DNA of 50,158 nucleotides, from the NCBI GenBank assembly GCA_030611045.1, contig JAUWQN010000003.1, positions 1 to 50,158 of the forward strand. The letters run 5' to 3'. Numbering within the stretch: the stretch's first letter is position 1; every line of letters begins with the position of its first letter. The notes under the pieces were generated by a model. It was not told the origin of the DNA and did not search any database. It was given only the letters and a program-made list of their open reading frames with translations. The position numbers and the translations under genes are program-made. This document shows, piece after piece, positions 1 to 50,158 of the stretch. The stretch is from Methanosarcinales archaeon (GTDB taxonomy: Archaea > Halobacteriota > Syntropharchaeia > Alkanophagales > Methanospirareceae).

Positions 1-1150
1 TTGAGCTGTTCAACAAAATAAAGCATCTTGAGACAGAATCGTCTACATTGATCTATGACATCACCTCCACGTATTTTTATTCGACAAAATTGCCTAAAGC
101 GCGACTCGGATACAACCGGGATGATAACAGCTTACCCCAGATAAACATCGGATTGGTCGCAACAAAGAACAAAGGTCTACCCGTCCTTTTCAGGACGTAT
201 GAGGGAAATATAACAGATGTGAGGACGGTAGAACAACTTGTTGCAGATGTTAAACGGGTAGACTTCCGCATTGATGCGATAATCCTGGATCGGGGGATGG
301 CGTCAAGGAATAATTTACTAAAGCTGGATGGAGATGGCCTGAAAATAATTGGGGGTATCCCTCTAACGTCCAATGAGGCTAAAGAGCTGGTAGCGCGCGA
401 TATATCCGAAGAAAATGAGTTGATGCGTCCCTCAGGTCTAATCTATTACGAAGACCTCGCTACATCGCTGTTTGGCATTCCTGGTAGGGCAATTATTTGC
501 TTCAATCACAGTGATCTTGAGAGAGAACGCACGGCACGATTGAAAAAGATAGGTATTGCGGAGATAAAAGTCGCGGAGATCTTGTCTTCGCAGACAGGTA
601 ATGAAAATCCAGATAGTCTGGAAAAGGAAATACGAGCGGCAATCCGTGGAGTTTCTGATTATTTTGTGATAAACAACGACGGGAAAACAATAACCGTAGC
701 GCCTCACGCAGAAAATCGAAGAACTGCAAGGCTGCGAGATGGCAAATGCTTGCTTTTCACCACTAATTTTGAGAAGAGTGCATCGGAGATTATTGCCACG
801 TATTTTGGTAAGGATGTCATTGAAAAGATTTTCGATTGCTTCAAAAACTGGCTAGATCTGCAGCCGGTAAGGCATTTTGAGGAGGGAAACATTGACGTTT
901 ATATTTTTATCTGCTATCTTGCATATCTGGATTTGGCACTGTATAAGCATCATTTAGGCGTTACGGGTTGGGCGGGTGTGGAGGATAGTCTGGATGAACT
1001 GGGTAGAATACGAAAAACTACGCTTGATTTTGGTGGAGAAAGCAGTGATAAAATTTCCGTTCTCACTAAAGAGCAAAAGGAGATTATTGAAAAGTTGGGG
1101 TTTGCGGATAGGCTTTTCGGGTTGTAGCCCATACAACTCTGAAAGTCAGG
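1..1150 (+). mobile_element. IS1634-family insertion sequence (left end outside the window); transposase frame open from the window start to the stop at 1127
   Basis: Motifs YDITSTYF, GYNRD..LPQINIGL, YEGNITDV, DRGM and IEKIF..FKN.LDLQPVRH are typical of IS1634 DDE transposases. The right end is placed at ...CTGAAAGTCAGG (1150), where the IS701 reading frame breaks. Confidence 0.85.
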
Positions 1151-1860
1151 ATATAAACATGTCCCGCGTCATTCATTCTGGCACGAAACTCTCCGCTCTG
1201 CCCGTAGAAGTCATCGCAACAAATCGCCTCAAAGGGAAAACCGTTAGCATGAACTCGCTGGATCATCTTCCACCCGAGTTCTATCTTCGTCTCGAATTTC
1301 CGCTCAGGTGGAATCCCAACGCGTTCACGCAGCTCAGCCATCTCCTGTGTGAACCACTGCTCGGGCAAATACAATTCACCATCTACCCAGGTCCACTCAG
1401 ACCCGTTGGTGTAAGCCAGAAGAGTCCCCACTTGGCACATATCTACTTTTCCTCTCCGCCCAGAGTATTGCCGCGCAGCACCAGCACTCTTGTTCCCCTT
1501 CTTATCGTTTGCACTCTCATCCAAAATCAGGACATCACCCCGTAGCTCAGGCGTAGCCGCAATTTCCGCTTGCACATGTTGAATCACCGCTTGCGCCGAC
1601 CACGGGGAGTTTGACATGAAATGCTGCATATTCTGTCCAGGAACCCCCATGTTGCATCCAATATTAGCAAAATTGCGCTTATTCTCCATTCGTAACTGAC
1701 CGCATATATAATGGTATGCGTACTCGCCGATGTCACGAGTTTTAGTCTTGAAGTCTTCCTGAAATCGCTGCCAGAACCCGGATAAGCACTGGGTGAGACT
1801 TTGTGTATTCTCAACGGATAAGCCCCATCGCTGGGGCTCAAGTACAGAATCGGCGTTCAT
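1151..1860 (-). pseudogene. IS701-family transposase, 5' part, interrupted at about 1150 by the IS1634 element
   Basis: MQHFMSNSPW, LILDES..KKG.KSAG.ARQYSG..GKV..CQVG, ELYLPEQW and F.TK.ELG are IS701 signatures. Similarity stops after ...GHVYI. Confidence 0.85.
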
Positions 1861-1950
1861 ACCGTTATTTATTGTGCAATAGAAGAAGAGGATATAAAAA
1901 GTTTATTGCCAAATGTGACATTGCCAAATTAAATATTGACGATAAACAAC

Positions 1951-2841
1951 ATGGTAGAAGATCTTGGCGATATACTAAGCAACGGATTTGACACGTGGAA
2001 GAAGAATTTGAGTATTTGCCTGCCATTTGTGTTTAGTTTGATACTGACCTCCTTAGTGGCACTTATAATCATCGGTGGTGCCCTACTGGTGACGGTAGGT
2101 CCTGTATTGCCCTCCTTGATGCCCCATATTGCTAATTCCGGTGAGATCCCGCCAGAGATTATTCAACAGCTTTATCCGCTATTCCTTCAAAATATGGGCA
2201 TAATCATCGCGGCAGTCATCATCACGATAATTTTAGTGCTGCTGATAAGTGTTTTTTTCACCGCGGGCGCAATTGGCATGGCGAAAGAGGCGACGGAAAC
2301 GGGTAGAACAAGCCTCTCTGACATGATGGATTATGGAAAACGAAAATTCCTGAATCTGCTTGGTGCCGACATCATCGTTGGTTTAATTGTTCTTGCGGGT
2401 GTGGTATTCTTAGTCCCTGGCGTGTTATATCTGCTTCCAACCATAAACACATCACAAACGCCATTCGACGTAACGAATATGGCAGCATTTGCACTGCTCT
2501 TTTTAGGATTCGTGATAATGCTCATCTATATGCTCATTATAAGCATAATGCTCGCACTTCCACCGTACGCGGTTGTTATAGGCGACCTTAGAGCGGTAGA
2601 CGGTGTCAAAAAGGGGTTTAACTTTTTCATGGCACATAAAGTTGATGTCTTTTTGCTCTGGCTCGTCGTAGGTGTGATAGCCATGGTTGCGAGTATTATC
2701 CTCAGTAATATACCCTTTATTGGACAACTGATAAGCATGGTGGTATCGGTTATTGTCATTCAACCCTTGAGCGTTATATGGTGGAGCAGATTGTACCTGA
2801 GCATGGAGGGAGATTATATTCTTCAAGAATTGGAAAAATGA
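1951..2841 (+). CDS. Multi-pass membrane protein of unknown function (conserved archaeal type)
   Basis: Several long hydrophobic segments. ATG at 1951 is preferred over the TTG at 1936. Confidence 0.75.
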   Translation: MVEDLGDILSNGFDTWKKNLSICLPFVFSLILTSLVALIIIGGALLVTVGPVLPSLMPHIANSGEIPPEIIQQLYPLFLQNMGIIIAAVIITIILVLLISVFFTAGAIGMAKEATETGRTSLSDMMDYGKRKFLNLLGADIIVGLIVLAGVVFLVPGVLYLLPTINTSQTPFDVTNMAAFALLFLGFVIMLIYMLIISIMLALPPYAVVIGDLRAVDGVKKGFNFFMAHKVDVFLLWLVVGVIAMVASIILSNIPFIGQLISMVVSVIVIQPLSVIWWSRLYLSMEGDYILQELEK

Positions 2842-2909
2842 GTTACTGAGCAGGAGAGATACTACTGATTTTAAGCCTATTTATTGCTCTTTTATTATAC
2901 TGACCGCTC

Positions 2910-3000
2910 ATATAACGGCTGAGCGTATCCGAAATTCCGAGCAAAGCGAGGAATTTGGGCGGAGGTGCGAAGCACCGTAGCCAGATACGCTCTGTTAGGC
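2910..3000 (-). repeat. attC-like imperfect palindrome (91 bp)
   Basis: Minus strand reads GCCTAAC-AGAGCGTATC...GATACGCTCAGCC-GTTATAT: RYYYAAC and GTT core ends, paired arms with unpaired bases, and internal hairpins (AAATTCC/GGAATTT, GGTGC/GCACC). It starts 46 bp after the stop of the 3047-4096 gene. Confidence 0.7.
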
Positions 3001-3046
3001 GCAAGCGAGTGTAACGAGCGTGTAATGCGAAGGCGGCACATATTAA

Positions 3047-4096
3047 TTAAAGCTTTGATGTCTTTTCATGAAGTTTGCTAATAACTTTTTGAAAGACGTC
3101 CAGGGCTTTCTCTGCCAAATCTTTATTCGTAAAAATTGGCTCTGATGGAGGGACTTCTTCAAAATTTATTATTGTTTGGTCTCCTTTTGAATGAATTATC
3201 TTGTGTCTCCACTTTATGAACTTCTGCGCTTCAACCAAAATGTCATTTGGGATACCAATTTCCCAGATTTTTAAACCATACCCCTTATTATACGCATCTT
3301 TAAAGGATTCCCAATTTTGAAAGTTTACTGATCTTCTTTCGATAAAAACCTCTAATTCCGTTTTTCCTTGTTTGCTTGTGGTTTCATTTATTTCTCCTTT
3401 GAATTGCTTCCTATATTTCTTGGGAATAAAACGCTCATACAAACCTTCCATATTTACAACCTTACCTTCCTTTTCAAACTCAACAAATCTTGTTCGAGCA
3501 TATACCTCAAAAGCTGTTGTTAGCATGACAATTATCTGTTGAGCTAAAGTCGATTCAAAAAGGAAATCTCCTTTCTTGCAGTTTTCGATCAGTATTCTTA
3601 CTTTCTCCATTTGGAAATCAAAAATCTCTCTTGCCATGGGTTCTAAAACGACTTTTTCGCCAACCTTAACCCTATAAAATCCAACTTGAATGCCTTTATC
3701 TCCTATTTGATAAATTGCTCCATCTTTGCCCACTCGAAACTTAATATTAGGATCTTTAATAGACTTTCCATTTCTAAATTCGCTTCCATAGTCTCCGACG
3801 TAAATGGTATTTTCCTTTTCTGACCATGTGAAAGCAACGAATAACTTTGGAGCATCATGAAAATCTCGAATACTTATTTTTGCGGTTTTCGTTTCGTAAC
3901 TCGGATTACTCTGAATAAACCTAAGATTAAAATCAGAATCTCTTTCTAAAATAAAAACTGTTTGGCCTTTGGCTATTTCAAGTATTCTAATCAACGGTGT
4001 ACCTTCATCAAATAGATTTGATTCACTTACAACAAATTCAACTGTCCCTTCCTGTTCATTTAACTGTTCAACAGGAATCCTAAGTGGGTTATACAT
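3047..4096 (-). CDS. Putative gene-cassette protein: beta-rich N-terminal domain plus C-terminal HEPN-like domain
   Basis: AT-rich 349-aa ORF with a GGAGG RBS. IIVMLTTAFEVY helix, FQN motif and RHKIIH (R-x4-H) near the C-terminus. Confidence 0.65.
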   Translation of the reverse strand: MYNPLRIPVEQLNEQEGTVEFVVSESNLFDEGTPLIRILEIAKGQTVFILERDSDFNLRFIQSNPSYETKTAKISIRDFHDAPKLFVAFTWSEKENTIYVGDYGSEFRNGKSIKDPNIKFRVGKDGAIYQIGDKGIQVGFYRVKVGEKVVLEPMAREIFDFQMEKVRILIENCKKGDFLFESTLAQQIIVMLTTAFEVYARTRFVEFEKEGKVVNMEGLYERFIPKKYRKQFKGEINETTSKQGKTELEVFIERRSVNFQNWESFKDAYNKGYGLKIWEIGIPNDILVEAQKFIKWRHKIIHSKGDQTIINFEEVPPSEPIFTNKDLAEKALDVFQKVISKLHEKTSKL

Positions 4097-4139
4097 TTAC
4101 CGCCTTCCTCCTATTAATCTTTTGCCGCCGAGCATTATT

Positions 4140-4201
4140 GCATCTAACTCGTTCATATGCGACATTGATGCCGTATATCCTACCAGTTTGGAGTTATATG
4201 C
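4140..4201 (-). repeat. Second, short attC-like palindrome (62 bp)
   Basis: Plus strand GCATCTAACTC...GAGTTATATGC (10/11 complementary) with inner stem ATATGCGACAT/ATGCCGTATAT. The minus strand ends in GTTAGAT (GTTRRRY) just upstream of the cassette gene. Confidence 0.55.
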
Positions 4202-4257
4202 GAACTGTATGCCGTATATACTTCCCTCTGTCAGTCTTTCATCACCCATCATTTTCC

Positions 4258-4415
4258 CTATATGTCAAATTCAGAATAAGGCACACTCCAACATTTCTCT
4301 TCTGGATGCCATCTGTATGTATCCTTCGATAGTTTTAATCTTTGTGATGGATGTAGTCAAGGTTATACGGGAAAGAGATTTTAATCCTTTCTCCGTCTTT
4401 CCCAACTTCTATCAG
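4258..4415 (-). pseudogene. Frameshifted N-terminal remnant of a tyrosine recombinase / integron-integrase-like gene
   Basis: Joining frames across 4-bp duplications (CATC-CATC, TACA-TACA) and one more slip gives IEVGKDGERIKISFPYNLDYI-TKIKTIEGY-RWHPE-KCWSVPYSEF. I recall this motif from the N-terminal extension of integron-type tyrosine recombinases; not verified by search. Confidence 0.5.
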
Positions 4416-4479
4416 TTCTATCGTATCCGCAATATTGCGTATATAAATCCCTTGGTCGAACTTCTCAATCGTCCCTTAA

Positions 4480-4731
4480 CTATTCACCCGAAGTCGCATA
4501 TATCTCATACGGCATTATCTTCTTATTCGCCTTCTTCTTCCCTTTCAATTTACTTACAAGGCTAGCGGCTTTCTCCTTCTTCTGGCGCTTCTTCAACCGT
4601 TCCATTATGCTTGCCATCTCATTCTCTTTTTCTTCATCGCCGTATTCTATCTCTTCCTCACTTAGCGCTTCCTCTTCCTCTTCTACTCCCTCTTCTATCT
4701 CCATGCTCCCTTCGGAAACCGCCACACTCAC
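4480..4731 (-). CDS. Pup/UBact-like small protein modifier (83 aa, C-terminus YATSGE)
   Basis: Low-complexity charged protein (Glu-rich then Lys-rich) ending Gly-Glu like Pup (GGE/Q) and UBact (R[ST]G[EQ]). It follows two PafA/Dop homologues. GTG start with purine-rich AAGGGGATGAG upstream. Confidence 0.85.
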   Translation of the reverse strand: MSVAVSEGSMEIEEGVEEEEEALSEEEIEYGDEEKENEMASIMERLKKRQKKEKAASLVSKLKGKKKANKKIMPYEIYATSGE

Positions 4732-4852
4732 GTTAATCTCATCCCCTTTTTACCTTGCAAGCAAATACCGTTACTTAAAAATTATCCTTGTTTCTATTTA
4801 TCATTTTTCATTCATTCATTGATACTGAATAAAACTAACTCTAAATGTTACG

Positions 4853-6442
4853 TTACAGAATCACCTTCTCGGGGTATAATCCTTTCGCGGCTGCTAAAAT
4901 CACCTCTAAGTCTGCACCTTCCATCAGTTCATCACTCATCTCATCCTTATTCAGCATAAACGGCTCGTCCAGTATTATTTTCGCTTTGCCAACCGTCATC
5001 GTTGACCAGCTAATATTTCTTACACGCGAGCGGTATCGTTTCAATAGTTCAACTTTAAAAAATTCTCGCGTCTGCTCGGGTGCATTACTCAATGCATAGT
5101 TCACTCGTTCCGGAAGCGAGGACCAATCCACATCCGGCAATTTGCTCTTTGCGAATGCTAATGAATCCTTTGGATTGAACAGGCAATCACTTATTATACT
5201 TCCTTTTTCGTCATCGAGGTAATACCGCACGCTCTCATCCAGCAATGCATATTGGTTACAGACACTCATGCCTTCAGAGGCAGTTTTTGGCTCGTAATTC
5301 ACAAGCAACGCCAATTTCGTTACCCAGTCAATACCATCCACGTAGTTCTCCAGGCTCCGCGCTTCTAAGTCTTCTATCAGATTATTAAAACAGTTTAGCC
5401 CTATTTCATCCCACTTACCCACTTCTCCACCCTCATTATCCTGCATCTTCTCTATCGCATCTAAATAAAACCGTAAAATGGATACCGCATCTGTTCTCTC
5501 TCCGGTCTTCAATTTTATCGCCCACTCGCAGTCCTGTGTATCCAGTGATAGTTTCTTGAACGCTCTTACCGGGTCTTCTATCTCTGGTGCATCATCTAAA
5601 AAGTCCAACTCAAACGCACGCGTTACCAGCGCTTGTGTGATATCACGCAAGAAAATCGCATATTCAGAACGAAGCGCCTCGTAATGAATATCATGCAGTC
5701 GCCAATACTGATGCGCGGCATGGGGCTGATCTCTCGTGTTCAGGATGCCTCTTCCCGTAGTGGTAGAAAGCGAAGATTTTTGCACAACAAACATCGCTCG
5801 TGGTGAAATAACGAACTTCACTCCCCCTTTACCAACGTTCTCTCCTGAAACAACATCTCCGGATCCGGTGAACAGTATTCTTGTAACGACCCAGGGTATG
5901 AGCGCTTTTTCTACACGACTCCAATCTTTGCACGCTGCCCGGTTTGTGATTATATTCCCATGCGTAGCGTAGGTATTGGTCTTTATCTTTCCCCCTTTAC
6001 CCGTCCGCATACCAGTTTCAGGAGAAGGAGAAGAAGGAGAAGAAGTAAAGAAATTGGCAACATTATTCTTATGGATGACTATTTTCTCCTTTAACGCTAA
6101 ACTCGCCTCTCGCGACCCCACAAAGGCGTAGATCTCTGATGCTTTATCGTATGCCACGGCGTCAAAAGGGTTATTATAAGACGGTGTTGCAATCTCAAGA
6201 TGCCCCATATCGTTATAAATCCGAGAGCCGTTATCACCGTATGAAGACGTTATTTTCGATTCATGCAGCTCTTGCGAGACTTCCGTAATAATGTCCCACG
6301 TCACATCTCTTGAAAATCCGCTCCTTTTTAAACCTTGAATCGCAGCATTAACCAGCAATGAAGGATTTAAGCGTGCTTTCGCACTCACTGGATATTCCTG
6401 CTCAATTCCCCTTATCTTATTCTCTGTCCCTATCCGTGGCAC
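4853..6442 (-). CDS. dop: Dop-like depupylase/deamidase (Pup-ligase/Dop family)
   Basis: GIEQEY, a TWD Dop-loop-like insertion, NGSRIYNDMGHLEIATP (compare Dop NGARLYVDHAHPEYS.PE), YATHGN, RGILNTRDQPHA...RLH and DWVTK. Confidence 0.75.
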   Translation of the reverse strand: MPRIGTENKIRGIEQEYPVSAKARLNPSLLVNAAIQGLKRSGFSRDVTWDIITEVSQELHESKITSSYGDNGSRIYNDMGHLEIATPSYNNPFDAVAYDKASEIYAFVGSREASLALKEKIVIHKNNVANFFTSSPSSPSPETGMRTGKGGKIKTNTYATHGNIITNRAACKDWSRVEKALIPWVVTRILFTGSGDVVSGENVGKGGVKFVISPRAMFVVQKSSLSTTTGRGILNTRDQPHAAHQYWRLHDIHYEALRSEYAIFLRDITQALVTRAFELDFLDDAPEIEDPVRAFKKLSLDTQDCEWAIKLKTGERTDAVSILRFYLDAIEKMQDNEGGEVGKWDEIGLNCFNNLIEDLEARSLENYVDGIDWVTKLALLVNYEPKTASEGMSVCNQYALLDESVRYYLDDEKGSIISDCLFNPKDSLAFAKSKLPDVDWSSLPERVNYALSNAPEQTREFFKVELLKRYRSRVRNISWSTMTVGKAKIILDEPFMLNKDEMSDELMEGADLEVILAAAKGLYPEKVIL

Positions 6443-6455
6443 TTCCTTTCTCCTT

Positions 6456-8192
6456 CTACACTTCCTTGCTTATCTCTGCTATCTTCTTCTTTATTGATTC
6501 CTCATTCCAGCCATCCAGTTCATCGAACCGGAACGTTTTGTTATTAGCATACAACAGGTAATCTAAGTATGGGTTTCTGACGATTCTATCTCTTATTTCC
6601 CTGCTTATCTCATCCTCCCAGCCCCTTATATCATCCTCCTCGGCGAGCAATCGTACGAGAACCTGTCGTGCTCCTTCTCCTCTACTCCGCTCTCGGCAAA
6701 ACACCACTACCGCACTTGGCATTCTCGCGAGTTCCGGATAACGCTCAAACAGCCGTGCATATTCCTCGCTGCTCGGTCTGCTCACATCTATCTTCACATT
6801 TGGCTCCTTGTTTATCGTTATCTTATTCCAGCTTAGTGTCGCATTCTCGAATGCAGACGCAAGTCTAACCCGTAACTCGGCTCGCGAATTCTTCGGTGGA
6901 AAGAGTAACGCTTCTCCTACATCCTCTTCGGTTAGTATTCGTTCCACTCCAATCTTATCCGCAACGCACTCGTATAAGTCGTAATCACAGAGATTGGTGA
7001 AATCAAAAGATGCGGCTATCTTCTTCTCCATCTGATCTTCCATCATATACATGCTCCGGTAATCAAACTTCCCTATTGGGATGTAGTTGTATTCAAAATC
7101 ATTTATCTCGTTCTTTATCGCCCATAACTTCATTACCCATTCTATGCGACGGAAAACGTAAGGATCTTCAAGCAATCCCTGGTCAAACTTGGCGCAAATC
7201 CTCTTAAAAGTATCCAGGGCATATTTATCCCAGTAAGAGACTTTTCGCTCCTCAAACAACTCCTCTATTGCTTCGAGATAGTAACTCGTAAGGTAATCAA
7301 TGGCGGATTCCGTCCTCCCATTCATCAGCTTTATGCGCCAGTCACCTTCCGTATTCGCTGAAATATCTTTAAAAGTATGAAGTGGATTCCAGATCTCTTC
7401 CACATGCGTGATTTTCCCTGACTCTATCGCATCTATTACATACGACGTAATGGCATTGCAGAGCAACCTTGTGACCTCCGAACGAACTCCTTCGCCTGAC
7501 GTAACATGCACACGATATGTATCCCTTGTGCTCAATGGTTCGTCCCGTGTGGATAATATCGGCCACTGCGACGGTGATTCGGTGAAAACCCTTCGAGAAA
7601 CCATCGCTTTGGGCGATATTACGTATTTTATCCCTTCTTTATCCGCCACATAACCTCCAGCGCCAAAGAATATCTTACGAAGCACCAGAAACGGGATGAG
7701 TAAATTCTCTTTGCCTACAAAATTCTTCCGGTCCACTGTATATGACTCGTGCGTGCCCCTGCTGTACCTCTTGTCTATCTCCACGTTTGCTTTCCAGCAC
7801 TGGATATAGGCTAAAGACCTCTTTCTCTTCTTCAATTTCTCTCGGTATCGTTCGTTTGCTTTCTCCACGCCTATCTGCATGTACAGCTCTGCTGCCTTGT
7901 CATATTTAAGCACCTCGAAGGCATCTCTACATTCAGGCGTTGCTATCTCGAGATGCCCGCCCGTGCAGATGTAAATTCGCGATCCATTCCTCAAAAAGCC
8001 ATCGTTCCTTCTACGCAGCTTCGAGCAGATCGCATTCGATTCGTCAAAAAAAGTATAATTCTCGAGTGCGCGAATTACTTCATCCACATGATAAAATCTT
8101 GCATAACGGTACAATCCCGGTGATTCGGAACTTAGGCCCACCCTAAATTCATGCTCGAGCCCTTGCCATTTGTTCAAATCCTCCCTTTCCAT
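6456..8192 (-). CDS. pafA: PafA-like Pup--protein ligase (Pup-ligase/Dop family)
   Basis: GLEHEF, FLRNGSRIYICTGGHLEIATPEC (compare PafA [23 protein letters not shown]), RGTHESY, ILSTRDEPL...RVHV, IEWVMK and PP.NSRAELR. Confidence 0.75.
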   Translation of the reverse strand: MEREDLNKWQGLEHEFRVGLSSESPGLYRYARFYHVDEVIRALENYTFFDESNAICSKLRRRNDGFLRNGSRIYICTGGHLEIATPECRDAFEVLKYDKAAELYMQIGVEKANERYREKLKKRKRSLAYIQCWKANVEIDKRYSRGTHESYTVDRKNFVGKENLLIPFLVLRKIFFGAGGYVADKEGIKYVISPKAMVSRRVFTESPSQWPILSTRDEPLSTRDTYRVHVTSGEGVRSEVTRLLCNAITSYVIDAIESGKITHVEEIWNPLHTFKDISANTEGDWRIKLMNGRTESAIDYLTSYYLEAIEELFEERKVSYWDKYALDTFKRICAKFDQGLLEDPYVFRRIEWVMKLWAIKNEINDFEYNYIPIGKFDYRSMYMMEDQMEKKIAASFDFTNLCDYDLYECVADKIGVERILTEEDVGEALLFPPKNSRAELRVRLASAFENATLSWNKITINKEPNVKIDVSRPSSEEYARLFERYPELARMPSAVVVFCRERSRGEGARQVLVRLLAEEDDIRGWEDEISREIRDRIVRNPYLDYLLYANNKTFRFDELDGWNEESIKKKIAEISKEV

Positions 8193-8220
8193 TTCTCATG
8201 TCAGAGTTAAGTTAACCAAA

Positions 8221-9852
8221 TTAAAAGTGCATTCCTGTGTCTTCCTCTGGCATCTCTTCATATCCTGATACTAATATCTCCTCTGCTCTTCGCTGCACAA
8301 ACTTATCAAATCCTTCTTTTAAGTGCCCCATATTCACACCTATCTCCTCTATGTGCTTATATCGCTTAAGCAAATCCTCTACCTTCTTTCCCACGTCTAA
8401 TATCTCCGAAAAACCTTCTTTATCCCATACGTTCCTCAGCGCATCGTTGCTGATAGCACCTTTTTTCATCATCAGCATTGTCCGCTCCTCCAACGCCTTA
8501 TCTCTCGCATAACCAAATATCTGCGCGATGAACCGCCCGGTTATTGCATCCTCTCGCTTTATCCGCCCTATTTCTGTCTCAACGTACGTGTCACTATACA
8601 TGTAACGGACAATCTCTTCCACCAGATAGGTCCTCGCCTCTTCTTCTCCCCCTTTCTCCTTTATCAGGTAGCGGTCGAGCGGGATTTTTTTTGCGTAAAT
8701 CCGTGCGATGGAATAAGCAGCTTCTCTCTCTGGCTTCGAGACCTCGATTATCTTGTCAAATCGCGACCTAAATGCGGAATCTATAAGATGCAGCCGGTTT
8801 GTTGCACCGATTACAGTGAGGTGTGGATGCAGGGCGTAAAAACCATCTAAAATATCCAGTAGTTGTCCCGTAACTCTTTCCGGTGCACCGGACGACCCTG
8901 TGTACATACCTCTTTCTTGCGCTAAAGCATCTATCTCATCAAAGAAGATTACACCATAATCGTTCTCTCCCTCCTCTAATTTATCGTTCGCAGCCTTGAA
9001 CACCATCCTTACATTCTTCTCTGACTCGCCAAGCCACATGCTGAACAGCTCTCCGGCACCCACCTTTACAAATTCACAGTTGGGTAATGTAGATGCTAAT
9101 GCTTTTGCGCACATTGTCTTCCCACATCCAGGCGGACCGTACATCAGTATCCGGCGGGAACTTTCGCCATATTTAGAGTAATCCTCAGGATTTACCATCG
9201 GAAGAATAATGCTCTCTATCAAGTCCTGTTTCACTTCCTTCAAGCCACCGATATTATTAAAACTCACTTCAGGGCTCTTTGTGACTTCATAGCGAGAGTA
9301 CTCCTTTGCCGTATAACTTTTCTTTATATCAAGCGTACCGGGAAGGAGTCCTACCTTCATCCCCTCTTTTACCGTTTCCTTTTCTTCATCCCGCAGCCTT
9401 TTATATATCCTACCACGACCTTTTCCAGTGGATACTTCAACTATCCAGCCATCACCATCATCTTCCTTTCTCAGCTCCTCTACCTCTCCAACCTCTAAAT
9501 CAACCATCCGGTCATATATGTTGGTGATTCCTATGGTAAACCCACTGGGGTTATTCCTATCCGGGATGCGTCCTATGAACACGTACTTTCCCTCTTGTAG
9601 CTCCTCTATCTCCTTCTCAGTAAGCGTCCCGTAAGGTAAAGATTTTAATGCCCCGTTTAAATTCACGATGGCACCGTCGTTAAGTTTCTCAACCACGAAT
9701 CCGCAGTCTAATGGTGGTGCCCTTGATTTTGAAACAAGCTTCTCTAAATCCTCTTTATATGCTTCTGTCTCCTCGTATTTCCTTCTTAACCTTCGATAAT
9801 CGCTCTCTAACCGCTCATACTCGTATCTTGGAATATAATCCTCTTGTTCCAT
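8221..9852 (-). CDS. Proteasome-associated AAA+ ATPase, ARC/Mpa-like
   Basis: N-terminal coiled coil, two OB-like segments, F.NIGGL, Walker A GPPGCGKT, pore loop MWLGESE, Walker B FFDEID, IGATNR...D.AF..RFD and C-terminus TGMHF. First gene of the pafA/dop cluster. Confidence 0.85.
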   Translation of the reverse strand: MEQEDYIPRYEYERLESDYRRLRRKYEETEAYKEDLEKLVSKSRAPPLDCGFVVEKLNDGAIVNLNGALKSLPYGTLTEKEIEELQEGKYVFIGRIPDRNNPSGFTIGITNIYDRMVDLEVGEVEELRKEDDGDGWIVEVSTGKGRGRIYKRLRDEEKETVKEGMKVGLLPGTLDIKKSYTAKEYSRYEVTKSPEVSFNNIGGLKEVKQDLIESIILPMVNPEDYSKYGESSRRILMYGPPGCGKTMCAKALASTLPNCEFVKVGAGELFSMWLGESEKNVRMVFKAANDKLEEGENDYGVIFFDEIDALAQERGMYTGSSGAPERVTGQLLDILDGFYALHPHLTVIGATNRLHLIDSAFRSRFDKIIEVSKPEREAAYSIARIYAKKIPLDRYLIKEKGGEEEARTYLVEEIVRYMYSDTYVETEIGRIKREDAITGRFIAQIFGYARDKALEERTMLMMKKGAISNDALRNVWDKEGFSEILDVGKKVEDLLKRYKHIEEIGVNMGHLKEGFDKFVQRRAEEILVSGYEEMPEEDTGMHF

Positions 9853-9959
9853 ACTTATCTATTAAAGTGTATGTACTTGATTTTATAAAAATCCATTGCC
9901 TCTCCTCCATTTTTATATAATAATATTAAATATATATAGAGATATAAAGAGGATAGAGA
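9853..9959. promoter_or_regulatory. Divergent AT-rich promoter region between the ATPase operon and the PhoU-type regulator
   Basis: TATA-like TTTTATAAAA (about 9881) and TTTTATATAA...TAAATATATATA (about 9911-9938) between head-to-head genes. Confidence 0.5.
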
Positions 9960-10985
9960 ATGAAAGAGGAGAAGAGAAAAATACAACTCACCGGTGGTTC
10001 AACATTTACTATCTCGCTTCCTATAAAATGGGCACGAGAGGTGGGTGTAAGGCAGGGAGATGAGCTCTCGTTAATTCAACGTGGTGATAAATCACTCGTC
10101 TTAACCCCGTTGAAGGATAAAAAAGAGCAGATAAAATGCGCAGAACTCATTCTCTCGGAAAAAGAGAGCTTTGAGGGCAACTTCAGGTATCTTATCGCTC
10201 ATTACCTCGTTGGGTATGATGTTGTAAAGCTGTTATCGCCAGGCGGTTTTGAAGCTGAGGAGAGAAAGAGGATAAAGGCGGAAGTGAGGAAGCGGCTGAT
10301 AGGCATGGAGGTTGTTGGCGAATCGTCAAAGGAGATAGTGCTCAAAAGTTTCTTGAAATATGAGGACTTCACGCTCCAGGATGCGATACGGAGTATGTCC
10401 AAGATAATTTTATCAATGCACGAAGATACGATTTATGCACTTGAGAAAAGCGATCATAACCGTGCAAAGGATGTTATAGAGCGGGATAACGAGATAGATA
10501 GATTTTATTTGCTCATTGTTCGGCAGCTTAAGGCGGTGATAAGAGACCCAGAGCTTGCGAAGAAAATAGGGGAGAGCAGACAGCGAGATAGCCTGGGCTA
10601 CCGGATTATCGTGAAGAATATGGAGCGGATAGGTGATCATATCGAGAGCATAGCAAAGAATTCTATGATGATGAGCACACCGGTAGGGCTAAAAAGCATA
10701 AAAGAGCTCGGCACTCGCACGAGAACACTCTTTACCCAGACCTTAGCTTCCTTATCAAACAATGATATAGTAAAGGCGAATGAAGCGATAAGAGATGCAA
10801 ATGCGCTGGTTGATATGGTTGAAGAGATAGATGAGCGAATCTTAGCAGAGGAATGGAGTGTTACAGATAAGATACACGCTATTTCTATACTGGAGAGTTG
10901 GGGGCGAATAGCGAAGTATTGCGAGGATATAGCAGAGGTAACGATAAATCTTGGGATAGAGGGCGTAGAGGAATCAGAGTTTTAA
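9960..10985 (+). CDS. phoU: Phosphate uptake regulator (AbrB/MazE N-terminal domain plus two PhoU domains)
   Basis: RKIQLTGGSTFTISLPIKW, RDNEIDRFY and ERIGDH. Confidence 0.9.
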   Translation: MKEEKRKIQLTGGSTFTISLPIKWAREVGVRQGDELSLIQRGDKSLVLTPLKDKKEQIKCAELILSEKESFEGNFRYLIAHYLVGYDVVKLLSPGGFEAEERKRIKAEVRKRLIGMEVVGESSKEIVLKSFLKYEDFTLQDAIRSMSKIILSMHEDTIYALEKSDHNRAKDVIERDNEIDRFYLLIVRQLKAVIRDPELAKKIGESRQRDSLGYRIIVKNMERIGDHIESIAKNSMMMSTPVGLKSIKELGTRTRTLFTQTLASLSNNDIVKANEAIRDANALVDMVEEIDERILAEEWSVTDKIHAISILESWGRIAKYCEDIAEVTINLGIEGVEESEF

Positions 10986-11082
10986 GGACGAATCAAGATA
11001 ACGTTTAGGTAATTATGTATGACTGTAAGTATTTATTATTTAGATAGAAAGAAGAGGAGCTTGAGGTGCGTGCAGGAGATAG

Positions 11083-12420
11083 ATGTTAGGGAAGTTAAGC
11101 AGTTCGCTGAAGGAATCGATTCGGAAGATCGCAATGGCGAAGCGGATCGATAAGCATACGGTTGAGGAGTTAGTGCGCGACATACAGCGAGCTTTGATCC
11201 AGGCGGATGTTAAGATCTCATTGGTGAAGGAGCTTTCAGATCGCATACGAGCGCGGAGTTTAAAAGAGAAAGTGACGTTAAATCCGCGAGAACATGTGAT
11301 TAAGGTGGTCTACGAGGAGTTGATAAACATATTAGGGAAAGGTGTTGAAGTTCCTTTAGCGTCACAGAAGATAATGATGGTTGGGTTGCACGGTACGGGA
11401 AAGACCTCGTCGTGTGCGAAACTTGCGCGGTATTTCCAGAAGAAAGGCTTAAAACCCGCGGTTATCTGCGCTGATGTTTATAGGCCCGCAGCATCCGACC
11501 AGTTACGGCAATTGTGTGATAGCATCGACGTTCCCTTTTATGATGGTGCAAGTCTACCAGCAGGTAAGGGCGTGATGGATATAGTAAAAGCAGGCGTAGA
11601 AGGGTTTGAGAAGTACGATATTAAAATTATAGACACTGCAGGGCGGCATGCTCTGGAAGAAGAGATGATAGATGAGATACGTGATATAGAGAAGATGATA
11701 AGACCAGAGCAGCGGTTTCTTGTTCTGGATGCGAGCATAGGGCAGCAAGCATCGGTGCAAGCGCGCGCTTTTGATGATGCCGTTGGGATTACGGGCATTA
11801 TTATAACGAAGATGGACGGAACGGCTAAAGGTGGTGGAGCGCTTTCTGCGGTATCGGAGACGAATTCCGGCGTTGCATTTATCGGCACTGGTGAGAAGGT
11901 AGATGACATCGAGAAATTTGAAGCTGATCGGTTCATCTCCCGGTTGCTCGGGATGGGCGACATAAAGTCTCTGATAGAGATGGCCGAGGAGAGTTTAGAG
12001 GAGAAGGACGTGGATGCAGATATCTTGAAGGGTAAATTCACGTTAAATGATTTGTATAAGCAGTTAGAAGCGGTGAAGAAGATGGGGCCGTTTAAAAAGA
12101 TAATGCAAATGATGCCGTTAGGCGGATTTGGCGTTGATATTAATGACGAGATGTCTCAAATAACGGAGGATAAATTGGGGCAATTCAAGGTGATGATGGA
12201 TTCGATGACGGAGGAGGAGCTGAACGATCCAAAGATAATAGACGGCTCGCGGTTACGAAGAATAGCGCGTGGTTCGGGTACGAGAACTGCGGAAGTGAGC
12301 GCGCTGCTAAAATATCACCGGCTGATGCAGAAGATGATGAAACAGTTGGGTACTGGACGTGGGAAGATGCCGATGATGAAGGGGATGCAAATCGGTAAGA
12401 TGATGAAGATGATGAAATAA
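11083..12420 (+). CDS. srp54: Signal recognition particle protein SRP54
   Basis: ALIQADV, DTAGRH, TKMDGTAKGGGALSA and a Met-rich M domain with RIARGSG. Confidence 0.97.
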   Translation: MLGKLSSSLKESIRKIAMAKRIDKHTVEELVRDIQRALIQADVKISLVKELSDRIRARSLKEKVTLNPREHVIKVVYEELINILGKGVEVPLASQKIMMVGLHGTGKTSSCAKLARYFQKKGLKPAVICADVYRPAASDQLRQLCDSIDVPFYDGASLPAGKGVMDIVKAGVEGFEKYDIKIIDTAGRHALEEEMIDEIRDIEKMIRPEQRFLVLDASIGQQASVQARAFDDAVGITGIIITKMDGTAKGGGALSAVSETNSGVAFIGTGEKVDDIEKFEADRFISRLLGMGDIKSLIEMAEESLEEKDVDADILKGKFTLNDLYKQLEAVKKMGPFKKIMQMMPLGGFGVDINDEMSQITEDKLGQFKVMMDSMTEEELNDPKIIDGSRLRRIARGSGTRTAEVSALLKYHRLMQKMMKQLGTGRGKMPMMKGMQIGKMMKMMK

Positions 12421-12461
12421 GGGGCCAGACCCCCCCTTATCAACCCTCCCAACCCAAAAAG
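12415..12461 (+). repeat. Dispersed small repeat, copy 1 (AAATAAGGGGCCAGACC...CTTATCAACCCTCCC)
   Basis: The same sequence recurs at 48441-48520 and partly at 49121-49134. Confidence 0.75.
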
Positions 12462-12515
12462 AAAAGTTTTTGAAATACCACAATTTTTCAATCTGCACTT
12501 TGCATTTTGCAATTA

Positions 12516-13493
12516 CTACACTACCGTCACGTCACCCACTGTTATCCCTTTCTCTTTTGGCACGACTTCACCCACGATTTTGCCCTTTGTTATACGAAGT
12601 GCTTCCTGCTCCTCGCTCTCTGGAATGACCACTGCGAAACCCATCCCCATATTGAACGTCTTATACATCTCTTCGTCAGTGATGTTCCCTTTCTCCTGAA
12701 GGAACGTGAATATCTCATTTGGCGCGAGCGGATTGTTGATATCAAAGCCGAAGTCGGTGATTCTTCCCAGCTTTAAAAACCCGCTGCCGGTGATATGCGC
12801 CAAGCCGTGTACTTCACAACGCTTCAAAATCTCTAAAACCTCCGTATAAATCCTCGTTGGCGTGAGTAGCTCTTCACCTATGCTTCTCTCCGAAGTGAAA
12901 GGTGTGTTATAATCCAATCCCGCATCTTCTATTACTTTACGCGCCAGTGTTAACCCATTGCTGTGTACTCCTGAACTCTTCATGCCCAGAACCAGGTCAC
13001 CGGCCTCTATCTTTTCGCCTCGTATCACTTTATCCTTACTCACGTAGCCGACACAAGTTCCAGAGAGGTCTAAATCGTTTACTACCTCTGGCAGTATCGC
13101 CGTTTCACCGCTCACTATATTCATATCAGCAATCTCCGCACCTGCTTCCAAGCCCTTGCCCACCTCCGCAGCAATCCGCTCGTCAGGCTTCTCCATTGCG
13201 AGATAATCAACAAAAGCAAGCGGGGTTGCACCCACGCAGTAAATATCGTTCACGTTCATCGCAATGCAGTCTATACCGATGGTATCCCATTTGTCGAGCT
13301 TTGCGGCGATGAGCACTTTCGAGCCAACGCCATCGGTGGAGATCGCGAGTAGATGCTGTGGATCAAACGGGAGTTCGAAGAGCCCACAAAAACCTCGTAA
13401 ATCCTTCTGCCGCTTTATCACGCCCGAAATCGCTTTTACCACACCATGTTCCTTTTTTATGTCCACGCCCGCCTTTGCGTATGTCCAGTGCAT
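12516..13493 (-). CDS. purM: Phosphoribosylformylglycinamidine cyclo-ligase
   Basis: TYAKAGVDI, TDGVGSK, SSGVHSNG, ELLTPTRIY and TFNMGMG. ATG at 13493 preferred. Confidence 0.95.
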   Translation of the reverse strand: MHWTYAKAGVDIKKEHGVVKAISGVIKRQKDLRGFCGLFELPFDPQHLLAISTDGVGSKVLIAAKLDKWDTIGIDCIAMNVNDIYCVGATPLAFVDYLAMEKPDERIAAEVGKGLEAGAEIADMNIVSGETAILPEVVNDLDLSGTCVGYVSKDKVIRGEKIEAGDLVLGMKSSGVHSNGLTLARKVIEDAGLDYNTPFTSERSIGEELLTPTRIYTEVLEILKRCEVHGLAHITGSGFLKLGRITDFGFDINNPLAPNEIFTFLQEKGNITDEEMYKTFNMGMGFAVVIPESEEQEALRITKGKIVGEVVPKEKGITVGDVTVV

Positions 13494-13575
13494 AGATGGC
13501 ATATAAGAGCTAAATGGTTCTAATAAGTTAAAGGTTGTGTTAATCCAAATCAACGCGATTCTTCAGGTATGAAAT

Positions 13576-14727
13576 CTATCTCACACATGCTTTTATACGC
13601 TCGACATTCTTCATCGCATCAGCAAATGCACTCGCTCTACTCTCGCCAACGCCTATCGCGGTGGCTATAGGCTCTCCTGGCTTCACTATTCTGCCTTTTT
13701 CCGGAATATCAACGATTCCTGCTCTATCTCGGGATAAATCCGGATTTTTCATCACCACTCCTTCTTGCTTTGCAAATACAATCGCCTTTACCGCATACCG
13801 TTTCGCCGCTACTGGCTCTGGCAACTCCCCTCTAACCGCTTTCACGTGCGCATCAATTAAATTTAAACCTGTAGAACGCTCCACTGTGTCCAAGCTGCCT
13901 TGCAGCCGTGCATTCACTTCTATCACGACCGGGCCGTCGTCAGTAATAACAAAATCAACGCCGTTCGAGCCTAACAAACCTAATTCACTTGTTAATTCCT
14001 CTGCAAGCGCGCACACACGATCAGAAAATTTGGTGACAAACGGGGAGATGTTCCCGCAATAAACAAAAGGTCCGGGTGCAGAAAGGGAATCCATGCCTAA
14101 CAACTGTTCATTCAGACAGACCGTCATTGCCGCTCTTTTTGTAGAAATTGTAGATACAGAAGCATGTTTCCCTTTTATATATTCCTGATACAAGAACTCC
14201 GGTAGTTGTGTAGCCCAGCGAATCAACTCCGTTTCGTTGTGGCAAAAGAAATTGGCGGTTCCTCCACCGCCAAAAGCGGGCTTCGCTACCACGGGATAAT
14301 GGAGCGGTATGCGCTCTCCCTCGGCTATCATTTCTGCTAACGCTCTACCGGTATAGGTGAGTGGATGCGGGATACCTAAATCGTCTAATTGCGATGACAG
14401 CCACGCTTTATTCGATATTTCTTTCGTCTTCTCCGGTGCGTTCCCTAATATCTTTCTCCTGTCTTCTGCGGTTAAAAAATCGAAATCAGCGCTCTCGAAC
14501 CCTGACCCGATAATCAGACCGTCTACCTTATCTATCTCGTTTTTAAGGGTTTTGAGTTCAGCGTGAAGCTGAAGCGGGTCTAATGGATAATATTCGCGGG
14601 CACATCGTTTCGTATCAAGATCGCCAAATGCGTCAGCGGCATACATCTCGTAACCTGCTCTACTGCCCGAACATACTATATGCCTGACGGAATATCCTAT
14701 TGCCAATATTTTGTGTATCTCGTGCAT
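13576..14727 (-). CDS. ATP-grasp domain protein (COG2232-like, often linked to archaeal C1-cofactor metabolism)
   Basis: DAFGDLDT, KPAFGGGG, QEYIKG, YCGNISP, GSNGVDF and IEVNARLQG. Confidence 0.8.
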   Translation of the reverse strand: MHEIHKILAIGYSVRHIVCSGSRAGYEMYAADAFGDLDTKRCAREYYPLDPLQLHAELKTLKNEIDKVDGLIIGSGFESADFDFLTAEDRRKILGNAPEKTKEISNKAWLSSQLDDLGIPHPLTYTGRALAEMIAEGERIPLHYPVVAKPAFGGGGTANFFCHNETELIRWATQLPEFLYQEYIKGKHASVSTISTKRAAMTVCLNEQLLGMDSLSAPGPFVYCGNISPFVTKFSDRVCALAEELTSELGLLGSNGVDFVITDDGPVVIEVNARLQGSLDTVERSTGLNLIDAHVKAVRGELPEPVAAKRYAVKAIVFAKQEGVVMKNPDLSRDRAGIVDIPEKGRIVKPGEPIATAIGVGESRASAFADAMKNVERIKACVR

Positions 14728-14882
14728 TGTGGTGTGCCCTCTCTTTTTGTTTGTGTGTGGTCAAAAGAATAAGTGAGAACATAAGTAAAAAACAAAGGCT
14801 ATTTAGAGGGATATAAACATTATATCTTCGTACCACGTAACATAGACGGTCCAATCGATAGATAAATGGATGGTGATAGGGT

Positions 14883-17800
14883 ATGCTGTATTTCAAAAGA
14901 GAAACGCAAAAAGCAGATTTTGCAAAGCTGGAAGAAGAGATATTAGAGCTATGGGATAGAGAAAAGACTTTTGAGCGCAGCGTAGACCAGAGAGATGGCT
15001 GTGACAAGTTCGTCTTCGTCGAAGGGCCGCCAACTGCAAATGGGCTACCTCATCCCGGGCATATTCTTACACGGGTTGTAAAAGACCTCGTGCTGAGATA
15101 CAAAACGATGCGGGGCTTCTATGTGCGAAGAAAAGCTGGCTGGGACACACACGGTCTGCCGGTGGAGATAGAAGTGGAGAAGGATCTGGGGATCAGTAGC
15201 AAGCAGGAGATAGAGAAATACGGGATAGAGAAATTCAATCAGAAATGTAAAGACTCGGTTTTCAGATATGAGAAAGAATGGGTGAATGCCACTAAGCGTG
15301 TGGGATTCTGGATAGATATGGACGACCCGTACATTACGTTTAAGAACGATTATATCGAATCGGTTTGGTGGTCGTTAAAAGAGATCTGGAACAGGGGCTT
15401 ACTTTATAAAGGTCATAAAGTTGTTCCTTTTTGCCCTCGATGTGAAACCACGCTGAGCAGCCATGAAGTCGCACAGGGTTATCAAGATGTGGAAGACCCT
15501 TCGATATATGTGAAGTTCAAAGTGAAGCAAGAGAATGATGAGTCGGAACCGCTCTACTTGTTAGCCTGGACAACGACGCCCTGGACTCTACTGGGCAATA
15601 TCGCACTCGCGGTTCATCCGTCGCACACCTATGTAAAGGTACGAGTTAGCGTAAAGGATGAAGACAGAGTTAAAGAAAATGTTCTAATCCTTGCTGAAGC
15701 GCGTTTGGACGTTTTAGAAGGCGAATACGAAATAATAGAACGATTTAAAGGCAAAGATCTGGAGGATTTGAAGTATGAACCGCTCTTTGACTTTGCAAAG
15801 ATAGAGGGTGGTGAAGCGCATAAAGTAATCACCGCGGATTTCGTCACTCTCGACGAGGGCACGGGCATCGTTCATACCGCACCCGCATTTGGAGAAGTGG
15901 ATTACGAGGTATGCAGGGAGAAGAAGCTGGGGTTTTCACAGCCCGTGAGTATAGACGGGCATTTCACAGATGAGGTCCCGCCACTGGAAGGCATGTTCGT
16001 GAAGGACGCTGATAGGCTTATAATAGACATGCTGACGCAGCGTGGCATCTTATACAAAGAAGAAAGGTATTTACACTCGTATCCGTTCTGCTGGCGCTGC
16101 GGTTCGCCTCTTTTGTATTACGCACGGGAATCGTGGTTCATCGCAATGAAATCGCTCCGTGATAATTTGCTTGCTAATAATGAACAAATAAACTGGTACC
16201 CGGAATATTTGAAATACGGCAGATTTGGTAACTTCCTGGAGGATATTGAAGATTGGGCGCTTAGCAGAGAGCGATTCTGGGGCACTCCGTTGAATATATG
16301 GTTATGCAACGATTGTGGGCAGGGACATTGCGTGGGTAGTATAAAGGAATTACAGGAAAAGGCGAAGAACTCTGTTCCCAGCGATATTGACCTGCACAGA
16401 CCTTATATTGACGACGTGGTGCTGGAGTGCGATTCCTGCAGCGGAGATATGCAGCGTGTAAAGGACGTGATCGACTGCTGGTACGATTCGGGCTCTGCGC
16501 CGTTTGCACAATGGCACTACCCATTTGAGGTGGAGGAGTTCAGGCAGAACTTCCCCGCTCATTTTATCACCGAAGCGATAGACCAGACGCGGGGATGGTT
16601 CTATTCTCTTCTTGGTGTTTCAACTGCGATCTTTGATGCACCACCATATCTCAACGTGCTTTCGCTCGGTCATATACTGGATGAGAAAGGCGTGAAGATG
16701 AGTAAGAGCAAGGGAAACGTAGTTGACATGAATACTCTATTTGATACTGAAGCAGCAGATGCATTGCGATGGTATCTCTTTACCGCAGGTCCTTTAACAG
16801 ATGACATACGGTTCTCAGCGCAGGCGATACGGGAGAAGCAGAAGAAGTTCTTGAATACACTCTGGAACTCTTATTTCTTCTTCGTTACTTACGCCACCAT
16901 AGACCAGTTCAGTCCGAACGAGAAGAGCATCCCCGTAGAGCAGCGGAATGCAATAGATCGGTGGCTTATATCGCGGTTGAACACACTCACGAAGGACGTA
17001 ATTGATGCCCTTGAACGGTTCGAACTTCATGTTGCATCGCGGAAAATAGAAGAGTTCACCATTAACGACTTGAGCAACTGGTATATACGGCGGTCAAGGA
17101 GGCGGTTCTGGATTGTCGAGGAGAACTTTGATAAGGATTGTGCATATTTAACGCTGTACGAGGTTCTTGTTTCTCTCTGCAAACTACTCGCTCCTTTTGT
17201 GCCTTTCGTTACAGAACACATCTATCAGAATCTTGTGCGGGGTGTATTAGAAGACGAGCGTGATAGTGTGCATCTTTGCGACTATCCTTCTCCTGATGAA
17301 TCGCTTATAGCGGTTGAATTAGAGGGCTCGATGGAGCTGATTTCCAAATTGGTAGATGCTGGTAGACGGGCGAGGTCAGATGCAGGGATAAAGATACGGC
17401 AGCCACTAAAAGAAGTTGTCGTTACGTGTGGTAAGGACAAGCGAGAGAAAGCGGAACGTATGGCAGGGATATTGAAGGACGAGGTGAACGTGAAGGAAGT
17501 GAAATTTGGAGATGCGTCTGAGGGTATTGCAGATTTGCTCGAGGGAGAGCTTGCTAATTATAAGCGTGCGGAAGTGGATGAAGAGACCTGCTTGTTTTTG
17601 GACTGTTGCCCGAGCAAGACTCTTATAGAAGAAGGGTTGGTGAGAGACATTGTGAGAAGGACACAAGGTATGAGAAAGGACCTTGACCTGGAATATACCG
17701 AGAAGATAGAGATTATGTACGCATGTGACGAGGAGGTAAAAGAAGCGATACAGAACTTCTCGGATTATATCTGTAATGAGACGCTTGCCGTCAGTATAGA

Positions 17801-17960
17801 AGAGGGAGAAGAAGGAACGCCACCGAGTTCCGCAGAGGACGCAAAGAGCGGGCATATTTACGAGAAGAGATGGAAAATAGGCGACAAGGATGTTTACCTT
17901 GCAATTAAACCGATTTTGTCTGTAGAACGAGATAAGAATATCTCGAAGAGAGAAAAATAG
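14883..17960 (+). CDS. ileS: Isoleucine--tRNA ligase
   Basis: EGPPTANGLPHPGH, GWDTHGLP, WTTTPWTL, DQTRGWF and KMSKS. Confidence 0.98.
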   Translation: MLYFKRETQKADFAKLEEEILELWDREKTFERSVDQRDGCDKFVFVEGPPTANGLPHPGHILTRVVKDLVLRYKTMRGFYVRRKAGWDTHGLPVEIEVEKDLGISSKQEIEKYGIEKFNQKCKDSVFRYEKEWVNATKRVGFWIDMDDPYITFKNDYIESVWWSLKEIWNRGLLYKGHKVVPFCPRCETTLSSHEVAQGYQDVEDPSIYVKFKVKQENDESEPLYLLAWTTTPWTLLGNIALAVHPSHTYVKVRVSVKDEDRVKENVLILAEARLDVLEGEYEIIERFKGKDLEDLKYEPLFDFAKIEGGEAHKVITADFVTLDEGTGIVHTAPAFGEVDYEVCREKKLGFSQPVSIDGHFTDEVPPLEGMFVKDADRLIIDMLTQRGILYKEERYLHSYPFCWRCGSPLLYYARESWFIAMKSLRDNLLANNEQINWYPEYLKYGRFGNFLEDIEDWALSRERFWGTPLNIWLCNDCGQGHCVGSIKELQEKAKNSVPSDIDLHRPYIDDVVLECDSCSGDMQRVKDVIDCWYDSGSAPFAQWHYPFEVEEFRQNFPAHFITEAIDQTRGWFYSLLGVSTAIFDAPPYLNVLSLGHILDEKGVKMSKSKGNVVDMNTLFDTEAADALRWYLFTAGPLTDDIRFSAQAIREKQKKFLNTLWNSYFFFVTYATIDQFSPNEKSIPVEQRNAIDRWLISRLNTLTKDVIDALERFELHVASRKIEEFTINDLSNWYIRRSRRRFWIVEENFDKDCAYLTLYEVLVSLCKLLAPFVPFVTEHIYQNLVRGVLEDERDSVHLCDYPSPDESLIAVELEGSMELISKLVDAGRRARSDAGIKIRQPLKEVVVTCGKDKREKAERMAGILKDEVNVKEVKFGDASEGIADLLEGELANYKRAEVDEETCLFLDCCPSKTLIEEGLVRDIVRRTQGMRKDLDLEYTEKIEIMYACDEEVKEAIQNFSDYICNETLAVSIEEGEEGTPPSSAEDAKSGHIYEKRWKIGDKDVYLAIKPILSVERDKNISKREK

Positions 17961-18024
17961 CAATTTATATATATGACAAAAAAAGAGGAATGGAATAAAA
18001 AACTAAAAAGGTGATGAAAAAGAA

Positions 18025-18216
18025 ATGCCAACAGTAGTAGATGAAGAGAAGTGTGATGGATGTGGGACTTGTGTAGAGGAATGCGCGGTGGAGTGCATAA
18101 CCTTAGAGGGCGACGAGGACAACAAAAAAGCGAAAATCAATCAAGAGGAGTGCACTGATTGCGAGACCTGCATAGACGTATGCGAGCAGGGCGCGATCAG
18201 CATGGTAGAGGAATAG
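18025..18216 (+). CDS. 2[4Fe-4S] ferredoxin
   Basis: Two CxxCxxCxxxC motifs in an acidic 63-aa protein; GGTGA RBS. Confidence 0.93.
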   Translation: MPTVVDEEKCDGCGTCVEECAVECITLEGDEDNKKAKINQEECTDCETCIDVCEQGAISMVEE

Positions 18217-18279
18217 TAAACACACCTCTCGAGAAGACCGCTGGATAAACCTCAAATAGTAAGGTAAGGGGATGAAGAC

Positions 18280-18786
18280 GTGGGTACCGCTGAGGCAGCA
18301 GTGGAGATAGAACGTATAGGGGTAACGAATCCCGAGGAGAAGCAGGTAATAATCGGGCAGGGTAATTTCAGTATATTTACCTGCGATGACCTCTTCAAGA
18401 CTCTTTTGACCACTGTGCCCGGGATAAAATGTGCTGTTGCAATGAACGAAGCGGTGCCGAGATTGACGAGAGTCACGGGGAATGAGGAGAGCCTGAAGAA
18501 GTTAGCGGGTGAGAACTGTCTCCGAATCGCCGCCTCTCACACTTTTTTTATTATTATGGATGATGCGTTTCCCATAAATGTACTGAACGCTCTGAAGTCA
18601 CATCCCGCAGTTGCAACTATCTTCGTAGCTTCTGCAAATCCGTTGGACGTGCTTATTGCCGAGACCGAACTTGGACGAGCGGTCATTGGTGTAGTTGATG
18701 GCACATCGGCTAACAGGGTAGAGACTGAGGCAGAGAAGAGAGAACGAAGAGAGCTGTGCGAGAAGTTAGGGTATGTGGTTGAGTAG
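18280..18786 (+). CDS. Adenosine-specific kinase / AMP-binding family protein (COG1839, DUF355)
   Basis: IIGQGNF, AFPINVLN, ASANPL, GRAVIGVVDG and the LGY C-terminus. Confidence 0.8.
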   Translation: MGTAEAAVEIERIGVTNPEEKQVIIGQGNFSIFTCDDLFKTLLTTVPGIKCAVAMNEAVPRLTRVTGNEESLKKLAGENCLRIAASHTFFIIMDDAFPINVLNALKSHPAVATIFVASANPLDVLIAETELGRAVIGVVDGTSANRVETEAEKRERRELCEKLGYVVE

Positions 18787-18933
18787 CTAGCTAACTTTGC
18801 CTTTTTTTTCCTTTACTTTTTAAGTCAATATTCTTTGTGATTTTTGTCTCTCTTTTAGTTAAGACTCTACTTCTTGAGCGCTACAAGGAGTGGGTTTATT
18901 TTAAATACTATTAAGGATAATCTATATATTAAC

Positions 18934-19182
18934 ATGAAAAAAGATGAGCTGGTGCACCTCCATATGTTATTGGCTCAATTTAAGAAGTACTGTGAGGTAA
19001 ATGGCGTGAACGCTGATTTCAGTAAATATAACGAGTTGGGTATTTCTCCTTTTCAGGTGCACCGAAGCAAGGAAGAGCACAAGCAGGCTATTTTTGTTCT
19101 GGCGACCGAACTTGCGTCAATGGCAGCGAGAGATACTCTTACAGAAACTAAAAAACGTCAGAAAGGGAGAAAGCAAGAATAA
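18934..19182 (+). CDS. UPF0058 family protein
   Basis: MKKDELVHLH, Y.ELGISP.QVHRSKEEHKQAIFVL. Confidence 0.85.
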   Translation: MKKDELVHLHMLLAQFKKYCEVNGVNADFSKYNELGISPFQVHRSKEEHKQAIFVLATELASMAARDTLTETKKRQKGRKQE

Positions 19183-19237
19183 GGACGCTGTTTAGTTTGG
19201 CTTGTCGAATCTAAGTCGTTTATCATAAAGCAAAGCA

Positions 19238-19996
19238 TCATCGCCCTCGCCGCATCGCAATCTCAGACAACTCTGCCTGTACGCGAGGCTCCTGATATTT
19301 TTCAGTGCCGTGCAGATAATCCACAATCACTTCATATTCTTGATCCGCGAGAACGTCCTTGAGCCACGCCATGCCCTTTGTCATAAAAGGAATTAAGCAA
19401 TGCAGCTTTATGTCATATTCTTTCGCAAGCTCTTCCGCGCCTTGCTCCCTATCCAGGACGACGATGACATCTGAGCACGTTACGTGCTTCAACCCGCGCA
19501 CTTCCAGCTCGAATTCCAATTGCTTTACGGCTAACACTTTACTACCAAATTTTGTTACAAGATCATCTACAATCCCCACAGTATCGCCATCTTCTAAGAC
19601 GCCTTCAATCATAGAATGCTCGCCATATTCTTTTACAAAATTATTGAAATCCTCTAACGACCGCACCCCTTCTAATTTCCGTGTGAAACACGAAGGAATG
19701 TTCGCCTCTAAAGAAATGGCGGTGGCTATCGGTATGCCTGCAGTAGCAACACCAATGATCCTGTTTATATCGTTGCATTCTTCTCTTATAAGACTGCCCA
19801 GGACATAGCCAACTTTCTTGAGCAGTTCGGGGTAGGAGGACAGAGGACGTAATTGGATGTACAGAGGGCTCCACATGCCTGAAACGAGCGTCCATCCTTG
19901 CGGGTTATCTCTGAACCACGTCTTTATCATGCCACGTTTATACAAAGCACGTATTATCTCTTTTCCTACTTTCTCTTTTTCTTCTTGCCAGCTCAT
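19238..19996 (-). CDS. pyrE: Orotate phosphoribosyltransferase
   Basis: LVSG..SPLYI.LR..SYP, IVDDLVT PRPP motif and VLDREQG; adjacent to pyrF. Confidence 0.85.
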   Translation of the reverse strand: MSWQEEKEKVGKEIIRALYKRGMIKTWFRDNPQGWTLVSGMWSPLYIQLRPLSSYPELLKKVGYVLGSLIREECNDINRIIGVATAGIPIATAISLEANIPSCFTRKLEGVRSLEDFNNFVKEYGEHSMIEGVLEDGDTVGIVDDLVTKFGSKVLAVKQLEFELEVRGLKHVTCSDVIVVLDREQGAEELAKEYDIKLHCLIPFMTKGMAWLKDVLADQEYEVIVDYLHGTEKYQEPRVQAELSEIAMRRGR

Positions 19997-20022
19997 TCTT
20001 CGTACTCACTTCCAGTTGGTTG

Positions 20023-20742
20023 TTAAGTTAAGTTAAGTGCTTCATCACAAAATCTTCGTGCGGCATCTGCCATATCTTCGTGCTCATAAATTCCCGCACC
20101 TATAATCGCATACGCAGGTGCACCTTCTAAGACTCCAAAAGCGGATTTTATATCCCCGCCTTGTTTGCCAATCCCAGGCATGCTGTATTCTGGCGATTTC
20201 ACTATTCCAGACAACAACTTGTGGTACTGCTTAATAACCGCAGGTTTATTCCCCGGCACAATAAAATGGTTCACACCCTTCTCAGCCGCAATCGTGTACA
20301 TCTCCACGGGTGCATTGTCTCTGATAAACCCCTCTTCTTTCGCTAAATATCCATGATGCGTCATTTCTCCACCTACCATGGGTGTCAATTTTTCATCGTA
20401 GAGCGCATCTATGAATGCTGCTTCAGTTTGAGGGCCCGCCTGTGGGAAGATTATTACCCCTTTTATCCCTGCTTCCGCGCAGATCGCTGCAAACTTTTCA
20501 CCCATCCGCGGAATATCAGTTCCTGCTTTTTGGTGGTCATAGATCACCGGTAAATCGGTATATTCGTTCACAATATTGACTAATCGAGGGAGACCATAGG
20601 TTAACCCGAGAATAGCGCCGATTTTGTAGCCAACAATGCCCTCGAGGTCATACGTCGCCGCAATGAGTTTCCTGAACGTTTTTATATCATATACGTCACA
20701 AGCGGGAATAACGCCACGTTCAAGATGGAATAGTCCGCTCAT
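20023..20742 (-). CDS. pyrF: Orotidine-5'-phosphate decarboxylase
   Basis: IPACD, GYKIG, DHQKAGTDIP and PGIGKQGG. Confidence 0.85.
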   Translation of the reverse strand: MSGLFHLERGVIPACDVYDIKTFRKLIAATYDLEGIVGYKIGAILGLTYGLPRLVNIVNEYTDLPVIYDHQKAGTDIPRMGEKFAAICAEAGIKGVIIFPQAGPQTEAAFIDALYDEKLTPMVGGEMTHHGYLAKEEGFIRDNAPVEMYTIAAEKGVNHFIVPGNKPAVIKQYHKLLSGIVKSPEYSMPGIGKQGGDIKSAFGVLEGAPAYAIIGAGIYEHEDMADAARRFCDEALNLT

Positions 20743-21270
20743 CTTATTTCCCCCTTTTGAATTGTAAGCCGATCAGGCAGAATCTTCTCTAATTCTTTCA
20801 TGCTTGTATAACCTTTACGCATCAATCTTTTATATTTTTTGGACACCCCAGTGCGCACGGTAAAGCTGATGGCATGGACCGGAGTGGCGTAGAGTTGAAG
20901 GAGGAAGAGGGCAAGCACTGCCGCTTTCCCTACGGAACGGATTACCGACTCCAAATCTCTAAGATGAACATTCATGGTTTTTGTTTCCATTATTCTGTCT
21001 CATTTTGATGTTTCTTGCGAAGTTAACGTTTAGGGTAACGATGATGTTAGTTCTGCTCCCTCCTGCGGGAGGAACATTTACAGTCGAACCGTTAAACGCA
21101 AGAATTTCTTCATCCTTCTTAGCCACGTAAGCAAACGGCGTCTTCGATGTTACGTTTGCCATCGTTCCAAGGGCCCGTAGGTTTGACCGAGATGGGTTTT
21201 AATCGTAAGCTGGTCTCAGGTGCAGCCGATAGTTCCGCATGTATACAATACTGCAACAATCATTTTACTA
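20739..21270 (-). pseudogene. Short ORF fragments, possibly decayed genes for secreted proteins
   Basis: A GGAGGT RBS and ATG near 21263 are followed by an early TGA. The ORF at 20739-20990 has a signal-peptide-like stretch (AAVLALFLLQLYATPVHA) but no mature domain. Confidence 0.3.
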
Positions 21271-21423
21271 CCTCCTTTTCTTGCGCAGAATCTCTTATTT
21301 TGTTAAAAGTTTGGATTTGATTCAACATTTTTATATGCCTTCTCCCACGTATCCGGAAAAAGTTCAATAAAAATAGGGAAAAGAGCTTTGAATTTAATCT
21401 TCGTGCTCTTCCCATCCTCTTTT

Positions 21424-21711
21424 TTATTTCTTCATGCGCTCTAAGTACTCATCTATGTGAATCGCAGGTAGTGTCAGTACTTCCATTTTGCCTCCAGCAG
21501 TCAGTGCGATAGCTAATTTCATAATGACTTCCTCGCTTTCCGCTTTCAATATGTTCATGAAATCATAGGAACCTAAAAGAGCGTACTGGCTTATTACTTT
21601 CACACCCATCCTCTCCGCTTCTTCAGTTACTTCTTCTATCTTCTCTGGTTTGTCTCTTATTACTTTCCTACCTTCTGTCGTAAGTGTTGACAGCATCAAA
21701 TATATGCCCAT
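21424..21711 (-). CDS. GYD domain protein
   Basis: YLMLSTLT.EG and QYALLGSYDF; 95 aa. Confidence 0.85.
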   Translation of the reverse strand: MGIYLMLSTLTTEGRKVIRDKPEKIEEVTEEAERMGVKVISQYALLGSYDFMNILKAESEEVIMKLAIALTAGGKMEVLTLPAIHIDEYLERMKK

Positions 21712-21879
21712 TTTTCTTTTCCTCCGCTTTTTGGTTACTAATAAAGGCTGACGAGTTAAAAAGCTACCGGTAAAAGGTGAATAGAGTGAAGTAATGATTA
21801 GTTCGTATTCTCCTCGCTTTTCAGCGTTATCGCTTTTGCGGTGAAAGTAGAGCCGTTAAATCAAAGGTGATAGCATAAT

Positions 21880-22389
21880 CTAAATCTGAATTATCCAAGT
21901 ACCAGAAAAAAGTACATAACCCATAAAAAGTAAGCTCAGTATGGCCAATATAATATATATCCAGTAAATGATAGTCCTTATTCTGAATTGCTTTAAATTA
22001 ATACTTCGTTTATTCACATAGTCCTCTGCCGATGAAAACCGGTCGCATAGCAAATCATCAATTCCAAATGCTTTTAAATCGTTCTTAGTAAGTGTGTTCT
22101 GAATGTCAAGTTTATTACGAATGACAGAAATCGCATAGGTTGCTTGTAAATAATAACGACTTCCTCTATATAAAACCAACATTCCAAATATGCTGAATAG
22201 TAATGCTAAGAAGGGGAAGGTTACTGTAAGGATTGTTGGTGCTTGTGCTCTTATTAGTATTGCACTTAATCCTAAAAGTGCAATAATTAAAGCCGTAAAG
22301 AAATCTGAACTCCGCCATATTGAGGTATGGTATTCGTTCGCTAAGGATCTCTGCTCAGCAAGCAATGCGCGTAAATCTTCTTCTTTCAT
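21880..22389 (-). CDS. AT-rich hypothetical membrane protein with three TM segments
   Basis: 169-aa ORF with hydrophobic helices and visibly lower GC than its neighbours. Confidence 0.65.
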   Translation of the reverse strand: MKEEDLRALLAEQRSLANEYHTSIWRSSDFFTALIIALLGLSAILIRAQAPTILTVTFPFLALLFSIFGMLVLYRGSRYYLQATYAISVIRNKLDIQNTLTKNDLKAFGIDDLLCDRFSSAEDYVNKRSINLKQFRIRTIIYWIYIILAILSLLFMGYVLFSGTWIIQI

Positions 22390-22498
22390 CTTCTAATCTA
22401 ATAGCCTCCATCTCCCTGTCCAACCCAATATCCTTTGCTTGTATATAAATCTATCGCGATATTTTTTAGCAGAAATCTACTCACCTAAAGGAGATAGT

Positions 22499-24055
22499 TT
22501 AGGCAATGGTTTTTACCATAAACGGGCCTTCGCGTGTGTAGCCAAACCGTGCATAATAGTCTCGCACACCTATCCCGCTCATCACTGCTATCTTCCTGTA
22601 TCCCTTATCAGCCGCTATTTCCTCTGCTTTTCTTAATAAATGTGTTCCGTAGCCGCGATGCTGCCAGCTCTGCTGCTTCCGTTCGCCCAAGCCAACCAGT
22701 TCGCCATACACATGCAGGTCGCGAACCAAAGCAGCGTGCTTCAGCTCCGCACGATGAGGCGCGTACGGAAACCGCAACCTCAAAAGCGCTATTAAAATAT
22801 CGTTCTCAACGTCTTCGTAAGAGAGGAAATATTCTGTGCCCATGCATGCCTCGTAACGCTCTGATAAAAATATTATCTCCTGCTCATCGGCAACTCGCCC
22901 TACCAAACGAGAAAGACCTGCCTCTCTGCACCGTACACACTGGCATCTGTACCCTTCATCGTGCAATCGCGCATTCACTAATTGTCGCAGGTTGCTCTTC
23001 TTCACTCCCGCTTCTATGAACTGCGCAGGAATATCCCGCTGTATCCTTTGTATCCGCACCCACTTCGGTATTATTCGTTTCGCATACGTGATTATCTCAA
23101 TCGCTTCGTCCTCACAAATCGGCTTATAATCGCCCCGTTTCCACATATCATATAACTGCGTACCTTTAACCACCAGCGTAGGATATATCTTCAAATAATC
23201 CGGCTTGAAGTTGGAATCGTAGAAGATGCGTTCAAACATCTCTTTATCTTCTTTGAGGGTTGCGCCCGGCAAGCCAAGCATCACGTGAAAGCCCACCTTT
23301 AATGCACTATCGCGCGCTCTTCTGTTCGCCTCTATCGAATCTTCGACCGAATGCCCTCTACGTATAGTTTCTAAAACAGTGTTCGTGACCTGCTGCACGC
23401 CCAACTCGACTTTAGTAGCACCCATTTCCAGCATCTGCCCTATCTCTCCTTCATTCGCATAATCCGGTCTCGTCTCAAACGTCATACCAGTATTTCGTAT
23501 CTCCACCCCCCTCTCGCCTCCAAAATCCTTTATCGCATCCAGGCACCTTTTTACAAACCATCGCTGGTAATCTAAGGGCCTCGCAGTGAGCGTGCCACCC
23601 ATCAGGATCAACTCAACCTTCTCGAAATCGTGCCCGATTTCCGCTATCTGATGTAGCCTCGCTTTAACCTGTTCGTAGGGCTCGAAACCGTGTTGAGCAG
23701 CTCTACTGGCAGCAGGTTCCCGCCCGATGTAACTCTGCGGCGACTCGAAATCCGAGGCTGGACCACCGGGGCACATTATGCATTTCCCATGTGGACAGGG
23801 ATAAGGAGAAGTCATCACCGCAACAGGGGCAACGCCTGAAGCAGTACGCATCTTCTTCCTCTTTAATCGCTCTTTTAAATCATCTCGACTTAATTTCAGC
23901 ACGTCAGAATTTCGCGGAATGCTACACAACCCATATTTACTGCTTATTTCTTTCTTTAACCTATTTATGCTCTTTGCATCGCTTAATCCTCTTTCCGCTA
24001 CGATTTCTGCTATTTCCTTACATGCGAGGTCGTAGGTATTCGTATCTGCTGCCAT
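22499..24055 (-). CDS. elp3: Elongator protein 3, radical SAM / GNAT tRNA U34 modification enzyme
   Basis: RTASGVAPVAVM, CPHGKCIMCPGG, ETRPD, KIYPTLV, RIQRDIP and QHRGYG. Confidence 0.97.
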   Translation of the reverse strand: MAADTNTYDLACKEIAEIVAERGLSDAKSINRLKKEISSKYGLCSIPRNSDVLKLSRDDLKERLKRKKMRTASGVAPVAVMTSPYPCPHGKCIMCPGGPASDFESPQSYIGREPAASRAAQHGFEPYEQVKARLHQIAEIGHDFEKVELILMGGTLTARPLDYQRWFVKRCLDAIKDFGGERGVEIRNTGMTFETRPDYANEGEIGQMLEMGATKVELGVQQVTNTVLETIRRGHSVEDSIEANRRARDSALKVGFHVMLGLPGATLKEDKEMFERIFYDSNFKPDYLKIYPTLVVKGTQLYDMWKRGDYKPICEDEAIEIITYAKRIIPKWVRIQRIQRDIPAQFIEAGVKKSNLRQLVNARLHDEGYRCQCVRCREAGLSRLVGRVADEQEIIFLSERYEACMGTEYFLSYEDVENDILIALLRLRFPYAPHRAELKHAALVRDLHVYGELVGLGERKQQSWQHRGYGTHLLRKAEEIAADKGYRKIAVMSGIGVRDYYARFGYTREGPFMVKTIA

Positions 24056-24184
24056 CTCCTATGATTAATATTACATGATGCATCTACTTGCTCAATAAAG
24101 AGCAGGAAAAAATTCAAATCACATTTGGAGTTCGGAATTTATAAGTCCCCTGAACATTGAGTGAGCATGTGCATTTGTTACAGC

Positions 24185-25018
24185 TCATGCGTATCCGATT
24201 AAATCTTCTCTATCTCCCTCTCTTTCTTGTTCTCCAATCTCTTCGCTTTCTCTCGTTATACTCCCCTCTATGAGTTCCCCCTCTCTTCTCATTCTTTCCT
24301 CCAAATCAGATATATCTACTTTCAATCCCACTATCTCACCTACTTTTTCCAATAATCCCTTCGCAGCATTAAAATCCGGATATTCAGGCTCTGCAGGATT
24401 CTGTGCAGTGTTTGCGAATAAACATATCCCCTTTATCCCTTTCTCTCGCCCTATAGCAGCTACAAGTCCGGAAAAGCCTATAAATCTATCTACATGTGTC
24501 TTTTCAATTCCGTATTTAGTCATCTCTTCCAACAATTTCACATCGGTTGCGCAGCATCTGGCTCCCTCCTCTATTACCTGCGCACCAAGCGAAATCACCT
24601 CTTTTATGTGCAGCTCTACGAACAAATCCGTGAGTTTATCCGCGACCATATAATGGTTAAGCGCATCATAAGCCTGATAACCGCTTATTATCACGATGTC
24701 TCGGCTCTGTGCTTGCGCCTGTTTTTTATTATTCAGTATATAGAGTTTCACGCTTGGAAGTTCCACCACATTGTCTTTCGCTAGTTGTGCACCCACGTGG
24801 CTGGGAGCGCAGAGATAAGAAGGGCCGTAATAAACGCTGGGGAAGCCGTATGAAAAGAGTTCAGCAAATAATTGCGGCTGTGATTTTTCTACAAGTGCAT
24901 CTATGACAAGTTTACCAACAGATCGAAGCCCTGGTGCTCCCACTATTGCTATCGGATCTTTCAGCTTTAGCTTACGCGTATCCCGGTAATTTATCCACGC
25001 TCTTTTTGTTATGCTCAT
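24185..25018 (-). CDS. PAC2-family proteasome assembly chaperone homologue (PbaA/PbaB-like)
   Basis: PIAIVGAPGLRSVGKL, IGFSGL, PDFNAAK.LL and an acidic tail ending IGYA. Confidence 0.85.
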   Translation of the reverse strand: MSITKRAWINYRDTRKLKLKDPIAIVGAPGLRSVGKLVIDALVEKSQPQLFAELFSYGFPSVYYGPSYLCAPSHVGAQLAKDNVVELPSVKLYILNNKKQAQAQSRDIVIISGYQAYDALNHYMVADKLTDLFVELHIKEVISLGAQVIEEGARCCATDVKLLEEMTKYGIEKTHVDRFIGFSGLVAAIGREKGIKGICLFANTAQNPAEPEYPDFNAAKGLLEKVGEIVGLKVDISDLEERMRREGELIEGSITRESEEIGEQEREGDREDLIGYA

Positions 25019-25256
25019 ATTCTAAAATAAACAGGTATTTCTTAAAAAGAATATGAAAAGATAAAAGAGCTTGCGGGTCTAAGAAGCGTCGCCACTGATA
25101 ATCCGTGTCACTTCAAATTCCGTTCGTGAAGACCGATGACTTTACATAGCACTTTACATAGCATGAGTGCCTTTACCACCAGTTAGGATACCGGGCAGGA
25201 ATAGAGCCATTCCTGTAACTTGATGGTATGTGTGGGGGTGAATTGAATTGATAGTA

Positions 25257-25668
25257 ATGTCCGAAGAGCAGAAGCGGATAAAGGTACTGCATGTAGATGA
25301 CGAGCCGGATTTCCTCGCGTTGACAAAAGCTTTCTTGGAGCGAGAATATGCAGAGTTTAGCATTGACGCCATAACCTCGGCTGGAGAAGCCGTCGAACTC
25401 TTAAAGAGTGGCACATGATGTGGTCGTCTCGGACTACAAGATGCCTGTGATGGACGGTGCTGAGGCGACCAGAAGGATAATTGAAAACAATCCAAAAGCG
25501 AACATTTACCTGTTCACCGCATATGCCGGAACAGAGACAGAGAGCGAGGCACTCAAAGCGGGTGCGAAGGGGACAATAGGCAAAGGCGCAGACTGGAACT
25601 GAACAGCGGAAACTATTGCTAATATTCTGAACACTTTTGACAAAGACCTGAAGTCGCACGAGTTGTAG
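25257..25668 (+). pseudogene. Response-regulator receiver domain, frameshifted
   Basis: MSEEQKRIKVLHVDDEPDFL...LLKSGT-stop, continuing in another frame as HDVVVSDYKMPVMDG...LFTA...GA, with a second disruption near 25600. Confidence 0.8.
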
Positions 25669-25694
25669 CCTTTTTAAAATCGAAATTTGAGCAG

Positions 25695-26093
25695 TTACCC
25701 TTCTACAACCTTTACACACACTTCTCTCTGGCGAGGCCCGTCGCATTCAACGAAAAGGATACTCTGCCAGGTTCCGAGAGCCAAAACCCCTTTTTCTATG
25801 GGAATCGTTACACTCGAGCCAAGCACAACAGCCCTGAGATGGGCATGTGCGTTGTTATCTATTCTATCATGCAGGTATCCTTTCCCTTTTGGAACCAACT
25901 CGTTCAGAAGCTTTAAGATATCGTTTTTCAGCCCGGCTTCGTTCTCATTTATTATGATTCCTGTAGTTGTATGCTTGGTAAATATCACACAGACACCGGA
26001 ATCAACGCGTTTACTGCTAACGAATCCATTCACCTCGCGTGTGATATCAATAAGCTCGGTGCTTTCCTTTGTCCTTATTTCTATCCTTTCCAT
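25695..26093 (-). CDS. yjbQ: YjbQ/UPF0047 family protein
   Basis: HTTTGIIINENE, HD..DNNAHAHL and LGTWQSILFVECDGPR. Confidence 0.92.
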   Translation of the reverse strand: MERIEIRTKESTELIDITREVNGFVSSKRVDSGVCVIFTKHTTTGIIINENEAGLKNDILKLLNELVPKGKGYLHDRIDNNAHAHLRAVVLGSSVTIPIEKGVLALGTWQSILFVECDGPRQREVCVKVVEG

Positions 26094-26253
26094 GCTAGCT
26101 AGCTATACAAACAATCTTTAATTTAATATCGTATCCATTAAAAACTTATGGACGAAGTAGGTGTATGGCGGGGAAAAAAGTTTTATCAGCAAATAGTTGT
26201 TTCTTTTGTCAAGCTTTCTTTTCAAAAGAAAGGTTGTGAGGTGTGAAAATTGC

Positions 26254-28167
26254 ATGCAATTGCTGTTCATCCATTCTGATTATATAGAATACGAAGCGAA
26301 GTCGAAAACGAGAGTTGCAGAGGAGATAGATCCTGCAAGGAGGAAAGAGCGGATAGAAGAGGCGCTGGTTGCTTTTATCGCGGTGGAAAGCGAAGATGAG
26401 AAGAATGTACGATACATAGTAAAGAAGGCTGCGGAAGAAGCAAATTCTATTTTTGAGCAGGTTAATGCGGAAAGAATTGTTTTGTATCCGTATGCGCATT
26501 TAAGCTCTGAGCTTGCTTCGCCGGAGACGAGCGTAGAGATATTGCGAGGTCTAGAGGAGGTTTTGCGTTCACGCGGTGTGGAAGTAACGAGAGCACCCTT
26601 TGGCTGGTATAAATCGTTTACATTGAGATGCAAAGGGCATCCGTTATCAGAGCTGTCAAGGAAAATAACGGTTCTCGAAGGTGCGGAAACGAAAGAGGCA
26701 GCGGCAGAAAAGCAATCTAAGGCGTTAGAAGCGGAAGAGAAAGCGGTATCTCATTTCTTCTTTATGGATGAACACGGTAACCTCGTAGGGACGGATGATT
26801 TTGACTTTGAAGAAAAACATGAAAATTTGAAGAAGTTCTTCGTGTATGAAAGTGAGAAGCGGCGAGAAGTGGATAAGATACCGCCGCATGTAGAACTGAT
26901 GAAGCGGTTAGAGATCGCGGATTACGAACCCTCATCGGACCCTGGGAATCTACGTTTTTATCCGAAGGGCAAACTGATAAAGTCACTCTTGGAAGACTAC
27001 GTCAGGGATTCAGTGGCTGCTTACGGCGCTGCTGAGGTGGAGACGCCGATAATGTATAGTGTAGTGCATCCATCGCTGAAGGATTACCTCGAACGATTCC
27101 CCGCACGACAGTATTCAATGTTAGGTAAAGGGGGTAAGCCTGATTTGTTCTTACGGTTTGCAGCGTGCTTCGGGCAGTTCCTCATGAGCAAGGAGATGAG
27201 CATTTCGTATAAAAACTTACCCTTAAAGATTTTCGAGCTCGCGCCGTCTTTCAGAAAGGAGAAAAGAGGTGAACTTGTTGGGCTTCGTCGTTTGAGAAAG
27301 TTCACGATGCCTGATATGCATACGCTATGCAGGGACATGGATGAGGCATTGGTGGAGTTCGAGAAGCAATACGAGTTCTGTATGCGTATTTTAGCGGACA
27401 TCGGATTTTCACCAAAGAACTACGAAGTTGCGCTACGATTCACAAAAGAGTTCTACGATGACGGTGCGAACAAAGAGCTTATAGAGCGTTTGGTGGGAAT
27501 AGCAGGAAAGCCAGTGCTGATCGAGATGTGGGACCAGCGCTTTTTCTATTTCGTGCTCAAGTTCGAGTTCAACTTCGTGGACGCGTTAGGTAAGGCTTCG
27601 GCTTTGTCCACCGTCCAGATAGACGTTGAGAATGCAGATCGGTATGGTATAACCTACACCGATGCAGATGGCGCGCGAAAAAGCCCGATTATACTCCATT
27701 GTTCGCCAAGTGGAGCGATTGAACGATGCATATATGCGTTATTGGAGAAGGCATATCTGGATATGGAGGCGGGGGTTATGCCCATGCTTCCTTTATGGCT
27801 TTCTCCTACCCAGTTGCGATTAATTCCGGTAGCCGAGCGGCATTTGGAGTACCTCGAGGAGATTCTACCAGCACTGAACGGGATAATGCGCGTGGATGTG
27901 GACGATCGCGATGAGACCGTATCGAAGAAGATAAGGGATTCAGGACGTGAATGGATCCCTTACGTTGCTGTAGTAGGAGATAAGGAAGTGGAGAAGCAAA
28001 CGTTGAGTGTTACGATTAGGGCGGAATCGAGCAAGAAGAAGCGGAAGGTAGAGGAAATGAATGTTTCTGCGTTAAAAGAGCGGATTGAGGCAAGTATAAA
28101 AGACAAACCGTTCCGATCATTGCCGCTCTCTTATAAATTGTCAGAGCGGGCGAAGTTCGTGGGATAA
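26254..28167 (+). CDS. thrS: Threonine--tRNA ligase, archaeal type
   Basis: [16 protein letters not shown] and APFGWYKSF editing domain, [15 protein letters not shown] and [12 protein letters not shown]. Confidence 0.97.
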
Positions 28168-28980
28168 TGAGACATCCATACTTCCACTCCGATACCCTTC
28201 AAGATCAAGCGTAACGTAAGTGAATCCAAACGCCTTCAGTTTCCTTGATACCGCTTTAAGCACTTCAAAATCACAAAAAGCGTCCAATTCTTCATTATCA
28301 ATCTCTATCCTCGCTATTCCGCCACGATGTAATCGAACCCTGAGTCCTTTGAACCCAAAATCAGTCAAGAAATCTTCAGCCGCTTCGATCATCGCTAGTT
28401 TCTCCACCGTTAGTCGCTCGCCGTATTCTACCCTTGTAGCCAAGCAAGGCGAAGAGGGCTTATCCCAAAACGGTAGCCCGATCTCTTTCGCTATTTGCCT
28501 CACCTCATACTTTGTTATGCCCACTTCGACAAGGGGGTGCCACACACCTTCTTCTTCGGCAGCGGCAAGGCCCGGACGGTATTCACAAAAGTCGGAAACA
28601 GTAACACCTTCTGCAACGGTTGTTATGCCCTCTGCAGCCGCAATGCCCTTTAATCGCTTTGTAAATTCTCGCTTGCAATAATAGCATCTGTCATGCGGAT
28701 TTTTAACAAAATCATCGTTATTCTGCCACGGAAACTGCACGATCTTATGAATGACGCCCGTGTGGGTCACAAAACTCTTGACTTGTTCTAATTCCCTTCG
28801 CGGGAACAGTTCACTGTCCACCGTTACAGCCAGGACGCGCTCTTTGCCCAGCACATCAGAAGCAACCTTCAGTAATAAACCACTATCAACACCCCCTGAG
28901 AAAGCAACAAGTAACTTCTCTTCTCCGCCTATTTTTTTTCTTAATGCTTCAAGTTTCTTTCGCACGGTGAGGTCTAACAT
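28141..28980 (-). CDS. larE: LarE-like ATP-dependent sulfur transferase (PP-loop, TIGR00268-like)
   Basis: [27 protein letters not shown] and [10 protein letters not shown]. Overlaps the thrS 3' end by 27 bp, convergently. Confidence 0.88.
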
Positions 28981-29033
28981 GGTAGATTAAAGCGTATGTT
29001 TTATATAGCATTGTGTAGCAACCTTTTAAAAAG

Positions 29034-29756
29034 ATGAGAAAAATAGTGAATAAGCCGCAGGTGAAGCCGTTTGTGTTTTATGGACTGTTACTTATACCAA
29101 CCGTTTTTTTGTGCTATGACGAGAACTTTGGGAAGAGTTCAGTCTTCTTCATTGTTCTACTTGCGATACTCCTGGCAAGCCTAATAGAGATACCAATATA
29201 CACGGTGCGAACCAAAAAGCCGGAGTATAGCGCGAGAGAAGCACGGGCTATCGGTGAAATTTACGGCGTGCCAATAATAGATGAGATGCAGGCCGATGCT
29301 GAAAAGAGATATAAGACCCGCGTAACGCTGAATATGGGTGGTTTTGTTATACCGCTGTTCTTCTCTCTCTATCTGCTGCTCTTTTTTAATCCGATGGAAA
29401 ACTATCCGCTACCGCTGCTGGAAATAACATTGGCTACCTTGCTCATGACGCTCATTTCCTATATGCTTGCGGAGGTGAAAGGCGGTGTAGGCATAATAGT
29501 TCCGAACTATGTAGGCCTCTTTGCGATTCCTCTTGGACTGATACTTTCGCCGTCAGAACTGCCACTTGCGATAATAGCAGAGGTATTGATATTTGTACCA
29601 GCGATCTTTGGCATACTGTTGGGGATGCTGATAATAGTGCTAACACTGCCCAAAGACGAAGTGGGAAGTGCGTTCTTTAATATCAGTGGCATTGGCAGTT
29701 TTTATACAGTATACCTTATCTCCTTCCTGGCATTAGTGATAGGATGTATAGCATAA
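29034..29756 (+). CDS. DUF1614-like membrane protein
   Basis: SLIEIP, LNMGGFVIP and GVGI.VP motifs; several TM segments. Confidence 0.7.
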   Translation: MRKIVNKPQVKPFVFYGLLLIPTVFLCYDENFGKSSVFFIVLLAILLASLIEIPIYTVRTKKPEYSAREARAIGEIYGVPIIDEMQADAEKRYKTRVTLNMGGFVIPLFFSLYLLLFFNPMENYPLPLLEITLATLLMTLISYMLAEVKGGVGIIVPNYVGLFAIPLGLILSPSELPLAIIAEVLIFVPAIFGILLGMLIIVLTLPKDEVGSAFFNISGIGSFYTVYLISFLALVIGCIA

Positions 29757-29823
29757 GGAGGGACGGAACATGCTCATTTCGAATTTAGAGTTTAGGATTT
29801 ATAAACAAAGGGGGTGAGTTTGT

Positions 29824-30732
29824 ATGCGCATAACGATACTCGGTGGTGCCGGAGGAATGGGGGAATGGTTTGCCCGTTTTTTCAAAGAGAACAACTGTGA
29901 CGTGAGAATAGTAGATATAAGCGATAAGACAGAGGCGGTGGCAAAGCAACTGGACGTACAATTTTCAACTATCAATGTCTTAAAGGCGGAGGTAGGAGCG
30001 CTAAAGGAAGAGTTTGCTGATACAGACATAGTGCTCGTCTCGATGCCTATAGATGTAACAGGACGCGTGATAGAGCGTGTGGGGCCTGAACTGCATGAAA
30101 TGTCGCTACTGATGGATGTGACATCGGTGAAAAAAGCGCCGGTAGAGATGATGGAGAAATGCACAAGCGTGGGTGTGGAAATTCTGGGTACGCACCCTTT
30201 ATTCGGACCTTCCGCGAAGAGTTTGCAGGGTCTGCCGGTCATATTCGTGCCAATACGAAAAGGGCCACTCTACGAAAGTGTATATGGCATATTTGAGCGA
30301 AACGGAGCGAAAATTGAATTTTTAACTGCCGCAGAGCATGACGAGATAATGGCTGTAATCCAGGGACTGCCACATTTTATCCTCTTCTCCTATGGCATCA
30401 CGTTAAAAAATCTTGATTTTGATGTTGAACGGGCAAGAAGATTCATGGGCCCGATGTACGCGGTGGTCATGGATTTTGTGGGTCGGCTGTTACATCAAGA
30501 CCCAGACCTCTACACACAGATACAGACGAATTTTGAGATGAGCACGATACACGATGCTTTTTTAGCGGCTGCCACGAGGTTATCTGAGTTGGTATCCGAG
30601 GGAAACGTGGATGCAATTATGGAGGAGCTGCAGATGGCGAAGCGGCATTTTGGGGATACTGAGGGCGCGATGAGAAATTCAGATAGGATAATAGAGGAGA
30701 AGATAAACCTCTCTTTAAAGAGGAAAGTTTAA
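29824..30732 (+). CDS. tyrA: Prephenate dehydrogenase
   Basis: ILGGAGGMG, DVTSVK, THPLFGP and EHDEIMAVIQGLPH. Confidence 0.93.
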   Translation: MRITILGGAGGMGEWFARFFKENNCDVRIVDISDKTEAVAKQLDVQFSTINVLKAEVGALKEEFADTDIVLVSMPIDVTGRVIERVGPELHEMSLLMDVTSVKKAPVEMMEKCTSVGVEILGTHPLFGPSAKSLQGLPVIFVPIRKGPLYESVYGIFERNGAKIEFLTAAEHDEIMAVIQGLPHFILFSYGITLKNLDFDVERARRFMGPMYAVVMDFVGRLLHQDPDLYTQIQTNFEMSTIHDAFLAAATRLSELVSEGNVDAIMEELQMAKRHFGDTEGAMRNSDRIIEEKINLSLKRKV

Positions 30733-30865
30733 CCAACGCTTTTTCTTTTTAGAAAAATCAATCCGCATATACAGAAACCGGTAAAAAACCGGAACATTTA
30801 AATACTGTTCTTTCACATATTTCATAATATGGCGAAAGTTCAGAAGATTATGAAAAAAATAAAAG

Positions 30866-31360
30866 GTGGAAGAGATGACGGGATCTCCTAAAGATGAATT
30901 TATAGTCCTTATGACTGAAAACAGCAAAGTTAACGGTCTTGATGAGCTATCGTCAAGGATTATCGGTATCCTGTTTATAGAACCAAAAGAAATTGCTCTC
31001 GACGAACTGGCAAAAAGAACAGGATATAGTCTATCCGCAGTAAGCACCGCGATGAAACTTATAGAAAGAGCAGGGATAGTTAAAAGATCAAAGAAACCCA
31101 AATCGAGAAAAGTATATTATTACATGGAAAAGGACATGCTCGCTATGTGGATACAACTCATGAGGAGAAAACACGAAAATATCATATTGCCCTCAAAACA
31201 AAAACTACCAAAAATAATTGAAAAGTATAAACTGGAAAAATCAGAAAACTCAGAAGAGGAGTTAAGGATTGTGGAAAATTATTACAAGCAGGTATTATAT
31301 TCCGAACAATTCATAAAGGACTCAATTAAGACGCTTGAACAGTATGAGGTGAATAAATGA
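30866..31360 (+). CDS. GbsR/MarR-family transcriptional regulator
   Basis: LDELAKRTGYSLSAVS wHTH and P.SRKVYY; leads the ABC operon. Confidence 0.85.
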   Translation: MEEMTGSPKDEFIVLMTENSKVNGLDELSSRIIGILFIEPKEIALDELAKRTGYSLSAVSTAMKLIERAGIVKRSKKPKSRKVYYYMEKDMLAMWIQLMRRKHENIILPSKQKLPKIIEKYKLEKSENSEEELRIVENYYKQVLYSEQFIKDSIKTLEQYEVNK

Positions 31361-32649
31361 AGGAAGAAGAGAAAAAAATCGGATGTTTTATGACAGCGCT
31401 TTTTGCTGTGGTTTTTTTATTGCTCCTTATGGCAGCCACAGCGTCAGCTGCCGAGGGTCCTGCGGTCATGATTACCAATTGCACCGTGGAGCCCGAAGTC
31501 CTGATGCCCGGCGACACAGGTACGATTACGCTAACCATAAAAAATATGGACACCAAATCATTAGAGACTGTGACAACGACTACTACGACTACGACTCAGA
31601 CAGCCACTACTGAGACAACATCAACGATAAGTGCAGAGATAGAGACGATACGGCTGAGTAGCAGAAGCAAAGACATAGAATGGCTGAAAGAAGGTACGCA
31701 ACGCACTGAATACTTCAAAGTAGGTGCGTTAGGACCTGCGGAAAGCATAAAAATCTCGTTACCAATAAAAGTCGCCACCTATGCAAAAAGCCGTCCGTAT
31801 TTTCTCGAAGTGTACATAGAAGTGGATAATGGCGAAAATGTGCGTTTCCCTGTCCGTGTGGACGTGGACAGTAGTGAAGTGCAATTACTTGAGCAGGATA
31901 TACCTTCGGGGATTTCGCTCAGCGAGTCGAAGAAGATAGCGATCGTCGTGGCGAATAACAGACCAAATACCGTGAGCGGTGTGAACGTGTTCGTGAGGTC
32001 GAGCAATGATGATTTTGAATTCACGCCGGAGGGAATATTCATCGGCAATTTAGGGGCATATGAAAGCAAAACGGTAAGTTTCACGCTCACTCCTCTTTCC
32101 GAAGGAGATCATGACATCTATTTCGAAACGACTTATAAGAACGGTAATAATGTGCATCACAGCGAGCTTACATCGTCTGTCGAGGTAAAGAGCAGCTCAG
32201 ATGTGAAACTTATCCTGGTGAATGCGCCTGAATTTGTTCTTAAAAGTGACGTCGCGAGGATAGATTTCGACGTCGCTAACGGGATGGCAAAGAATATCAA
32301 AGCGGTATCCGTAGTGCCCGCGATAGAAGGGCTCAAAATACTGCCTTCAGAATATTTTATCGGGGACATGGAAGCCGGCGATGTCTTTTCCGCTTCGTTT
32401 GATGTTCATACGAGTGATTTGAGCGTAGGTGAAACCGCAATACCCTTTAAAGTGCTGTTCAAAGATGTTGACACGGACAAGCAATACGAAACGCAAGGTT
32501 ACGAGGTGCATGTAGAGGTACGGGAACCGCAGAAGAGTGAATTACCGAATCAGATGCTATTTGGTGCGCTGCTGGTCATTCTCGTCCTTGTCGTTCTGGC
32601 TGTCTGGATACGAGTAAAGCGAAAGCGAGGGCGACAAGAGAGGGAATAG
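31357..32649 (+). CDS. COG1361 S-layer-domain protein with signal peptide and C-terminal TM anchor
   Basis: PEVLMPGDTGTITLTIKN, repeated Ig-like units, Thr-rich linker, and a TM followed by a basic tail. Confidence 0.85.
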   Translation: MKEEEKKIGCFMTALFAVVFLLLLMAATASAAEGPAVMITNCTVEPEVLMPGDTGTITLTIKNMDTKSLETVTTTTTTTTQTATTETTSTISAEIETIRLSSRSKDIEWLKEGTQRTEYFKVGALGPAESIKISLPIKVATYAKSRPYFLEVYIEVDNGENVRFPVRVDVDSSEVQLLEQDIPSGISLSESKKIAIVVANNRPNTVSGVNVFVRSSNDDFEFTPEGIFIGNLGAYESKTVSFTLTPLSEGDHDIYFETTYKNGNNVHHSELTSSVEVKSSSDVKLILVNAPEFVLKSDVARIDFDVANGMAKNIKAVSVVPAIEGLKILPSEYFIGDMEAGDVFSASFDVHTSDLSVGETAIPFKVLFKDVDTDKQYETQGYEVHVEVREPQKSELPNQMLFGALLVILVLVVLAVWIRVKRKRGRQERE

Positions 32650-32687
32650 AGGGCGAAGACTACGACTACGTAAGAGCAATAAAATAA

Positions 32688-33350
32688 ATGATCCACACTG
32701 AAAATCTGACGAAAATTTATCGGATGGGCGATGCGGAAGTTTACGCACTGCGCGACGTGAACTTAGAGATAAAAGAAGGTGAGTTCATCGCGATAATCGG
32801 GTCATCGGGCTCGGGTAAGTCCACACTGCTCAATATGATTGGCTGTTTGGACACGCCCACAAGCGGTTCGGTCTTCATCGATAATGTAAATACTGCGTCG
32901 CTCAACGAGAACGAACTCGCAGAAATCCGCAGGGAGAAAATGGGCTTCATATTTCAGCAATTTAACCTCGTTCATACGTTAAATGCGGTAGAAAACGTCG
33001 CGCTACCCATGTTCTTCGCGGGTGTGAAACGAGAAACGAGGCTGAAAAGAGCGGAGGAGCTGCTTGTCAATGTCGGGCTTGGCGATCGGATATACCATAA
33101 ACCATCGGAACTGAGTGGCGGGCAGCAGCAGCGGGTGGCTATTGCACGCGCGCTTTCTAACGACCCGGAAATCGTCATCGGCGACGAGCCCACTGGAAAC
33201 GTGGATACAGATACGGGAAATGCAATAATGGACATCTTAGAAGGTTTGAATAAAGAGGGAAGGACAATCATTGTGGTAACGCACGATGCGGAGATTGCAG
33301 CCCACGCAGGTAGAACAAAGCGGATGCGGGACGGAAGGGTGCTTGATTGA
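32688..33350 (+). CDS. ABC transporter ATP-binding protein (LolD/MacB type)
   Basis: GSSGSGKST, LSGGQQQRVAIARAL and DEPTGN. Confidence 0.95.
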   Translation: MIHTENLTKIYRMGDAEVYALRDVNLEIKEGEFIAIIGSSGSGKSTLLNMIGCLDTPTSGSVFIDNVNTASLNENELAEIRREKMGFIFQQFNLVHTLNAVENVALPMFFAGVKRETRLKRAEELLVNVGLGDRIYHKPSELSGGQQQRVAIARALSNDPEIVIGDEPTGNVDTDTGNAIMDILEGLNKEGRTIIVVTHDAEIAAHAGRTKRMRDGRVLD

Positions 33351-33353
33351 GCA

Positions 33354-34544
33354 ATGCGAGATAAATTCCTCCTCGCGTACCGGAGCATAAAGGAGCGAAG
33401 AACCCGTTCGATACTCACCGTGCTGGGTATTGCGGTGGGCATAGCGGCTATCGTTTCTTTGATGAGCGTCGGCTATGGTATGGAAGAGGCGATAACCGGT
33501 GAATTGACGGGGATGGCAGATATGATTTCGGTGATGCCCGGCAAAATAGCAGGCCACGCCTATGTGGAACTGGGGAGTTTTACCGATAGAGACGTAAAAG
33601 ACGTGCAGCGGATAAGCGGTATCAAGGACATAACAGCAATGACGTACGATGCCGTAGAAGTGGAATATAGAAACGAACGAGCCCCCATTTTTATCCTTGG
33701 CGGTGATACCAAGGAGCTGGGGAGCTTCTATGTGGATCCAGTCGGGATCAAGGAAGGTAGATGGCTCAGGGAAAATGATTATAAGGGGTGCGTCATTGGA
33801 GACCGGGTAGCCAATGACTTCTTCGATGAAGTCATACACGTGAACGATAAGCTGGAGATAAATGGTGCGAAATTCGTTGTGGTCGGCGTTTTTGAAAAGG
33901 CAAGCACGATGTATGCCGCTGACGTTGATCCCCATATTTTTCTCACATTGCGTGCTTCACAGGAAGTTCTGCAAACCGATGAGGTAAAATACATCATGGT
34001 GAGGATCTATGACATCGAGGAAGCCGAAGAGATAGCAGAGGAGATCGAGGAAGCGATAAATGATAACCACGGACTCGATGATTTCGCCAACGCAATGACA
34101 ATGGGGAGCATGATAGAGCAGATTGGAGATGTTTTTAATATCATTCGCGGCGTCCTGGTGGGTATAGCGGCAATTGCACTCGTTGTCGCATCCATTGGCA
34201 TCATGAACACGATGTTGATGTCAGTGATGGAGCGGACGCATGAGATCGGTGTGATGAAGGCGATCGGCGCGAAGAGCAGTGATGTTCTCTCTCTTTTCCT
34301 ATTAGAATCGGGTATGGTGAGCCTGGTGGGCGGTGTGGTTGGCTGCGTAGTTGGCGTTATCGTGGCAAAAGTCATCAGTTTCGGTGCAAGCGCGGCATTG
34401 GGTATAGAAATGACTGCGGTGGTGAAACCCGAAGTGTTACTTGGTGGCATGGCAGTTGCGATGGTTGTGGGCGTTCTATCAGGGTTCTATCCAGCGCGGA
34501 AGGCGTCAAGAATGAGTCCGGTCGAAGCGGTGAGGTACGAATAA
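33354..34544 (+). CDS. ABC transporter permease (MacB/FtsX type), copy 1
   Basis: RSILTVLGIAVG, GIMNTMLMSVMERTHEIG and YPARKASRMSPVEAVRYE. Confidence 0.93.
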   Translation: MRDKFLLAYRSIKERRTRSILTVLGIAVGIAAIVSLMSVGYGMEEAITGELTGMADMISVMPGKIAGHAYVELGSFTDRDVKDVQRISGIKDITAMTYDAVEVEYRNERAPIFILGGDTKELGSFYVDPVGIKEGRWLRENDYKGCVIGDRVANDFFDEVIHVNDKLEINGAKFVVVGVFEKASTMYAADVDPHIFLTLRASQEVLQTDEVKYIMVRIYDIEEAEEIAEEIEEAINDNHGLDDFANAMTMGSMIEQIGDVFNIIRGVLVGIAAIALVVASIGIMNTMLMSVMERTHEIGVMKAIGAKSSDVLSLFLLESGMVSLVGGVVGCVVGVIVAKVISFGASAALGIEMTAVVKPEVLLGGMAVAMVVGVLSGFYPARKASRMSPVEAVRYE

Positions 34545-35758
34545 TGAGGGATTCATTTTCGCTGACATATCGGAATATAAAAGAGCGAAAAGCTCGTGCT
34601 GCACTTACGATACTGGGCATTACGGTGGGCATAGCTGCGGTAATCGCCTTGATGTCCATTGGCTACGGCATGCAGGAGTCAATCACGGCAGAACTCGTTG
34701 AGATGGCAGATGTCATCGTGGTAATGCCAATGAGGATGGAATTAGGCAGCATTGGCACATTTGGCAGCTTTACCGACCGCGATCTGGACGCGGTGAAACG
34801 AATCGGAGGCGTAAAACACGCTGTAGCAATGATAGGCGAGATGGAAGAAGTGGAATACCGCGGTGAAAAGTTCATGGTGCAGATCGTTGGTATTGAACCG
34901 CGAGATATGGATGCGGTATTTGGCGAGACGGTGAAGCTGGAAGAGGACGGTGGCGCAGGGACAGAAGCATCAGGAAGAGCCTTACGAGATAATGATCACA
35001 AGGCATGTGAGATTGGGTACAGCATTGCCCATGATTATTTTAGTAATGAGGTTGGTGTTAATGACCGGCTCACGATAAATGGTACTAAATTCAGGGTTGT
35101 CGGGATAATTGGAAAGCAGGGGGGATTCAGGTCTGAGGTGGATTCGCAGATATACATCACAACACGAGATTCGGTGAGTGTTCTTGATAACGAGGATATT
35201 TCAACCATCTTCGTGCGTGTGCGGAATATAGAGAATGCGGAAGAGATAGCAGCAGAAATAGAGGAGCGGATAGATGACAATCACAAGCTGGATGATTTTA
35301 CGTCTGCAATGACAATGGGAAGCGCGATAGAGCAGATGGAGTCCATTTTCGGGATATTACAAGCTGTTTTAATCGCAATCTCGTCTATATCGCTTATCGT
35401 TGCTGCTATGGGGATAATGAACACGATATTGATGTCTGTGATGGAGCGTACGCATGAGATCGGAGTGATGAAAGCGATCGGCGCGAAGAACAGGAATATT
35501 CTCTCTCTGTTCTTACTCGAAGCGGGCGTGATAAGCGTAATCGGAGGCGTTTGTGGCTGTATCGCCGGCGTTATTGGCGCTCACGCTATAACTTTCGGAA
35601 TACAGGCTGCATTTGACGTTGAGATTGCAGCGATTGTAAAGCCGGAAGTTTTGCTTGGCGGCATAGCGGTTGCACTTGTTGTAGGGATGCTCTCTGGGTT
35701 GTATCCAGCGAGGAAGGCGTCGAAGATGAGTCCGGTCGAAGCGGTAAGGTATGAATGA
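34544..35758 (+). CDS. ABC transporter permease (MacB/FtsX type), copy 2
   Basis: Same motifs as the upstream paralogue; TAATG stop/start overlap. Confidence 0.93.
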   Translation: MRDSFSLTYRNIKERKARAALTILGITVGIAAVIALMSIGYGMQESITAELVEMADVIVVMPMRMELGSIGTFGSFTDRDLDAVKRIGGVKHAVAMIGEMEEVEYRGEKFMVQIVGIEPRDMDAVFGETVKLEEDGGAGTEASGRALRDNDHKACEIGYSIAHDYFSNEVGVNDRLTINGTKFRVVGIIGKQGGFRSEVDSQIYITTRDSVSVLDNEDISTIFVRVRNIENAEEIAAEIEERIDDNHKLDDFTSAMTMGSAIEQMESIFGILQAVLIAISSISLIVAAMGIMNTILMSVMERTHEIGVMKAIGAKNRNILSLFLLEAGVISVIGGVCGCIAGVIGAHAITFGIQAAFDVEIAAIVKPEVLLGGIAVALVVGMLSGLYPARKASKMSPVEAVRYE

Positions 35759-35956
35759 ATAACCGGAATTGTAGTTGATAGCTGCCAAGTTTCAAGATGC
35801 AAGATCCAAGACTGTGGTTTATGAACCGCAGCTCTCATACCGTCGGATAGATAAAGCTATCAAAAATGCTTTCTCCGCCTGCATCATGTATCGTGCATCT
35901 TCATCATTAGCTATACAATTACCACGAATTATAACGGCAGGTCGAACAACAACAAG

Positions 35957-35983
35957 AAAAAAAAAGAAAAAAAAAGAAAAAAA
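35957..35983 (-). terminator. U-rich archaeal terminator after mtd
   Basis: A9-G-A9-G-A7 on plus gives long oligo-T tracts on minus, 14 bp after the mtd stop. Confidence 0.6.
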
Positions 35984-35996
35984 TGGAGAAATTAAG

Positions 35997-36830
35997 CTAA
36001 GCGCTCGGCTTCTCCATTAACTTCGTCTTCTTCAGTATTTCACCCTTTCTGGAGTGTGGCATACGGACTAAGCTGTCAGTATACTTCTCGATCTCCCGTG
36101 CCTCTTTGGCGAGCTTTGATGCCTCTCCGAGAAGCTCATGTGCCGCTGCAACAATGGGTACGTACGCTTCGGGGTCTTTCATCATGAAACAGCCTTTTAC
36201 GTCCAGTTCCGCCACTTTCTCCGACATACTGTAGGCTGCAATGGCTTTCGCTTTCGCGTACGGGTTCGAGAATCCTGCGGCTGCAACGGCTTTCTCTGCA
36301 GTTGCTATTATCTGCGGTAATTTCACCTCGCCACCTGCCCGGATCTCGTTGATCACACGGTCAATCTCATCGGCCACCAGCTTCACCACACCGGTTGCCG
36401 ACAGCACGGACATGACATCAACGTTGAAGATGCTCATCTCGACGGGGTCTAAGAACTCTCGCCGCGCTCCGATCATTGGGTCGCCAGGTATAATAATGTA
36501 GCCAAAGCCACCTTCCTTTAACTTGTCTTTCGCTTTCATCGCCGGTGCGTCCGAGACCACAATGCACGGTATGCCCTTCTCCTTCGCCATCTCGCGCGCC
36601 TTCGTAGGTCCTGGAAGAGCCGCATTCGGACTGAGCACCAATACCAGATCAGGCCCCCAGTCCAGTAAGCAAGCGGCGTCTATTGCAGCTTCCGGCGTCA
36701 TCTTCGCGCCCGTCCCAAATACTCGAACGTCTATGTCCTCTCTGTCAGCTCGCTCGTCCAGCAGCAAATCTGCTATTCGTGATATCCCGATATTCCCTAA
36801 TTTTACAAATCCAATCTTTACTATGTCCAT
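35997..36830 (-). CDS. mtd: F420-dependent methylene-H4MPT dehydrogenase
   Basis: KLGNIG, LLDERADREDI, SPN...PGP, DPMIGARREFLDPVEM and FSNPYAKAKA. Confidence 0.97.
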   Translation of the reverse strand: MDIVKIGFVKLGNIGISRIADLLLDERADREDIDVRVFGTGAKMTPEAAIDAACLLDWGPDLVLVLSPNAALPGPTKAREMAKEKGIPCIVVSDAPAMKAKDKLKEGGFGYIIIPGDPMIGARREFLDPVEMSIFNVDVMSVLSATGVVKLVADEIDRVINEIRAGGEVKLPQIIATAEKAVAAAGFSNPYAKAKAIAAYSMSEKVAELDVKGCFMMKDPEAYVPIVAAAHELLGEASKLAKEAREIEKYTDSLVRMPHSRKGEILKKTKLMEKPSA

Positions 36831-36972
36831 CTAAGATCACACTTTATGGTTAGGTGGCCACCAGATATAAAACTTATGGTTTTTAATCACACTTTTCTTC
36901 TGCGAGAAGCAAGAAAAAATCCGAAATAATTAAAATGTTAGACTGTCTGTATAGAACTTAGGAGCAGATATC

Positions 36973-38769
36973 ATGACGCCAAGATGGCAAGAATGTTGGG
37001 ACGCAGCACCTGAACTCTACGCACTCTTAATGGAGAGTGAGACGTTAGAAAGCGGCCGTGAAAAACTTATAAGCTATATTGACGTTTTAGAGTGGACCTA
37101 CCGGCGTGATATTGATACCATCGAGTCGTGGGATTATATTCTACTCAAAGAAGCTGTTCGCTGTCTGAAGAATATTATTTCTCCGCGCAATGAGCGTTTA
37201 GCCGGAACTTCCGCGTTAGAACATCTCTGGACCGCCGCAGTAACGGGAGATGCAGAGGTAACTGATGATTTTGTTGATGAATTTGTGCATTTATTTAAAG
37301 CGGTAAAAGGGCAATCGGATGTTTACCCATCGCGATTAATAGGGGGCATCGAATTTCCAGATTTTGAGAAGTATAATGGGCGAGAAGCAGCTTTAAAGCG
37401 GTCTGATTATCTTGATCAGATGGGACAGCGAATGAACAATTATCTTATGCGATATCCGAGTGGTCTCAAGCCTGAGATCGTAAAGAAGCGCAGTGAGAAC
37501 AAAAAAAGGATTTTAGAAGTACTTGATGCCACGGAAGCAGATTGGGAAGACTGGAACTGGCAGTTCAACCATGTTTTCAAGGATAAAGATGGCTTTGAAA
37601 CGATTAAAAAAATAATAAAGTTAAATCCTAAACAGGAAGCAGCGATTTACCTCGCTATAGAGAATAACGTTCCTTTTGGTGTGACCCCGCACTACCTTCA
37701 TCTCATGGATCCTGAGCCGAGCGATTATGACTATGCAGTACGGAGACAGGTATTTCCGCCATTAAGTTATGTTGAGAATATGATTGCGCATAAACAGGAT
37801 AAAGAATTGGCGTTTGACTTCATGCGTGAACAGGACACCTCTCCTATAGAGCTCGTTACCCGTCGCTATCCCACCGTTGCGATAATCAAACCGTACGATT
37901 CATGTCCTCAGATCTGTGTTTACTGTCAACGAAACTGGGAACTCACTTCTCCATTAATGGATCACGCTTTAGCGCCAAAAGAACGCATTGATAAGGCTAT
38001 AGAGTGGTTCGCGGAACACGAGCAAATGATGGATGTCCTGATAACGGGTGGCGACCCCCTGGCAATGGATGATGACTTAATTGAGTATATCGTGAAACGT
38101 CTGTCGGAAATACCGCACTTGCACAACATACGAATAGCTACCCGATTACCCATTACAGTACCTCAGCGGATTACCAAGGAGCTTTGCGAGATCTTTGCAA
38201 GCTATTATGAAGTGGGCAAACAAACACTATATATGGTCACGCATTTCGAACATCCTTATGAAGTCACTCCTGAGACTACTGAAGCGATTAGGCGCGTTAA
38301 AATGCTTGGAATGGATGTTTATAACCAGCAGGTGTTTACGTTTGCGAATAGTAGACGATTCGAGACTGCGGCTTTACGAATTGCGCTGAAGCAGATCGGT
38401 GTTAATCCTTATTACACCTTCAATATGAAGGGCAAATCCGAGATTGAAGATTACGCGGTACCAATAGCGCGACTTTTGCAAGAGCGGAAAGAAGAGGCGC
38501 GATTGTTGCCCGGTATCTTTCGAACTGACGAACCGGTATTTAATGTGCCATTCCTCGGTAAAAATCATCTAAGAGCCTGGCAGGACCATGAACTTGTCGC
38601 CATACAACCTGATGGGAGACGAGTGTATTCATTCCATCCGTGGGAGAAGAACATAGCGAAAGTTAAACCCTATCTTTATACTGAGGTTACGATACGGAGC
38701 TATCTTGAGAAATTAAAGGAACGGGGCGAAGATCCAGAGGATTACAGGAGTATCTGGTATTATTATTAA
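36973..38769 (+). CDS. KamA-family radical SAM aminomutase-like protein with long N-terminal extension
   Basis: DW.WQ, TPHY, RRYP, CPQICVYCQR, VLITGGDPL, RIATRLP..PQRI and THFEHPYE. Confidence 0.88.
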   Translation: MTPRWQECWDAAPELYALLMESETLESGREKLISYIDVLEWTYRRDIDTIESWDYILLKEAVRCLKNIISPRNERLAGTSALEHLWTAAVTGDAEVTDDFVDEFVHLFKAVKGQSDVYPSRLIGGIEFPDFEKYNGREAALKRSDYLDQMGQRMNNYLMRYPSGLKPEIVKKRSENKKRILEVLDATEADWEDWNWQFNHVFKDKDGFETIKKIIKLNPKQEAAIYLAIENNVPFGVTPHYLHLMDPEPSDYDYAVRRQVFPPLSYVENMIAHKQDKELAFDFMREQDTSPIELVTRRYPTVAIIKPYDSCPQICVYCQRNWELTSPLMDHALAPKERIDKAIEWFAEHEQMMDVLITGGDPLAMDDDLIEYIVKRLSEIPHLHNIRIATRLPITVPQRITKELCEIFASYYEVGKQTLYMVTHFEHPYEVTPETTEAIRRVKMLGMDVYNQQVFTFANSRRFETAALRIALKQIGVNPYYTFNMKGKSEIEDYAVPIARLLQERKEEARLLPGIFRTDEPVFNVPFLGKNHLRAWQDHELVAIQPDGRRVYSFHPWEKNIAKVKPYLYTEVTIRSYLEKLKERGEDPEDYRSIWYYY

Positions 38770-38801
38770 TATTTATAAGATCATTTTCGCCTATTAGAAT
38801 C

Positions 38802-39767
38802 ATGGAACTTAAAGAGATAAAGCTCAAGGATTTACATCCTGAAGATTTTATAGATGAGAAAGTCGAGGAGATCAAATCGGTTGTCGGAAGTGGTTTGGCA
38901 ATCAACGCGTTATCTGGTGGTGTTGACTCATCAGCGGTGACTCTGTTAGGTCACCGAGCGTTAGGCGATCATTTGAAGACATATTTCATTGAAAACGGCA
39001 TAATGAGGCAAGATGAGCCGCAAAGAATCGTTTCGCTCTTCGAAGCACTGGGCATACCGGTAGAGATCCTTGATGCTAAAAAGCAGTTTTTCGATGCGCT
39101 TAAAGGTCTCACTGATCCCGAAGAGAAACGAGAAGCGATTACGCAAACGTTTTACAAGGATGTTTTTGGTAAGCTGGTGAAAGAAAGCGGCTCCAAATAT
39201 CTCCTCCAGGGCACCAATTATACTGACGTAGAAGAAACGGTTGCGGGAGTTAAGAGGCAGCATAATATTCTTGAACAGTTGGGAATCGATACACAAGCGA
39301 CATACGGATATGCCGTTTTAGAGCCGTTGGTTCAACTCAGAAAGCCTGCAGTGAGAACCGTTGCAAAGGCGCTCGGCTTGCCCGAAGAGCTCTACAATAG
39401 ACCGCCCTTTCCAGGCCCTGCATTAGCCGCACGAGTAATAGGCGAAGTCACTCAGGAACGCGTAGAACTGGTGAGAAAAGCAACGCAAATCGTAGAATCG
39501 GAATTACAGAGCACCGGAGCATTCCAGTATTTAGCGATCTTGCATGAGGACAAAGTTACCGGGATGAGAGATTGGAAGCGGGATTATGGCATGCAAATAG
39601 AGGTACGCTGCTGGGAGAGCAGCGATGCAAAAACAGGATCACCAACAAGACTTCCTTACGAGACGTTAGAGCGATTAGCGGAAAGAATAACGACCGAAGT
39701 ACCTGCAGTTGTCAGTGTTACGTATAACATAACCAAAAAGCCACCGTCAACGATAGAAGTGGTTTAA
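38802..39767 (+). CDS. guaAB: GMP synthase subunit B (ATP pyrophosphatase)
   Basis: ALSGGVDS, DPEEKR, LLQGT, K.QHN, PFPGPALAAR and KPPSTIE. Confidence 0.9.
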   Translation: MELKEIKLKDLHPEDFIDEKVEEIKSVVGSGLAINALSGGVDSSAVTLLGHRALGDHLKTYFIENGIMRQDEPQRIVSLFEALGIPVEILDAKKQFFDALKGLTDPEEKREAITQTFYKDVFGKLVKESGSKYLLQGTNYTDVEETVAGVKRQHNILEQLGIDTQATYGYAVLEPLVQLRKPAVRTVAKALGLPEELYNRPPFPGPALAARVIGEVTQERVELVRKATQIVESELQSTGAFQYLAILHEDKVTGMRDWKRDYGMQIEVRCWESSDAKTGSPTRLPYETLERLAERITTEVPAVVSVTYNITKKPPSTIEVV

Positions 39768-39894
39768 TCATCATCTACTTTTGGATAGCGGTTCGGTTAT
39801 GCATTGCATGCACCAGTGCGGGGTAATGTTGCCTGAGGGGGTATTCGAACGGCCAATAAACGGTTTAATCCCGTATTTTTTTATGGAAAAACGT

Positions 39895-40287
39895 CTAATA
39901 TACAAAAGCCAGCAATTGACCCCCAACACCATTCTCAATCGCTTTTTCATGCGACATCACGCCTTTTGAAGTTGTAAGTATAAGCAGCCCAAAATCTCGT
40001 GCCGGGAGCAGTCTCTTCTCCCAATCCTCATATTCTTTCATACGGACGTAAAACCGCGGCTTTATCGCATTGCAATCGTTTATTTTACCGCGTAGCTTCA
40101 CCTTAAAAAGACCTGCTTTTCCGTCTTCAACAAATTCAAATTCATCTATATAACCTCCTTCCTTCAGTACACTCAGCACGTTCCCAATCAGCGTCGAGGC
40201 GGGTTTTATCATACATTCCATCTTCCCGACTCGCTCCGTATTCTTAATATGCGAAAGAGCATCTGCAAGCGGATCATTTAGCGACAT
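39895..40287 (-). CDS. rps8: 30S ribosomal protein S8 (uS8)
   Basis: [30 protein letters not shown] and GGQLLAFVY. Confidence 0.97.
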
Positions 40288-40392
40288 TTTTTTCTTCTTA
40301 TCTTTTATTCTATCTATGCATATAAAAATATATGAACTTTCCACAATTTCTCTGCTTTTGGAATTTTTATTCTCTCTAAGAAACGGTTTTAG

Positions 40393-40548
40393 TTAGTTAT
40401 ACTTCCTAAATCCTACTTCCCTCGCTATCTCTCTGAAGCACTGTCTGCACATATAAATCTCATATTTACGAATCAGACCTCTCCTTCTGCCGCATCGTCT
40501 GCACGTGTTTGCACCTCTCCCAAATCTCTTCGTCCTCTCTTTTACCAT
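40393..40548 (-). CDS. rps14: 30S ribosomal protein S14 (uS14, zinc-binding), missing from the ORF track
   Basis: Manual translation: [51 protein letters not shown] (51 aa). Confidence 0.95.
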
Positions 40549-40740
40549 CTTACCTCACTCTATTCTTCATTCACTATACCTCTCTCACTATAAAATATTT
40601 ATCTCCTTCTTCTATATCTTGTTTAAGTATCAGGATGCTATAAATATTTATAAGAGGCCTTCAAAATCATCCATGATTTGCCGCATCTATAAGTAGGTGT
40701 TAATAACGAATCCTTGGAGGTATCTTTGATTGCGGGGGTA

Positions 40741-42324
40741 TCATGATAAATTTAAATGATAGTTCTGGAAATAAAGTTCACCGACGAACTTTTCCATAAA
40801 GTTCTCTTCCTCTTCAAGTTTTACGTGCTCAATCATCTTCGCAGCGGTTTCGGCATCTTCTCTTTTGGTCTTTGATATTAACGCCTGCCGTGCACCTTCG
40901 ATCGCCGCATTTCCCACTTTCTCCACTTTCTCCAGTTCAATTATAGGAAGAAGTCCTATGCGCATTGCATTCTCCACGTTTATAAAGTATCCAAAAGCCC
41001 CTGCCAGATAGACGCGGTCTATCTCATCAAGTGCGACTCTGTATCGCTCCATAAGCGTTTTTATGCCGACCGCTACGGCGGTTTTCGCAAGATTCAACTG
41101 GTCAATGTCCTTCTCTGATAAACTAATCTCTTCAACTATTCTAAATTCCTTTTCAGTCCCTCTGAACTTACCTCGGCTGTCAATTATCTGTTTATCCAGA
41201 AGCTCTGCCAGCGTGTCTATCAAGCCTGAGCCGCAAACTCCTATCGGGGCCGCATCGCCGACCGTTTTATACCTGACGTTTCCATCTTCTTCTATTCGCA
41301 CCTCTTTTATCGCGCCGCTTACGCCACCTGTTCCATACGCTATGCTGCAACCCTCAAATGCGGGACCCGCTGCACAGGATGTTGCAATCAACTTATCTTT
41401 GTTTCCAAGCACGATCTCTGTGTTCGTCCCGATGTCTATCGCCATGCTTATCTTCTCGCTTTTGTACATTTCCGTCGCCAGCACGAGAGCTAAAGCATCT
41501 GCACCGACGAAACTCCCTATCAGAGGAAGCCCGTAAACCTTCACTGCAGGATTTGCCGTAAGCCCGAGTTCCTTTGCCGTTTTATGTACTGCCTCTACAC
41601 ATAGGGGTTCGTAAGGGCTCTTGCCAAGTGACTCTACGGAATAGCCAAAGAATAGATCCCTCATTACGGGATTGCCAACGACCACAATCTCATAGACTTT
41701 ACCAGGCTCTACCATAGCTGTGATCATTTCGTTCACCGCGGTTCTGATTTCTCGTTCAAGCATCTTCTGACCTTTTCTCGCGAATTCTATCCGCGAAATT
41801 ACATTATTTCCGTATTTGGTCTGTGGATTTTCTCTTGAGATGATCGAAAGCACGGCACCCGTTTCAAGGTCAATTAAATACATAGCAAGCGTGGTGGTTC
41901 CTATGTCAATAGCGACACCGTTTAATCTTCCGGTATACTCGCCTGCATCTTCTGACTCGTAAAAGACGCTTTCACCCTCTCTGTGTACAAAGGGCTCAAC
42001 AGGGATCTCCCAAAATTCGCCTGATTCTAAAATGCAGTAGGATCTTCTTGGCACTCGGACGTAAATGGGCTCCTCGTCGGTTTTTAAAATTTTTGTCTGG
42101 CAGGCAAGTCTGTGCTTATCCTCAGGTATAAACTTATGTTCTGCTTCGGTCTTACCCGAGAGCGCTCCAGATGCGCTATCAACTTCAACCAAGCATTGGC
42201 CGCACTTTCCCTCACCGCCACAGGATGCATTTATGTCTATACCCAACTCCTGCAAATAAGAAAGTATGGATTTACCTTTAACAAGTTCAGCTTCTTTTCC
42301 TGAGTCTTTGAATATAATCTTCAT
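40741..42324 (-). CDS. ATP-dependent reductive activator of corrinoid proteins (RamA/RACo, ASKHA family, N-terminal 2Fe-2S)
   Basis: CGGEGKCGQC...RLACQ, DIGTTT, FVGAD, DIGTNTE, AGPAFEG, CGSG, LAGAFG and GNAA. Confidence 0.92.
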   Translation of the reverse strand: MKIIFKDSGKEAELVKGKSILSYLQELGIDINASCGGEGKCGQCLVEVDSASGALSGKTEAEHKFIPEDKHRLACQTKILKTDEEPIYVRVPRRSYCILESGEFWEIPVEPFVHREGESVFYESEDAGEYTGRLNGVAIDIGTTTLAMYLIDLETGAVLSIISRENPQTKYGNNVISRIEFARKGQKMLEREIRTAVNEMITAMVEPGKVYEIVVVGNPVMRDLFFGYSVESLGKSPYEPLCVEAVHKTAKELGLTANPAVKVYGLPLIGSFVGADALALVLATEMYKSEKISMAIDIGTNTEIVLGNKDKLIATSCAAGPAFEGCSIAYGTGGVSGAIKEVRIEEDGNVRYKTVGDAAPIGVCGSGLIDTLAELLDKQIIDSRGKFRGTEKEFRIVEEISLSEKDIDQLNLAKTAVAVGIKTLMERYRVALDEIDRVYLAGAFGYFINVENAMRIGLLPIIELEKVEKVGNAAIEGARQALISKTKREDAETAAKMIEHVKLEEEENFMEKFVGELYFQNYHLNLS

Positions 42325-42389
42325 GATTCTTCATTGGTTTGATAAGTAAAGTAAAAATCTTAAAGCTGTTTGTATCATTATAATATCCT

Positions 42390-43031
42390 ATGGAAGGTGC
42401 GATAGTTGATGTGCTGCTCGACGTAACGAAAAAGAAAATAGAAGCTTTTTGCGAAGAGAGAGTGAACAGCGGAATGAATGCGTACGAAATCATTGAGGAT
42501 ATAACAAGGGGACTCAGGGAAATCGGGGAAGGATACAGAGAGATATATTTTGATGCAGAACTGATGGTTTCCGGTTGGAACGCAAAAAAAGCGCTGGATA
42601 TTCTAAAACCGCTCTTACAAGAAAAGAATAAGGGAGAAGGAGCGGGTGCAAAAGAAAAGTTAGGAATAATCGTTATCGGCACGGTCAAAGGTGACGTGCA
42701 CGACATAGGAAAGGAGATAGTAACGATAATGCTATCTTCCGAGGGTTTTGAGGTCATTGACCTGGGGACTGATGTAGATAAGGAAAAGTATGCAGATGCC
42801 GTTAAGGAAACCGGAGCTGATATTCTCGCACTGTCCGCCTTACTGACGACGACACGTGAGTACATGGCAGAAGTGATAGAGTATTTCAGGAGGACTGGTC
42901 TGGAGGTAAAGATACTGGTTGGCGGAGGTGCAGTCAGTTCAAGTTATGCCAACGGAATCGGTGCAGATGCCTACGGCAAAGACGCTGTTGAAGCTGTTAG
43001 GAAGGCGAAGGCGCTTTTACTTTTGGGATAG
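42390..43031 (+). CDS. Methyltransferase corrinoid (B12-binding) protein, MtbC/MttC-like
   Basis: GTVKGDVHDIGK, DLG.DV, SALLTTT, VGG and GADAYGKDA. Confidence 0.9.
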   Translation: MEGAIVDVLLDVTKKKIEAFCEERVNSGMNAYEIIEDITRGLREIGEGYREIYFDAELMVSGWNAKKALDILKPLLQEKNKGEGAGAKEKLGIIVIGTVKGDVHDIGKEIVTIMLSSEGFEVIDLGTDVDKEKYADAVKETGADILALSALLTTTREYMAEVIEYFRRTGLEVKILVGGGAVSSSYANGIGADAYGKDAVEAVRKAKALLLLG

Positions 43032-43043
43032 TTCAGGAATTGT

Positions 43044-44396
43044 TTAGCGGAACCATTGCTTATATAGCTCGTGCTTCTTCAAAACTTCCTTCGCATTTTC
43101 TCGTTCTTCTTGATGCCGTTTTAAGAAGGAGAACATAAGCTCAGCAGCCTGCGCCTTACATGCTTTACAAAGCCTTTCTCCGCTTTTGCATTCTTCAAAA
43201 ATCTCTTTTACTTGAGCGTCGTCTTCGATTAGATGAGCCATCAGAAGCTCATAAATCGTGCATTCTTCCGGGGTGCCTCCGAGATTCTTCTGCTCTTCTA
43301 CGGTCACTCTCCCTCCTGTTTTTGCTCGTTTCACTTTCTCTGCTGCTTCTTCCGGCGGTTCCGTTAGCGCTATATAGCTTTCCGGGACGCTTGAAGACAT
43401 TTTACCGCCAGTTAATCCCTGCACAAATCGGTGATACGTGGCAGCGGGCAAGAAGAAGCCGTATCCGCCGTATTCGAGCTCCACGTCCCGCACTATTTTT
43501 TCCACCCCAAGCATATGTGCATCAATATTACTCTCGGTGACGGGAGCGTGTGTAAATACATCCAAGTGCATATTATATTTCTTGGGGCTCGGGAATTCCT
43601 TCTCTATCCTTTTCGCTATCTCTTCTATTGCTCCTGGCTTAGTACGCTTCACCCGTATGCTTATATAGGGTCTCTGGTTCTTATCGAACCGCTTTTCTAC
43701 TAGGAACATCCTCATCCTCGATGCAATGTCCCGTGTCAATCTTATATGCGGGTCCTGGTCAACGCCAACGGGAATGACGGCAGGTTTGGGTCCATCATAT
43801 TCGTGAAGCTGCGGCTGCAGTATATCCGCGTTCTGCACTAATACACTTATCATGTGCGCTATGTTAACATCGCCCTGGAACCCGTAGATTGCACTGATTT
43901 CGCTGAAGTTAACTGCGGTTCCAAGTTCGAAAGCGAGATCACGCAGCTTTTTATTCTCAGATTGGAAGTATATGTGCCCCTTTTCTACGTCAAAACCTAA
44001 CGCAACGAGGCTCAGGATGTATTCGTTCAGTCCTATGTCCTTGCAGTCTCTCCATGAGACGCCTCTGACAGAATGCGACTCCATATCCGCTATACATGCA
44101 AATGCATCGCCTCCCATGCGCTGATGCCAGATAATCTCATCCATTACCATCTTACCGCCCAGATGGATTTTCCCGGACGGCATGAACCCACTCATCACTG
44201 CAAATGGACTCCGCTCAATCATCGCTCGCAGTACGTCCTCGTAACCACGATGCCCGACTATTATACCCCTTCGCATGTAGAGGTGCGGCTTCTCTATTTG
44301 GTTCAGCATATCCGTGAACTTGGAAATACCAAAATCGTCAAAGAGCCTTGTATAATCCTTTATATCTGTAACACCCCAGGGGTTTATCTCTGCCAT
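43044..44396 (-). CDS. trpS: Tryptophan--tRNA ligase
   Basis: INPWG, HLYMRRG, GFMPSGKIHLG, PVGVDQDPH and KMSSS. Confidence 0.96.
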   Translation of the reverse strand: MAEINPWGVTDIKDYTRLFDDFGISKFTDMLNQIEKPHLYMRRGIIVGHRGYEDVLRAMIERSPFAVMSGFMPSGKIHLGGKMVMDEIIWHQRMGGDAFACIADMESHSVRGVSWRDCKDIGLNEYILSLVALGFDVEKGHIYFQSENKKLRDLAFELGTAVNFSEISAIYGFQGDVNIAHMISVLVQNADILQPQLHEYDGPKPAVIPVGVDQDPHIRLTRDIASRMRMFLVEKRFDKNQRPYISIRVKRTKPGAIEEIAKRIEKEFPSPKKYNMHLDVFTHAPVTESNIDAHMLGVEKIVRDVELEYGGYGFFLPAATYHRFVQGLTGGKMSSSVPESYIALTEPPEEAAEKVKRAKTGGRVTVEEQKNLGGTPEECTIYELLMAHLIEDDAQVKEIFEECKSGERLCKACKAQAAELMFSFLKRHQEERENAKEVLKKHELYKQWFR

Positions 44397-44474
44397 CTCA
44401 CTGAACCTTCCCTCTATCTCTCTCCTCTCGTTACTTTTGATTTTGTAGTATTAAAACTTGATTTTTACACTCGC

Positions 44475-44747
44475 TCACTCTATTTTTCTCTTCACTACCA
44501 GTATATCATAATCATGTATTACCGGATTGGCAAGCAGTTTTCGACACATCTCTTCTACCTCATTCTTCACCGTTTCTTCTTCGCCACCTGATGTTTCTGG
44601 CTCTAACGCGATTCGAAATGTTTTCATTGATTTTACACTACGAACATTGTTAAACCCAAGGAGGTGCAATGCTTTCTTTGTATTCTCACCTTCCGGGTCC
44701 GCAATTCCGTGCTTCAGCTTTATTGTTACGTCTACTTCTATGGTCAT
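44475..44747 (-). CDS. purS: Phosphoribosylformylglycinamidine synthase subunit PurS
   Basis: LK.GIADPEG, LGF and MCRKLLANPVI.DY. Confidence 0.95.
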   Translation of the reverse strand: MTIEVDVTIKLKHGIADPEGENTKKALHLLGFNNVRSVKSMKTFRIALEPETSGGEEETVKNEVEEMCRKLLANPVIHDYDILVVKRKIE

Positions 44748-45008
44748 TTTACCGCAACCTAAAGATGTAAGTATAGATTTGCAATCAAGCTTTAAAAGCT
44801 TAGTTGCTGCTATCTTTTAGAAGCTCCAAATTACGTGAGTATGAAAAGAGCTCAAAATTCCATGTCTTTTGTATAGGCGATCACCATTTCTAAAAGTACT
44901 CCGATAATCTAAACCAAGAGATAAAAATGAGCTTCATGGTGATGAGATTACCGCGATTGATAAAGCAAAAGCGTGCAATTTATAACTTTTATTCCCTTAG
45001 TATACTTA

Positions 45009-45836
45009 ATGCTTGAGATAATTTACGTCAGCGTTATTGTGAGTGTGCTCTGGTTTCTCTATATTTATCAGAAGGATGTATTTGGGCCCGAACCTCTGGG
45101 TAAGATCTTGAAAGCGGTAGGCTGGGGCGCGATACCAGCAGTTCTTTTATCGTTTCTCCTTGAATCTTTTCTCTTTTTCTGGGCGGGATTATTGAGCGCA
45201 CCACTCGTTGAAGAAGCGTGTAAGGGGATTTACGTCTATCGAATGCGGAATGACCCCAAATTAGAAGGCCCTATGGACGGTCTTGTTTACGGTGCTGCCG
45301 TTGCAATAGGGTTTGAAATTGTTGAAAATCTCTTATATAGCTTCTCCGTGGAGTTTGGCTTAGAACTTGCTGCGGTACGATCTATCGCGGTGGGGCATAT
45401 TCTGTTCACCGGGCTCTTCGGTTTGATGGTGGGCGTGGCAAAGATTAAGGGGAAACGACGTATGATCGTTTACGGTTATATTGGCGCGGTATTGATGCAC
45501 TTTGCCTGGAACAGTTTGGTAAGCGTGCACTGGGCATCGTACTTCATTCTTGTTCCTGTATTCATCCTCATTCTCAAGCTGCTCGCAGATATAGCATGGA
45601 AATATGAATTAGATTTGTATATCTCACCGCGTGAAGAGATGGAGTATAAGGCACGACGGTTCATTACCGAACGTGACGGCGCATCAACCGTTGCACTGGC
45701 TGACGAACTTGGTATCGATCCACACCGAACAGCGTTGTTCATGAAGAGCATCGGCGCGAAATTTGATCGTGGGAAGAAGAAATGGTACTTGGCAGCCGCG
45801 GAGCCAGAGCAGCAGGTTACTTCAGAACAAGATTAA
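45009..45836 (+). CDS. PrsW-family intramembrane protease with a small soluble C-terminal domain
   Basis: APLVEEACK, DGLVYG..VAIGFEIVEN and HFAWN. Confidence 0.88.
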   Translation: MLEIIYVSVIVSVLWFLYIYQKDVFGPEPLGKILKAVGWGAIPAVLLSFLLESFLFFWAGLLSAPLVEEACKGIYVYRMRNDPKLEGPMDGLVYGAAVAIGFEIVENLLYSFSVEFGLELAAVRSIAVGHILFTGLFGLMVGVAKIKGKRRMIVYGYIGAVLMHFAWNSLVSVHWASYFILVPVFILILKLLADIAWKYELDLYISPREEMEYKARRFITERDGASTVALADELGIDPHRTALFMKSIGAKFDRGKKKWYLAAAEPEQQVTSEQD

Positions 45837-45971
45837 AGTGCTTTAGGGGCAAGCAAGCATTCGAGCACTGCATTTGAGCGAGCTGTACCAATTTCGTTTT
45901 ACGTCCAAACTTTTTCTGCTTTGAAGTTAGATATAGTTAGCGTAAACCTTTTCGATGAGATGAGAGACAAC

Positions 45972-48442
45972 ATGAACACATTCTCTTTGTTCAACGCGGA
46001 GATTCAGAGGGTATTAGGAGCTACCTTTTCTGTTCCCACAAAACCGCAGGAATTAAGCATCCCACTCATTTTAGAGGGTAAGGACGTGCTGCTTATAGCT
46101 CCTACGGGTTCAGGTAAGACCGAAGCTGCGGTTTTACCTATCCTGCACAGGATACTGGATTTGAAGCAGCAGAAGCAGAAGCGTGCGAAGAAAGGGTTTT
46201 ATGCGCTTTATATAACGCCGTTACGTGCGTTGAACCGTGACATGCTGTTGAGGTTAGAGCGCTGGGGTGAACAACTCGGCATTACCATAGAGGTGCGGCA
46301 TGGAGATACGAGCATGTATGCACGGCGGCGACAGGCTTTAGAGCCGCCTGATGTGCTTTCACCACGCCGGAAACGATACAGGCGATTATCCCGGGATCGC
46401 GGTTGCGTGAGCATTTAAAATCTGTGAGGCACGTGATAATAGACGAAGTGCATGAATTAGCGAATTCTAAACGCGGTGCACAGCTTGCAGTTGCGTTAGA
46501 GCGGATAGTGGAACTCGCAGGTGATTTCCAGCGAATCTGTCTCTCTGCAACGGTTGGCAATCCGGAAGACGTCGCTAAGTATTTTGAGGGTCGTGCCTCG
46601 CACTTTGTTCACGCGACCTCGAACGGTAAAATCATTGCGCTTACGCCGGACGACGTCGCGGAATCAGTAGTGATTGCAAAACGAGCACGGGACGGTAAAA
46701 TAGAGGATATTCGACTGAAAGATGGCTCATTGGACGTCTTAGCGAACCAACTGTGCGGGGTGCTTCTGGATGTTAGGGTGATCTCGGCGGATAAGCTCCG
46801 TGCATTGCTCAAACGTGCATATCCGTTCAGGAATATCTCTTTTGAGGTTTTGATGCACGTGATAGAGCAGTTAGCGGAAGAAGGCCTGGTGAAACGAGAT
46901 GGAGAAAGGATATGGCGTAGCAAAAGCACCCGGAACTATTATTATGAGAATCTCTCGATGATACCGGACGAGCGAAAGGTCGAGGTGTACGATATAGTGA
47001 CAGGTAAGCTGATCTGCATGCTGGATGAGCGTTTTGTGCTGAACTTTGCGGATCCAGGCGCGTTATTCGTGGCAAAGGGCGATACATGGCGAATAGTTGA
47101 CACGGAGCTGGATGAAGAAGGAGGAAGAGAAGGAGGAGTACGGCTCAAAGTAGAGCCGGGAGTGAAACGAGAAGGTGAGATCCCGAATTGGGAAGGCGAG
47201 GAGATACCCGTTCCGTTTGAAATCGCACAGGACGTTGGTCGCTTGAGGGCGAAAATCGCTTCTTTTCTTTCGGCTAACGGTAACATCTCGGATTTGAAAA
47301 ATGAGCTGGAGCAGGATTATGGCGTGAATGCTGATTGTTTTGATACGCTCATCGAATTGATAACAAGGCAACTTGAGAAAGGTTATCCAGTGCCAACGTC
47401 ACAGGAGATAGTTGTGGAAATCGCGGATGGGGGGCGAGAAGTGGTGCTGAACACGTGCTTTGGGCATCTGGTAAACGAGACGTTTGGAAGACTGCTCATA
47501 ACGTTGCTCGGCGCTCGACTCGGCACGGACATCTCTATGGAGATAGACCCGTATCGGATAAAACTGAAATCAAGTAGGAGGATGAAGCAAGAAGCGGTGC
47601 AGCAGACGTTAGACTCAATTGAGCCCGAGTTTGTGCGGGTACTCTTAGAGAAGACCTTGAAGAACTCATTCTTGTTCAAATGGGAATTGTTAAACGTAGC
47701 GAAACGGTTCGGTGCGCTGCGTAAGAATTTTGACCGGAAACAGATTTCCGCTGATACGCTTATAAAACTGTTTTCAGAGACGCCGATTTACGACGAGACG
47801 ATGCATAATATCTTTGCTGATAAGCTGGATGTAGAGCGAACGATAGAAGTAGTGAATAGAATAAAATCGGGCGAGCTCCATGTGTATTTCTCATCACGTG
47901 GGCTGAGCCCTGTTAGTGCTTCTGGCTATTTGGGCTGGCGCGATATCTTAGCAACTGAACGAGACGAGAGTTTGATTATCGAAGCGCTCAGAAACAGGAT
48001 AATGAATGATAGAGTGATCTTATTCTGTGTGAATTGCAAGCGCTGGGAATCGCGCAGGCGCGTAAGAACCGTTATTGAACTTGGTGCGGAATCGCTCATC
48101 TGCCCGGCCTGCAACTCACGGTTAATCGCAGCATTAAAGCCGTGGGAGAAGGACGAGATCAAGCTGGTGAAACAATCCGGCGCTCATCAGACAAATGGAG
48201 AAAAAGAGAAAGAGCGTGTGAAACGAGTGTACCGAAATGCGAATCTTGTCTTGTCACACGGTGTGCTCGCGGTGATTGCGCTTGCGGCACGTGGTGTGGG
48301 CCCTGAAGTGGCATCGCGAATAATGAGACGGTTTAACCCGTCGTTAAACGCAACGGAAACAGAAGAGGAGCATGAGTTCTACCGTTCAATCCTTGAAGAA
48401 GAGCGGAAATATGCGCGGACAAGAAGGTTCTGGGATGATTAA
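45972..48442 (+). pseudogene. lhr: Lhr-family SF2 helicase, with a frameshift and an apparent internal deletion
   Basis: APTGSGKTEAA, YITPLRALNRD, DEVH, LSATVG and a C-terminal Zn finger. One base is missing near 46358 (adding A restores LITTPET), and the second RecA domain is absent near 46586. Confidence 0.85.
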
Positions 48443-48520
48443 ATAAGGGGCCAGACCAAAGATTTTTGGATTTAACCTTTTTCTAAAAGGTGTGACTTAT
48501 CAACCCTCCCGACCAAAAAG
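48441..48520 (+). repeat. Dispersed small repeat, copy 2, with an internal AT-rich hairpin-like insert
   Basis: AAATAAGGGGCCAGACC [about 38 bp containing ACCTTTTTCTAAAAGGT] CTTATCAACCCTCCC matches 12415-12461. Confidence 0.75.
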
Positions 48521-48604
48521 ACTTGTTGCCCTTTAAGCAGGTATTCCAGTAACTATTTTATGTGATAGATCTAAATATTATCAAAAGTAGCACTGCCCGT
48601 CAAA

Positions 48605-48844
48605 ATGATGTATAAAGTTAGTATCGTAATCGAAAAGGACGAACATGGCTATTATGCCTATTGCCCGGAACTCGAAGGCTGTCAGACGCAAGGTGATACC
48701 GTAGAAGAGGTGATGGCCAATATACAGGAGGCAGTAGAACTTTATTTGGAGACGCTTTCAGAGGATGAGATACGAGTTTTCTTAAGCAAGGAAATATTGA
48801 CCACGTCCGTAGAGGTGAAAGTTGGCGAAGTTACCACGGCTTAA
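48605..48844 (+). CDS. hicB: HicB-family antitoxin (short form)
   Basis: IEKDEHGYYAYCPELEGCQTQGDTVEEVMANIQEAVELYLE. Confidence 0.92.
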   Translation: MMYKVSIVIEKDEHGYYAYCPELEGCQTQGDTVEEVMANIQEAVELYLETLSEDEIRVFLSKEILTTSVEVKVGEVTTA

Positions 48845-49028
48845 ACCGGAAGAAGCTGAGAAACTTTTGTTAAAAGCTGGGTTTGAACTGATAAGAACCA
48901 AAGGCAGCCATAGGATCTATCTTAAAGGTACAAGACGGCTAATCATTCCATTCCATCCGGGCAGGATTTTACACCCAAAGATCGTTAAGCAGGTGTTAAA
49001 AGCGGTGGAAGAAGGCGTAGAAAAATAA
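48822..49028 (+). CDS. hicA: HicA-family toxin
   Basis: KLP, LLKAGF..IRTKGSH and IPFH; TTG start with GAGGTG RBS, overlapping hicB. Confidence 0.92.
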   Translation: MAKLPRLKPEEAEKLLLKAGFELIRTKGSHRIYLKGTRRLIIPFHPGRILHPKIVKQVLKAVEEGVEK

Positions 49029-49259
49029 AAAGTGTTCCATCGGAAATTAGGTGAACAATTTCTGGAGCACGTGTATATTGTATACTAATTGTATTCGTTT
49101 GTATAAAAATGTTATTCAAGTAAGGGGCCAGACCCATCAAGCTTTCTTAGGAAGAAAGTCGGATCAAAGAAATTTATTTCTTTCCTTTATGTCGATTAAA
49201 CATTTTCTAAAGGTTCAGTTTGGCACACACCTTTTTAAAAGGCGTGATTAAAGGTTTGA

Positions 49260-49324
49260 AGCATGAGTTTTATCGATCAATCCTTGAAGAAGAAAGGAAA
49301 TATGCACGGACGAGAAGGTTCTGG
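49260..49324 (+). repeat. 65-bp direct repeat of the lhr 3' end (48369-48433)
   Basis: 58/65 identical; both copies encode HEFYRSILEEERKYARTRRFW. Confidence 0.9.
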
Positions 49325-49421
49325 CCTGAAAGAGGGAAGACCGCTTTTGATACTATAAATGAGCAAACGGCAAATGAGTACCTCAAAACGATTAAATCCC
49401 TTAACAATACTTGCGCTTCAG

Positions 49422-49550
49422 TCAGAGATACGTCATCACTGTAATCACCGAACCAATCATTATCAACGCCAATCCTATGCCTATTATCGCTCTCTGCCAT
49501 CTCCCATTCGCTTTATCCTTCATCCAGCAGCATTCTTTTTTCGCCATCAT
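49422..49550 (-). CDS. Possible 42-aa single-pass membrane peptide
   Basis: MMAKKECCWMKDKANGRWQRAIIGIGLALIMIGSVITVMTYL, with purine-rich AAGGTAAGGA upstream. Confidence 0.4.
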   Translation of the reverse strand: MMAKKECCWMKDKANGRWQRAIIGIGLALIMIGSVITVMTYL

Positions 49551-50040
49551 TTATCCTTACCTTTACACCCTATTAAGTTCTTTGTGTAATCCCGAGCCCA
49601 ACAGTAGGAGTAACATTTCTAATTCCCCCATCGAGACCGAAGCAAACACAAAATAATTAACACTTACATCTCACAACTGTAAACTTTATATGTCCTCTGA
49701 CTACAATTGTTGTGGCTTGCAACATACACCGAAGTTATCTGCCATCCTGTTAAGAGGAAAGAAAAAATAGAGAGAAGGTTAGTTAATGCTATTCCCCTTC
49801 TCACCTTCACCCATAGGAATCACCACAAATGTTTGGTTTGGATACACTTCGATTCGGTTCTTCTCGATTCCGTCTTCTTGTATGATAATCAGTTGCTTTA
49901 ACAGGACCCACTAAAGCTGCCTGTTTGCTTTGTGTAAATGACTGCATAGCGCCTGTTCTTGCATCTATCACATAGATTTTGAAGATACCGTGTGCTTCGC
50001 CATATGGTTCGCATGTGAGTAACTGCTCAATATCTTGTGG

Positions 50041-50108
50041 GTTTATAAATACTAAACTCTAAATCCGAAATACTAAACAAATCCAAATGACCGAAATAAG
50101 AAATCCAA
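50041..50108 (+). repeat. Degenerate heptamer tandem repeats (TAAATAC-TAAACTC-TAAATCC-GAAATAC...)
   Basis: Visible 7-nt periodicity. The first 31 bp match the reverse complement of 29776-29806 at 29/31. Confidence 0.7.
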
Positions 50109-50158
50109 AACAGTATGATTTAGAAGAACGAACGCTAAAATTCGCAAAGGATGTGATA
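50087..50158 (+). CDS. Four-helix-bundle protein (23S rRNA IVS / S23-like family), 5' part, running off the window
   Basis: MTEIRNPKQYDLEERTLKFAKDVI matches the usual DLEERT..FA N-terminus and is preceded by heptamer repeats. Confidence 0.7.
   Translation, partial: MTEIRNPKQYDLEERTLKFAKDVI

What the first reader, a model, noticed from the sequence alone, without database searches (positions are those of the whole stretch)
4480..9852. Complete Pup/UBact-like protein-tagging operon in an archaeon (ATPase, PafA-like, Dop-like, tag), without 20S genes
Seen: four co-oriented genes with gaps of 28, 13 and 121 bp, encoding a coiled-coil/OB/AAA ATPase, two paralogous Pup-ligase/Dop-family proteins, and a small charged protein ending -SGE. 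Established: pupylation (Mpa, Dop, Pup, PrcBA, PafA) is an actinobacterial system and UBact is its homologue in other bacteria, whereas archaea normally tag with SAMP/Urm1 or ubiquitin and unfold with PAN or Cdc48. Inference: this is a divergent glutamyl-isopeptide tagging system that, lacking its own prcBA, feeds the native archaeal 20S proteasome or works without degradation. Caveat: I recall the original UBact report mentioning ANME-1 homologues, so the genes may have been noted before. I know of no biochemical characterisation.
Basis: partly seen in the sequence, partly recalled or inferred. Interest (0 to 1): 0.95.

Follow-up and report, generated by a model that had tools for sequence, protein, structure and literature searches.

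The report
Pup-like protein-tagging operon in ANME-1 archaea
Methane-oxidising ANME-1 archaea all carry a four-gene set that looks like the bacterial "Pup" protein-tagging machinery but uses its own, unrelated small tag and an enzyme with a cysteine where the bacterial enzymes have their key aspartate.

Summary
Four co-oriented minus-strand genes (gaps 28, 13 and 121 bp) encode a coiled-coil/AAA ATPase, two Pup-ligase-family (PF03136) paralogues and an 83-aa protein ending in SGE. The set is in every genome searched of the window's order (40 of 40, ANME-1 and Alkanophaga by record titles) and in none of 260 other genomes of the phylum. The tag's last 45 residues are almost invariant, and 75 of 78 complete database copies end in Gly-Glu (3 in Gly-Gln). 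The tag shows no detectable similarity to Pup. A tree with actinobacterial PafA and Dop gives three separate clades, so the archaeal paralogues are not PafA and Dop orthologues. One paralogue always has Cys at the catalytic-Asp position. A controlled complex prediction places the tag's C-terminus at that Cys (score 0.88, best control 0.02). The genome has archaeal 20S, PAN and Cdc48 genes elsewhere. My best reading is a gamma-glutamyl-lysine tagging system with a dedicated unfoldase. Coupling to the 20S proteasome is inferred only. I rate it a new variant of a known kind. Public annotation names the enzymes but not the tag, and I found no paper that discusses the system.

The parts
8221..9852 (-). 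Coiled-coil / OB-like / AAA+ ATPase (543 aa), a third 'classic' AAA unfoldase beside the genome's PAN and Cdc48. It has Walker A GPPGCGKT (239), Walker B VIFFDE (301), pore loop WLG (273) and the conserved C-terminal tail E[ED]TGMH[FYL].
   Evidence: PF00004 scores 121 bits. The protein falls below every NCBIfam equivalog cut-off: PAN 175.3 of 500, Mpa-type TIGR03689 157.9 of 504.75 (aligned over residues 39-473), Cdc48 147.2 of 802.65. It is 35% identical to the genome's own PAN over residues 157-394 and shares the coiled-coil/OB junction RAPPL..G.VVE. It is 30% identical to the annotated Tsukamurella ARC over residues 174-422. The C-terminal tail is conserved in 49 of 49 full-length orthologues. 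The N-terminal coiled coil is 0.88-0.93 conserved across 50 sequences.
6456..8192 (-). Pup-ligase-family paralogue A (578 aa, 'Cys type'). It has GLEHEF (GhExE) and RIYICTGGHLEIATPEC, with Cys76 at the catalytic-Asp position. It carries a roughly 110-residue C-terminal extension that is absent from PafA and Dop.
   Evidence: PF03136 scores 192.6 bits. NCBIfam gives PafA 156.6 and Dop 150.8, both far below their cut-offs. In alignment A5 it aligns column for column with Nonomuraea PafA RLYLDVGSHPEYATPEC. Cys is present in 54 of 56 locus orthologues and in 115 of 120 database hits; the other 5 are N-terminally truncated. The AF2 model has pLDDT 81.4. Foldseek matches both Dop and PafA. The complex prediction with the tag scores 0.88 against a best control of 0.02, and Cys76 lies in the interface.
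4853..6442 (-). Pup-ligase-family paralogue B (529 aa, 'Asp type'). It has GIEQEY and RIYNDMGHLEIATPS, with Asp78 retained at Dop-like spacing. A low-complexity insert lies at about residues 133-155.
   Evidence: PF03136 scores 212 bits. NCBIfam gives Dop 174.8 and PafA 143.3, both below cut-off. phmmer against the PDB gives Dop 118 bits and PafA 69.8 bits. The AF2 model has pLDDT 81.7. The top six Foldseek hits are all Dop (TM by target 0.78-0.85, rmsd about 4), followed by PafA (0.72-0.74, rmsd about 7). Asp78 is invariant in alignment A4 and present in at least 114 of 120 database hits.
4480..4731 (-). Tag candidate (83 aa). The N-terminal half is acidic and variable (net charge -16). The C-terminal 46 residues are basic and nearly invariant (net +9, 12 Lys) and end ...KKIMPYEIYATSGE.
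   Evidence: The translation is. tblastn finds it downstream of paralogue B in 45 loci. In alignment A1, 22 columns are invariant, all in the C-terminal half. It is found in 61 of 68 genomes of the order, 22 of 23 high-quality ones. The 79 database proteins carry no Pfam domain and are named 'hypothetical'; their C-termini are YATSGE 67, YATAGE 8, YATSGQ 3 and 1 truncated. There is no Pup match.
4732..4852 (-). 121-bp spacer upstream of the tag gene. It has a purine-rich ribosome-binding-like stretch (AAAGGGGATGAG) a few bases before the GTG start, and A+T-rich sequence further upstream. It may hold a promoter of its own for the tag.
   Evidence: Read directly from the sequence. The promoter is an inference and was not tested.
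9853..9959 (.). 107-bp A+T-rich divergent intergenic region between the ATPase gene and the conserved AbrB/MazE-PhoU gene. It is the likely promoter region of the operon.
   Evidence: The sequence is. The divergent neighbour is conserved in 47 loci. The promoter role is an inference.

Best explanation
This is an archaeal counterpart of bacterial pupylation, a reversible protein-tagging module built on glutamine-synthetase-fold 'Pup-ligase family' enzymes. It has its own tag family and its own enzyme duplication.

Inferred mechanism, by analogy with PafA and Dop:
- The 83-aa protein binds through its invariant C-terminal half in the long groove of a Pup-ligase-family enzyme.
- The side-chain carboxylate of its C-terminal Glu is phosphorylated with ATP.
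- The second paralogue reverses the bond. In the few lineages whose tag ends in Gln, it first deamidates the tag.
- The co-transcribed coiled-coil/AAA ATPase recognises tagged proteins and unfolds them. It either delivers them to the native archaeal 20S (encoded elsewhere) through its conserved C-terminal TGMH[F/Y] tail, or it remodels them without degradation.

I assign the ligase role to the Cys-type paralogue (6456-8192) and the deligase/deamidase role to the Asp-type paralogue (4853-6442), at odds of only about 55:45.

What is shown: family membership, conserved ATP/Mg residues, order-wide co-conservation, the tag's conserved Gly-Glu end, and a predicted tag-enzyme interface. What is inferred: the chemistry, the targets, which paralogue does what, and any link to the 20S.
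For: 1. Both enzymes are clear PF03136 members (192.6 and 212 bits). Both keep GhExE and the Tyr, Glu, His, Arg and His positions; the invariant columns across both clades are G11, E13, E15, N69, Y74, E82, H148, R227 and H229. These correspond to the Mg/nucleotide ligands listed for Dop in PMC8599861 (passages read). Their AF2 models match Dop and PafA structures at Foldseek E 1e-24 to 1e-26.

2. The set is strictly retained. PF03136 is in 40 of 40 other genomes of the order and in 0 of 260 other genomes of the phylum. The order ATPase, paralogue A, paralogue B, tag recurs across loci.

3. The tag behaves like a modifier.
- Its C-terminal 45 aa are nearly invariant, while the enzymes are 58-95% identical.
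- It is present in 61 of 68 genomes of the order. This includes both genomes of the second family, where it lies on a different contig from the enzymes.
- 75 of 78 complete copies end in Gly-Glu and 3 end in Gly-Gln, the same Glu/Gln alternation known for Pup.

4. Complex prediction of paralogue A with tag residues 36-83.
- The model supports binding: score 0.88, best of 3 controls 0.02. This mark was reached by 58 of 80 solved complexes and 2 of 110 mismatched pairs.
- The runs agree in at least 72% of contacts, and the partner's pLDDT is at least 79.
- I used my own alignments, so the calibration counts hold only roughly.
- Tag residues 69-83 all touch the enzyme. The enzyme interface includes E15, Cys76 and residues 78-80, which is the active site.

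5. The ATPase has intact Walker A, Walker B and pore-loop motifs and a PAN-like coiled-coil/OB junction. Its similarity to ARC runs beyond the AAA core. The terminal tail is conserved in 49 of 49 orthologues.

6. Contigs assembled from three metatranscriptome libraries of three studies cover the tag, the ATPase and parts of both enzyme genes at 85-99% identity. This is only a weak hint, because DNA carry-over cannot be excluded.
Against: - There is no biochemical evidence of any kind.
- The tag has no detectable similarity to Pup. Pfam gives no PF05639 match in 20 members even at E<=10. hhalign against an actinobacterial Pup gives probability 0.08. The Atlas best score is 0.77. The tag's conserved half is basic, not acidic.
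- Paralogue A lacks the catalytic Asp. PMC7947786 Table 1 calls this residue 'the catalytic Asp', and a PafA D64N variant was used to trap the Pup complex (PMC8599861, passages). Paralogue A could therefore be inactive or could use a different chemistry.
- Both paralogues fall far below the PafA and Dop equivalog cut-offs. Neither is an orthologue of PafA or Dop.
- The ATPase tail TGMHF is neither the canonical HbYX motif nor Mpa's GQYL (both motifs recalled). No Pfam OB-domain model matches its N-terminus. The genome already has PAN (583.7 bits) and Cdc48 (1064.8 bits), so the 20S does not need a third activator.
- The Bathyarchaeia relatives carry the enzyme pair without an adjacent tag or ATPase.
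- PafA-Pup and Dop-Pup complexes are solved, so the complex prediction may partly rest on memory of that groove.
Confidence: 0.7

Rival explanations
1. It is the same tagging system, but not coupled to the proteasome. The tag would be a regulatory or protective mark, and the ATPase a tag-directed unfoldase or remodeller that works alone. This is what has been proposed for actinobacteria that keep pupylation without a 20S.
For: - The operon has no 20S genes, and the archaeal 20S genes lie on other contigs.
- PAN and Cdc48 are present as regular activators.
- The ATPase tail has His where HbYX has Tyr.
- In the control genomes, Corynebacterium glutamicum matches PF03136 but is not among the 10 genomes that match PF00227. 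This gives a precedent for Pup-ligase enzymes without a 20S.
- Iyer et al. 2008 report Pup-ligase loci without proteasome linkage in Plesiocystis and Rhodopirellula (PMC2588565, passages).
Against: - An extreme C-terminal tail conserved in 49 of 49 orthologues is what ring-docking activators have.
- The genome's own PAN also departs from HbYX, ending in ...VMFA, so this lineage's alpha-ring pockets may accept non-Tyr tails.
- Intact pore loops suggest translocation into something.
Confidence: 0.3
2. The roles of the paralogues are the reverse of my assignment. The Asp-type enzyme (4853-6442) would be the ligase. The Cys-type enzyme (6456-8192) would be the hydrolase or deamidase, using Cys76 as a nucleophile, or it would be a non-catalytic tag receptor.
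For: - The Asp-type enzyme keeps the complete canonical active site.
- A thiol is a good nucleophile for amide cleavage and a poor general base for deprotonating lysine (general enzymology).
- The tree shows no orthology that would tie either paralogue to PafA or Dop.
- The P0002-like paralogue of Bathyarchaeia lacks both the Cys and the neighbouring Arg, which hints at degeneration of this lineage.
Against: - The Asp-type enzyme is closer to Dop by every measure: NCBIfam 174.8 vs 143.3, PDB phmmer 118 vs 69.8 bits, Foldseek TM 0.84 vs 0.74, and BLASTP to Nonomuraea Dop 127 vs PafA 117 bits.
- The Cys-type enzyme shares PafA-specific states: the one-residue insertion after the catalytic position, Gly at the PafA-Gly66 position and Phe at the PafA-Phe54 position (against Table 1 of PMC7947786). 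It is also closer to PafA by BLASTP, 152 vs 123 bits.
- In Dop the Asp is thought to activate the hydrolytic water (PMC8599861), so losing it fits a non-hydrolase.
- The Cys-type enzyme keeps all ATP/Mg ligands.
Confidence: 0.3
3. It is not a protein-tagging system. The small protein would be a ribosomally made precursor or carrier whose C-terminal Glu is joined by the carboxylate-amine ligases to a small-molecule amine, as in cofactor or peptide natural-product biosynthesis. The ATPase would act as a chaperone for that process.
For: - The superfamily also holds glutamine synthetase and gamma-glutamyl-cysteine ligases, which act on small amines (Foldseek lower hits; Iyer 2008 abstract).
- The tag is unrelated to Pup.
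- ANME-1 has unusual cofactor chemistry (recalled).
Against: - No other biosynthetic genes are conserved next to the operon. The conserved neighbours are an AbrB/MazE-PhoU gene, SRP54 and a DUF7847 gene.
- A translocating AAA unfoldase with a coiled coil is typical of substrate-tag recognition, not of biosynthesis.
- Two paralogues, and a tag alternating between Glu and Gln ends, mirror the ligase/deamidase logic of pupylation.
- The predicted tag binding mode uses the long Pup-type groove.
Confidence: 0.07

Closest known systems
Actinobacterial Pup-proteasome system (Mpa/ARC, Dop, Pup, PrcB, PrcA, PafA)
   Same: - It has two paralogous PF03136 enzymes with the GhExE motif and the same Mg/nucleotide ligands.
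- It has a small tag that ends in Gly-Glu or Gly-Gln, encoded directly downstream of one paralogue. The same arrangement (dop then pup) is seen in the Nonomuraea locus L107.
- A coiled-coil AAA ATPase is encoded at the head of the cluster.
- The tag is predicted to dock with its C-terminus in the active site.
   Different: - The host is an archaeon, and the operon has no prcBA genes.
- The tag has no detectable similarity to Pup. Its conserved half is basic, and it ends in Ser/Ala-Gly-Glu rather than Gly-Gly-Glu/Gln.
- The enzymes form their own two clades outside PafA plus Dop and score 143-175 bits against equivalog cut-offs of 492-551.
- One paralogue has Cys in place of the catalytic Asp.
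- There is no full-length Dop-loop: both archaeal types have an insert about 16 residues shorter than in Dop and about 14 longer than in PafA.
- The ATPase tail is TGMH[F/Y], not GQYL (the GQYL motif is recalled).
UBact system of Gram-negative bacteria (Nitrospirae, Verrucomicrobia and others; Lehmann et al. 2017, recalled, not seen)
   Same: As recalled, it is a Pup-like tag with its own sequence family, next to PafA/Dop-family enzymes and an Mpa-like ATPase, outside the Actinobacteria.
   Different: This could not be tested. No UBact sequence, model accession or paper text was within reach. NCBIfam gave no match for the tag at E<=0.1, but I could not confirm that the library holds a UBact model. 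As recalled, UBact loci usually include bacterial 20S genes; this one does not.
Pup-ligase homologues without proteasome linkage (single-copy enzymes of Planctomycetes; Plesiocystis and Rhodopirellula loci; Corynebacterium)
   Same: - Pup-ligase-family genes are not linked to 20S genes (PMC2588565 passages; PMC7947786 passages).
- C. glutamicum matches PF03136 but not PF00227 in the control searches.
   Different: - The ANME-1 system has two soluble paralogues plus an ATPase plus its own tag.
- The Plesiocystis and Rhodopirellula enzymes carry four transmembrane segments.
- I could not place the Planctomycete sequences in my tree.
Archaeal PAN-20S with SAMP/Urm1-type (beta-grasp) modifiers
   Same: It is an archaeal host with a PAN-like coiled-coil/OB junction and an AAA module in the ATPase. 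The native 20S is available.
   Different: - The conjugation enzymes have a glutamine-synthetase fold and are not E1-like.
- The tag is a short charged protein, helical where it is predicted to bind, and not a beta-grasp protein.
- The true PAN is a separate gene.

Membership tests
Pup-ligase/deamidase family (Pfam PF03136; carboxylate-amine ligase superfamily) | Match to the family model above Pfam's gathering score | tested here: met
   192.6 bits (6456-8192) and 212 bits (4853-6442) against a cut-off of 25.
Pup-ligase/deamidase family (Pfam PF03136; carboxylate-amine ligase superfamily) | GhExE ATP-binding motif and the conserved Tyr, Glu, His, Arg and His of the beta-sheet cradle | tested here: met
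   The motifs are GLEHEF and GIEQEY. The invariant columns across both clades are E13, E15, Y74, E82, H148, R227 and H229. They were mapped onto Dop residues through the printed alignments and the ligand list in PMC8599861.
Pup-ligase/deamidase family (Pfam PF03136; carboxylate-amine ligase superfamily) | Catalytic Asp two residues after the conserved Tyr | tested here: inconclusive
   Paralogue B meets it: Asp78 is invariant in A4. Paralogue A does not: it has Cys76, in 115 of 120 database hits, the other 5 being truncated. The result therefore differs between the two genes.
Pup-ligase/deamidase family (Pfam PF03136; carboxylate-amine ligase superfamily) | Fold like the solved PafA and Dop structures | tested here: met
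   Foldseek gives E 2.9e-26 (paralogue A) and 2.1e-24 (paralogue B) to Dop and PafA chains, with TM by target 0.69-0.85.
PafA, Pup--protein ligase (NCBIfam TIGR03686 equivalog) | Score at or above the equivalog cut-off (551.3 bits) | tested here: not met
   156.6 bits (A) and 143.3 bits (B). The Nonomuraea PafA control scores 760.6.
PafA, Pup--protein ligase (NCBIfam TIGR03686 equivalog) | Groups with PafA rather than with Dop in a tree | tested here: not met
   PafA and Dop group together at 100/100, apart from both archaeal clades. Holding the A-type with PafA costs 47.8 lnL, p-AU 0.0003. The group was named after the tree was seen, and only 3 bacterial references were used.
Dop, depupylase/deamidase (NCBIfam TIGR03688 equivalog) | Score at or above the equivalog cut-off (492.3 bits) | tested here: not met
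   174.8 bits (B) and 150.8 bits (A). The Nonomuraea Dop control scores 786.1.
Dop, depupylase/deamidase (NCBIfam TIGR03688 equivalog) | Dop-loop of 40-65 conserved residues before strand beta2 (PMC8599861) | tested here: not met
   In A5 both archaeal types have a shorter insert that aligns only with the second half of the Nonomuraea Dop-loop. The offsets to Dop and PafA are about -16 and +14 residues.
Pup (Pfam PF05639) | Sequence match to the Pup model or to a Pup | tested here: not met
   There is no PF05639 match for any of the 20 tag sequences at E<=10. hhalign of the tag profile against Nonomuraea Pup gives probability 0.08.
Pup (Pfam PF05639) | Small protein ending in Gly-Glu or Gly-Gln, encoded beside the ligase-family genes | tested here: met
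   C-termini are YATSGE 67, YATAGE 8 and YATSGQ 3 of 78 complete copies. It is adjacent in 45 loci. The penultimate pair is Ser/Ala-Gly, not Gly-Gly.
Mpa/ARC proteasome ATPase (NCBIfam TIGR03689 equivalog) | Score at or above the cut-off (504.75 bits), and Pfam proteasomal-ATPase OB domains | tested here: not met
   157.9 bits, aligned over residues 39-473. No OB-domain family matches the N-terminal 189 aa at E<=10. The nearest Atlas clusters carry PF16450 and PF17758, which is a lead only.
Mpa/ARC proteasome ATPase (NCBIfam TIGR03689 equivalog) | C-terminal 20S-docking motif (GQYL, recalled) | tested here: not met
   The tail is E[ED]TGMH[FYL] in 49 of 49 orthologues. It is conserved but different.
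PAN (NCBIfam TIGR01242 / NF003069) | Score at or above 500 bits | tested here: not met
   164.7 and 175.3 bits. The true PAN of the genome scores 583.7 on contig C71.
UBact (recalled family) | Sequence match of the tag to UBact | not testable with these tools
   No UBact sequence, accession or paper text was available. NCBIfam gave no match at E<=0.1, but whether a UBact model is in that library is unknown to me.

The most novel reading that the evidence does not exclude
The Cys-type paralogue works by a chemistry not known in this superfamily. After ATP-dependent phosphorylation of the tag's C-terminal glutamate, Cys76 would take the tag over as a gamma-glutamyl thioester and pass it to target lysines. 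That would be an E1/E2-like covalent relay grafted onto a glutamine-synthetase-fold ligase. Together with a tag family unrelated to Pup and an enzyme duplication independent of PafA/Dop, this would make the ANME-1 system a separately evolved third kind of prokaryotic protein modifier pathway, not a transferred copy of pupylation.
Probability: 0.15. Interest if true: 0.9.

Novelty: new variant of a known kind. Interest (0 to 1): 0.78.

Why it matters
Pupylation is treated in the papers I read as a bacterial system, chiefly actinobacterial. Hecht et al. (PMC7947786) list only bacterial phyla, and the word 'archaea' does not occur in that text. Here a complete Pup-like module is fixed in an entire archaeal order that carries out much of the anaerobic oxidation of methane in marine sediments, and it sits beside the standard archaeal PAN, Cdc48 and 20S machinery.

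The finding matters for four reasons:
- It gives archaea a second, non-beta-grasp route of protein tagging.
- It offers a natural experiment on the ligase/hydrolase switch in this enzyme family: an independent duplication with Asp replaced by Cys.
- It names a previously unannotated, extremely conserved small protein that metaproteomics of ANME consortia could search for on lysines.
- It raises the testable question of whether a bacterial-style tag receptor can feed an archaeal 20S.

All four proteins are small enough for direct reconstitution in E. coli.

Tried and rejected
**Homology of the tag to Pup or anything else.** I tried Pfam at E<=0.1 and E<=10, NCBIfam, hhalign against an actinobacterial Pup and the ESM Atlas (best 0.77). 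Nothing matched. A database search with the tag profile found 79 proteins. None carries a Pfam domain, and every record name shown is archaeal.

**OB domains of the ATPase.** Pfam on residues 1-189 and on the C-terminal 149 residues gave no relevant family.

**Telling PafA from Dop by fold.** This was undecided for paralogue A.

**One-to-one orthology with PafA and Dop.** Rejected by the tree and the AU test.

**Mobile or defence element.** Rejected. The set is in 40 of 40 genomes of the order, with conserved housekeeping neighbours. The transposase and HEPN-like genes in the window are local insertions that other loci lack.

**Expression.** Only Logan contigs of RNA libraries could be laid. 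They cover parts of all four genes but cannot prove transcription. Stretches without cover mean nothing.

**Literature.**
- No paper in the held library links Pup, pupylation or PafA with ANME-1, Methanophagales or methanotrophic archaea.
- Two large ANME-1 comparative-genomics texts contain none of 'proteasom', 'PafA', 'ubiquitin' or 'Pup'.
- The UBact paper is not in the library. One review only names 'Ubact'. The Cavalier-Smith text, as far as it is held, had no occurrence.
- Supplements were closed, so gene tables of ANME papers may list these genes without my seeing it.

Full report
**What is there.** The region holds four minus-strand ORFs at 8221-9852, 6456-8192, 4853-6442 and 4480-4731, separated by 28, 13 and 121 bp (translations).
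- The first protein is an AAA ATPase (PF00004, 121 bits).
- The second and third both match Pup_ligase PF03136 (192.6 and 212 bits, cut-off 25).
- The fourth is an 83-aa protein ending ...YATSGE, with no Pfam or NCBIfam match.

The window is contig C33 of a 1.54-Mb genome rated 99% complete. The closest public records are titled ANME-1, Methanophagales or Candidatus Methanospirareceae.

**Distribution.**
- PF03136 is in 27 of 41 genomes in a first sample of relatives (24 of 24 in the window's family, 2 of 2 in the second family of the order, 0 of 14 beyond).
- In a larger phylum sample it is in 41 of 301 genomes. All 40 other genomes of the order have it, and 0 of 260 genomes from the other families do.
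- A scan of species-representative genomes gave 64 loci. By title these are ANME-1/Methanophagales, Methanospirareceae, Methanoxibalbensis (62% identity) and Alkanophaga (58%), plus three Bathyarchaeia contigs at 37%.
- A few titles (Desulfobacteria, Nitrosotalea, one Bathyarchaeia at 95%) look like mis-binned ANME-1 contigs.
- The order ATPase, paralogue A, paralogue B, tag recurs in almost every locus long enough to show it.
- In the class around one Bathyarchaeia genome, only 6 of 151 genomes have the enzyme pair. There I saw no ATPase or tag next to it.

**The tag.** tblastn finds it downstream of paralogue B in 45 loci.
- The N-terminal half is a variable acidic stretch (net -16). The last 46 residues are basic (net +9, 12 Lys) and nearly invariant, even between genera whose enzymes are only 60-80% identical.
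- A profile of 20 tags finds it in 61 of 68 genomes of the order, 22 of 23 among high-quality ones. In both genomes of the second family it lies on a different contig from the enzymes, so it is kept even when unlinked.
- In the 5.8-billion-protein collection the profile finds 79 proteins. All are 'hypothetical' except one mislabelled 'ribosomal protein L4', and none has a Pfam domain.
- Their C-termini are YATSGE 67, YATAGE 8, YATSGQ 3 and one truncated.
- A strictly conserved Gly-Glu end with occasional Gly-Gln is the hallmark of Pup. Apart from that, the tag is not detectably related to Pup.

**The two enzymes.**
- Both keep GhExE and the conserved Tyr, Glu, His, Arg and His. These correspond to the ligands listed for Dop (PMC8599861, passages).
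- AF2 models have pLDDT 81-82 and match Dop and PafA structures.
- Paralogue B (4853-6442) keeps the catalytic Asp at Dop-like spacing and is closer to Dop by every measure.
- Paralogue A (6456-8192) aligns column for column with PafA around the catalytic residue. It shares PafA's one-residue insertion and the Gly and Phe that Table 1 of PMC7947786 lists as PafA-specific. At the Asp position, however, it has Cys.
- Cys is found there in 54 of 56 locus orthologues and in 115 of 120 database hits; the other 5 hits lack the N-terminus.
- More distant relatives keep the Cys with Dop-like spacing. The insertion may therefore be convergent, while the Cys defines the clade.
- Neither protein has a full Dop-loop.

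**Phylogeny.** I obtained actinobacterial references from two records of the plasmid collection.
- A Nonomuraea record gave Dop, Pup and PafA. NCBIfam verifies them at 786.1 and 760.6 bits, both above cut-off.
- A Tsukamurella record gave an annotated ARC and a partial Dop.

An IQ-TREE tree of 26 sequences over 494 columns (LG+C20) gives three starred clades: PafA plus Dop (100/100), the A-type (100/99, including Bathyarchaeia) and the B-type (100/99, including Bathyarchaeia). Holding the A-type with PafA costs 47.8 log-likelihood units (p-AU 0.0003).

Three caveats apply. I named that group after seeing the tree. The branches are long. There are only three bacterial references, none from UBact-type systems.

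I read this to mean that the archaeal duplication is not the PafA/Dop duplication. 'PafA-like' and 'Dop-like' are resemblances, not orthology.

**Tag-enzyme binding.** A controlled complex prediction of paralogue A with tag residues 36-83 supports binding.
- The score is 0.88 and the best of 3 controls is 0.02. This mark was reached by 58 of 80 solved complexes and 2 of 110 mismatched pairs.
- The runs agree in at least 72% of contacts, and the partner's pLDDT is at least 79.
- I used my own alignments, so the counts hold only roughly.
- Tag residues 51-83 lie on the enzyme. Residues 69-83 all make contact, and the enzyme side includes E15, Cys76 and residues 78-80.
- PafA-Pup and Dop-Pup complexes are solved, so the groove may be remembered by the model. 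The tag sequence itself, however, is unlike Pup.

**The ATPase.**
- It has Walker A, Walker B, a WLG pore loop and sensor-1.
- It shares a coiled coil and the RAPPL junction with the genome's own PAN.
- It is 30% identical to ARC, including a segment beyond the AAA core.
- It is below every equivalog cut-off.
- Its nearest Atlas clusters are Mpa-type bacterial ATPases, which is a lead only.
- Its tail E[ED]TGMH[FYL] is conserved in 49 of 49 orthologues, and the coiled coil is among its best-conserved parts.
- The genome also has a true PAN (583.7 bits), a true Cdc48 (1064.8 bits) and archaeal 20S alpha and beta genes on other contigs.

Docking to the 20S is therefore possible but not needed to explain the genes. 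I put it at roughly 40%.

**Expression.** Contigs from three metatranscriptome libraries of three studies cover parts of all four genes at 85-99% identity. This is a weak hint only.

**Comparison and novelty.** The module works like pupylation, but it fails the membership tests for PafA, Dop, Pup and Mpa. It is best filed as a new variant of that kind of system.
- Public pipelines already name the enzymes 'PafA2 family protein' or 'Pup--protein ligase'. The enzyme genes are therefore not unseen, but the tag is unnamed.
- I found no paper in the held library that discusses the system.
- The evolutionary study of PafA and Dop lists only bacterial phyla.
- The UBact paper and all supplements were out of reach, so an earlier passing mention cannot be excluded.

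Noticed in passing
window 9960-10985 (+): A gene for an AbrB/MazE-type DNA-binding domain fused to PhoU domains (below the PhoU equivalog cut-off) is transcribed divergently from the ATPase gene. It is kept in that position in 47 related loci (49 loci have a full-length ATPase gene, 45 of them with at least 1500 nt upstream). It could be the operon's regulator, or it could simply be conserved synteny with SRP54.
   Followed up: partly
window 3-1127 (+), 1084-1860 (-), 3047-4096 (-): Two DDE transposase genes and a weak HEPN-like gene lie between the tag gene and a DUF7847 gene (1936-2841). In 19 other loci the DUF7847 gene follows the tag directly. The HEPN-like gene is in none of the related loci. 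These are therefore local insertions next to the operon.
   Followed up: partly
L088:1387-2616 (own genome, contig C71): The genome's true PAN ends in ...GVMFA, with Phe where the HbYX motif (recalled) has Tyr. Both proteasome-type ATPases of this organism therefore depart from the textbook tail.
   Followed up: no
G050:C14:2216-3400, G060:C56:4260-5336, G023:C1:196025-197314: Some genomes of the order carry a third, unlinked PF03136 gene of about 500-530 aa besides the operon pair.
   Followed up: no
L081:4529-5881 and 5995-7590; L078, L079: Bathyarchaeia contigs carry an adjacent A-type/B-type pair (6 of 151 genomes of that class) with no ATPase or tag nearby. Their A-type protein lacks both the Cys and the neighbouring conserved Arg, so it may be degenerate.
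   Followed up: partly
L075:5767-7709: In one Methanophagales MAG, paralogue B is read as two overlapping ORFs (5767-7077 and 7074-7709). This is either a frameshift or an assembly error.
   Followed up: no
L036/L037 (one 13.6-kb contig) and G061:C191: One contig carries the tag and paralogue B at both ends in opposite orientation. It looks like a palindromic assembly artefact rather than a real duplication.
   Followed up: no
L022, L024, L070: Records titled Desulfobacteria bacterium, Nitrosotalea sp. and Bathyarchaeia archaeon hold operon copies 78-95% identical to the window. These are most likely ANME-1 contigs binned into the wrong MAGs.
   Followed up: no
G001:C24:23406-23525: The tag profile also matches (E 2e-13, profile positions 20-59) a stretch inside a 1282-aa open frame in a genome of the same genus. 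It may be only charged low-complexity similarity.
   Followed up: no

Follow-up and report, generated by a model that had tools for sequence, protein, structure and literature searches.

Known archaeal protein modifiers include the SAMPs, beta-grasp ubiquitin-like proteins that are linked to the proteasome and attached through their C-terminus with the help of the E1-like UbaA. SAMPs are folded proteins that end in Gly-Gly, and it is their main-chain carboxylate that is adenylated by E1. LysW, a small acidic amino-group carrier protein with a zinc-binding globular domain, has the side chain of its C-terminal Glu ligated to an amine; its partners are ATP-grasp enzymes of the LysX type, and a small molecule serves as the acceptor. 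Pup_ligase enzymes form part of the carboxylate-amine ligase superfamily, other members of which use small amines. UBact, a name that goes back to Lehmann et al. in 2017, is reportedly a Pup-like tag of Nitrospirota and other Gram-negative phyla; it is said to end in R-[S/T]-G-[E/Q], mostly with Glu, and to adjoin homologues of Mpa, Dop and PafA. Pup-type tagging is regarded as bacterial: one account lists it for Actinobacteria, Nitrospirae and, sporadically, other bacterial phyla, and the word "archaea" is absent from that account (PMC7947786).

The operon analyzed here runs along one strand of the window (the whole stretch of DNA under analysis, 50,158 nucleotides) and encodes, in order, an Mpa-like AAA ATPase, a PafA-like and a Dop-like member of the Pup_ligase family and, as its last gene, a small protein that we call the tag. 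We propose, with a probability of roughly 0.78, that the tag represents a third family of Pup-type conjugation tags, an archaeal one found in ANME-1 and Alkanophaga. The features on which the argument draws are:

8221-9852, minus strand: Mpa/ARC-like AAA+ ATPase, 543 residues (PF00004, 121 bits).
9721-9828, minus strand: N-terminal helix of the ATPase, residues 9-44, predicted in a structure model (pLDDT 64).
6456-8192, minus strand: PafA-like Pup_ligase paralogue, 578 residues (PF03136, 192.6 bits).
7965-7967, minus strand: Cys76 of the PafA-like paralogue, at the catalytic-Asp position by alignment to C. glutamicum PafA.
4853-6442, minus strand: Dop-like Pup_ligase paralogue, 529 residues (PF03136, 212 bits).
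6209-6211, minus strand: D78, the catalytic Asp kept in the Dop-like paralogue (45/45 untruncated orthologues).
5957-5959, minus strand: G162 of the Dop-like paralogue, at the position that the Glu of HEN occupies in Dop and PafA (45/45 untruncated orthologues).
4732-4852, minus strand: AT-rich intergenic gap of 121 bp, with a G+C content of 28% versus 44.8% for the window.
4795-4802, minus strand: TATA-like GATAAATA with GAAAA before it, kept in 12 of 20 aligned loci.
4739-4746, minus strand: Shine-Dalgarno-like GGGGATGA, 7 nt upstream of the tag start and conserved in the 20-locus alignment.
4480-4731, minus strand: tag gene, 83 residues, start GTG and stop TAG, backed by 76 homologues, 59 loci and pN/pS.
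4618-4731, minus strand: Glu-rich N-terminal part of the tag, residues 1-38, variable in length and sequence and predicted to be disordered.
4519-4617, minus strand: Lys-rich amphipathic helix of the tag, residues 39-71, proposed to bind the groove and possibly the ATPase.
4483-4518, minus strand: near-invariant C-terminal end of the tag, IMPYEIYATSGE, residues 72-83, with the terminal Glu as the proposed ligation site.

The tag ORF is a real gene under strong protein-level constraint. A preliminary description had reported it as a bipolar frame of 83 residues ending YATSGE, and this was borne out; the frame is conserved and lies beside the PafA/Dop-like and Mpa-like genes. Its N-terminal half is acidic, residues 1-40 having a net charge of -17 (17 Glu, 1 Asp and 1 Lys) and including EIEEGVEEEEEALSEEEIE at residues 11-29. 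Its C-terminal half is lysine-rich, with KKRQKKEK at residues 47-54, KLKGKKKANKK at residues 61-71 and a net charge of +10 over residues 41-83 (12 Lys, 2 Arg and 4 Glu). The sequence contains neither Cys nor His. A frame of such biased composition, rich in GAA/GAG and AAG/AAA codons, that matches no Pfam or NCBIfam family at E<=0.01 and is a "hypothetical protein" in the source records might be suspected of being a chance opening in low-complexity DNA. That reading has next to no probability and is refuted by the retention of frame and stop in 59 genomic loci together with pN/pS values that fall from 0.138 for the last 50 codons to 0.053 for the last 30 and 0.006 for the last 12, at near-saturated synonymous change (pS 0.66-0.76 across these codon sets and 0.76 for the last 12). 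The number of homologues (76 at E<=0.01), the kept frame and stop and the low pN/pS go far beyond what would be expected by chance. The start codon, for which relatives have ATG at the position aligned to GTG, and the Shine-Dalgarno-like site are conserved as well, and residues A55, L58, L62, G64, K65, K66 and K70 are invariant in the homologue alignment. The frame of 71 residues on the opposite strand (4607-4822) is Ser/Leu-rich and merely mirrors the Glu codons of the tag.

A separate promoter had been suspected in the intergenic gap, and the TATA-like box, judged from the alignment, fits a putative promoter of the tag's own. In a comparison with four runs, contigs of a relative of about 95% identity from two RNA libraries, which are no proof of transcription and give neither starts nor levels, match 4411-4717 (X1, one 309-nt contig), 4668-4696 (X3) and parts of the three enzyme genes; X2 yielded none.

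The C-terminus reads PYEIYAT[S/A]G[E/Q] in all 59 loci, one of them with H for P, and the stop codon follows directly after G-[E/Q] in 59/59. The endings are YATSGE in 56 loci, YATAGE in two and YATSGQ in one, and the terminal codon is GAA in 37, GAG in 21 and CAG in one. The penultimate Gly is invariant (59/59), position -2 is Ser in 57 loci and Ala in two but never Gly, and position -3 is always Thr (59/59). Loss of the terminal Gly-Glu in orthologues had been named beforehand as an observation that would count against a tag; what we found is Gly-Glu in 58/59 loci and Gly-Gln in 1/59, so this objection fails. The accompanying idea that a Dop-like partner would act solely as a de-conjugase did not find support, as a Gln-ending variant exists (locus L033; cluster P0050, five members) and deamidation may therefore still matter in some lineages.

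Compared with Pup (PF05639; Actinobacteria), the tag is likewise small and predicted to be largely disordered with helical propensity, ends in Gly-Glu or Gly-Gln, and has genes for Pup_ligase-family paralogues and a coiled-coil AAA ATPase next to its own. Its C-terminus is also modelled, in Pup-like fashion, in the groove of the ligase at the ATP site. Unlike Pup, it ends in T-[S/A]-G-[E/Q] instead of G-G-[E/Q], and its enzyme-binding half is strongly basic, the modelled groove being acidic. The host is an archaeon, and the operon is without bacterial-type prcBA, the only 20S genes found being two located elsewhere; the PafA-like enzyme carries Cys for the catalytic Asp, which sets it apart from PafA and Dop of the Pup system. 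The tag shares [S]-G-[E/Q] with the UBact motif (57/59 loci, with A-G-E in 2/59), whereas the invariant Thr at -3 (59/59) takes the place of the Arg of that motif, and the tag is found only in archaea, within a single order. Like the SAMPs, the tag would by analogy be an archaeal, proteasome-linked modifier joined through its C-terminus, but it has no predicted fold (pTM 0.29), ends in Glu and has glutamine-synthetase-like ligases as partners.

Similarity to Pup was not detectable at the sequence level. Pup was absent at E<=10 among the six weak Pfam matches and the one NCBIfam match of the tag; across 46 members of the tag family, the 13 NCBIfam families that matched did not include it, and neither did the Pfam matches listed (the best 25 of 45 families). 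A PDB profile search with the tag at E<=10 gave three chance hits and no link to Pup. Among 1.84 billion representative proteins, which may or may not include UBact, an exhaustive profile search at E<=0.001 returned four matches, all from the tag's own family. A look-alike from the ESM Atlas, an unnamed viral cluster, was discarded because its score of 0.78, the best obtained, is below the useful level. By sequence, the tag appears to belong to none of the known tag families, and the label "third tag variant" given in the preliminary description is a fair one, as no sequence link to Pup was detectable. Public records name the enzymes "Pup--protein ligase" and "PafA2 family". Our search of the freely accessible literature found no paper on this tag, and under the name PafA it met only an unrelated phosphatase in connection with ANME; subscription journals and supplementary tables may mention the tag.

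The tag co-occurs, and is usually co-located, with Pup_ligase-family enzymes. The order ATPase, PafA-like, Dop-like and tag is held in 41/59 loci, and the Dop-like gene lies directly upstream of the tag in 47/59. Six loci whose upstream sequence extends for 5 kb or more have an unlinked tag; in all five of their genomes that were tested, both ligase paralogues are present elsewhere. Among 79 genomes of the class, 66 have the ligases and 61 the tag, which occurs in none of the 13 genomes without ligases; the five genomes with ligases and no tag are 56-89% complete. The tag was found only in ligase-bearing genomes, all of them from ANME-1 or Alkanophaga and from one archaeal order.

Both paralogues exceed the Pfam gathering score of PF03136 (25 bits). 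The 529-residue protein scores 174.8 bits on the Dop model versus 143.3 on the PafA model, and 118 bits versus 70 against Dop and PafA in the PDB; the 578-residue protein scores 156.6 bits on the PafA model versus 150.8 on the Dop model, and the names Dop-like and PafA-like stand for these HMM and PDB scores and for motif spacing only. All model scores (143-175 bits) are below the equivalog cut-offs of 551.3 for PafA (TIGR03686) and 492.3 for Dop (TIGR03688), so the paralogues are distant relatives and not orthologues of actinobacterial PafA and Dop. In the Dop-like paralogue, W49 belongs to the Trp-Asp of [R/H]-x-V-x-W-D (45/45 untruncated orthologues) in the loop before D78, and the distance from E-x-E to N-G-S-R, as read off the sequence, is only about 55 residues. 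One source describes the Dop-loop as 40-65 residues long, preceding strand beta2 and carrying a conserved Trp (PMC8599861).

In the PafA-like paralogue, YICTGGHLE aligns without gaps to YLDVGSHPE of C. glutamicum PafA, for which the 4bjr chain has N in place of the Asp. Cys occupies the catalytic-Asp position in 41/41 loci, in 46/46 aligned proteins and in 114/120 hits. The catalytic role of this Asp, which is D64 in C. glutamicum PafA, is taken here from the D-to-N change in the 4bjr chain and from two papers, one describing the role of Dop D94 of A. cellulolyticus (PMC8599861) and the other providing the wording "catalytic Asp" (PMC7947786); neither D64 nor D57 occurs in PMC10465538. With Cys76 in place of Asp, either paralogue may be the one that ligates, and given C76 and G162 either of them could act differently or be inactive.

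The ATPase consists of an N-terminal helix, a beta-rich domain, an AAA module and a C-terminal TGMH[F/Y/L]. Its residues 39-473 are colinear with positions 37-472 of the 512 in the pup_AAA model (TIGR03689), on which it scores 157.9 bits, below the cut-off of 504.75. In a Foldseek search of the PDB, the N-terminal model (pLDDT 64) had Mpa inter-domains as its best match, a weak one (E 1.3e-3, TM about 0.3). In a PDB sequence search with the ATPase, hits to the generic AAA module (Cdc48/VCP) prevailed, and Mpa was not separated from PAN. The proteasome-docking motifs of such C-termini are GQYL and HbYX; the TGMH[F/Y/L] tail, conserved in 39/40, matches neither GQYL nor the canonical HbYX. Elsewhere in the genome there are two archaeal 20S subunit genes, a true PAN and a Cdc48, which makes the operon ATPase an extra one.

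This genomic setting bears on the nature of the acceptor. The terminal Glu could be joined to a small-molecule amine or be otherwise modified, in the manner of LysW or of peptide maturation, and not be joined to protein lysines; superfamily relatives of Pup_ligase do use small amines, and the change from Asp to Cys could accompany a different acceptor. We regard this as very unlikely. In 41 loci the operon contains an AAA+ unfoldase of the proteasome type, one that has an N-terminal helix and a beta-rich domain, and the conserved neighbors, a PhoU/AbrB-like gene (38 loci), SRP54 (23 loci) and a DUF7847 membrane protein (20 loci), are not biosynthetic. The tag differs from LysW in having PF03136 enzymes and an AAA unfoldase as partners and no Cys or His for a zinc domain, and its binding surface of 50 residues is Pup-like in the complex model.

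The preliminary description had called for disorder prediction and for modelling with the ligase, and both agree with a conjugation tag. For the tag alone, helices are predicted at residues 32-68 (pLDDT 77-90) and 74-81; residues 1-31 are of low confidence, with pLDDT <50 at residues 1-8 and 10-27. Pup is described with this kind of architecture (PMC8599861). The complex model, built from the PafA-like paralogue, ATP, two Mg and the last 50 residues of the tag, gave ipSAE values of 0.88, 0.89 and 0.89, versus 0.00 for the best of three controls. At least 68% of the contacts were common to the runs, and the partner pLDDT was at least 81. The ipSAE mark is reached by 58/80 solved complexes and 2/110 mismatched pairs, counts that are only a rough guide here because of user-made alignments and ride-along ligands, and the high score may partly reflect solved PafA-Pup and Dop-Pup structures. 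The modelled interface joins E15, R17, C76-H80, R145 and H148 of the PafA-like paralogue to tag residues 51-83; all 12 residues of the C-terminal end (72-83) are within it, and it includes active-site residues. The groove is acidic in the model, with 18 acidic versus 4 basic among 69 interface residues. The model thus supports docking of the C-terminal half of the tag in an acidic groove, with its C-terminus at the PafA-like active site. Contact with that groove would explain the invariant lysines of the tag, so the self-chaining suggested in the preliminary description is not needed to account for them.

A complex model covers binding alone, and the tag might bind the ligase-like enzymes or the ATPase non-covalently, as a regulator, a pseudo-substrate inhibitor or an adaptor, sitting in the groove without ever being conjugated. 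Each paralogue deviates at one canonical active-site position (C76, G162), and in a genome of the same genus a partial tag, comprising the acidic end and the first half of the helix but missing the C-terminal end, is found inside a protein of 1281 residues, suggesting that the helix could serve as a stand-alone binding module. We nevertheless consider this reading improbable. The strongest constraint falls on the very end of the protein and on where its stop codon lies (59/59, pN/pS 0.006), and the last residue varies only from Glu to Gln, an alternation known for Pup. The other motifs of the PafA-like active site (E-x-E, R-x-Y, H-x-E, HE, RDEP and R-x-H) are invariant over 46 sequences, which argues that the PafA-like paralogue is a working enzyme.

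As a Pup-type conjugation tag, the protein would operate as follows. It would be small and mostly unfolded when alone, and would be translated ready for use with a Glu end (in a few lineages a Gln end). Its Lys-rich helix and invariant PYEIYATSGE end would bind the acidic groove of the Pup_ligase-family enzymes encoded upstream, ATP would activate the side-chain carboxylate of the last Glu, and the activated Glu would be joined to lysines of target proteins. The Dop-like paralogue would remove the tag and would also deamidate the Gln-ending form. The Mpa-like ATPase would recognize the tag and pass tagged proteins on to the archaeal 20S proteasome. We infer ATP activation, isopeptide formation, the identity of the ligating paralogue, recognition by the ATPase and degradation by analogy to the Pup system. 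It is tempting to extend this scheme to a full Pup-style pathway in ANME-1 and Alkanophaga, with a tag family unrelated to Pup or UBact by sequence, in which the Cys that replaces the otherwise universal catalytic Asp of the PafA-type ligase would hold the ATP-activated tag as a thioester before transfer to lysine and the Mpa-like ATPase would feed the 20S proteasome beside PAN. We consider this extended version rather unlikely; if true, the Cys thioester would be a hybrid of Pup-type (acyl-phosphate) and ubiquitin-type (thioester) chemistry.

If the proposal of a third tag family is correct, this would be the first bacterial-style tagging system of the Pup kind to be described in archaea, fixed across one order of methane and alkane oxidizers. 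It would imply that disordered tags with a C-terminal Glu evolve freely as long as their last residues and their fit to the groove are kept, and that Cys can replace the catalytic Asp in the ligase fold. It would also mean that a bacterial-style tagging module can be joined to an archaeal proteasome already equipped with PAN and Cdc48. The tag offers a specific peptide signature for searches of ANME-1 metaproteomes, which makes regulated proteolysis in these uncultured and very slow-growing archaea directly testable.

The protein encoded at the end of the following four-gene module is best explained as a new Pup-like tag that would be ligation-ready as translated, a reading to which we assign a probability of roughly 0.78.

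8221-9852, minus strand: AAA ATPase, 543 aa, upstream of the tag
6456-8192, minus strand: Pup_ligase protein, 578 aa (PF03136, 192.6 bits)
4853-6442, minus strand: Pup_ligase protein, 529 aa (PF03136, 212 bits)
4480-4731, minus strand: tag gene, 83 codons, GTG start, TAG stop

This was also the core idea of the preliminary description. The strings quoted in that description were all found in the tag ORF, whose product ends in YATSGE. By composition count, residues 1-40 contain 17 Glu and 1 Asp (net -17), and residues 41-83 contain 12 Lys and 2 Arg vs 4 Glu (net +10). Among 5.8 billion proteins, a word-indexed search picked out 76 relatives at E<=0.01 which, where the source was named, came from ANME-1, Methanophagales, Methanospirareceae MAGs, or MAGs loosely labelled 'Methanosarcinales'. 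Scanning one genome per species gave 59 tag loci, Alkanophaga and Methanoxibalbensis among them. L015 and L018 are one and the same contig, which leaves 58 different ones. The terminal G-[E/Q] was kept, with a stop immediately 3' of it, in all 59 (YATSGE in 56, YATAGE in 2, YATSGQ in 1). The motif is partly ascertained because one of the two scan patterns held PYEIYAT[SA]G; the second pattern lay within the helix, and neither covered the final residue or the stop codon. Summed pairwise over 59 sequences (the window and 58 loci, L018 left out), pN/pS fell from 0.138 across the final 50 codons to 0.053 across the final 30 and 0.006 across the final 12, at pS of 0.66-0.76. It is thus the protein that is conserved, most strongly so at its extreme C-terminal end. 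Relatives have ATG where the window has its GTG start, and a conserved GGGGATGA / GGAGGATGA precedes this start codon. A 71-aa Ser/Leu-rich antisense ORF overlapping the tag gene (4607-4822, plus strand) is a mirror of the Glu codons and no gene.

Neither Pup nor any other tag family in Pfam and NCBIfam matched the window protein. The same held at E<=10 for 46 members of the tag family, with none among the 25 listed of 45 weakly matched Pfam families. A 21-sequence profile of the C-terminal 50 residues (alignment A2), run with HMMER against 1.84 billion representatives, found 4 proteins at E<=0.001, namely three tag family members and P0197, a partial relative of 68 aa; among all PDB chains it gave three chance matches at E<=10, Pup not being one of them. 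By sequence the tag appears to be a separate family, and its exact end motif is that of neither Pup nor UBact. Its T-[S/A]-G-[E/Q] end shares the penultimate Gly and terminal Glu/Gln with Pup, which has Gly where the tag has Ser, and shares [S]-G-[E/Q] with the UBact motif, which has Arg where the tag has Thr. In a same-genus genome, a 1281-aa ORF (L081, G031:C24, 598-4443, plus strand) carries within it a segment almost identical to the acidic end and first half of the helix (profile positions 1-28, E 7e-10), without the KLKGKKK...PYEIYATSGE end. This embedded piece could have arisen by recombination or be an assembly chimera, or it could serve as an in-built degron that binds the ATPase.

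The tag was found only in genomes with ligases. Within the class of the window, PF03136 was present in 66/79 genomes (63/65 of family f1 plus the own genome, 2/2 of f2, 0/11 of four other families) and the tag profile matched in 61/79 (58/65 plus the own genome, 2/2 and 0/11, respectively), including none of the 13 ligase-less genomes. The 5 genomes with ligases but without the tag are 56-89% complete, with the Dop-like gene located right at the end of its contig in at least two cases (G026 and G029). A phylum sample of 251 genomes, each at least 80% complete, had PF03136 in 35, all from f1 and f2, and in 0/216 of the genomes searched from other families.

The order ATPase, 578-aa, 529-aa, tag was observed in 41/59 loci, the ATPase being cut by a contig end in 3 of those, and the 529-aa gene lies immediately upstream of the tag in 47/59. 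No enzyme gene is seen at the remaining 12; upstream of 6 of these the contig extends for under 2.1 kb. L004, L013, L014, L017, L024 and L049 lack one despite at least 5 kb upstream, so the tag is truly unlinked there; both paralogues were on a different contig in 5/5 tested genomes with an unlinked tag, and in Alkanophaga the tag stands by itself among unrelated genes. A divergent PhoU/AbrB-like gene (38 of 59 loci), SRP54 (23) and a downstream DUF7847 membrane protein gene (20) recur around the module, and this conserved wider neighbourhood argues that it is part of the core chromosome. In the window, a gene for a 349-aa protein with a weak HEPN RiboL-PSP match (21.7 bits, under cut-off) separates tag and DUF7847 gene (3047-4096, minus strand). 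It occurs in 0/59 related loci and adjoins two DDE transposase ORFs (DDE_Tnp_1 and DDE_5, 3-1860); it is probably a local insertion, in a region resembling an insertion zone.

L037 (1908-4422) has an ATPase match that breaks off at query residue 294; the Dop-like gene comes roughly 100 nt beyond, with no close PafA-like gene between the two, which could reflect deletion or misassembly. L019 and L053, on contigs assigned by binning to Desulfobacteria and Nitrosotalea, carry a complete ANME-1-type operon with proteins 78-88% identical to those of the window, most likely binning errors and not transfer. The remainder of the window (12516-48442) is archaeal housekeeping: IleRS-type, ThrRS (archaeal editing domain) and class I W/Y tRNA synthetases, an ELP3-like radical SAM protein, RACo, an Lhr-type helicase, an AIR-synthase-related protein and an ATP-grasp_3 protein. 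A 430-aa ORF (31357-32649) had no Pfam match at E<=1e-5.

The 121-bp gap upstream of the tag has a G+C content of 28% vs 44.8% for the window. GAAAA-n-GATAAATA is common to 12/20 aligned intergenic regions, with the GATAAATA box at 4795-4802, 71 nt 5' of the tag start, and some of the remaining regions have a TTTAT-type box at the equivalent position. It is plausible that the tag gene has its own candidate archaeal promoter.

On profile and motif evidence, the 529-aa paralogue is Dop-like. It scored 174.8 bits with the Dop model vs 143.3 with the PafA model, and 118 bits with Dop structures in PDB vs 70 with PafA structures, and it has the Dop spacing Y-x-D-x-x-H-x-E. Asp78 and, in the loop preceding it, Trp49-Asp50 are kept in 45/45 untruncated orthologues. 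So is H-G-N, in which Gly162 (5957-5959, minus strand) takes the place of the Glu in the H-E-N motif of Dop and PafA. Scores for the 578-aa paralogue were close (PafA model 156.6 bits vs Dop 150.8; in PDB, Dop 85 vs PafA 71), and it is classed as PafA-like, with an altered catalytic residue. Over the catalytic strand its YICTGGHLE aligns gap-free with YLDVGSHPE of C. glutamicum PafA, and therefore Cys76 (7965-7967, minus strand) falls on Asp64, which is Asn in 4bjr, a PafA chain crystallised with Pup. The Asp of PafA is termed catalytic in PMC7947786 and a role in water activation is given for D94 of A. cellulolyticus Dop in PMC8599861; in contrast, the 578-aa paralogue has an invariant Cys, found in 41/41 loci, in 46/46 aligned proteins down to 49% identity, in 114/120 database matches (the other 6 fell outside the search pattern) and at the same position in distant relatives P0185-P0196 (44-54% identity). 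The Cys76 thiolate could act as base or nucleophile. Some Methanophagales, the source named for its cluster, have a third, shorter paralogue type of about 485-525 aa (P0188-P0196) with Y-[IL]-C-[NHD]-[SA]-[LH]-P-E and without the TRDEP motif; extra PF03136 matches occur, for example, in G035:C14, G048:C1 and G049:C56.

A Gln-ending tag is found in one lineage (L033; cluster P0050, 5 members from several sources), which suggests the existence of deamidase activity. Given this lineage and the changes at Cys76 and Gly162, the proposal that the Dop-like partner would act only as a de-conjugase is not supported as written.

Folded alone with its alignment (pTM 0.29), the tag showed low confidence for residues 1-31, a long predicted helix at 32-68 (pLDDT 77-90) and a short one at 74-81, a shape consistent with the broad view in PMC8599861 that Pup is disordered before binding. 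Modeling its last 50 residues (A2) with the 578-aa paralogue (A3, 46 rows), ATP and 2 Mg gave ipSAE of 0.88, 0.89 and 0.89, at least 68% of contacts in common and partner pLDDT of at least 81; part of this score may be memory, because PafA-Pup and Dop-Pup complexes have been solved. Three controls (two unrelated partners and one unrelated enzyme) scored 0.00 each. The calibration mark, reached by 58/80 solved complexes and 2/110 mismatched pairs, is only rough here because own alignments and ligands were used. The confident modeled interface comprises tag residues 51-52, 54-60, 62-67 and 69-83 and enzyme residues E15, R17, C76-H80, R142-G146, H148 and T231, with a groove at 103-110 and 363-430. 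Lowest-error contacts include the invariant hydrophobic tag residues A56, L58, V59, L62, I72, M73, P74 and Y75. The 69 enzyme interface residues include 18 acidic and 4 basic, vs 98 and 91 over the full-length enzyme, and in the model the Lys-rich tag half would be electrostatically complementary to the acidic groove. This complementarity explains the lysine-rich half without lysine-to-lysine chains, and the suggested self-chaining is likewise not supported as written.

The operon ATPase is colinear with the Mpa-type model (residues 39-473 on profile 37-472 of 512) at 157.9 bits, far under cut-off, and its match to PAN is confined to the AAA part. Its first 195 residues were predicted as a 36-residue helix followed by strands (pLDDT 64), with weak best structural matches (E>=1.3e-3) to the M. 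tuberculosis Mpa inter-domains and the PAN N-domain. A C-terminal TGMH[F/Y/L] (8224-8238, minus strand), kept in 39/40 orthologues, is a candidate proteasome-docking motif. The tail differs both from GQYL, the motif of Mpa, and from the canonical HbYX. Elsewhere the genome has genes for two 20S subunits, for a bona fide PAN (583.7 bits) and for a Cdc48, and tagged proteins would be delivered to the archaeal 20S. The proposed tag would work in a mode like that of Pup and UBact, but in an archaeal host and with a ligase homologue whose active site is altered.

Follow-up and report, generated by a model that had tools for sequence, protein, structure and literature searches.

A conserved cysteine in place of the catalytic aspartate in a Pup ligase-family enzyme of an archaeal operon with a candidate Gly-Glu-ended tag

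The closest described relatives of the enzymes considered here are PafA and Dop, whose shared catalytic aspartate has been the subject of several mutational studies. The D57N variant of Mycobacterium tuberculosis PafA is reported to support neither pupylation nor transfer, and Asp95 of Dop is described as 'absolutely required' (PMC5358908); PafA D64N is described as 'catalytically inactive', with D64 as the proposed catalytic base (bioRxiv 10.64898/2026.04.10.717840), and a further report likewise supports a requirement for this aspartate (PMC3511204). The initial annotation of the DNA analyzed here had taken the requirement as established in both enzymes, and these published mutants bear it out. 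Given that PafA D64N is inactive, the site must be regarded as sensitive to substitution. What the aspartate does is still argued, the roles proposed being base, water activator and direct nucleophile (PMC3511204, PMC5358908, PMC8599861, PMC13091356); for Dop, D94 is thought most likely to activate the hydrolytic water (PMC8599861). Our literature search returned no report of an archaeal Pup-like tagging system. The phyla named in a survey of 2020 are all bacterial; its supplementary alignments might include archaeal or Cys-bearing sequences (PMC7947786).

We analyzed a stretch of 50,158 nucleotides of a Methanosarcinales archaeon (GenBank assembly GCA_030611045.1, contig JAUWQN010000003.1, positions 1 to 50,158), hereafter called the window. 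It carries an operon found in the ANME-1 archaea and their sister family. ANME-1 archaea are credited with consuming much of the methane of marine sediments and have no representative in pure culture (PMC9012536), so that a dedicated protein-tagging system in these organisms would be of wider interest.

An archaeal Pup-like operon with its own candidate tag

Four genes on the minus strand of the window follow one another in the order Mpa/PAN-like AAA ATPase, Pup_ligase-family enzyme with a cysteine at the catalytic position (type A, here the Cys enzyme), paralogue with an aspartate (type B, here the Asp paralogue), and a small unannotated protein. The AAA+ ATPase (8221..9852, 543 residues) scores 121 bits against Pfam AAA. 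In NCBIfam it is closest to the PAN subfamily, with 175.3 bits, and to pup_AAA TIGR03689, with 157.9 bits, every NCBIfam score lying far under its cut-off; in the related loci compared, the ATPase gene lies immediately upstream of the gene for the Cys enzyme. The Cys enzyme (6456..8192, 578 residues) matches Pfam Pup_ligase PF03136 with 192.6 bits over profile positions 55–440 of 441, and the Asp paralogue (4853..6442, 529 residues) matches it with 212 bits, the cut-off being 25 in both cases. The source genome contains two proteasome genes, both unlinked to the operon. Transcription is supported solely by two RNA libraries, whose contigs extend over parts of the operon, and such libraries can contain DNA. 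A third RNA run gave no cover of the window, and positions 4768–5871 are among the parts without cover from RNA libraries; neither observation is informative on expression.

The small protein (4480..4731, 83 residues) has an acidic N-terminus, a lysine-rich helix and an invariant tail, KIMPYEIYATSGE, and it ends in SGE, the codon of the last residue, Glu83, occupying 4483–4485. In 14 of 15 loci its gene comes directly after that of the type B enzyme; in the sister family it is unlinked. Among 76 homologues, 73 end in Gly-Glu and three in Gly-Gln. We found no match to any family in Pfam or NCBIfam, and none to Pup (PF05639) even at E-values up to 10. A search of the source genome with PF05639 returned a single match of 16.7 bits (cut-off 27) inside a 357-residue frame on another contig, and the same search of two other archaeal genomes returned none at E-values up to 1. 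We regard this small Gly-Glu/Gly-Gln-ended protein as a candidate Pup-like tag belonging to a new family, and the gene cluster as a Pup-like operon of archaea, previously undescribed, that brings its own tag. The initial annotation did not include this operon context, which gives the cysteine described below its weight.

Within the phylum sample, the enzyme family was detected in all 38 genomes of the window's family and in both genomes of its sister family, and in none of the 260 others; the operon is limited, in this sample, to ANME-1 and the sister family. A matching operon was identified in an uncultured archaeon (locus L059), which encodes the AAA ATPase, proteasome beta and alpha subunits, a type A enzyme, a type B enzyme and a 61-residue tag ending in YSTGGE. 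As the type A enzyme of L059 has an aspartate at the catalytic position, the change from aspartate to cysteine is specific to a lineage.

A cysteine in the catalytic aspartate column

The translation of 8192..6456 contains GSRIYICTGGHLEIATPEC, in which the codon TGC (7965..7967, minus strand; gca on the plus strand) specifies Cys76. In a phmmer alignment, residues 64–156 pair with Corynebacterium glutamicum PafA (4b0t_A) with no gap around the site, query residue 64 corresponding to chain residue 52 and Cys76 to D64; the asparagine of the engineered D64N chain 4bjr_A occupies the same column. The alignment to Dop (4b0r_A), with positions counted by hand, pairs query residue 66 with chain residue 84 and Cys76 with D94. 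In the AlphaFold model Cys76 directly follows the strand 72–75 and lies in the loop leading to the strand 81–84. This loop, C-T-G-G-H, contains neither Asp nor Glu and is equal in length to the D-V-G-S-H of PafA, and the aspartate that the family conserves between its third and fourth strands is absent from the Cys enzyme. A misalignment concealing an acidic residue in the loop is ruled out by the gapless alignment to PafA and the identical loop length. The paralogue encoded by 6442..4853 contains GSRIYNDMGHLE, in which Asp78 (codon 6209..6211, minus strand) is kept. The by-eye assignment made in the initial annotation, a cysteine at the catalytic position of one enzyme and an aspartate in its paralogue, is thereby confirmed, no other acid having been found at the position.

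Among the 120 relatives listed, all 115 that cover the site (44–97% identity) have the cysteine, the remaining five being fragments that lack the region; a cluster of only 33% identity, P0133, has it too. Orthologues carrying aspartate, which would have spoken against the initial annotation, are thus not seen in this set. The codon is TGC in 33 and TGT in two of 35 distinct DNA contexts, and no other residue was observed. Given the open reading frame, these 115 relatives and these 35 contexts, a sequencing or assembly error or a pseudogene is ruled out.

A phylogenetic tree united the two archaeal paralogues in a single clade that lies outside the classical PafA and Dop rows; in the same tree the Cys-type rows form one clade (support 97) nested among Asp-type rows. 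Among the family matches listed (150 of 1934), Asp occupies this position in 135 of 145 representative clusters and Cys in four. A separate group of four clusters, P0167 and P0361–P0363 (62–100% identical), also has Cys in this column, while the other 116 of the 120 matches listed with them have Asp. One of these four is the sole PF03136 gene of a 0.9 Mb genome labelled Nanoarchaeota. The change from Asp to Cys thus arose a second time, independently, in that genome.

The AlphaFold model of the Cys enzyme (pLDDT 85.1, pTM 0.84) has the PafA/Dop fold, with the N-terminal beta-sheet cradle and the small C-terminal domain, followed by a C-terminal extension of about 110 residues that is modelled in part with low confidence. 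The best Foldseek matches of this model are Dop 7oxy_A (E-value 4.7e-28, TMt 0.78) and PafA 4bjr_B (1.5e-26, TMt 0.73), followed by YbdK, GCL and GS. Membership in the family does not extend to either named enzyme: the Cys enzyme scores 156.6 bits against the PafA equivalog TIGR03686 (cut-off 551.3) and 150.8 bits against the Dop equivalog TIGR03688 (cut-off 492.3). Orthology of the Cys enzyme to PafA or to Dop is unsupported by the tree and by these cut-offs. Hence the labels PafA-like and Dop-like that the initial annotation gave to the two paralogues are weakly founded, although by fold and by HMM score the Asp paralogue stands a little closer to Dop. The model of the Asp paralogue (pLDDT 92.1) matches Dop 4b0r with an E-value of 1.8e-27 and PafA 4bjr_B with 6e-23, TMt being 0.85–0.87 for Dop against 0.69–0.75 for PafA, and its HMM scores are 174.8 bits for Dop against 143.3 bits for PafA.

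These comparisons bear on the suggestion that the two paralogues have swapped roles, with the Cys enzyme acting as the remover and maturase and the Asp paralogue as the ligase. The Cys enzyme would then be an isopeptidase or deamidase of the cysteine type and, like the glutamine amidotransferases, would attack the amide of the Gln or of the isopeptide directly. Cysteine is the better nucleophile for amides, the three Gly-Gln-ended tags imply that some lineages need a deamidase, and Dop comes marginally before PafA among the Foldseek matches of the Cys enzyme. Direct nucleophilic attack has, moreover, been proposed for the aspartate of Dop itself (PMC13091356, PMC5358908). However, of the two paralogues it is the Asp-bearing one that is more Dop-like by both HMM score and TMt, and its loop, D-M-G-H-L-E, has the length found in Dop, whereas that of the Cys enzyme has the length found in PafA. 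Neither paralogue has room for the Dop loop of about 40 residues, as judged from the GxExE-to-NG spacing counted by hand (54 residues in the Cys enzyme, 54–55 across the two paralogues, about 77 in Dop). Furthermore, the Asp paralogue lacks three acids that are conserved in all other groups, having Ser88, Ala129 and Gly162 instead, which makes it doubtful as the sole ATP-dependent ligase. An exchange of roles is, on balance, improbable.

The remainder of the active site and its possible chemistry

The Cys enzyme has the family residue at 45 of the 53 columns in which the 135 Asp-type representatives are conserved to 80% or more, including E13, E15, R72, Y74, H80, E82, E87, N136, H148, E149, R172, R227 and H229. 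All Glu, His and Arg residues of the ATP/Mg/phosphate site are kept, and the signature, described as GhExE (PMC2588565), is present as G11-L-E13-H-E15. By alignment, R216 (counted by hand) and H229 correspond to Arg227 and His241 of Dop, which are described as phosphate-binding (PMC8599861).

We also co-folded residues 1–470 of the Cys enzyme with ATP, two Mg and residues 38–83 of the tag. The resulting ipSAE was 0.88, against 0.00 for the best of three controls. The mark set by this test was attained by 58 of 80 solved complexes and by 2 of 110 mismatched pairs; part of the result may reflect likeness to the solved PafA–Pup complex (4bjr), although the tag itself has no detectable similarity to Pup. 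Between runs, 96% or more of the contacts recurred, and the pLDDT of the partner was at least 82. The predicted tag interface includes residues 15, 17, 19, 21, 76–80, 138–140 and 148 of the enzyme, so that the model places the tail of the tag against residues 76–80.

The most likely reading, which we put forward tentatively from sequence conservation and modelling, is that the Cys enzyme is a working, ATP-using handler of the Gly-Glu tag in which Cys76 is chemically active as a catalytic, thioester-forming nucleophile. In enzymes of other folds, namely gamma-glutamyl phosphate reductase, aspartate semialdehyde dehydrogenase and GAPDH, an active-site cysteine and an acyl phosphate yield a thioester. 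By this scheme, the conserved groove would receive the tail of the tag and the active site its C-terminal Glu, as modelled, and the intact ATP/Mg/phosphate residues suggest that the gamma-carboxylate would be phosphorylated by ATP as in PafA. The thiolate of Cys76, standing where PafA has the carboxylate of its aspartate, would then attack the gamma-glutamyl phosphate to give an enzyme–tag thioester, which the amine of a target lysine would resolve. By analogy with Mpa, the tagged protein would presumably be passed to the AAA ATPase of the operon and the 20S proteasome of the cell.

Alternatively, the Cys enzyme may ligate the tag by the ordinary chemistry of PafA and form no covalent intermediate: the lysine would attack the gamma-glutamyl phosphate directly, with the thiolate of Cys76 or Glu138 handling the proton and Cys76 mainly shaping the site. 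The intact ATP/Mg/phosphate residues suit this reading equally, and the aspartate of PafA has been proposed to be a base rather than a nucleophile (PMC3511204, bioRxiv 10.64898/2026.04.10.717840). Attention falls here on Glu138 (codon 7779..7781, minus strand), which is Glu in 16 of 16 rows of the Cys clade and mostly Ala in the Asp-type archaeal relatives, and which aligns to the Asp of the PafA motif 'knnvD'; in the co-fold, residues 138–140 are predicted to contact the tag together with 76–80. Glu138 is thus a possible helper, or relocated base, that might supply the acid/base function and leave Cys76 a lesser role. Yet the classical PafA and Dop enzymes have Asp at position 138 in 23 of 27 rows and nonetheless need the aspartate of the loop, so that an acid at 138 is not known to substitute for it, and two sister rows, P0128 and P0129, have Asp there as well. 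The notion of Glu138 as a unique compensating acid is weakened by these occurrences. Moreover, a site that merely required a base would be expected to hold Glu, His or the original Asp, whereas two lineages have independently fixed Cys, which is two nucleotide changes away from an Asp codon. We consider ordinary PafA chemistry unlikely.

The Cys enzyme could also be a pseudoenzyme that binds the tag without ligating it, reading free or conjugated tag and working with the Asp paralogue or delivering to the AAA ATPase, while the Asp paralogue performs the chemistry. The aspartate whose replacement inactivates PafA (D64N) is missing, and a groove predicted to bind the tag is just what a non-catalytic reader would need as well. 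Two residues conserved in the classical enzymes are lost, an Arg being replaced by Trp210 and the equivalent of His231 of Dop by Leu220. Some ANME-1 genomes encode stand-alone third copies in which the TRDEP motif is lost and the Cys is kept, a combination as compatible with binding as with catalysis. Furthermore, Asp78, Arg231, Arg237, Arg248 and His250 of the Asp paralogue are kept in every one of the 18 type B rows. Conversely, a reader would have no need of E13, E15, E82, E87, H148, E149, R172, R216, R227 and H229, all of which the Cys enzyme keeps, nor of any particular residue at position 76, where Cys is invariant. Compared with the window, the Cys paralogue is 71–90% identical and the Asp paralogue 58–79%, the Cys paralogue being the more similar in 14 of 14 matched loci, which gives no sign that it has been released from constraint; and it is the Asp paralogue that lacks the three conserved acids. 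In the Nanoarchaeota-labelled genome the Cys-type enzyme is the only member of the family. As well-conserved pseudoenzymes exist, conservation is no proof of catalysis, and a tag-binding pseudoenzyme is a rather unlikely alternative.

The initial annotation had offered altered chemistry, an inactive scaffold and swapped roles as possible interpretations of the cysteine. Its observations stand, and the invariance of Cys76 despite synonymous codon variation, the intact site, the higher conservation in 14 of 14 loci and the independent recurrence together weaken the scaffold interpretation and would favour altered chemistry, as far as comparison of sequences can tell.

Cys76 might, finally, be regulatory or metal-binding, acting as a redox switch or as a ligand together with His80 or Cys88, and have no part in catalysis. 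Cysteines commonly serve as ligands and switches, and both potential partners are conserved and lie within 12 residues of Cys76. However, His80 and Cys88 are conserved family-wide whatever residue occupies position 76 (in 87% and 81% of Asp-type rows, respectively), and in some Cys-type copies His80 is replaced by Leu. The host organisms are strict anaerobes, in which a redox switch is less obvious. This explanation appears highly improbable.

If Cys76 does form a thioester, the two paralogues could constitute a two-step relay that evolved within the glutamine-synthetase fold and converged on that of ubiquitin E1/E2: the Cys enzyme would phosphorylate the C-terminal Glu of the tag and hold it in thioester linkage to Cys76, and the Asp paralogue, using its Asp as a base, would pass the tag to lysines or remove it. 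Since the Cys enzyme has all of the ATP/Mg residues, the activation step would fall to it, and the Asp paralogue, having the Asp and the phosphate-site arginines but lacking three metal-site acids, would carry out transfer or removal. We offer this arrangement as a distinctly speculative extension. If true, neither the Pup-ligase family nor an archaeal Pup-like system would have an earlier example of tagging through a thioester, and the choice between base and nucleophile for the Asp of PafA and Dop would be directly affected.

Whichever reading applies, a natural replacement of Asp by Cys that is kept across a whole archaeal order and has a second origin provides a ready-made test of the role of this aspartate. 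Activity of the Cys enzyme with a thioester would mean that this active site can support a covalent route; activity without one would mean that the residue is a base.

Comparison with known tagging systems

PafA (C. glutamicum 4b0t and 4bjr; M. tuberculosis) shares family and fold with the Cys enzyme. The two have in common (i) the GxExE, RxYx-, HxE-TPEC, HExY and RxH motifs; (ii) a catalytic loop of equal length; (iii) a groove that, according to the co-fold, would accommodate in the Cys enzyme, as in PafA, the final Glu of a small tag of the disordered type; and (iv) a gene that adjoins one for an AAA unfoldase. Unlike PafA, the Cys enzyme has Cys in place of Asp64, branches outside the classical rows, carries a C-terminal extension, occurs in an archaeal host and is accompanied by a tag that has no sequence kinship to Pup.

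Dop (Acidothermus 4b0r and 7oxy; M. smegmatis 9cku) provides the best Foldseek and phmmer matches of both paralogues. The Cys enzyme differs from it in having Cys for Asp94, Leu220 for His231 and, to judge from motif spacing, no Dop loop.

The similarity in chemistry that we propose to ProA, aspartate semialdehyde dehydrogenase, GAPDH and E1/E2 concerns only the capture of an acyl phosphate or activated carboxylate as an enzyme thioester; the folds are unrelated, and these enzymes serve as a mechanistic lead rather than as a sign of family membership.

At the level of the whole operon, the gene set also resembles that of the UBact variant of Gram-negative bacteria. The archaeal operon shares with the bacterial Pup-proteasome system (Mpa/ARC, Dop, Pup, PrcBA and PafA) an AAA unfoldase, a pair of Pup_ligase paralogues and a small tag whose last residues are Gly-Glu or Gly-Gln, and L059 additionally shares dedicated proteasome alpha and beta genes. 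The operon of the window differs from the bacterial system in its archaeal host, in a tag that is not Pup, in the absence of linked proteasome genes, and in having a cysteine in one of its two enzymes.

The Pup_ligase genes and their catalytic position

The window's genome (1.54 Mb, 99% complete) encodes only two PF03136 proteins. The first, the Cys enzyme (8192..6456 (-), 578 residues), matches Pfam Pup_ligase PF03136 with 192.6 bits (cut-off 25); its residues 70–88 read GSRIYICTGGHLEIATPEC, and the codon for Cys76 lies at 7965-7967 (-), where the forward strand has gca and the coding strand TGC. The second, the Asp paralogue (6442..4853 (-), 529 aa, 212 bits), is encoded directly downstream, and its counterpart stretch, GSRIYNDMGHLE, contains Asp78, so that the retention of Asp reported for this neighbour in the initial annotation is confirmed.

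The same annotation had placed a cysteine, by eye, at the catalytic Asp position of the family, and this placement holds against both PafA and Dop. In a phmmer alignment, residues 64-156 of the Cys enzyme pair with 52-138 of Corynebacterium glutamicum PafA (4b0t_A), gap-free around the site, and C76 therefore falls on PafA D64; in 4bjr_A, a D64N mutant, the substituted Asn occupies the same column. Counting by hand along the alignment with Acidothermus Dop (4b0r_A), in which residue 66 is matched to 84, puts C76 on D94. The loop is equal in length to that of PafA (C-T-G-G-H-L-E versus D-V-G-S-H-P-E). In an AlphaFold model of the Cys enzyme (62 sequences; pLDDT 85.1, pTM 0.84), Cys76 directly follows strand 72-75, within the loop that runs on to strand 81-84. 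The top Foldseek matches of this model were Dop (7oxy_A, E 4.7e-28) and PafA (4bjr_B, 1.5e-26), with YbdK, glutamate-cysteine ligases and glutamine synthetases next below. That the aspartate is catalytically required had also been claimed, and passages of two reports bear this out for PafA, where Asp57/Asp64 is needed and the D64N mutant lacks catalytic activity (PMC5358908; bioRxiv 10.64898/2026.04.10.717840). Published excerpts further describe the PafA Asp as the proposed catalytic base (PMC3511204), and the Dop Asp as activating the hydrolytic water or serving as nucleophile (PMC8599861; PMC13091356). By profile, fold and motifs, the Cys enzyme is a member of the Pup_ligase family, but it departs from it in the single feature by which the chemistry of that family is defined.

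Beyond the PafA/Dop core, the Cys enzyme has a C-terminal extension (residues ~460-578; 6456-6870 (-)), in which residues 501-542 are modelled with very low confidence, whereas the model is confident for the final ~30 residues, which include a DGWNEE motif. The Asp paralogue carries a Ser/Pro/Gly/Lys-rich insert (residues 137-148) with pLDDT below 50.

Conservation and recurrence of the cysteine

Among the best 120 relatives listed, Cys is found in all 115 that cover the site (44-97% identity), the remaining five being fragments without the Cys76 region; conservation in orthologues, proposed earlier as a check, thus speaks for the cysteine. Fetched loci supply 35 distinct DNA contexts, with TGC as the codon in 33 and TGT in 2. 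The catalytic column was also compared across the 145 representative Pup_ligase-family clusters among the matches listed (50% clustering, at least 300 aa): Asp occurs in 135, Cys in four (P0062, P0121, P0133 and P0167), and His, Gln, Glu and Ile once each, with two fragments. P0133, which is only 33% identical to the Cys enzyme, thus has Cys too; P0167 was misplaced by MAFFT and its Cys was confirmed with BLASTP.

Of the 53 alignment columns with at least 80% conservation across the 135 Asp-type representatives, 45 are identical in the Cys enzyme, which keeps E13, E15, N69, G70, R72, Y74, H80, E82, T85-P-E-C88, N136, H148, E149, Y151, R172, G177, G179, S193, R227 and H229; it departs by D76C, R195K, R210W and five conservative changes. 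The Asp paralogue is identical at only 38. All 18 members of its type (type B) have Ser88 for Glu, Ala129 for Asp and Gly162 for Glu, acids kept by every other branch of the family, and retain Asp78, Arg231, Arg237, Arg248 and His250. The two paralogues thus deviate in complementary ways, one lacking the catalytic Asp and the other three acids; that they have swapped roles seems to us clearly unlikely. In all 14 matched loci the Cys enzyme is closer to its window counterpart (71-90% identity) than is the Asp paralogue (58-79%).

The substitution recurs in four clusters (P0167, P0361-P0363) that read R-x-Y-[VI]-C-[VI]-S-G-N-H-P-E, whereas Asp occupies the column in the remaining 116 of the 120 proteins listed around them (65 by pattern, 51 by eye from printed stretches); the change from Asp to Cys arose a second time in this group. 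One of the four derives from a 0.9 Mb Nanoarchaeota-labelled genome, as its only Pup_ligase gene (L062:8001-9293), located among housekeeping genes and flanked by an aIF5A-like gene and a small zinc-ribbon-like ORF; a search of this genome found neither a tag homologue nor a second paralogue.

A decaying or merely structural Cys enzyme appears less likely, given the strict conservation of Cys, the otherwise complete ATP/Mg/phosphate site, the higher conservation relative to its partner and the independent recurrence. Cysteines attack acyl phosphates in gamma-glutamyl phosphate reductase and related dehydrogenases, and a thiol placed where the PafA carboxylate adjoins the gamma-glutamyl phosphate would be expected to do likewise. 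For this reason we rank first, albeit tentatively and by analogy, a covalent thioester formed on Cys76, whereas a regulatory or metal role for this residue seems highly improbable.

Distribution and history

Within the window's family (Methanospirareceae), 63 of 65 genomes carry the Cys enzyme and an adjacent Asp paralogue, as do both genomes of its sister family; none of 11 genomes from the class's four other families does. Sampling across the phylum gave 38/38 and 2/2 for these two families and 0/260 for all other genomes. Public-source names on close homologues of the Cys enzyme put the window's organism in ANME-1 (Methanophagales / Methanospirareceae). All named homologues are archaeal except one, 86% identical (P0019), labelled as a Desulfobacteria bacterium MAG, a label that likely stems from a binning or labelling mix-up of ANME-1 with its bacterial partner.

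In a FastTree phylogeny (90 rows; supports to be read cautiously), both archaeal paralogues fall into one clade (support 100), separate from 57 classical PafA/Dop-like rows. The labels 'PafA-like' and 'Dop-like' of the initial annotation have weak grounds, and the Cys enzyme is an orthologue of neither PafA nor Dop. Within the archaeal clade, the Cys rows group together (support 97), P0133 being their sister, and are nested among Asp-bearing relatives. An operon of an uncultured archaeon (L059:1981-10252) encodes a 785-aa double-AAA ATPase, a 395-aa protein of unknown family, dedicated proteasome beta and alpha subunits, type A (the Cys enzyme's type), type B and a 61-aa tag ending in YSTGGE; its type A protein is Asp-bearing (VYVDLELVE). 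The system is thus older than the Asp-to-Cys change, which occurred on the branch to ANME-1 and the sister family. The genome of the uncultured archaeon encodes two further proteasome pairs.

Some ANME-1 genomes encode third, stand-alone Cys-type copies outside the operon (~490 aa; 494-525 aa; L036:2039-3523, L037:4418-5923, L038:4095-5672), which keep the Cys, lack the TRDEP phosphate-site motif, often have Leu for His80 and share the DGWNEE motif.

Our literature search found no paper in which pupylation is mentioned alongside ANME, Methanophagales, DPANN or Nanoarchaeota. An ANME comparative-genomics paper (PMC9012536) nowhere uses the words pupylation, PafA, Pup, proteasome or ubiquitin, and passages of a 2020 survey of Dop and PafA name bacterial phyla only (PMC7947786).

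The operon and its candidate tag

Upstream of the Cys enzyme lies a gene for a 543-aa AAA ATPase (9852..8221 (-)), whose closest models, the proteasome-activating nucleotidase and the pupylation ATPase, all score under their cut-offs. The window's genome has only two proteasome genes, and both are unlinked to the operon. Transcription is only weakly hinted at by RNA-library contigs (two libraries, from two studies) that lie over parts of four genes, those for the tag, type B, type A (including 7956-8150) and the AAA ATPase. Divergent from the operon, 9960-10985 (+) encodes a protein in which PhoU domains are joined to a MazE/AbrB-type antitoxin-like N-terminal domain. A 349-aa ORF (3047-4096 (-)) lies shortly downstream of the tag gene and has a weak, sub-threshold match to HEPN PF18735 (21.7 bits, cut-off 28.4). 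A mobile element ~2.6 kb from the operon's end (48-1860) comprises two overlapping opposite-strand frames that match DDE transposase families (PF01609, 37.6 bits; PF13546, 125.2 bits).

The candidate tag, an 83-aa ORF downstream of the Asp paralogue (4731..4480 (-)), is acidic at its N-terminus and Lys-rich in the middle, and its tail reads KIMPYEIYATSGE. In 14 of the 15 loci compared it comes directly after the Asp paralogue; the sister family has it on a different contig, with the same ending. It matched no Pfam or NCBIfam family and did not match Pup. Its homologues, where named, are called 'hypothetical', apart from one JGI entry labelled ribosomal protein L4.

Co-folding of Cys enzyme residues 1-470 with ATP, two Mg and tag residues 38-83 gave an ipSAE of 0.88 (median of three runs) versus 0.00 for the best of three controls, a pass that may partly reflect likeness to PafA-Pup, since that complex has already been solved; of 80 solved complexes, 58 attain that mark, as do 2 of 110 mismatched pairs. 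At least 96% of contacts are shared between the runs, with partner pLDDT of at least 82, and the interface includes Cys enzyme residues 15, 17, 19, 21, 76-80, 138-140, 142-146, 148 and 210 as well as a long groove at 363-430. The model thus supports binding of the tag by the Cys enzyme. That the enzyme binds the tag as a non-ligase is, in our estimation, rather unlikely. Fairly improbable, too, is a non-covalent ligase in which Cys76 or Glu138 serves as base. All members of the Cys clade share Glu138, which the model places in contact with the tag; since classical enzymes also have Asp at this column, however, Glu138 is no demonstrated replacement for the catalytic Asp.

With an AAA ATPase, two Pup_ligase paralogues and a candidate tag of its own, the operon is Pup-like. 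In Pup, the C-terminal residue alternates between Glu and Gln, which calls for a deamidase; the same alternation is seen among the 76 tag homologues from the database search, of which 73 have Gly-Glu and 3 have Gly-Gln at the C-terminus.
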